The notes under the pieces are model-generated. The model had not been told where the DNA came from and did no database searches. It was given only the letters and a program-made list of their open reading frames with translations. Below are positions 1-26,660 of a stretch of 26,660 nt of DNA, in pieces (positions within the stretch are counted from its first letter, which is position 1; the number at the start of each line of letters is the position of its first letter). The translations under genes were made by a program, and so were the position numbers. The DNA is from a virus (taxonomy: Duplodnaviria > Caudoviricetes). The stretch spans positions 1-26,660 of the IMG/VR virus record IMGVR_UViG_3300032281_000213. One strand, 5' to 3'.

Positions 1-1239
1 ACTTGCACTCGCAGAAGTTGCAGATGTCGCTGCAGCAGTTGCCGATGTAGCAGAAGAAGTAGCACTTGTAGCAGCGGCTGTTGCCGATGATGCAGATGCG
101 CTAGCAGAAGTAGCAGATGCTGTTGCACTGTTAGCAGAAGCGGTAGCACTTGCTGCAGCACTAGTTGCGCTAGTTGCTGCTGCCGTAGCCGAGGCTGCTG
201 CTGAGGTTGCACTTGTAGATGCTGCGGTTGCGCTAACTGCTGCTGAGGCAGCGCTTGTCGCTGCTGCTGTTGCTGATGTTGCTGCTGTTACCGCACTGGC
301 TGCTGCGCTTGTAGCACTTGTTGCAGCCGCTGTTGCTGATGCTGCTGCACTAGTTGCTGATGTGGCTGCAGCGGTAGCAGAGTTAGCAGAAGATGTTGCA
401 TAGCCTGCAATAGTAGCCACAGAGTTTGCAGCAGTTGTTGCAGAAGCAGCAGCGCTTGTGGCGCTTGTTGCAGCACTTGTGGCACTTGTGGCTGCTGCTG
501 CTACCTGAGCATCCGCAAAGTCTTTGCGTACTGCATCACTATCTAGCGTTGGTGTAGCAAGATTTGTAATCTTAAACCCACCAGCATTAAGAGCATCACC
601 CATAGTCTTGTTAGTAAGAGTCTGTACTGCGTTAGCAATTACTACTGTACCAGTTGTATTAGGCAGGGTAATCGTGTTATCTTGAGTTGGCTCTGCTACT
701 GTAAGGAATGTCTCGTGAGCATCAGCAGTTGCACCTTCAAAGGTAATGGTTGCATCTACACCAGCACCAGAGATGCTTGGGTTGGTAATTGTAGGGCTTG
801 TGAGAGTCTTGTTAGTCAGTGTCTGATACTTAAGGGTACCTACAACGTCACCTTCGCCTGATGCGATACCGTGCATTGTGTGAGCACCAGTACCATCGTT
901 GTATCCACCAGTTGCTTCAATGTGAAGGTTGGCTTCGCGGAAGTCACGACCAATTGCCATATGTCGAACAGCAGCACCAGCAGAGTGAGCCTGACCAGTA
1001 CCCGCATTCTCGACACCACGAGTAATTGTTAATACGTTAGTACTAACTGCTGTGACATCTACAATTTCTTCGAGCGCTGTATCTGGGTCAATGACAACAG
1101 TAAATGTTGTACCAGCGGGGACGGTTGCTCCACCAAGTAGCGCTGAGCCAGATACTACCGTACAACTTGTTGCTGTATCTGTAATACCTGCTGCTAGCGT
1201 AGTTTGCTGGGAGCGAGAGGAGTATTTTCTTGTTGTCAT
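1..1239 (-). CDS. Tail fibre/tail-associated structural protein (runs off the window at position 1)
   Basis: Not in the ORF track because it has no stop in the window. ATG at 1239 follows TAGGTAACTAA and reads MTTRKYSSRSQQTTLAAGITDTATSCTVVSG...EEIVDVTAVSTNVLTITRGVENAGTGQAHSAGAAVRH. It has QTLTNKT repeats and then a long Ala/Ser/Thr repeat (AATSATSAA...) like side-tail-fibre stalks. Confidence 0.8.
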   Translation of the reverse strand, partial: MTTRKYSSRSQQTTLAAGITDTATSCTVVSGSALLGGATVPAGTTFTVVIDPDTALEEIVDVTAVSTNVLTITRGVENAGTGQAHSAGAAVRHMAIGRDFREANLHIEATGGYNDGTGAHTMHGIASGEGDVVGTLKYQTLTNKTLTSPTITNPSISGAGVDATITFEGATADAHETFLTVAEPTQDNTITLPNTTGTVVIANAVQTLTNKTMGDALNAGGFKITNLATPTLDSDAVRKDFADAQVAAAATSATSAATSATSAAASATTAANSVATIAGYATSSANSATAAATSATSAAASATAAATSATSAAASAVTAATSATAAATSAASAAVSATAASTSATSAAASATAAATSATSAAASATASANSATASATSASASASSATAAATSATSSATSATAAATSATSASAS

Positions 1240-1247
1240 TTAGTTAC

Positions 1248-2168
1248 CTATCGGCTGTAGTGGACGCGAATTGGATATTGGGCTTGTTGTCTGTCTGTCT
1301 CTTCCTTAAGGCGTTGCTGGTACAATGCGTACAATTGCTTGGTAGCAGTACCGCTAGCACCGAACGGACGCTTGCTGTCTGTCTCATCAGCCTGTGGGCT
1401 AACTTGAGCAGCACGTGCAGGGTCTAAGTATGTAAGAAGACGATATGATGCGCCAAGAATTGCTACGTCCCGTGTAGAATTTGGCAGACCAGTTTGTGTT
1501 GAGTACTCTTGTGTAGTGTTGTTTGTGAATGGTTCAGGGTCTGTTGCATAGACAACTTTGATTGTACGACCAGGCTGTACCCAGTCACCAATCGTTACTG
1601 TCTGTGCTCCAGAACCAAATGCTGTTGTAGATGCTAGTGCATCCCATGACCAGTGACGGATAGGAATCCATTCCTGAGAAGGTCCAATGTCTTGCCACAT
1701 CATTGACATCACGTTGTGAATGTTTAAGTTGTTGAATGCATACGTTGTCTGTGCTGCATTAAAAGTAAATGTTGTTGTTTTGACTGCAAAGATAATAGCG
1801 CCAAAGGCTGCAATAGTATCATTAATTGCCTTCTTGATAACATAGCGCGGGAAGGTTGGTGTAATTGTAACCTTGTCGCCAGCGGTGTGCTCTCCTCTAG
1901 TTGTACCTAGGTAGCCACGACCCCAAGGTGGTACAGTTGCTGTGTTAGATACACGGTCAAATGAATCTAGCCAGATTAACTCTTCACCAATTTCAATTGT
2001 GCCTTTACCAATATTATCAGTAGAAGCCAACTGTAGGATGATTGGGTTGGCAATAGTAGATGCATCTGCAGTTACGTCTTCTGTGATGTAAGTTGCTCTG
2101 TCCTGCTGGTATGTATAACCTGCAAGGTTGATGAGCACTTCATCAATCATACTATCCAAATTAGGCAT
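1248..2168 (-). CDS. Virion structural protein, probable head-tail adaptor / tail tubular protein A-like
   Basis: 306 aa, between the head genes and the tail fibre. N-terminal 'MIDEVLINL' and 'IKKAINDTI' helices and a C-terminal 'AILGASYRLL...YQQRL' pattern are typical of podoviral adaptor proteins. Family assignment is inferred. Confidence 0.55.
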   Translation of the reverse strand: MPNLDSMIDEVLINLAGYTYQQDRATYITEDVTADASTIANPIILQLASTDNIGKGTIEIGEELIWLDSFDRVSNTATVPPWGRGYLGTTRGEHTAGDKVTITPTFPRYVIKKAINDTIAAFGAIIFAVKTTTFTFNAAQTTYAFNNLNIHNVMSMMWQDIGPSQEWIPIRHWSWDALASTTAFGSGAQTVTIGDWVQPGRTIKVVYATDPEPFTNNTTQEYSTQTGLPNSTRDVAILGASYRLLTYLDPARAAQVSPQADETDSKRPFGASGTATKQLYALYQQRLKEETDRQQAQYPIRVHYSR

Positions 2169-2433
2169 TGATAGTCCTTAATGCTGCGACAGCAGATAGT
2201 CCAGTAGTAGATGCTAACTCATTACAGATAGCATTAAGATTCTTAAAATTGTTAGGTTGACGATTTGCATCAGCCTTATAGTTAAGAGCACCAATTAGCC
2301 CCTTACCTGATGTTCCAGCCCAGGCATTGGCAGCACCCTGCGATTCTTTGAACGCAGTCATTAGTGGATAATCTCCACCATTTGCTAAACGATTAAGTTC
2401 AGCGCACATTGATAAACCAGGAATGCTTGCCAT
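2161..2433 (-). CDS. Hypothetical virion-operon protein
   Basis: 90 aa ORF with an AGAGGT-type RBS, overlapping the next gene. Weak internal repeat (CAELNRLA / ICNELA). Confidence 0.7.
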   Translation of the reverse strand: MASIPGLSMCAELNRLANGGDYPLMTAFKESQGAANAWAGTSGKGLIGALNYKADANRQPNNFKNLNAICNELASTTGLSAVAALRTINA

Positions 2434-2453
2434 GCTTGGACCTCTTTCTTAAA

Positions 2454-3290
2454 TTACTTGCGCTTGTTAGATGCCATTGAGGCAGATGCTGCCTTCTTTT
2501 TTGTGACAGATGAAGCAGCCTTTTTTGCAATTGCTTTATTTGCTGCTGCACGTGCTGCATCTGGACCAGACATACGTGACTGGATAGTTGCACGTGCTCC
2601 TGATTGACCAGCCTTTGAAGCGTACTCTGATGGAGTACCTTTGCCTGACTTAGCCTGAGTCATAGTTGTCTTACCAAATGAACCCTTTGGGCCAACTGTA
2701 ACCTTTGCTGCTGCAGCCTTTGGTCCTGCTGCTGCCTTGTACTTTGCCATCATTGCTGGAGAGATTGTATTCTTTCCAGTTCCTAGTAGCGCCTTACCAA
2801 TACCAGACTTTGCTGCTGATGCAACTGCTGGTGATAATTTAGCGGCTGCTGCCACACCCTTACCCTTTGATGCTGCTAGCACACCAAGTGCTGCTGCTCC
2901 GTAAAGTCCACCAACTACTTTACCAAAATTAGAATTGTTCTTTGTCTTTGTTGCTGGCTTTGCTGCAGGCTTTGTTGAAGGCTTGCTTGCCATAGGTTTA
3001 GTTGCGCCAGCACGTGCAGCATCTGCTGATGTTGACTTTACTGGAGCATACTTTGTCTTTGCTGCTTCTAGACGCTTTGCGCCGTACATGCGACGTACAC
3101 CTTCTTGGAACTCACGTGCCATTCCGCCAGATGTCTTACCATTCTTACCAGCCAACGCTAGAGCCTTTGTCATGCCCATACGCTTGATGTCATCAATAGT
3201 TGACTGTGATACCTTGCCAACTAGAGCATCTCCTGATAAACCTTTTCCTCCGCCTTTGCGAAGTTTTCCTGTTACGGGTTTCATTGCCAT
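2454..3290 (-). CDS. Lys/Ala-rich basic low-complexity protein
   Basis: Probable start MAMKPV at 3290 via a TAATG overlap with the upstream stop, giving 278 aa. Very K/A/G-rich with few acidic residues. Confidence 0.7.
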   Translation of the reverse strand: MAMKPVTGKLRKGGGKGLSGDALVGKVSQSTIDDIKRMGMTKALALAGKNGKTSGGMAREFQEGVRRMYGAKRLEAAKTKYAPVKSTSADAARAGATKPMASKPSTKPAAKPATKTKNNSNFGKVVGGLYGAAALGVLAASKGKGVAAAAKLSPAVASAAKSGIGKALLGTGKNTISPAMMAKYKAAAGPKAAAAKVTVGPKGSFGKTTMTQAKSGKGTPSEYASKAGQSGARATIQSRMSGPDAARAAANKAIAKKAASSVTKKKAASASMASNKRK

Positions 3291-3568
3291 TACCATTTCA
3301 CCTTGTCTGCCCAATATGCGGCACTCATTTTACCTTTGGATATATTGCTTGCGTGTCTTGCTTTGAAAGACTTTCTTCGTGCTGCATTGGCAGCAGTTTC
3401 TCCTGCTTTTTTAGGTGAGCCAGAAACGCCTTGTTGTCCAAAACGTATGGTCTTAATCTGGCTACCTACCTTAGCCACAACAACGTGTGACTTAGTAGGG
3501 TGGCTTGGTGTACGCTTTGGTTGATTAAAACCTGCGACACCAGCCCGAGTCAATCTTGAGTCTTTCAT
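3290..3568 (-). CDS. Small basic phage protein (KTIRFGQQG...RRKSFKARH...AAYWA type)
   Basis: 92 aa, TAATG-coupled at both ends. The motif set recalls a widespread uncharacterised viral family. Confidence 0.75.
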   Translation of the reverse strand: MKDSRLTRAGVAGFNQPKRTPSHPTKSHVVVAKVGSQIKTIRFGQQGVSGSPKKAGETAANAARRKSFKARHASNISKGKMSAAYWADKVKW

Positions 3569-3963
3569 TATCGATACCTTGCTGTCTTTTTTGCTATCTT
3601 TTTAGGTTGCCTTACGAACTGCTTACCTTGCTTTGTTCCTTCACGCTTTGCCTTTGATGTTGCAGCATACTCTGATGCAGTCAAGGACTTGCGTGCTTTT
3701 TCAGGGAGGTATCTTTCTCCAGTAGCCTTAGCACCTTGCGTACTAGGTCCACCAGATTTCGTTCCCCATTTTTCTTTAGTCCATTTGGATAAAGACTTTT
3801 GCTTAGATGTCTTGGCGCCAGAGTAGCCACCGCCAGCCTTCTTGTAAGCCTGTGCCAACAATTGCGCTTTACGAGCAGACCATTGACCAGGGTTACCACC
3901 TTTAGAACCAGACATAATTCGGTTCTTGATGCTTTCCCGTAACTCTGGTTTAGTGTATGCCAT
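3568..3963 (-). CDS. Basic phage protein with GQWSARKAQ motif (DUF5872-like)
   Basis: 131 aa with GGNPGQWSARKAQLL...YKKAGGGY and KWTKEKW...ERYLP motifs. The family name is recalled, not searched. Confidence 0.7.
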   Translation of the reverse strand: MAYTKPELRESIKNRIMSGSKGGNPGQWSARKAQLLAQAYKKAGGGYSGAKTSKQKSLSKWTKEKWGTKSGGPSTQGAKATGERYLPEKARKSLTASEYAATSKAKREGTKQGKQFVRQPKKIAKKTARYR

Positions 3964-4112
3964 TACTTCTTCTTTGCTGCCTTTGCTAACTTTGCTGCAT
4001 TTTGGCGACGTGCGCTATCTGCAGTAGTTGCACGTGGAGGCGTTGGATATCCATATTTCTTTTGCAGAATCTTTGCCATTGCTGCATCTTGTGGTGTCAT
4101 TTTACCTGGCAT
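3963..4112 (-). CDS. Small basic hypothetical protein (49 aa)
   Basis: Read manually: MPGKMTPQDAAMAKILQKKYGYPTPPRATTADSARRQNAAKLAKAAKKK*. It fills the gap exactly and its stop overlaps the next ATG (TAATG). Confidence 0.7.
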   Translation of the reverse strand: MPGKMTPQDAAMAKILQKKYGYPTPPRATTADSARRQNAAKLAKAAKKK

Positions 4113-4114
4113 AA

Positions 4115-4276
4115 TTACATACCACGCTTTCTTACCATTGATGACTTCTTTGCTACGCGCTTTGCAGTCTTCTTGACAGCCTTCTTCATTGGCTTGCCTG
4201 ACTTCTTAGCCTCAGCCTTAGCCATTGCCATACCTTTTGCTGTATAAGCGAACTCTTTGTTTCCTACCATTGGCAT
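4115..4276 (-). CDS. Small basic hypothetical protein (53 aa)
   Basis: Read manually: MPMVGNKEFAYTAKGMAMAKAEAKKSGKPMKKAVKKTAKRVAKKSSMVRKRGM*. The ATG overlaps the upstream TAA, with GGAG upstream. Confidence 0.75.
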   Translation of the reverse strand: MPMVGNKEFAYTAKGMAMAKAEAKKSGKPMKKAVKKTAKRVAKKSSMVRKRGM

Positions 4277-4713
4277 TATATTGCTCCCACTTCTTTAAGT
4301 ACTTCAACCGATTTTTTATTAATGTCTTGCGCCTTGGGCATCGTGTTGGCATCGTAAGGCTTATTGAGAGCCTCACTAGCAGCGTACGCCTGCTGGATGT
4401 GTCTATGTGTTGTTCCTGCTGGTTGGATGCCTTGTGCTCTCGCATCTTTATAGGCATTCAATTCTCCAACCCACTTCTTGTCAGAAATAGGTCGTTTTGC
4501 ATCTCCTGCATTAAGTTGTAGATTTTTAGCCTTACAGCCAAAACATTCAGGTCCACACTTGGTGTGGTCTATAAACACATCGATAGTTGGAAATGGTTCC
4601 TCTGATGTGGTATTGCATTCAGTGCAACCATACAAAGCAGAATAAGGAATCATATCCCCATCTTCTAATCTATAGCCCCACTTAAGAACTTTACTAATAT
4701 GTTCGTGTTCCAT
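4276..4713 (-). CDS. Hypothetical protein with Cys/His motifs (possible Zn-binding)
   Basis: 145 aa with CTEC and HTKCGPECFGC motifs, in the operon downstream of the capsid gene. Confidence 0.7.
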   Translation of the reverse strand: MEHEHISKVLKWGYRLEDGDMIPYSALYGCTECNTTSEEPFPTIDVFIDHTKCGPECFGCKAKNLQLNAGDAKRPISDKKWVGELNAYKDARAQGIQPAGTTHRHIQQAYAASEALNKPYDANTMPKAQDINKKSVEVLKEVGAI

Positions 4714-4719
4714 TTGTCC

Positions 4720-4989
4720 CTACAGTTCTGTAAAGTTTGCCTCTGTAATATCAATATCTGCTGCAATGAGAGCAGCCTTAGTTGCGTCACTTACTTCATA
4801 GTTTCTTCCGCCACGATAAACTTCTTCGTATTTAGGAATATCAGAATCTACTAGGTAACGTGCAAGATAGTAGACACCTTCGTCTTTTACTACTGATACG
4901 CCAACGTCCATCTTGTAAAAGTAAAATAGGCGTGCTCCGCCTATAGGACCTTCTTGTACTGTTGGTGTTTTGAATAGCCAAGTAGCCAT
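4720..4989 (-). CDS. Hypothetical protein downstream of major capsid
   Basis: 89 aa with a strong RBS (AAGGAGGA) before the ATG. Confidence 0.75.
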   Translation of the reverse strand: MATWLFKTPTVQEGPIGGARLFYFYKMDVGVSVVKDEGVYYLARYLVDSDIPKYEEVYRGGRNYEVSDATKAALIAADIDITEANFTEL

Positions 4990-5012
4990 TAGTCCTCCTT
5001 AGTGAACTTACT

Positions 5013-5040
5013 GATGAGCAGAGGTTTCCCTCTGCCCACC
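5013..5040 (-). terminator. Stem-loop after major capsid gene (terminator/attenuator or mRNA stabiliser)
   Basis: Minus strand GGTGGGCAGAGG-GAAA-CCTCTGCTCATC: a 12-bp stem (two G-U) with a GNRA loop, 13 nt after the capsid stop. There is no U-tract. Confidence 0.6.
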
Positions 5041-5053
5041 CGTCAATTAACTA

Positions 5054-6253
5054 CTAGAGAGCAGCGATTGATGAGCCTGTTTCGATACGATACAGTGCTT
5101 CTTCACGGTAGCGTGCAAAGCCGAGTACGCCGTACCAACCCATTGGGCGGAAACGCATCAACTTGTCAACAACTGGTCCGATAACTGTGTGTGGTTCTTC
5201 TGCAACAGCCTGAGCCATTGCTTGCTTTCCACATACGATTGTAGAGAATACGCGAGTTACTGGAGTTACAGTTACTGTCGCTCCAACTGTTACTGCTGCA
5301 GTGTTTGCTGTGTCAACTGTAATGGTTGTTGTTGAACCACTTGTTGAGATAGCAGTAATCTTTGCACCAGATGCAATACCTGTTGCAGCAATCTTGTCGC
5401 CAACTTCGGCGCGAGATGCGATAACAGATGATGAAGCAACACCAATAGTAAATCCTGCTGATGTTCCTGCAACTGTTGCTGTTGTTGTAGCCAATGCTGT
5501 CTGGTCTGCACCTGACTTAGTTGAATACAAACGTGGTGACTCTACGAAGAATGCTCCTTCGTACTGTCCAATTTCTCCTGCCCAGATGTTATCTGGTGCT
5601 GAGTAATTGTGTGGGTCGCGCCATCCTGCTGCGCCTGTCTCTGCACGAAGGTCGTGTGAAACTTCTGGGTGGATACCTGTCCAGTATAGTGAACCCTTGC
5701 GGTATGCAGCCTTTGCTGAACGCAACTTAGCAACAGCCTTGCGGATGTCTGCTGAGTCTAGTGTTGCAGCAGCAGTGATTGTTGCTGTTGATGTAGCGGT
5801 TGAACCGCCGTAGATTACGTTGCTTCCACCGTTAAGTGTAGTCATCGCAACCTTATCGATTGAGTCTGCAAGGTTGAAAGCGATTACGTTAGCAATTGCT
5901 GGGTCAACGTCTGCAAGTGAGAATAGTTCCAAAGCACGTGTTACAAGAACAGAGTTACCGTACTCATTAAGAGTAATTGTAACTGTGTTAGGTGTTGACA
6001 ATGCTACTGCATCTGGGTCAACTGTCTCTGTAAGTGTGTCTGTTACTGCGTTTAGGTCAACGTACTTCTGTAGAACTACTGTTGAACCTGGGATTGATTG
6101 CTGTGCTGGAGTCTTGTCTGCGACTGAACGAATTAGTGGTTCGGCGCGGAGAGCGAACTCAAGAAGACGGTCATACGCCTTCTGTACAAGACCTGCACCG
6201 CCAACTGTACCTCCGAGAGAGGTACTGCCTGTTGATGTATAGGCATTAGCCAT
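5054..6253 (-). CDS. Major capsid protein (HK97 fold, N4-gp56-like)
   Basis: 399 aa directly after an acidic scaffold-like gene, with RBS GGAGGT. Motifs: TLTETVDPDAV, ITLNEYGN, IHPEVSHDLR, GEIGQYEGAFFVES, DKLMRFRPMGWYGVLG. Confidence 0.9.
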   Translation of the reverse strand: MANAYTSTGSTSLGGTVGGAGLVQKAYDRLLEFALRAEPLIRSVADKTPAQQSIPGSTVVLQKYVDLNAVTDTLTETVDPDAVALSTPNTVTITLNEYGNSVLVTRALELFSLADVDPAIANVIAFNLADSIDKVAMTTLNGGSNVIYGGSTATSTATITAAATLDSADIRKAVAKLRSAKAAYRKGSLYWTGIHPEVSHDLRAETGAAGWRDPHNYSAPDNIWAGEIGQYEGAFFVESPRLYSTKSGADQTALATTTATVAGTSAGFTIGVASSSVIASRAEVGDKIAATGIASGAKITAISTSGSTTTITVDTANTAAVTVGATVTVTPVTRVFSTIVCGKQAMAQAVAEEPHTVIGPVVDKLMRFRPMGWYGVLGFARYREEALYRIETGSSIAAL

Positions 6254-6286
6254 GTGGTCACCTCCAAGTGACTATGAACGGATAAA

Positions 6287-6763
6287 TTATTGTTGCGAGC
6301 GAAGAATTGCTAGGATGTCCTCTTCGGATGTTGCTTGGGACATTCTGTATTCAATATCGTTTGCTCGGTCTGGCGTCAAAGCATTCTGTGTAACCATATC
6401 TTGGTTGCGCAACGCTGCGCGGTCCTGTTGGCTCACATCTGACTCTTCTGCAACCGTTAGTCCGAACAAGTCTGCATTATCATCAAGCCAGTTAGAAACT
6501 GACTCCTCGTTAATGTCATCCAAGTCCTTCATTACTAAACGGGCTGCCTTAAGATTGACGCCTTTCTTTTCTAGTGTCGACTTGACAATTGCCTCACGCT
6601 GCGCCTTGGAGAAACCTTCAAGTTGCTCTGTGAGTTCTTTAATACGCTTCTCGTCTGCACGCTTGGCTTTACGCAACTTTTTAAGTAAGTCGCTTCCATC
6701 CATAGGTGCTTCTTCGATTGTATCTAGTTCATCGTCTTCGTCGTCCCAGTAGTTGTTGCTCAT
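6287..6763 (-). CDS. Probable capsid scaffolding protein
   Basis: 158 aa with an acidic N-terminus and a coiled-coil segment (LLKKLRKAKRADEKRIKELTEQL), immediately upstream of the capsid gene. Confidence 0.7.
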   Translation of the reverse strand: MSNNYWDDEDDELDTIEEAPMDGSDLLKKLRKAKRADEKRIKELTEQLEGFSKAQREAIVKSTLEKKGVNLKAARLVMKDLDDINEESVSNWLDDNADLFGLTVAEESDVSQQDRAALRNQDMVTQNALTPDRANDIEYRMSQATSEEDILAILRSQQ

Positions 6764-6885
6764 AGCAACGCCACCCTTCTATTCGTAGTTAGTTCGCAGG
6801 CCACAGATTCCATTCGGGGAAATGGTCTGGCTCCTACTGTCGGTCTATTACACTGGTGGGGCCGATGGGTCCACTCAGGATTTTA
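6764..6885 (-). promoter_or_regulatory. Structured 5' leader of the scaffold/capsid genes
   Basis: A 122-nt non-coding gap in an otherwise tightly packed operon. It contains a hairpin with a potential pseudoknot and a long bulged hairpin (see findings). Confidence 0.5.
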
Positions 6886-8439
6886 TTATATTACTCTGTT
6901 TGCTCTGTTGCGTGATGCTAGGCTTCGTGAACCAAATGTTCCAGAAGCACCAGAGAAGCGTGCTGCTTCCTTTTCTGCTTCTAGACGGATGCGTTCTTGT
7001 TCCTTGACATCTTGTTGGAAAGTAGACTTGATAAGACTTTCTTGAGCGGTAGAAGGCTTAACTGCTTGACCTGTGCTAATTTCAGTTAACTTTTGTAGAG
7101 GGACTGCGCCCTTGGCAACTGTAGCAAAGTTAGTAAGTGATGTACCGTAGTCAAAGTTTCTAGCAGCAATATCTGCAGCAAGTGCGTTATCGATAGTAAG
7201 ACCTTGTGACTTAGCAGCAGATAATACGCTAACTTCCTTGATTTGCTTCTGCAGTTCGTCTGCACCGCGCTTACCAAGTAGAAGTGCTTTGGCAATAGAT
7301 GTTCTATCTATTCCTGGCGCTACAACCTGTAGGTCTCTCTTAAGTTGCTCTGGTGCATTATCAATAGTCATAAAGACATCATTTACTAGGTTAAGTACAG
7401 CAGCAACTGACTTACCAGTTCCTAGTACTTCTCCAAGAATCTCTTGAGTTGCCAAATCTGCTAGACCAACTTCACGTAGTTTATCACCGAGAGTTGCCTC
7501 TGACTTAAAGAACTCTGCAATAGTTGGTACGTCGATTGCTTCACCCTTTGCAAGGCGGTCCTGTAGGGCAAACACACCAGCAAAACGCTTGGTGAATGGT
7601 TCTAGTTCTGGCTTGTTACGTGCATCCTGCAAAGCAAGATTAAGTGATTCATCAATAGTAGAACCACTCTTATAGTAACTTGATACAACCTTAAATAAGG
7701 CGTTAGCCCATGGCTGTGACATTTCTTTTGCACCAAAGAATAATGCAAGTGTATTCTTAAAAGTATCTTGGGCTAGCGTTCTATCGCTGCCAGTTTCCAT
7801 GCCAGTTGCGCCTGGATTTACAAGTGTATTAGTCCAGCCTGCAACATTATCCCAAGTCCAGTTACCAGCCTCTGTGGGCTTTGCTGGCATCTTGTAAGTC
7901 TTTGACACTGGGTCATACACGAATGCGGGAGGAGTTCCTACTGGTCTTTCTGGTACTTCATTAGGAGCAGGTGCTACGTAGCCTGGGTCTCCAGGCTTTA
8001 ATACGTATCCTGGGTCACCAAACTTTAATACCTTACCAGTAGAAGTAGTCTGTGTTGTTTTGAGTCCTGTACCAGATACAAGATTTCCTTGTGCGTCATA
8101 CACGTTACCAGAAGTAGTTGTGCGTGTGTCAGGTATAGGCACGCCCATTGGAAATACTTCTTTGTATGTTCCAACTCCACCTGCACCTGTGCGCACAAAT
8201 TCAATTGTTGCTCCAGCAGCAGCGCCTTCTTGAGTTAATTCTGGCTTAGGTTGGTCTTTATAACCTTGAGTAATACGAGCATTAGCCTCTGCTGCAGTTT
8301 CATTACCAATACGAGCAGAACGGTCTGTACTTTTTACACCCGCAGCAACCTGTTGTTTTGTAACAGCATCAATTAACGTTTGTTCGTCTAGTTCGGTGCC
8401 ACCGCCGTCTACTTGCATAACTCCTGGGTTGCGTACCAT
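6886..8439 (-). CDS. Probable internal virion/core protein
   Basis: 517 aa, TAATG-coupled, with a Pro/Gly/Thr-rich N-terminal part and a helical C-terminal part. Function is inferred from position. Confidence 0.5.
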   Translation of the reverse strand: MVRNPGVMQVDGGGTELDEQTLIDAVTKQQVAAGVKSTDRSARIGNETAAEANARITQGYKDQPKPELTQEGAAAGATIEFVRTGAGGVGTYKEVFPMGVPIPDTRTTTSGNVYDAQGNLVSGTGLKTTQTTSTGKVLKFGDPGYVLKPGDPGYVAPAPNEVPERPVGTPPAFVYDPVSKTYKMPAKPTEAGNWTWDNVAGWTNTLVNPGATGMETGSDRTLAQDTFKNTLALFFGAKEMSQPWANALFKVVSSYYKSGSTIDESLNLALQDARNKPELEPFTKRFAGVFALQDRLAKGEAIDVPTIAEFFKSEATLGDKLREVGLADLATQEILGEVLGTGKSVAAVLNLVNDVFMTIDNAPEQLKRDLQVVAPGIDRTSIAKALLLGKRGADELQKQIKEVSVLSAAKSQGLTIDNALAADIAARNFDYGTSLTNFATVAKGAVPLQKLTEISTGQAVKPSTAQESLIKSTFQQDVKEQERIRLEAEKEAARFSGASGTFGSRSLASRNRANRVI

Positions 8440-9371
8440 TATACTCCAAATCCAAACGCTCTTGCAAGCCCTGTTGCTGCATCGCGTGCGTTCTCATTTG
8501 CTTCTTGTGTGAGGTCGTACTTAGGGTCGTTCTTAGCCTTCATCAATAAATCATAGTATGATGGCTGTTTCCCTTTTCCATCTGGACCAGCATAGTTAAG
8601 ATATGACATTACAAATGGGTTATCCATCTTGACTGTCTTTGGGTCCATCTGCCATGTCTTTGCTAGCATGTTAATGACAGGAGAAGCAATATCGTATGTA
8701 GTTAAAGTTGGGTCTTTGTCAAAACGGTCTGCAAACTGTGGGTATTCTTTCTTAGCAATCTGCTGTAGTTCTACGTTGTAATCCTCTACAGTCTTGTTAC
8801 CCATTGCAATTTCTTTTGCTGCAATACGCATATCATTCTCAGTAACACCAAGAAGTTGGAATGCATCTACCAATCCACGAACCTTAGCAAAAGCATCAAG
8901 TGCTTTAGCACCTAACTTGGTTTGGTCCTTGAAGTCAATCTTTGAATAAACGAAGTTCTTTGCAAAGTCTGTAGGCTTAAAGAATGATGGGAACTCTTGA
9001 CGAGCAACAGATTCAACAATCTTCTTTTGTGCTTCTGCTGTTGCCCCAGGCTTAATTTGAGTACGTGCAGATGTAACAATCTTTTCGATTTGCTTGTTCT
9101 GCTCTGTCTCAAAAGCCTTCATGAAGTCTTTAATATCATCTGCACTTAACTTGCCCACAAAGTCAGCCTCTTTCATGGCTGCTTCAAGAAGCGCCTTGGC
9201 TGAGTTGTAAGTTAGTTTAGTAACAGATGTTTGAGTTGAAGACTGTGATGTATCTGATGGCTTGCCAGCATCATTGTTTTCTGCTAAAAGGCTAGCAAGA
9301 AATGGTGCAATACTGTTGAGGATAGCAGCATCTTGCGCATCCTGGTTAGGTGTTGCTGACTTTTCTGCCAT
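8439..9371 (-). CDS. Probable internal virion protein
   Basis: 310 aa, helical, TAATG-coupled at both ends, ending GLARAFGFGV. Confidence 0.5.
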   Translation of the reverse strand: MAEKSATPNQDAQDAAILNSIAPFLASLLAENNDAGKPSDTSQSSTQTSVTKLTYNSAKALLEAAMKEADFVGKLSADDIKDFMKAFETEQNKQIEKIVTSARTQIKPGATAEAQKKIVESVARQEFPSFFKPTDFAKNFVYSKIDFKDQTKLGAKALDAFAKVRGLVDAFQLLGVTENDMRIAAKEIAMGNKTVEDYNVELQQIAKKEYPQFADRFDKDPTLTTYDIASPVINMLAKTWQMDPKTVKMDNPFVMSYLNYAGPDGKGKQPSYYDLLMKAKNDPKYDLTQEANENARDAATGLARAFGFGV

Positions 9372-12300
9372 TAGTTAACCGCCTTCAAACTGTCGTTATC
9401 GAAGTAATTCTTAATTAGAGTCTCTAAGTTAGGGTCCCATTGCTTTACATACTGAGCAACCCATTGGTTGTAACCATCACGGATTACTGCCTTACGAGGG
9501 TCGTAATCTGGCAATGATTGATAGAATGTAACGAAGACATTTCGTGCCTTCATAAACAATTGAGTATCTTTCCAGAACTGATTATTCTGTTGCTTACCCA
9601 TAAACTTAGGGTCTTGAGTAATAAGAGTTAATGCTCGAGCATACTTGTAAGATGTATCTCCGCTAGCAGATAGTTGGTACTCGTCATACCATGCTTGGCT
9701 TTGATTCTTAAATGTAGACTCCACTAACTGCTCCAATGGAGCCTTTAGTTCTGGGTGAGCACGTAGTGTCTTACCATCAGTAATCTTAGCCTCTAGTGCA
9801 TCACGAACCAAGTTGTACTGGTCCCATGTACGCTGCTTCATGCGCTCGCGCTCAACTTCTTGTGGTGTTAACTTAAAGTCGTTAATATTTTTGCTGGTAC
9901 CAGGAAGTTTAAGGTTAGGATTACTTAAGATAGAAAGAATGTTATTTGACTGCTCTTCTGGGTTTCTACTAAGGTCAGCAGTCAATAGACTTACTAATCC
10001 AACATCACCCTTTTCAATTGCAGCAAGTTTGCCAACTAGGTCATCGTTATCTTTAAACACACGCTGATATGCTTCGTATGTTGCTGGAATACTAATATTC
10101 TTTGAAGAGCCAGTAAAAGTAATGCGGTCAAGCATAAACTTAGGACCCATAATAGCAAGCATCTCATCACCTGCAGCATCACGTGCCTGCTGTGTTCCGT
10201 AACCTAACTTATCATATTTATCAAGCAACTTGTAATACAAGTTAGTTGACATACGCATAGGATTAGTTTCTACCTTGAAAGGTACACCAGGCCCAACAAA
10301 ACCTGAAATAAATTTCTCAGTCCATAGAGCCTTTACTTGTCTTTCAATCTCTGTATCTGATGGGAACTTATCTGTAACTCCCATTTCTACCAACATTTTG
10401 TGGTAGTTATATACTGAACGCCATGATGCTAGGTAATCTGCTTTACCTGGGTTACCAGTTGCAGCGTTCCATAGCGAGTTAGCCCAAGGTGGAGTCAACT
10501 GCTTAGTTAAAGATGTAGGTGCTCCATATGGAAAGATAATATCAAAGTAGTTAGTTCCATTGATTGTTAATGCTTCCTTAATACCTTCTTCGGTACCAGG
10601 AAACTTCTGCATTACCTTACCAACAGATAGTGCTGTAATAAACGATGGAGATGGCTGGTTAAGTAAGAATCCAAGAGACTTTGAATTTAATGCAATACCC
10701 TCATCCATGTATCCAAGACCCATTTCTTTGGTTCCTGGAAGGATTAAGTGAGTCATATCTACTAGATTCTCGGTAGGGTTACCGTTCTCATCAACGCCAA
10801 AACTCTGGAATACTCGTCCATAGTTATATGCAAACTGTGTAGCACGAACTGGGTTCTTTGCTGCAAGTCGACCATAGCGGTAGAAAGCATTAACTGTTGC
10901 TGTTGGGAATGCTACGGCAAAGCGTGCATTATGCAGCAAACGGTTCTCACGTCGTACTGTATAAACAGTCTTCTCGAGTTCCTGAATTGCTTCACGACCA
11001 GAAGATTGACGAAGTGCGTTCCATTGTGCAGGTGTCATTTCAATACCTTGGGAAATTAAATACTCTGCTTTACGAGCCATTACATCTAGTGCAACGTTAT
11101 CAAAAAATGCGTTACGGATAGGGTTTTCAGCACTAGCCATCTTACGGAAAATTGCTGCACTAAAGTTATTAACAGCATTACTTAAATCAGCATATTTACC
11201 CACACCTAAGTTGGCTGAGCCATAGTTATAGTTACTTGGCACAATATCATAGAGTTCATCTACATAAGGAGCAAGCCATCCTTGTAGTTCTTGTCCTGTT
11301 ACTTCTCGTTGAAGTATTGCTGCACGCGCCTCATATGATGGGAATGTACGGTTAACTAGTGCAATCTTATCTGCAAGATATGAGTTAACCTCTTTAGGGT
11401 CAAATATATCAAATGCACGTAGGTATTGAATACCATCACTGCTAGATGCCCAGCGTTGCAGTTCACCAATTGGTGTATTGCCTAAAATTAAATCGATAAG
11501 TGGGTCTCCGCGCATTACGCGGTTAGCAATATATTCTAACTCACCAAAATATAGTGGGTCTGATACACGTACCACATCTAATGGGACTTTGCGTTCTATA
11601 AGAGATTTGCGCGTTCCAACAGATAGTTCACCTAAGAAGTTAATATCAGTTGTACGTGCGTTGCTTACTTCTGCGCGTATTGCTGCGCTAAAGTTTTTAT
11701 CTCCAGTTACGAATGAATCAATCGCCATGTACTGACCATTAACCATACGGTACTGTGATTCTCTAGAGTAATAACGCTTCTTAAACTTAGCATTCTTACC
11801 AAATACATCTGCTTGTTGCTTAAGCGCTGTACCTAATTCATTAAGAATATTGTCGATATTCTGGTATGCTGCAGCAACTGCGTTGTCAGCATCAAGGATG
11901 GCTTGCTTATTGCTTGCTAACTTATTAATAACGTTTCTGTAGTTAGCAAGTGCAGCCTTGGCTGATGCAATCTCTGCTTTCTTGCTTGAAGCAGTCGGTT
12001 TAGACTCTAGAAATGCAATGCGACGTTCTAGTGTTGTAACACCTGGGATTGCTTCTTTAACCCCTAGTGGCACTACAGCAGAGCGTAGGTCTAGTTCAAT
12101 CTCGTCTAGAATAGATTTGGCTGACTTGAGCGCTTCACGCGCTGCGTCTAAATGCTGCGCCTTAGTTGCAGGAGATGTATTGCCAGACAGCAAGTCTTCT
12201 AATGAAGCCTGTGCATTATCCTTAATGGCTGCTGCGCGAGCATACATTTGCTTCTTATCGAGAACTGCTTTGTTAACAGCAATGCGTTCTTTACGATTTG

Positions 12301-14401
12301 CAACGTTTGATATCTTCCCTCTACCCCAGTTGCCAAAGTTACGTGCAGCATTGCTGCCAATGCTTGCCATATCTTGCCATAAAAATTCCATACCTTGTGC
12401 AATAGTTGCACTAACAATAGGCTCACCAAGTGACTGCTTAACAATGTACATAGGGCGTACAAGTACGTCAAATGTCCATAGACGGTTAAGGTCACGGAAT
12501 ACTTGCTGACCAATGTTTGCTGTAGCGCGAGCGCCAGCCTTTAAAGCACTCTTTTCAGTTGTTGCAATGAATTGACTTTCGATTGCATCCCAAGGTGTAA
12601 AGCGATATGATTCAGTCATCTGACGAATAGTCTGTGGGTCTACCAGAATCTGGCTTCCATCATGACCAATACCAAAACCATTTTGCTTTACTGATTCAAT
12701 ACCACGGTTTACGTTACCACGGAATGAACGGATGTGTGCTGAAATCTCACGTTCATCGTAGATACCAGCCTTGTATGCAAGCATACGACCGATTGATTCA
12801 TCAATACTATCAAGTACTTCTACTTCATTCTTTCCAAGAGAATTCATATAGCGTGATTCAAACTCACGACGAACATCTCCTACTTTTGCAAATACTCCAG
12901 GAGCAATTTCAATATCCTTCGGTGCGTACTTTAGTCCTCCGTCTTTACCGAAAATTTTAGAGTCATTATTAAATAATTTAATATTATTTAAGAATGCATT
13001 AAGTTCTACGCGACCATCAAGTGGGCGTACACCAGAGAATGTAACAAAGCCTAGTGGCTTATATTCTGATTGGCGTGTGCCAAACTTTACTAGACGTACT
13101 GTTGCACGTCCAAAGCCCTTACCAATTTTAGTCTCAAAGATATCAGCAAACTTATCAAACTCGCGGTATGCTGCAACAGACTTAAACTGACGAATCTTTT
13201 CGCCTGCGCGAATTGCTGCAGACTTGCCAATAATTGGCTCCATTGGATTGTATAATTTACCACCAGAGGTTAGGTTATAGCCAGGGTCAAAGAATGCGTC
13301 ACGAATCTTTACAAATTGTGGCTCATTAGCAATAGCAGAATCAAATGCAGACTTTAAGCGTGAAACTGCTACTCCTGTTGGAACATACGTCTGACCTGTT
13401 TGCAAGAAATTATTCTGTAACTGAGATGATGTGCTTGACAAATCAAACAATTTATCTGGTGCAGTATTTGCAAGACGCTCAAGTGCAGCAGGGTTGCCTT
13501 TATCTGCAAGAAGTAAATCTTTAACTACATCAGCATCAGTTGTTTCATGAATAAGCGGAATAAGTTTTTCATTAGTGCTGTACTTAGATACAAGGTTGGT
13601 AATAGTTCCCCAGTCCTTGCTTTCTGCAAGTACAACTGCGTGGTTGCCCGATACTGTCTGAGAACCCATAACACCATTAGTCTTAGCGTACTGAATACCA
13701 TTGTTCATATCCGCTGCTAATTGGTCTACAGTCTTGTTCTTAGTATAAAGACCAGCCTTGCCAAATCCTATTTTACCACCAGCAACTGCAACTCGTCCAA
13801 CGCCACCTAGTACTGCGTTACCAACTGCAAAGTCAGTAAGACCAGTAAACCAGCGACCTACTGCATTATCTACAAAGTTTTGCTTTAGGCTTTGGTCATT
13901 CCATAAATCAATTTTATTAACATCTAGTCCGCCCATAGGAAGAACCATTGCTGCAATACCGCTAATAGGTGTCATATCTGACATTGTAAGTGCTTGACCT
14001 ACAGATACCTTAGCGCTGCGATTGTATGCAGCCTTTACATCGTCAAACTGAAAGCCTTCTTCGTATTGACCCTTCTTGTAAAGGGGAGACTGAAAGTCTG
14101 TAAGAAGTGCAGCAGTTGATACTGGACGAAAGATGTATGGTGATAGTACTTCTTGGTTAAGAGTAACAGCGCCCTGGAGTAATTTATCTCCAACACCCTT
14201 AACTACTTTCTTACCAATACCAAATCCAGGAACATTACTTGCCGCTGAATCGATACCACGCAGTGCGTCTTTTACAGTATTATGAAGAGTTTCTTCTTTT
14301 GCACGTTCTTCATCACTGAGGTAGTTTCCACCACCTGTAAGTCTCTTAAGAGCCGTAGGTACTGCAGCAATAGAGGTTGTGAAATCATTCCACCAAGCCA
14401 T
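9371..14401 (-). CDS. Large virion protein, probable DNA-ejection/internal core protein
   Basis: 1676 aa with RBS AGGAGGT. Helical with a central coiled coil and no tape-measure-type repeats seen. Size and context resemble podoviral ejection proteins. Confidence 0.55.
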   Translation of the reverse strand: MAWWNDFTTSIAAVPTALKRLTGGGNYLSDEERAKEETLHNTVKDALRGIDSAASNVPGFGIGKKVVKGVGDKLLQGAVTLNQEVLSPYIFRPVSTAALLTDFQSPLYKKGQYEEGFQFDDVKAAYNRSAKVSVGQALTMSDMTPISGIAAMVLPMGGLDVNKIDLWNDQSLKQNFVDNAVGRWFTGLTDFAVGNAVLGGVGRVAVAGGKIGFGKAGLYTKNKTVDQLAADMNNGIQYAKTNGVMGSQTVSGNHAVVLAESKDWGTITNLVSKYSTNEKLIPLIHETTDADVVKDLLLADKGNPAALERLANTAPDKLFDLSSTSSQLQNNFLQTGQTYVPTGVAVSRLKSAFDSAIANEPQFVKIRDAFFDPGYNLTSGGKLYNPMEPIIGKSAAIRAGEKIRQFKSVAAYREFDKFADIFETKIGKGFGRATVRLVKFGTRQSEYKPLGFVTFSGVRPLDGRVELNAFLNNIKLFNNDSKIFGKDGGLKYAPKDIEIAPGVFAKVGDVRREFESRYMNSLGKNEVEVLDSIDESIGRMLAYKAGIYDEREISAHIRSFRGNVNRGIESVKQNGFGIGHDGSQILVDPQTIRQMTESYRFTPWDAIESQFIATTEKSALKAGARATANIGQQVFRDLNRLWTFDVLVRPMYIVKQSLGEPIVSATIAQGMEFLWQDMASIGSNAARNFGNWGRGKISNVANRKERIAVNKAVLDKKQMYARAAAIKDNAQASLEDLLSGNTSPATKAQHLDAAREALKSAKSILDEIELDLRSAVVPLGVKEAIPGVTTLERRIAFLESKPTASSKKAEIASAKAALANYRNVINKLASNKQAILDADNAVAAAYQNIDNILNELGTALKQQADVFGKNAKFKKRYYSRESQYRMVNGQYMAIDSFVTGDKNFSAAIRAEVSNARTTDINFLGELSVGTRKSLIERKVPLDVVRVSDPLYFGELEYIANRVMRGDPLIDLILGNTPIGELQRWASSSDGIQYLRAFDIFDPKEVNSYLADKIALVNRTFPSYEARAAILQREVTGQELQGWLAPYVDELYDIVPSNYNYGSANLGVGKYADLSNAVNNFSAAIFRKMASAENPIRNAFFDNVALDVMARKAEYLISQGIEMTPAQWNALRQSSGREAIQELEKTVYTVRRENRLLHNARFAVAFPTATVNAFYRYGRLAAKNPVRATQFAYNYGRVFQSFGVDENGNPTENLVDMTHLILPGTKEMGLGYMDEGIALNSKSLGFLLNQPSPSFITALSVGKVMQKFPGTEEGIKEALTINGTNYFDIIFPYGAPTSLTKQLTPPWANSLWNAATGNPGKADYLASWRSVYNYHKMLVEMGVTDKFPSDTEIERQVKALWTEKFISGFVGPGVPFKVETNPMRMSTNLYYKLLDKYDKLGYGTQQARDAAGDEMLAIMGPKFMLDRITFTGSSKNISIPATYEAYQRVFKDNDDLVGKLAAIEKGDVGLVSLLTADLSRNPEEQSNNILSILSNPNLKLPGTSKNINDFKLTPQEVERERMKQRTWDQYNLVRDALEAKITDGKTLRAHPELKAPLEQLVESTFKNQSQAWYDEYQLSASGDTSYKYARALTLITQDPKFMGKQQNNQFWKDTQLFMKARNVFVTFYQSLPDYDPRKAVIRDGYNQWVAQYVKQWDPNLETLIKNYFDNDSLKAVN

Positions 14402-14410
14402 TGCTACCTC

Positions 14411-14620
14411 CTAGAAATCTCGTTTAATATAATTATATTCTCGTCCGCCTTTGACGTCTTCTCCAGTAACACCCATAATGAAAGCATCGCGGTCATCTAT
14501 TGACTTCCAAGGTATTAAAGCAAGTTCAAATACTATTCCTGCATTCTGGTAACCAAGTGAAGTTGCAAACTTGTCTACGTTATCAAAGAAACTGCCAGGC
14601 ATGAATGTTACATCTGCCAT
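14411..14620 (-). CDS. Hypothetical protein
   Basis: 69 aa, TAATG-coupled to the upstream gene. Confidence 0.65.
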   Translation of the reverse strand: MADVTFMPGSFFDNVDKFATSLGYQNAGIVFELALIPWKSIDDRDAFIMGVTGEDVKGGREYNYIKRDF

Positions 14621-15072
14621 TATTGTGCCATTAAGAAGTTAACGAAACGCTTAAATGAATCTGGTGCATCCTTAGACTGTGCAGCAATTACCAAATCTGG
14701 TAGATACTGCTTTGCAATCATTGCATTCTCGTCTGGACGAGTGTTATTCTGTAGGTTTTTAGGCAATGCTTCTGAACCAGCACCACGGCCAAAGTCTACT
14801 CCAGTAGACATCGGTGTCATTGGTTCAGTATCTTCATCAAATATTGTACCAAGTTCTGGAAAGTTTATACCACCATAAGGTGCTTCTGATGCTGAAACAT
14901 CTGATGCTTTAATAGATTTCACTGCTTGGTTACCTGTCACACGGTCTTGGTTGATTGCTTTATTTTGTCCATAAGCAAAGCCTGTATAGTCACCGCTTTG
15001 CCCAGCCCCACCTACGCCAGAGACATTAGCAGGATTATACTGGGGTCCTCCGTTTGGTCCACCACTTACCAT
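14620..15072 (-). CDS. Gly-rich hypothetical structural-operon protein
   Basis: 150 aa with RBS AGGAGG and a Gly/Pro-rich N-terminus. Confidence 0.7.
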   Translation of the reverse strand: MVSGGPNGGPQYNPANVSGVGGAGQSGDYTGFAYGQNKAINQDRVTGNQAVKSIKASDVSASEAPYGGINFPELGTIFDEDTEPMTPMSTGVDFGRGAGSEALPKNLQNNTRPDENAMIAKQYLPDLVIAAQSKDAPDSFKRFVNFLMAQ

Positions 15073-15081
15073 GATTGCCTC

Positions 15082-15648
15082 CTACTTAAATTGTTTAAAT
15101 GTATGAATTGGTTCAGAGCACATATTATCGTACTGAATCGCAATAGCAATTGCTTTACGAATCATTGTCTCTGCTTGATTAATTGTCTTTACTTTTTCCA
15201 CACCCAACGCTGCCAATGCACCGAGGGCAACATCGCCACCACTACCCATAACGTATACATTACGAACATCGGTATCCCAAGAGTAATCATCAGAAATCGA
15301 GAAAACTTGCCCCTTGATTGAGACGAGGAATCCACCTTCGTTTTGTGCAACATCGCCGTCCTCTTTCATATCAATACCTGCATCAACAAAGTTCTTACGC
15401 ATCTGCGGAATGAACTTCTGTGTCATATAAGTATTTAAATCTTCTTTTACAGTTGGCTTAGGTTGCACATAGCCATAATGTAATACGTTACTAGCGCGAG
15501 ATGAACCACATCCAGCAATTAATACACCATTATTTTCTACAATCTTTGGCGTCTTACTTACTTGAAAGCGTCCATGCTCATCGCTCAAACGGGAATCACA
15601 CCCTAATACCGACCATCCGTCACCCTGTATCGCTACTAGCGTAGTCAT
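15082..15648 (-). CDS. Ntn-hydrolase, HslV/proteasome beta-subunit-like peptidase
   Basis: M-T-T N-terminus (Thr nucleophile after Met removal), LGCDSR (Asp17-like), PKI (Lys33-like), IAGCG, VMGSGG and a C-terminal YD. This is the canonical T1 peptidase layout. Confidence 0.85.
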   Translation of the reverse strand: MTTLVAIQGDGWSVLGCDSRLSDEHGRFQVSKTPKIVENNGVLIAGCGSSRASNVLHYGYVQPKPTVKEDLNTYMTQKFIPQMRKNFVDAGIDMKEDGDVAQNEGGFLVSIKGQVFSISDDYSWDTDVRNVYVMGSGGDVALGALAALGVEKVKTINQAETMIRKAIAIAIQYDNMCSEPIHTFKQFK

Positions 15649-15649
15649 T

Positions 15650-17428
15650 TTATCCCCTAGTTGTTACTCGTCCCGAAGCCTTACCGCTACCACTGAGGGT
15701 AGATAAAATTGTTTGGATATCTGGTGCTGGTGTTGGTGCTGGCATACCCATTGGTGCTTCTGTTGGAAGGCCTCCTGCTGGAGCCGCGCCTGGAACAGGG
15801 GACGGCTGCTCAACAGGGGAAGGTGCAGCCCCAACAGGAGGAACTGGTTGCTCAGGAGCAAATGCTTCTGCAACAGCGTCTTCAAGAGTTGTACCCTTTT
15901 GACGAGCAGTAATAACTCCCGCAATCTTAGTTACGATAGATGCAGGGTCTCCGCCTGATGTAGCCATTGCTGGAATAGCCTGAGCCATTGCAGTAATGCC
16001 ACCAAGGAGTGATGCACGCATACTTTCAATTTCAATCTTTTCAAGTTCCTGTGTTACGTTAACTGTAAATGGCAGTTCACGCATAGCCATATCCTTAGAG
16101 ATAAGACCGCCACCTAAAGCCTGTAGCATAAAGATAAGTCCCTGTGCTGGGTTAAGACCAGCAAGCATACCATAACGTACATCTGCAGAGAAGTCGCCCT
16201 TGATATCTCTTGATGGCTTGTATGTAATCTCGTAAGGAGAACCAGAATCTACGCCACGAATGGTTTTTTCTTCTGGGTACATCTTCTCGTCAATTTCAAA
16301 GCACATGCTAATAACATCACGTAGTGATGATGCAAAGATTGCCTGTGCTGACTTGACCTGTGTATCAAATGCACCCATGAGTGCTTGTACGCCCTGACCA
16401 GTAACGATGCTAGCATCAATATTACCTGAACGTCCTTCTGGGTAACGAGTACCTGCGCGAAGTTCTTGGTTAAGAAGTTGAGATTCTGTGAACGCGCCTT
16501 GTGGAATGTTTAATTCGACACGTCGAACGCCAGCAGGGTTGGAGGTACGGATAACCGCATCTCCACCCAACTGGAGTTCTTGAACGTCTTGAGGTAGTAC
16601 AATTGGTGCTTGAACACTTTTCTCTGCTGCTTCCATTGCCAATAAGGCGAAACGGTTGCGGAGAAGTTGGATACCTAATACGTCGTCGAATTGTCCACGC
16701 AGTTCGCCATCAATAGACGGCTTACGCGCCACGACAACCATCATCTTACCAAGGGGGTTAGCCGCGTAAGATAAAACTAAATTCTTTTTGGTTGGTAAAT
16801 AGATTAATGATTGGTCCTTATCATAGTACCGAATCATCTCTACCTGTGAGTACAAGTCCTGCTTGTATCCATTAGCGCCAAGTAGTTCGCGCTCATACTC
16901 AGGGAACTGAGAAACCAGTTCTCCAAGTGTCATTATATATCTTTTAGCAAATGCAACGCAGCGTCCATAGCGGTCGAATTCTGGGTAAGCCCCAATCGGA
17001 TTTTCTATGCGGATACGCGGCATCTTTGCTTCTTCGTCCAACTCAATCATGAATGGAACGAAACCATATGTTAGATACCAGTCTGCACCTGAGTACATCT
17101 GTACTGATAGGTCAGAGTGTGAAAAGTAGTTTGATGCAATACGGGTACGCTTATCAGCGAAAGCACGTGCTTTGTCGCTGACAGAGTTAGCCGCTGAACA
17201 GTTTACTGCTGGGAGTGGAGCCATGACCTCGGATAGGTCGCGTGCTACAACATCAATGAAGTTAGCAACTACGTTAGCATCTACACCGTCTGGAAAGAAG
17301 TCAGGATAAACCTGTGAAATTTGACCCTTACGGACTGCAAGGACATCTTGGTTGCGAGCATCGCGCTCGCTATTACGGTAACGTAACGCTTCAACGCGTG
17401 CTGCTACCTGTTCCATCGATAATGCCAT
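15650..17428 (-). CDS. Portal protein
   Basis: Probable start MALSMEQ at 17428 (AGGA RBS), 592 aa, directly after the terminase, with a Pro/Ala-rich C-terminal tail. Confidence 0.85.
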   Translation of the reverse strand: MALSMEQVAARVEALRYRNSERDARNQDVLAVRKGQISQVYPDFFPDGVDANVVANFIDVVARDLSEVMAPLPAVNCSAANSVSDKARAFADKRTRIASNYFSHSDLSVQMYSGADWYLTYGFVPFMIELDEEAKMPRIRIENPIGAYPEFDRYGRCVAFAKRYIMTLGELVSQFPEYERELLGANGYKQDLYSQVEMIRYYDKDQSLIYLPTKKNLVLSYAANPLGKMMVVVARKPSIDGELRGQFDDVLGIQLLRNRFALLAMEAAEKSVQAPIVLPQDVQELQLGGDAVIRTSNPAGVRRVELNIPQGAFTESQLLNQELRAGTRYPEGRSGNIDASIVTGQGVQALMGAFDTQVKSAQAIFASSLRDVISMCFEIDEKMYPEEKTIRGVDSGSPYEITYKPSRDIKGDFSADVRYGMLAGLNPAQGLIFMLQALGGGLISKDMAMRELPFTVNVTQELEKIEIESMRASLLGGITAMAQAIPAMATSGGDPASIVTKIAGVITARQKGTTLEDAVAEAFAPEQPVPPVGAAPSPVEQPSPVPGAAPAGGLPTEAPMGMPAPTPAPDIQTILSTLSGSGKASGRVTTRG

Positions 17429-17435
17429 TGTTATC

Positions 17436-19301
17436 CTAACTGTATTGTTGTGACCATTGGTCAGCGAATGCGTCATCTAAGTTGATTGCGAATCTGCGTT
17501 CAACCTGAGCGCGGGTCGCCCATCTGTTATTTGCGTACTGTGATGCTTGGCTTGAGCGTTGCATCATTTCTCTAATGCGAATTACTGCAAACCATAAAGC
17601 CATAACGACGTCAGTTGGGTTCTTAGTGTCTGGCTTCCAAGTAATGAGTTCCTGTACTAAAGTCTTCAGACCTTCAGAACCTTCATTGCTTGGTAGTTCA
17701 ATAATGTTGTTATCCTGGAAACGACCATCGCGGGTATTACCAAAGAGGGTAGCCATAGAAGCCACACCAAAGGATGTGTCCCACTTGTTCTTACCAGTAA
17801 AGTGTGAATTCAATTGTGTGCCGTACCCTGCAAGGAAGTTACGCAAGTTATCATCCAGGGCGTAAGCCTTCTGGTGTGCGTTAATTTCAATACGCAGTTC
17901 TTGCGGTCTGTACTTCTCAACCCAGTCCTCAATGAGGTTCTGAATCTTAGCAGGAGTTGGCTCTGTCATATTGACAGCATCTAGAACGTAGATACGCCCA
18001 TCTGCTCTGTTGTAGGTACATACCACCGCACCTGTAGCACCTGCCATAGCAGGGTCAAGTCCGATGATGGTATAACCTTCAACATGCTGGGGGTGTCCTG
18101 GAGCACCTGGTTTTAGAGGTCCTCTTTTTCGCATTCCGTTGACTGAGCCAGCCACACAGGTTGGAGAGAATATCGAGTCTTCTTGGACGTCTTCTTGTTG
18201 GTATACCATAGCCCAAACCGACGGAGCGACCTCAGAGCGACGCTTAAAGAGCGAGGGTCCATCCCATTTGGGGTATAAGCCATTTTCAAGTACATCGTCC
18301 AAATCATTTTCTTGCTGGTCAGTTTCTGGCCAGAGGGTTTGCCAATTCTTAGGTTTCTCGTCAAACTGCAATACGGCAGGCATAGCACAATATGTGAAGG
18401 GGGTTTTGCCACCTGTCCATTGTGAGCCATCTCGTATCATCTTGTACAGGTCAATAGAGGCTACACGGGTACCAACTATGATTAATTTACCGTGTCGTCC
18501 CAAACGGGTTATAACTTCCTTTTGCAACCACTCAATTTGTTTTTCCCACTCATGAGCGTTAGAACCCATCACCACGTCATCTAGGATAATTAAATCTGCA
18601 CGTGCTCCGTAAATCTGAGAACCAAAGCCCAGTGCTTGGACCGTAGGGTCCTTTTCACCTGAGTCACGTCCTGTGCCTAGATAAATCATATCGGCGGACC
18701 ATTGTGTTGCGTCCGCCTTGTACCCACCGTTAGGACCGAAAGCGGTCTGTAACTTCATGTAGCCTGGGTGGGAAAGGCGCGTCTTAATAGCGCCTAGGAA
18801 CTTGCGAGCCATACCCTGGGTTTTAGAAACGATGATTACTCGCGTATTAGGGTTGGTCACAATCTTGTATGTCACATAGTTAGTTGTGATAGTAGTTGAC
18901 TTGGCATGCTCGGGTGGTACGTTAATGAGCACACGGTTGGGGTCTCCCATCTCGTAGGTCATACCCGAAGGTAGCCAACGAGGTGTATTACCCTCAATTA
19001 GGTCAATCCAGTTCAGTTGGTGGTCAAATAACCTAGACCCCAGGAACTGCTCTGAGAACTCATGGAAAGGCATATCCTTAAGTTCTGCTAAATCTTGTTT
19101 GATGCCCTTGCCTGCAAGGCGGGCTTTGTCAGCCTTTTCTTTGAAGTCAGCATCTTGCATAGACCACTGGCGGAAGGCGGTGTCCTGACGGTCCACGGCG
19201 GCCATAGCGGCTGTAATAGTGGCACCCTGTTCTAGGAGGGCTAGTACTTTAGCCTGTGCCTCGTCCTTACTAAATGTCTGTTTTCCTGCTTTGCGACCCA
19301 T
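17436..19301 (-). CDS. Terminase large subunit (with N-terminal HTH-like extension)
   Basis: Walker A-like INVPPEHAKST, GARADLIILDD (Walker B), IIVGTR coupling motif, YQQ, and nuclease motifs IIGLDPA and DVVMALW. Confidence 0.92.
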   Translation of the reverse strand: MGRKAGKQTFSKDEAQAKVLALLEQGATITAAMAAVDRQDTAFRQWSMQDADFKEKADKARLAGKGIKQDLAELKDMPFHEFSEQFLGSRLFDHQLNWIDLIEGNTPRWLPSGMTYEMGDPNRVLINVPPEHAKSTTITTNYVTYKIVTNPNTRVIIVSKTQGMARKFLGAIKTRLSHPGYMKLQTAFGPNGGYKADATQWSADMIYLGTGRDSGEKDPTVQALGFGSQIYGARADLIILDDVVMGSNAHEWEKQIEWLQKEVITRLGRHGKLIIVGTRVASIDLYKMIRDGSQWTGGKTPFTYCAMPAVLQFDEKPKNWQTLWPETDQQENDLDDVLENGLYPKWDGPSLFKRRSEVAPSVWAMVYQQEDVQEDSIFSPTCVAGSVNGMRKRGPLKPGAPGHPQHVEGYTIIGLDPAMAGATGAVVCTYNRADGRIYVLDAVNMTEPTPAKIQNLIEDWVEKYRPQELRIEINAHQKAYALDDNLRNFLAGYGTQLNSHFTGKNKWDTSFGVASMATLFGNTRDGRFQDNNIIELPSNEGSEGLKTLVQELITWKPDTKNPTDVVMALWFAVIRIREMMQRSSQASQYANNRWATRAQVERRFAINLDDAFADQWSQQYS

Positions 19302-19526
19302 TATATATCCCGTCCAATAACGCCGATTTAACGCCTCTTAGAAACGGCATAAGGGGGGCATTCTGATAAAAAATTCAAAAATTATATTATATATAGGAGG
19401 AGCGGAGTCTTAAACGGAGCGACTCCGTATATATTATATATATACTATAGAAGACCCGTTCAAACGGGTCAATTCCGAGTGGGTTGGGAAAGTATTTTCC
19501 CGAACCCCTGTATACTAAGCGTACGA

Positions 19527-19542
19527 TGTGACGTACGTCACA
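19527..19542. promoter_or_regulatory. Perfect palindrome matching the CRP-family consensus TGTGA-N6-TCACA
   Basis: TGTGACGTACGTCACA in the divergent intergenic region. Confidence 0.5.
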
Positions 19543-19937
19543 CTGTCCGAGGAGTACTTTAGGTACTCTGAGGGGGGTATTAAATATAACAGAAAATTAT
19601 TATGGGAGTATATATATACAAACAAAAGCGTTTTTAATAAACCTCGGCTCAAAGATGCGCATTTATGCGCCTGTTATGCGCTTATTGTTATGCGTGAATG
19701 AATTGTGAATGAGTAACTATCTGCAAGGCTCATCTATAAATAGATTCCCCCGTTAATAAATAAATAAATTGCAGCGCAGATAAATGCGATAGATAGTTGA
19801 AACTTCAACTACTTTCCCCTGTCATAAAGCTTCTTTTCCCTGCCGTTCGGCTAACCGAACAGGCTCACGCTCACGCCTACGCTCACGACACGCCTAGACC
19901 TGCCCTGCCCTGCATGGTGTTGCAAAACCTTTTTTGA

Positions 19938-19946
19938 TGGTAGGAT
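19938..19946 (+). promoter_or_regulatory. Candidate extended -10 promoter for the first early gene
   Basis: TGGTAGGAT, with TTGCAA at 19920-19925 (15-bp spacer, suboptimal). The context TTTTGATGNTAGRAT is shared with the promoter at 21038-21066. Confidence 0.45.
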
Positions 19947-20009
19947 TCGTGTAACGAATTAGGCAAATCCGCCTCATTCGGCTAACCGAATAGAAATGGA
20001 AAAACCCAA

Positions 20010-20615
20010 ATGACAAAAGCAACTACAACAAAGGCTCCAAAGAACACGATTACAATCAAGGCTCCAAAACTCACTTCGGCATGGGTTTCGGTCTGCTCAA
20101 CTTCTGCAAAGTCAGAAAGTGAAATAATCAAGGCTATTGAAAACCTAAGTGCAACTATGGTTCTCGAAAGTCGCTTATCGGTGAACGACCAAAAGAAGTT
20201 CATCAAAGGCTTAGAGGATTCGGGCAAAGTGTCCTCGTTCGTTAAGTCATCTCACGCGCCCGCTTTGCCTACATGGAGCAAATTGCGTGCGCTTCATGCA
20301 GATTTCCGCGCCCTGCCAATCGCTAAGCAACTATCAACCGCCAGCGCTTCTTACGACCTACTAGGCGCGGGAAATGGTGAGCAGATTAAGTCACTAGATG
20401 CGCTCCAAAAAGAAATTGCAACAGTCCGCAAGAACAAGAACGAGAAGTCTGCAAAGGCTCCAAAGGCTGAGAAGTCTGCAAAGGCTCCAAAGGATACCCT
20501 CGCGGAAATCCTCGCTTACTTCACCGCGCTGAACTTCTCAGAATTAAGCGAGAATCAGCAGGACCAAATCGCGGAAATCCATGCAGTTCTAGAGGGTAAG
20601 ATGATTAACGCATAA
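20010..20615 (+). CDS. First early gene, hypothetical protein
   Basis: 201 aa with four KAPK motifs, followed by a strong terminator. Confidence 0.8.
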   Translation: MTKATTTKAPKNTITIKAPKLTSAWVSVCSTSAKSESEIIKAIENLSATMVLESRLSVNDQKKFIKGLEDSGKVSSFVKSSHAPALPTWSKLRALHADFRALPIAKQLSTASASYDLLGAGNGEQIKSLDALQKEIATVRKNKNEKSAKAPKAEKSAKAPKDTLAEILAYFTALNFSELSENQQDQIAEIHAVLEGKMINA

Positions 20616-20627
20616 GCAGAAAGAAAG

Positions 20628-20658
20628 TAGCCCCCGCGAAAGCGGGGGTTATTTTTTT
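20628..20658 (+). terminator. Rho-independent terminator
   Basis: TAGCCCCCGC-GAAA-GCGGGGGTTA followed by T7, 12 nt after the stop at 20615. Confidence 0.9.
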
Positions 20659-20906
20659 GTCCAAAAATTTTGGTCGTCCCGACACAAACCAACACAAACC
20701 GAATGGGGCAAGGCACGCCAACGACTTAATCCAACACAAACCTTCCGAGCGACTGATGACCGCCACCGACCTGCCCCCGTTCGGCTAACCGAATGGTGAT
20801 AGACAAGAACTTCTATCCATGCTAGACTAGTGTCTATCAGCAAGAGTTATACTTACTGAGAACCGACAATCGTTGTTCGGTTAACCGAATAGAAAGTGAG
20901 AACGAA

Positions 20907-21041
20907 ATGCTAAACCTAGATGAGTTAATCACTCACTTAGAAGTACAGACCAACATCTTAAATGAGAAGCGTGCAGAGCAAGAACGCCATGAACGCGGTG
21001 TGCGTGCTATACGCGAAGCAAGCAACATTGAGCAGGCTTGA
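20907..21041 (+). CDS. Small hypothetical protein (44 aa)
   Basis: Read manually: MLNLDELITHLEVQTNILNEKRAEQERHERGVRAIREASNIEQA*, preceded by a dyad copy and AGAAAGTGAG. Confidence 0.65.
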   Translation: MLNLDELITHLEVQTNILNEKRAEQERHERGVRAIREASNIEQA

Positions 21042-21066
21042 CCCATACTTCTTTTGATGTTAGAAT
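21038..21066 (+). promoter_or_regulatory. Housekeeping sigma (sigma70/SigA-type) promoter
   Basis: TTGACC, 17-bp spacer, then TAGAAT with an extended TGn. Confidence 0.8.
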
Positions 21067-21074
21067 AAAGCCTT

Positions 21075-21185
21075 AAGCGGATAGCCTACCCTGAATTTGG
21101 GCAGGTGTAGGCTGGTGGCTCACGATAGGTAGTTACGCTGGTGCGAGTCCAGCGGTGAGCGCGTGATAACAAATTGTTATCGCTT
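21075..21185 (+). ncRNA. Putative structured RNA/leader with tRNA-like domain
   Basis: Begins just after the promoter. It has a hairpin at 21083-21113, coaxial stems GCTCAC/GTGAGC and CGCTGG/CCAGCG with a 7-nt loop, and a possible closing stem. Confidence 0.5.
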
Positions 21186-21220
21186 GTTCGGTTAGCCGAA
21201 CAGTATCGAAAGGTTATCAA

Positions 21221-21370
21221 ATGGAACTGTTTAACTTAGAAGTAAGTAAGTGGGGCATCAGCCTAGAGACTTACTTTGGTGACATTTACTTGTATCACCG
21301 AGCATGGCTTACTGCACTTGGCATTGTCGTAGTGCTTCGCCTTGCTAAGCGTATTCGTGGAGCGTGGTAA
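21221..21370 (+). CDS. Small hypothetical protein with hydrophobic segment (49 aa)
   Basis: Read manually: MELFNLEVSKWGISLETYFGDIYLYHRAWLTALGIVVVLRLAKRIRGAW*, with RBS GAAAGG. Confidence 0.7.
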   Translation: MELFNLEVSKWGISLETYFGDIYLYHRAWLTALGIVVVLRLAKRIRGAW

Positions 21371-21372
21371 TT

Positions 21373-21558
21373 ATGTACCCAACCGCAGATGAACTCGTAG
21401 CCAACGCGATTTCCGACACAAACTTATGGGAATCCCGACTAGATTATCAACTTGTCCAGGAAATTCTTGGGCATGACCTGTCGCAGAGCGAGTGGTCAGA
21501 ACTTGTGGGTCAATTAGATGATGCCGTCTATGAGACTGTTATGAGTTACCAGAGATGA
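21373..21558 (+). CDS. Small acidic hypothetical protein
   Basis: ATG at 21373 (MYPTADEL...), 2 nt after the previous stop, with GGAG upstream. 61 aa. Confidence 0.65.
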   Translation: MYPTADELVANAISDTNLWESRLDYQLVQEILGHDLSQSEWSELVGQLDDAVYETVMSYQR

Positions 21559-21722
21559 TTACTATTGAACTCTCCGAGCGTGAGTGGAGCGCCATTATGG
21601 GTGCTTTGCGCATACAAGAAGAAGGTCACAAGCGTAACGACTTCAAGGCATTGGTGTCTGAAATGCAGGACATTCGCTCACGCATGAATGATGCCATGAT
21701 TGACAGTAAAATAAATGCATGA
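21555..21722 (+). CDS. Small hypothetical protein (55 aa)
   Basis: ATGA overlap. Reads MITIELSEREWSAIMGALRIQEEGHKRNDFKALVSEMQDIRSRMNDAMIDSKINA*. Confidence 0.65.
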   Translation: MITIELSEREWSAIMGALRIQEEGHKRNDFKALVSEMQDIRSRMNDAMIDSKINA

Positions 21723-21728
21723 TAGAAT
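21700..21728 (+). promoter_or_regulatory. Housekeeping sigma (sigma70/SigA-type) promoter
   Basis: TTGACA, 17-bp spacer, then TAGAAT with an extended TGn, upstream of the amidoligase gene. Confidence 0.85.
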
Positions 21729-21790
21729 AAGACTATTGCAAAGCGCAATGGTTCAGGTTGTTCGGTTAAACGAACGAGAAAGGTAATCAA

Positions 21791-23029
21791 ATGACAGATG
21801 AAATCAAAGAAGTCTCTGTATCCTGTGCGGTATGTTTAATCGACATGACAGAAGATGATGCGATTACAACTGAGTATGATGAAACTGTATGCGGTGAATG
21901 TGTACAGACATGTTACAGATGCGACATGATAGGTTCTACCAATGACGACTTTCATGTGGTTGATGGTGACATGTGGTGTAACTCATGTACTGAGAATCGT
22001 GCATACTGGTGTGAGTCATGTGAGGAATACAATTCACAAGGCACTTCCTATGTATCAGACCGACAAGAGCATTGGTGCGAGATGTGCCTCAATGAAGCCT
22101 ATTGGTGCGACTCATGTGATGAGTGGAACTCGGACGGTTGCGATAGTTGCTCAGATGAGGACGGTGGTCGTATCATTCACGATTACAGTTACAGACCTGA
22201 TGCTATCTTCCATAGTGTAGATAAGAATGAACGCTTGTTCTTCGGGCTAGAGATAGAGGTAGAAGCAGGTCGTAACCTGCGTGAAGCCTCTGCTTATGCA
22301 CACCAACTAGAAGCGTTAGACCTAGCCTATCTTAAGCATGACGGCTCACTTAATAGTGGCTTCGAGATAGTCACACACCCTATGTCTCATGAGTTCTTCA
22401 AGAATGAAGCACAAGAGTTATGGGATACACTAGAACAGTTGCGTAGTAACAGTGCATACCGAGTCAAGTCATGGGATACCAAGACATGTGGCTTGCACAT
22501 TCACATCTCACGCACGGGTTTTAGTGGTGGCGCACACATGCACCGCTTCCTCAACCTTGTGTATTCTAATCCTGATTTCTATTCAACGCTTGCTGGTCGT
22601 ACCTCTGACCAATGGGCTAAGTTCACAGACATCTATCGCAATGATTACAAGCGCGATAGTAATGGTGAGCGTATCTGGGACATGGACAATGGATACGAGG
22701 TTATCACTACGCGACAATTCAAGCACAAGTTAAGTACAGATTACAATAGTGACCGCTATTCAGCAGTCAATACCAATAACAGAGAGACACTAGAGATGCG
22801 TATCTTCCGAGGTAGTGTCAATGGTAACACCATCAAAGCCCAGATAGACTTAGCGCATGCCAGCGTTGAGTACACCCGAACCCTTACTGTCCAAGATGTG
22901 CGCGAAGGTGCGCTATCTGCCGATAACTTCATGTGGTATGTATTCCAGAATGAAGCGTTGTACCCAGAACTTTCAGCCCGTATAGATAAACTAGTCGTTC
23001 GGTTAGCCGAACAGAATGTGAGCAACTAA
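21791..23029 (+). CDS. Putative COOH-NH2 ligase (amidoligase) with N-terminal multi-CxxC Zn-ribbon region
   Basis: FGLEIEVE, KHDGSL..GFEIVTHP, TCGLHIHIS, DRYSAVN and TLEMRIFRG motifs of the glutamine-synthetase-fold amidoligases. Eight CxxC pairs lie in the first ~120 aa. Confidence 0.85.
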   Translation: MTDEIKEVSVSCAVCLIDMTEDDAITTEYDETVCGECVQTCYRCDMIGSTNDDFHVVDGDMWCNSCTENRAYWCESCEEYNSQGTSYVSDRQEHWCEMCLNEAYWCDSCDEWNSDGCDSCSDEDGGRIIHDYSYRPDAIFHSVDKNERLFFGLEIEVEAGRNLREASAYAHQLEALDLAYLKHDGSLNSGFEIVTHPMSHEFFKNEAQELWDTLEQLRSNSAYRVKSWDTKTCGLHIHISRTGFSGGAHMHRFLNLVYSNPDFYSTLAGRTSDQWAKFTDIYRNDYKRDSNGERIWDMDNGYEVITTRQFKHKLSTDYNSDRYSAVNTNNRETLEMRIFRGSVNGNTIKAQIDLAHASVEYTRTLTVQDVREGALSADNFMWYVFQNEALYPELSARIDKLVVRLAEQNVSN

Positions 23030-23872
23030 ATGTGTCTACTCGTTGTAGCCTCGCCTAATTCCACGCCTCGTAAGAAGGACTTGGAATGTGCATCATGTAA
23101 TAATCCGCATGGCTTCGGCTTTGCAGTCATCACGCCTAATGGCATTGTCACAGGTCGTGGCATGTCAAGCAAGAAAGTAATCAAGCAGTTCTTAGAAGTA
23201 CGCAAGGAGTTTCCAGATAGTTATGCTATGTTCCATGCTCGCTATGCTACGCATGGTGTCAAGAATGAGGAGAACTGTCACCCATTCAAGGTTAAGAATA
23301 GTTACGATACTTACCTAGCACACAATGGTATTCTTGACATCAACATCTCAGCAGGTGACCGCAGAAGTGACACGCGTATCTTTGCAGAGGATACATTACC
23401 TGCTATGGGTGGTGTTACCGCCCTTGATGATGACCATGTGTGGGCTATGGTTAGCAAGTGGTCATTAGGTAGCAAGATTGTAGTGTTCACCCTAGACCCT
23501 AACGCTAAGGAGACATGCTACATCATCAACGAAAGTTCAGGCTTCTGGGACGATGAAGGCATGTGGTGGTCTAACTCTACATACAAGCAATCTACATGGG
23601 GTAGTTATCTAGGATTGCCCAGTCAAGCGTCGACTACGGCGCTCAATGATAGCGGTTACGAAGAAAGCGGATACATTACTGAGTGCGCTCATTGCTTGGG
23701 TATCCCAGAGATAGATTCCAATCCGTATTACTGTGAGATGTGTTTCACATGCTACGATTGCGACGGCATGTATCAGGACACATGCCTATGCTGGACACCA
23801 GAGAAGGACAAGTATGCCTACAATGTAAAGGGGAGAGTAAGTGGATACTACAATGACTCATTCGGATTCTAG
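23030..23872 (+). CDS. Class II glutamine amidotransferase (Ntn) with Cys-rich C-terminus
   Basis: M-C start, NPHGFG, FHARYATHG, NCHPF, LAHNGI and SDT motifs. Confidence 0.88.
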   Translation: MCLLVVASPNSTPRKKDLECASCNNPHGFGFAVITPNGIVTGRGMSSKKVIKQFLEVRKEFPDSYAMFHARYATHGVKNEENCHPFKVKNSYDTYLAHNGILDINISAGDRRSDTRIFAEDTLPAMGGVTALDDDHVWAMVSKWSLGSKIVVFTLDPNAKETCYIINESSGFWDDEGMWWSNSTYKQSTWGSYLGLPSQASTTALNDSGYEESGYITECAHCLGIPEIDSNPYYCEMCFTCYDCDGMYQDTCLCWTPEKDKYAYNVKGRVSGYYNDSFGF

Positions 23873-24065
23873 CGTTCGGTTAGCCGAACAGACAGACCCG
23901 TTCAAGGGAATGTGGGTGGCTGGGTGGATTACCTCGACACAAACTGTCGACGGACTCGTCCACTACGGACCATTCAACACGCAAGAAGAAGCACTTAAGT
24001 GGGGTAAAGAACTAACTAATGTAGAGGTGTACCGAGTATTCGTACCCTCATGGAACGCAGGATAG
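23853..24065 (+). CDS. Hypothetical protein (start uncertain: 23853 or 23910)
   Basis: Open frame with a YGPFNTQEEALKW motif. In-frame ATGs at 23853 (MTHSD) and 23910 (MWVAG). Confidence 0.6.
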   Translation: MTHSDSSVRLAEQTDPFKGMWVAGWITSTQTVDGLVHYGPFNTQEEALKWGKELTNVEVYRVFVPSWNAG

Positions 24066-24072
24066 GAGCATC

Positions 24073-24204
24073 ATGACCACAGAACAAAGGGAACAATTGC
24101 GGGAAGTATTGATTGACTACCTGCAATATCTCACATCAGAAACAGATATCCGTTTAGATAAAAAGATAGCACAGGTACGATTACTACTAAGAGAGGTAGC
24201 ATAA
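24073..24204 (+). CDS. Small hypothetical protein (43 aa)
   Basis: RBS AGGAG. Reads MTTEQREQLREVLIDYLQYLTSETDIRLDKKIAQVRLLLREVA*. Confidence 0.7.
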   Translation: MTTEQREQLREVLIDYLQYLTSETDIRLDKKIAQVRLLLREVA

Positions 24205-24374
24205 TGGTAAATAGCATACGAGTACGAGTGAAGTATGAAGAGTGGCTTACTATCGAAGATGTAGAGTCGGAAGACCAAGCACTTAAGATTGCGTACAACA
24301 TCACAGTAGATGAGTATGGTCAGGAGTTTGCCGACTATGCTGTCTTTGACCTAGAGCAGGAGGTAGGCGCATGA
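24204..24374 (+). CDS. Small acidic hypothetical protein (56 aa)
   Basis: TAATG overlap and RBS GAGGT. Reads MVNSIRVRVKYEEWLTIEDVESEDQALKIAYNITVDEYGQEFADYAVFDLEQEVGA*. Confidence 0.7.
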   Translation: MVNSIRVRVKYEEWLTIEDVESEDQALKIAYNITVDEYGQEFADYAVFDLEQEVGA

Positions 24375-24502
24375 GTTACGAACCACCATTAAATGATGAT
24401 GTATTCGAGTTAGATGATGAGTACGAGGAACTTGACGAGGATACACTTGACGACCTAGTAGACTACGACGGGGAACCAGATAGGATGTGGGGAGATGATT
24501 AG
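24371..24502 (+). CDS. Very acidic 43-aa peptide
   Basis: RBS AGGAGGT and ATGA overlap. Reads MSYEPPLNDDVFELDDEYEELDEDTLDDLVDYDGEPDRMWGDD*. Confidence 0.7.
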   Translation: MSYEPPLNDDVFELDDEYEELDEDTLDDLVDYDGEPDRMWGDD

Positions 24503-24941
24503 CACACTACATGGTAACTGCACAGGGGATGCCAACCCTGATGCATGGTTCCCTGAACTAACGCGGGGCAACCCGTCCGATACTAAAATGCTGGCATTAG
24601 CCACAGAGGTACGGCGTGCTATCGGTGAGTGCTACACATGCCCTAATCAGGCTGGATGCCTTGAAGAAGGGATGCAACCTAAAAACTTGTCATATGGTAT
24701 TTGGGGTGGTAGACTTGCAGGTGAAAGAATGCTCATGGCGGATGAACAGGGCATTGATTATATGGTTGAGGGTCGAGCAACAGGTACAGTGCATATGCGA
24801 AGCAATTCGGAACGCACTGGCAAGGGCAGGCATAAGGGTATGGTAGTAATCAAGGAAGATGAGAGAGTAACTGCCGAAGCAAAAAAGAAAGCACTTATAT
24901 TCCTAAGAAGGATACGACCTTGGATTGAGGTACCAGAATGA
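24495..24941 (+). CDS. whiB: WhiB-family transcriptional regulator
   Basis: C...DAWFPE...CYTCP.....C four-Cys pattern plus YGIWGG....ER, followed by a C-terminal extension. Confidence 0.85.
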   Translation: MISTLHGNCTGDANPDAWFPELTRGNPSDTKMLALATEVRRAIGECYTCPNQAGCLEEGMQPKNLSYGIWGGRLAGERMLMADEQGIDYMVEGRATGTVHMRSNSERTGKGRHKGMVVIKEDERVTAEAKKKALIFLRRIRPWIEVPE

Positions 24942-25327
24942 CCAAGAAACTTGCAGTACTGTTTATCTTTGGGCTTATCGTTTATCTTATTGGGAACAGG
25001 AATGAGCCTTCGGTAGAGGAGATACCCCAAAGGGAATGGGCAGTAGAAGATAGCAAGGCTTATGCTCAGGATGTAGTTCTAGCGTGGGCTGGTAATCAGT
25101 ACGAGTGCTTAGATAAACTCTGGACGCAGGAATCCAACTGGCGGTCAGAGGCATACAACAAGATAAAAGTAATGGGTAAGAACGCTGGCGGTATACCGCA
25201 GATACTAGGGCTAGACCCTAAGACTCCTGCACCATTACAGATTGACAGAGGCTTCGCCTATATCATGCACAGATACGGCACGCCTTGCATGGCATGGAAG
25301 TTCCACGAACGGAAAGGCTGGTACTAA
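24938..25327 (+). CDS. Lysozyme-fold lytic transglycosylase-like protein with N-terminal membrane anchor
   Basis: Hydrophobic N-terminus. The pattern CLDKLWTQESNW...AGGIPQ...QIDRGFAYIMHRYGTPCMAW...GWY is typical of actinobacterial SLT-like domains. Confidence 0.8.
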   Translation: MTKKLAVLFIFGLIVYLIGNRNEPSVEEIPQREWAVEDSKAYAQDVVLAWAGNQYECLDKLWTQESNWRSEAYNKIKVMGKNAGGIPQILGLDPKTPAPLQIDRGFAYIMHRYGTPCMAWKFHERKGWY

Positions 25328-25506
25328 TGCCAACGTATGATTTCAAATGTAACACTTGTGGTGCAACCAGAGAGGTATTCATCTACCACAAGGATTACGA
25401 GAAGTATATTGTAAGATGTGAAGTAGATTACAAACCTATGGAACGCATCTTCTCAGCACCAGCAATTAAGTTCAATGGCTCTGGTTTCTATTCTACAGGA
25501 GGGTAA
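25327..25506 (+). CDS. FmdB-like zinc-ribbon protein
   Basis: TAATG-coupled start MPTYDFKCNTCG...C...MERIFSAPAIKFNGSGFYST. Confidence 0.8.
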   Translation: MPTYDFKCNTCGATREVFIYHKDYEKYIVRCEVDYKPMERIFSAPAIKFNGSGFYSTGG

Positions 25507-25620
25507 ATGACTGATGAGGAAATGCAGAAACTACAAGAACAAATTATCGAAGGTATCGAAGAATACTTTGATACTTATGACTGGGACAAGGCGTTCAAAA
25601 AATACCTGGAGGATAAATGA
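25507..25620 (+). CDS. Small acidic hypothetical protein (37 aa)
   Basis: RBS AGGAGG. Reads MTDEEMQKLQEQIIEGIEEYFDTYDWDKAFKKYLEDK*, with an ATGA overlap to the next gene. Confidence 0.65.
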   Translation: MTDEEMQKLQEQIIEGIEEYFDTYDWDKAFKKYLEDK

Positions 25621-26042
25621 AAGATAGTAATTGGGACCTAGACTTTAGGGCTGGTCTAACAGGAGAGAGTAAGATAGCAGACTTGCTACACATTGACACA
25701 GTAGAAGTCAAAACAGATAGACGTTGGAAAGATACAGGCAATCTATATATTGAGACAGAGTGTTGGTATGTAGGTAGCGAGAGTTGGGAGCAGTCTGGTC
25801 TACGAGTTAGCAAGGCAACTCATTGGGCATTCGTGCTAGAAGATTCAGTACTCATCGTACCGATACACCGACTCAAAGAAGCAGTATGGGAGATAGGTAA
25901 ACCTATTACATGCAATATCCCCCCAAATCCATCGAGGGGATATCTAATTGCAACTGGTGCTTTACTGGAACATATACGTCTTGCTAGGGCTAGAGAGATT
26001 GCCGAGTTCGAAGAACACGAACGATGGGAGATTTATGGATAA
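25617..26042 (+). CDS. PD-(D/E)XK nuclease-like protein
   Basis: GE...VEVKTD...TGNLYIE...SGL..SKATHW pattern, with RBS GGAGG. Confidence 0.6.
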   Translation: MKDSNWDLDFRAGLTGESKIADLLHIDTVEVKTDRRWKDTGNLYIETECWYVGSESWEQSGLRVSKATHWAFVLEDSVLIVPIHRLKEAVWEIGKPITCNIPPNPSRGYLIATGALLEHIRLARAREIAEFEEHERWEIYG

Positions 26043-26046
26043 CGAG

Positions 26047-26660
26047 TTACTTAGTGGTATCTTCTTTATCCTTATCGCTGTCTTCATCGTGACTATCGTC
26101 TTTCCGAACATCGTTCGACTCATCCTTATCTAGGAACGGACGGAATCCGCCGAGCCTAGTGATGAGCCTTTTAATGGCACGATTGTGGCGCATACGCGCT
26201 GCATCATCACTAGGTAAGGCGAGTTCTTCTGCAATCGCAGCATTACTTAATGAGTTTGCATACTTGTGATAGAGAATATGTCTATCCTCTGTAGATAGTT
26301 TCAGATATGCAGCCCTAATCTCAGCCATCATAGCCATCATATTGCCACCCTCTGCTGGTGCAGAAGGCTTACCAGGCATACCTAAGTTAAGTACTGGTGC
26401 TTCTGTTACATCGCCACGCAATACTGCTGGCAAGATAGCCTCAACAACTGCTGGCTCGTAGTAGAATAAATCTGATGGCTCATAGCCCAATGACTTTGCT
26501 TTCCAGTATAGACAATAGTCTAATGCTTGATTGCGTAATGAACGATAGAGTAGGTTCTGCGTAGACTTCTTAGAAAAGCCTTCCCATTCAGTTAACTTCT
26601 TAGGGTGCGACACAAACCATTCATAGAGCGACTGCTTAATATCTTCGCGGTCGACCATTG
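26047..26660 (-). CDS. Sigma-70-like factor (region 2/4-like), probably N-terminally truncated by the window edge
   Basis: REDIKQSL...LRNQALDY (region 2-like) and LSTEDRHILYHKY...SNAAIAEEL...ARMRHNRAIKRL (region 4 HTH-like). Confidence 0.7.
   Translation of the reverse strand, partial: MVDREDIKQSLYEWFVSHPKKLTEWEGFSKKSTQNLLYRSLRNQALDYCLYWKAKSLGYEPSDLFYYEPAVVEAILPAVLRGDVTEAPVLNLGMPGKPSAPAEGGNMMAMMAEIRAAYLKLSTEDRHILYHKYANSLSNAAIAEELALPSDDAARMRHNRAIKRLITRLGGFRPFLDKDESNDVRKDDSHDEDSDKDKEDTTK

Follow-up and report, generated by a model that had tools for sequence, protein, structure and literature searches.

A palindromic site with many phage-specific versions and its likely binding protein in the early region of a phage group

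Repeated sites in other phages and plasmids

Immunity-style diversification has been described in temperate phages. In the lytic podovirus phi29, the regulator p4 binds upstream of early promoters and represses via contact with the alpha-CTD of RNA polymerase, and with p4, as with lambda cI, activation can turn to repression at higher levels. We know of no diversification of p4 into many site types. The stoperators of Cluster A phages, which are temperate, are asymmetric 13-mers oriented with transcription, present in more than 20 copies per genome and bound by a monomer (PMC6550527, PMC9283540). The system belongs to phages with an integrase or parABS; its repressor blocks both initiation and elongation and confers immunity. 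Cluster O mycobacteriophages carry a 17-bp repeat, TGTTCGGNNNCCGAACA, which is described as a dyad of unknown function with a slight strand preference in its core, and binding by a dimer has been proposed (PMC4351075). PeSL cassettes of T4-type phages consist of a promoter and terminator stem-loops, and recombine with each other (PMC2839356). The LexA box of actinobacteria is tCGAAC-N4-GNNCGa (PMC9380542).

We analysed a window of 26,660 bases, which is the whole of a 26.7-kb IMG/VR record (IMGVR_UViG_3300032281_000213) from a genome of ~40 kb. It holds an array of eight dyads in the early region, together with the gene of a 201-aa first early protein, gp1. As with the Cluster A repressor (L5 gp71) and its stoperators, many sites lie at promoters (predicted here) and in short intergenic spaces, and the site motif diverges along with the phage protein, with specificity groups among relatives (PMC6550527, PMC9283540). 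In contrast to Cluster A, the sites here are palindromes of 15-17 bp, up to ~11 per locus in ~5-7 kb. Comparison of gp1 with gp71 shows no similarity or relationship (hhalign probability 0.1%, E 0.58), and no tyrosine integrase (PF00589) was found in five complete genomes.

The Cluster O repeat has the same arms, GTTCGG/CCGAAC, as the site type of the window, but its spacer is 3 bp rather than 4 (PMC4351075); Corndog has 35 N3 and no N4 sites, and the window has no N3 sites. The Cluster O repeat is also reported in more than 30 copies genome-wide (PMC4351075), compared with 7-9 within 4.7-5.6 kb in complete relatives of the window, and neither Corndog nor Immanuel3 yielded a gp1 homolog when searched. 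Given the 22 types found here, the common arms may be convergence. PeSL cassettes resemble the present sites in being repeats that lie between early genes, within a variable region (PMC2839356). However, the repeat here is only 15-17 bp and tracks a protein, shows no site-to-site shuffling (0/1246), and does not include a promoter or terminator stem-loop, the conserved unit being the dyad alone. The window's eight sites carry the LexA arms in the opposite order, and the LexA box (≤1 mismatch) has no match in the window.

The dyad array and its types among relatives

GTTCGG-N4-CCGAAC (≤2 mismatches) is matched eight times in the window against a chance mean of 0.39, and none of 100 shuffles gave eight matches (top count 3), so that the eight-dyad system proposed by a first-pass annotation is real. 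The arms are exact in four of the eight sites and carry 1-2 mismatches in the rest.

Site 1 (19845..19860) precedes the predicted start of gp1 transcription by ~100 bp and lies just inside the putative genome end, as placed from contig ends. The predicted extended -10 promoter of gp1, P1 (19938..19946, plus strand), reads TGn-TAGGAT with a weak -35, and is followed by site 2 (19976..19991), which belongs to the leader of gp1 and is separated from the ATG by 18 nt. The gp1 gene (20010..20615, plus strand) is followed by a likely plus-strand terminator (20631..20659), read from the sequence as a GC hairpin and then a T run, which would isolate gp1 as a single-gene unit. Terminator prediction lists this hairpin on the minus strand only. 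Site 3 (20779..20794) ends 5 bp before the -35 of the predicted promoter P2 (20800..20828, plus strand, TAGACA-17-TAGACT), with its centre at -48.5, and site 4 (20875..20890) is centred at +47.5 from P2, 16 nt before a 44-aa ORF at 20907. The predicted promoter P3 (21038..21066, plus strand, TTGACC-17-TAGAAT) precedes site 5 (21186..21201), which lies 19 nt before a 49-aa ORF at 21221. The predicted promoter P4 (21700..21728, plus strand, TTGACA-17-TAGAAT) is followed by site 6 (21760..21775), which has one inner mismatch (right arm ACGAAC) and lies 15 nt before the ATG of an Amidoligase_2 gene (21791..23029, plus strand). The C-terminal tail of the amidoligase is encoded across site 7 (22997..23012) and switches in sequence with site type; this site is 17 nt before the ATG of a class II glutamine amidotransferase-like gene (23030..23872, plus strand). 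Site 8 (23874..23889) directly follows the stop codon of the amidotransferase gene, and 20 nt separate it from an ATG at 23910. Recomputed in this way, six dyads precede ATGs by 15-20 nt, as first described. WhiB and a sigma-like protein are also encoded in the neighbourhood of the array.

Site 7 is indeed read as VRLAEQ within the amidoligase coding end. The same peptide, pointed out again at 23874, is present; it comes from the same dyad bases, read in frame ahead of the probable start at 23910, and so carries no extra information. The core sequences were also described rightly (in site order CTAA three times, TTAA, TTAG, TTAA, TTAG, TTAG), but the orientation flip drawn from them does not hold as a designed feature. 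At the position of copy 5, TTAG in the window, 12 relatives of the same type have CTAA (10), CTAG (1) and TTAG (1), and the apparent flip reflects two degenerate central positions. The local confinement of the motif extends to relatives: scanned with TCGG-N4-CCGA, four of five complete relatives keep all of their 7-9 matches within 4.7-5.6 kb, and the fifth carries a different site type.

The main point, visible from relatives only, is that phage-specific versions of the site number at least 22. In each of 81 related loci, the equivalent positions of the early region carry a palindrome of the locus's own, 15-17 bp long; these palindromes fall into 20 sequence types, or at least 22 when a second locus set is added. 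A spacer of 4 predominates among relatives, and the core shows a type-specific strand bias. Across the 81 loci 575 of 584 sites are of the own type, a majority by construction as the type is defined by the commonest dyad of a locus; the other nine are tolerated foreign-type sites. Almost all sites (581/584) are inside the early interval.

gp1 as the likely binder

In 56 dereplicated loci the nearest neighbour by gp1 had the same site type in 52 of 52 cases. The figures for other proteins were lower: 35/52 for the amidoligase, 26/45 for the amidotransferase, 26/41 for terminase, 25/42 for WhiB, 21/37 for the sigma-like protein and 19/23 for the 44-aa ORF. As binders, WhiB, which had also been put forward at first, the sigma-like protein and the small early proteins were rejected, each tracking type worse than gp1. 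On trees of 53 rows, the type label changes 14 times for gp1, the minimum possible, and 22 times on a quick tree for the amidoligase. Linkage alone is insufficient to explain this co-variation, since sites ~2 kb or more past gp1 are of the own type in 128 of 131 cases, and loci whose amidoligases are 89-95% identical but whose gp1 proteins are 18-41% identical differ in type. In 69 cross-type site pairs both 60-nt flanks still match. Furthermore, in a set selected by terminase, an array (≥4 copies) was present in all 17 gp1-positive loci and in none of 11 gp1-negative loci, the latter including the cultured phages E7 and F5. Both the co-variation with type and this co-occurrence favour the 201-aa protein, an early candidate, and gp1 is likely the binder of the dyad sites.

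The map from gp1 to site is imperfect. Type G is found in two gp1 clades that are ~26% identical, locus L246 carries a site of type R whereas the gp1 closest to its own comes with type O, and 11 new loci with distant gp1 (score <660) have a type unlike that of the nearest training neighbour.

The gp1 family has 492 homologs at 90% clustering. In the predicted structure, an all-helical N-domain (residues 15-146; pLDDT 92.5, net basic), with a helix-loop-helix and a conserved S-H motif, is followed by a basic linker and an acidic two-helix C-part. No match was found in Pfam, PHROGs, PDB sequences, or GenBank phages or plasmids, and fold searches (Foldseek against PDB and BFVD; VIA-align) gave no clear match, the best VIA-align Z being 5.6; these blanks do not imply a new fold. 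A search of 185,579 genomes gave two matches, in phage-like contigs (84-90%) within MAGs and with no prophage context. In three RNA runs, 5-6% of the words were present, as contigs.

Early repression and competing readings

On balance, the dyads are probably operators at which a gp1 dimer would bind and repress early transcription. Operators or roadblocks were among the options raised at the outset, and the co-variation with gp1 and the placement around predicted promoters support them: a predicted promoter is flanked by a site pair in 60 loci, and the predicted P1, P2 and P4 of the window each have a site 30-48 bp downstream. In this model gp1 would be the first product, expressed from a promoter of its own beside the genome end that probably leads on entry. 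With rising amounts, gp1 would occupy the sites around P1 and P2 as well as downstream leaders and gene junctions; occupied sites would block initiation and act as roadblocks, switching the early cluster off. The same pool of gp1 could shut off early expression in any phage that arrives later with a matching site type, and other types would escape. Such same-type-only silencing is proposed to select for many orthogonal protein/site pairs, and to keep all sites of a phage matched while gene bodies recombine freely. The best reading of gp1 is a new all-helical dimeric repressor whose specificity would diversify like that of immunity groups. Against this stands the link of such diversification to temperate phages, since the five complete genomes yielded no tyrosine integrase and the two genome matches no prophage context. 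More tentatively, a widespread family of non-integrating actinobacterial phages may use a self/non-self code, in which gp1, as a new family of DNA-binding proteins produced at the start of infection, would silence invaders with the same palindrome and would have split into more than 20 orthogonal protein/site pairs. Immunity groups would then exist in the absence of lysogeny, or the code would be the sign of a so far unrecognised carrier state, responsive to SOS, in streamlined freshwater bacteria.

The analysis puts names to one protein and one site of a control system that has no annotation, in uncultured phages that form an abundant group. The matched pairs, at least 22 of them, are a natural panel for studying switches of DNA specificity and might also serve as orthogonal repressors. 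Should exclusion drive the diversity, competition between phages shapes specificity groups also in the absence of a detected integrase. Binders might be sought in the same way for further orphan dyads, the Cluster O repeat among them.

Instead of mainly repressing, gp1 might bind the sites to activate or license delayed-early transcription through RNA polymerase contact upstream of P2, perhaps repressing at higher levels. The upstream site of the P2 pair is centred at -47.5/-48.5, -56 to -59, -65 to -67.5 or -75 to -78.5. These positions are helically phased (R 0.66-0.78 at periods of 9.5-10.5, 16 type clusters), a result that uses predicted promoters, takes eight of the 16 clusters from one gp1 clade and drops four of 60 rows, two of them off-phase (-62/-63). 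The analysis was centred on P2, P1 predictions in relatives being weak. The downstream site is not phased. Looping between the two P2 sites was rejected, as their spacing is unphased (R 0.11-0.34). A phased upstream site is compatible with activation as well as repression, and the gp1 gene, first and apparently terminated separately, also counts for activation. With phi29 p4 this array has in common a site in helical phase upstream of an early promoter (the predicted P2, with non-independent lineages and the four dropped rows), but no homology was detected, p4 is absent among the fold matches listed for gp1, and no array at junctions or within genes is known for p4. Activation is rather unlikely: P2-P4, as predicted, are already near-consensus, and most sites lie downstream of promoters or within genes.

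We give still less weight to a role in DNA handling, in which gp1 would pull in, protect, anchor or partition the first-entering DNA in the manner of ParB or KorB, in a non-integrated carrier state. The confinement of sites beside the inferred genome end would suit it, as would the SOS-box-like sites that precede gp1 in 11 of the 63 loci. KorB of plasmid RK2, with its OB sites, and the ParB/Noc domains likewise use palindromic sites near and far from promoters (PMC11790492) and helical binding domains, in a family with reprogrammed specificity (PMC7383237). By structure comparison only, gp1 shows a weak whole-domain likeness to the KorB DNA-binding domain (1r71; rank 26, Z 4.5, rmsd 5.0, 96/114 aligned), which is within noise, and Atlas features give unconfirmed leads to DUF3102 (0.89) and Plasmid_parti_N (<0.9). 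In contrast to KorB and ParB, gp1 has no CTPase domain and no database sequence match; no longer homolog was seen among 7997 scored candidates (weak evidence), and ParB-type domains are absent from the best 25 of 32 Pfam families for 54 gp1 members. Neither ParA nor integrase was seen in 35 scanned ORFs of one complete genome. Moreover, DNA handling requires neither the placement around promoters nor the P2 phasing, and cultured relatives without gp1 or sites still lyse their host (PMC10202952).

It is improbable that the sites act as RNA leader hairpins through which gp1, by binding or cleavage, would govern how early messages are translated or processed. Just over half of the unique sites (249/450) lie ≤60 nt from an SD-led ATG, mostly at 13-24 nt, the hairpins are predicted to have energies of -4.4 to -10.8 kcal/mol, depending on type, and the core has its strand bias. 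The unconfirmed top Atlas rank for gp1 is T4 RegA-type repressors (0.90, only 117 of 256 features), but the gp1 model is all-helical and RegA is absent among the fold matches listed. Symmetry extends to bases that a hairpin could not pair: beside the centre of odd-length (mostly 17-bp) sites, 240 of 264 pairs are complementary. There is no excess of G-U (63) over A-C (74; p 0.39), 19 of the 450 unique sites lie deep inside genes, and conserved sites occur upstream of promoters. This evidence points to recognition of the sites as DNA, the view first taken. Rfam gave no match, and a terminator-like score is given among the dyads to site 7 only, on the minus strand.

Recombination points bounding exchangeable cassettes, another early suggestion, or sites rewritten from a master copy, are very improbable. 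Type switches are often limited to the site, with flanks conserved (the 69 pairs above), the strand bias of the core might have arisen by conversion among copies, and some relatives part from the window sequence exactly at site 8. However, wherever both flanks matched (1246 comparisons), they belonged without exception to the same site, so that shuffling of cassettes was rejected, and no tyrosine recombinase was found in the five complete genomes. Insertions of small genes behind the 44-aa ORF have their breaks at 21010-21034, away from any site.

Lastly, binding by a host regulator, or by either of the phage proteins encoded nearby, WhiB and the sigma-like protein, is most implausible, as neither phage protein co-varies with type, E7 and F5 encode both (PMC10202952) yet have no array, and 22 site types are not expected from a single host factor.

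Palindromic sites and their setting in the window

With up to two mismatches, the palindrome GTTCGG-N4-CCGAAC has eight matches in the window, all within 19845-23889, against a chance expectation of 0.39, and eight were reached in none of 100 shuffles. The eight-copy dyad system reported for this interval in the first-pass annotation is therefore borne out, as are its description of the cores and six gaps from dyad to ATG (18, 16, 19, 15, 17 and 20 nt). The repeated VRLAEQ peptide that it pointed out is present, but merely as identical bases translated in frame. The orientation flip that it proposed did not hold among 12 same-type relatives, in which the position of copy 5 reads CTAA in ten cases, and CTAG and TTAG in one each. 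Judged from these sequences, the consensus of type A (the palindrome class of the window) is symmetric, with degeneracy at a Y/R pair, and the core pattern of the window is not conserved. Strand bias of the core is type-specific (type A, CTAA 37 and TTAG 15; type E, TTAG 27 and CTAA 0; type B, CCAG 22 and CTGG 2), in counts inflated by shared descent.

Leftward genes from 19301 encode the terminase, portal and capsid proteins, and a rightward early cluster from 20010, opposed by a sigma-like gene, contains an Amidoligase_2 gene, an amidotransferase-like gene, WhiB and a transglycosylase. An actinobacterial host is suggested by the terminase, which shares 84.4% identity with two records labelled LanE43-AprE7 and LanE43-AprF5, cultured lytic 'Ca. 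Planktophila' phages (PMC10202952). The stretch 19302-19844 is non-coding and in part AT-rich, and many related contigs end there. Of 80 contigs selected by terminase, eight break off 415-426 nt upstream of that gene, and two early-side contigs start at window-equivalent 19440-19445. These ends suggest a short direct terminal repeat immediately to the left of site 1, so that the early cluster would be the likely first-entering DNA. Site 1 is followed by short tandem units, for example CTCACG (19863-19890), which are found again in relatives. In the structural cluster, 9371-14401 (minus strand) encodes a 1676-aa protein, possibly an ejection protein, whose sole match is an unknown PHROG.

Four early promoters were predicted: P1 (extended -10 ending at 19946), P2 (20800-20828), P3 (21038-21066) and P4 (21700-21728). 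A scan of the window gave no excess of promoter-like sites over shuffles (10 vs 14.0), and these calls therefore rest on position and conservation. A 15-bp dyad at 19945-19959, which resembles the site type of the related locus L243 minus one base, overlaps the predicted P1 start; it could be a degenerate site or a chance match. Next to site 5, on its upstream side (21160-21190), is another conserved dyad, GATAACAAATTGTTATC, which differs little between site types A, B, C, D and E; a different binder and an RNA element are candidate readings. Many relatives carry a ninth site before the transglycosylase (24917-25030); the window lacks it, as do L141 and L120, its nearest relatives.

Site types and the first early protein across relatives

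The comparison covered 22 and later the top 80 among 398 loci with a related amidoligase. In a de novo dyad scan each locus had its own multi-copy palindrome at equivalent positions, and the 80 loci and the window fall into 20 site types, eight even-length and 12 odd-length (15-17 bp), five of the type labels being assigned by hand from the scan. Examples are GGTCGG-CYAG-CCGACC, GTCGGG-YTAR-CCCGAC, TGCCGTAT-A-ATACGGCA and TGTATGAA-A-TTCATACA; a second, terminase-selected set held two further types. When the 20 consensus patterns were run against all 81 loci, 584 sites emerged, of which 575 are own-type and nine foreign, where own type is the locus majority by definition and the near-completeness is not. 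The early interval, half of the bases, holds 581 of the 584, and in four of five complete genomes searched the matches are confined to 4.7-5.6 kb, the fifth being of another type. Among the foreign sites, one degenerate O-type site, at about +1090 from the amidoligase start, is common to L198, L199, L204 and L205, S- and N-type phages in which it falls within the amidoligase, and the E-type phage L169 has a perfect A site at +2577; these probably stem from recent gene exchange.

Homologs of gp1, the 201-aa first early protein (20010..20615, plus strand), were recovered in 63 of the 81 loci; judged by match positions, the remaining 18 stop before or within its gene. All 60 testable loci share their site type with the locus of the nearest gp1. 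After dereplication (56 loci), the nearest neighbour shares the type in 52/52 cases for gp1, 35/52 for the amidoligase, 26/45 for the amidotransferase and 26/41 for the terminase. The figures are 25/42 for WhiB, 21/37 for the sigma-like protein and 19/23 for the adjacent 44-aa ORF, and gp1 is perfect or one short on each subset used for these three. The first-pass annotation named the first early protein as a candidate binder and listed WhiB among the proteins to assay; this co-variation supports the former and speaks against the latter. On a gp1 tree of 53 rows the types change 14 times, the minimum, against 37 in shuffles, and a quick amidoligase tree gives 22 changes; the deepest gp1 split parts even- from odd-length types.

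Linkage is insufficient to account for this match, because 128 of 131 sites at least 1 kb beyond the amidoligase start are own-type, and because of L122, a mosaic locus with six type B sites and one retained type A site before the amidoligase. Compared with type A phages, its terminase is 99-100%, its amidoligase 90-95% and its gp1 32-33% identical. In 69 cross-type pairs the two 60-nt flanks remain matched around differing sites, and the amino acids of the amidoligase tail change along with the site. We consider the pairing of gp1 with its sites highly probable. At 6461-6545, L122 has a type B site within a type A upstream flank, then a 51-bp insertion between a short direct repeat.

From the 80 terminase-selected loci, the analysis took in 45 that reach at least 1.4 kb upstream, set aside 13 that duplicate contigs already used and six shorter than 2 kb, and added E7 and F5. 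A dyad array (at least four copies) occurs in 17/17 gp1-positive and 0/11 gp1-negative loci, the latter nine distinct as three are identical (Fisher p 5e-8, overstated, as negatives may share kinship). A close gp1 (score >700) gave the predicted type in six new loci, and with a distant one (score <660) 11 new loci differ in type from the nearest training neighbour. Two observations count against a simple code: type G is shared by two gp1 clades of about 26% identity, and in L246 an R-type site accompanies a gp1 whose nearest neighbour is O-type. The terminase relatives (76-80%) L249, L250, L255 and L306 have neither gp1 nor array and are natural negative controls; they carry a Cys-rich ORF of 404-441 aa with an amidoligase-like start.

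The AlphaFold2 model of gp1 is all-helical (pLDDT 83.6), and residues 15-146 modelled alone reach pLDDT 92.5 and pTM 0.86. Basic residues outnumber acidic ones in this domain (20 to 13), and the C-part has one basic and seven acidic. A helix (58-70), long loop and second helix (80-95), with a conserved S-H motif, form a segment that varies between types and little within them. There are 492 homologs, and searches with gp1 gave no family, sequence or clear fold match. The KorB DNA-binding domain ranked 26 against the modelled domain (Z 4.5, rmsd 5.0, 96/114 residues aligned), KorB/ParB having been guessed ahead of the fold search; the likeness is within noise and a lead only.

Recognition of the sites and proposed early regulation

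We modestly favour a reading in which gp1 would be made first on infection, bind the dyads as a dimer, as their symmetry suggests, and shut off its own promoter and the early promoters beyond it, while sites at junctions and within genes would serve as roadblocks. Repression by gp1 might also silence same-type superinfecting genomes, which would explain why specificity diversified and sites stayed matched despite free recombination. Sites 89-123 bp apart flank a predicted promoter in 60 loci, and the site upstream of P2 is kept in 60. Its centres fall at -47.5/-48.5, -56 to -59, -65 to -67.5 or -75 to -78.5 (56 rows, four having been dropped, two of them at -62/-63). Phasing of this site reaches R 0.66 at 10.5 bp and 0.78 at 9.5 bp over 16 type clusters, eight of them in one clade, and neither the downstream site nor the site-site spacing in these rows is phased. 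The phased site suggests RNA polymerase contact, which fits either sign of regulation; activation by gp1 at P2 is thus a rival, though an unlikely one.

Rather less likely, the sites could serve DNA handling or partition: they lie in DNA that would enter first, though a role of that kind does not call for their placement around predicted promoters. Among 35 scanned ORFs of one genome no ParA was found, nor an integrase, RNA polymerase or classical repressor.

RNA hairpins appear improbable. An SD-led ATG within 60 nt of 249 of 450 unique sites, mostly at 13-24 nt, points toward RNA. In odd-length sites the pair flanking the central base is complementary in 240/264 (T-A or A-T by type; the pair is part of the scan patterns, and the consensus itself came from the de novo scan), which a hairpin does not explain because a one-base loop cannot close. 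Arm mismatches show no G-U preference (G-U 63 vs A-C 74, p 0.39, untranscribed sites included), and 19/450 sites lie more than 90 nt inside long genes. We read the dyad as recognised on DNA, junction placement reflecting leaders and free space.

Recombination or rewriting at the sites is more doubtful still. A binder other than gp1 is scarcely credible, given the poorer tracking of type by WhiB, the sigma-like protein and the 44-aa ORF.

Known systems, lifestyle and LexA-type boxes

A partial analogue of the gp1-site system is phi29 p4. In operation the gp1-site system would resemble the Cluster A repressor/stoperator system, but it differs in site symmetry and protein homology (PMC6550527, PMC9283540), and KorB/OB (PMC11790492), ParB/Noc (PMC7383237) and PeSLs (PMC2839356) are partial analogues. 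The Cluster O repeat shares its arms with type A only and differs in spacer, copy number and the lack of a gp1 homolog (PMC4351075). No prior description was found in mostly non-subscription literature; freshwater actinophage supplements may bear on this.

No tyrosine integrase was found in five complete genomes (controls positive 14/14). A genome-collection search gave two matches, L307 and L308, both phage-like contigs with gp1; their placement in MAGs labelled Burkholderiaceae and Saccharimonadales is likely mis-binning.

Perfect CGAAC-N4-GTTCG boxes, absent from the window, occur within 700 nt upstream of gp1 in 11/63 loci (L167, L168, L170-L172, L180, L184, L187, L189, L202 and L214), and this stretch, about 5% of the bases, has 15 of the 17 boxes. 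Such boxes, up to three per locus, cluster between the terminase start and gp1 and are also present in L243, L245 and L246. The box fits the Streptomyces LexA consensus (PMC9380542), a hint of SOS sensing; a LexA decoy or carrier state is also possible.
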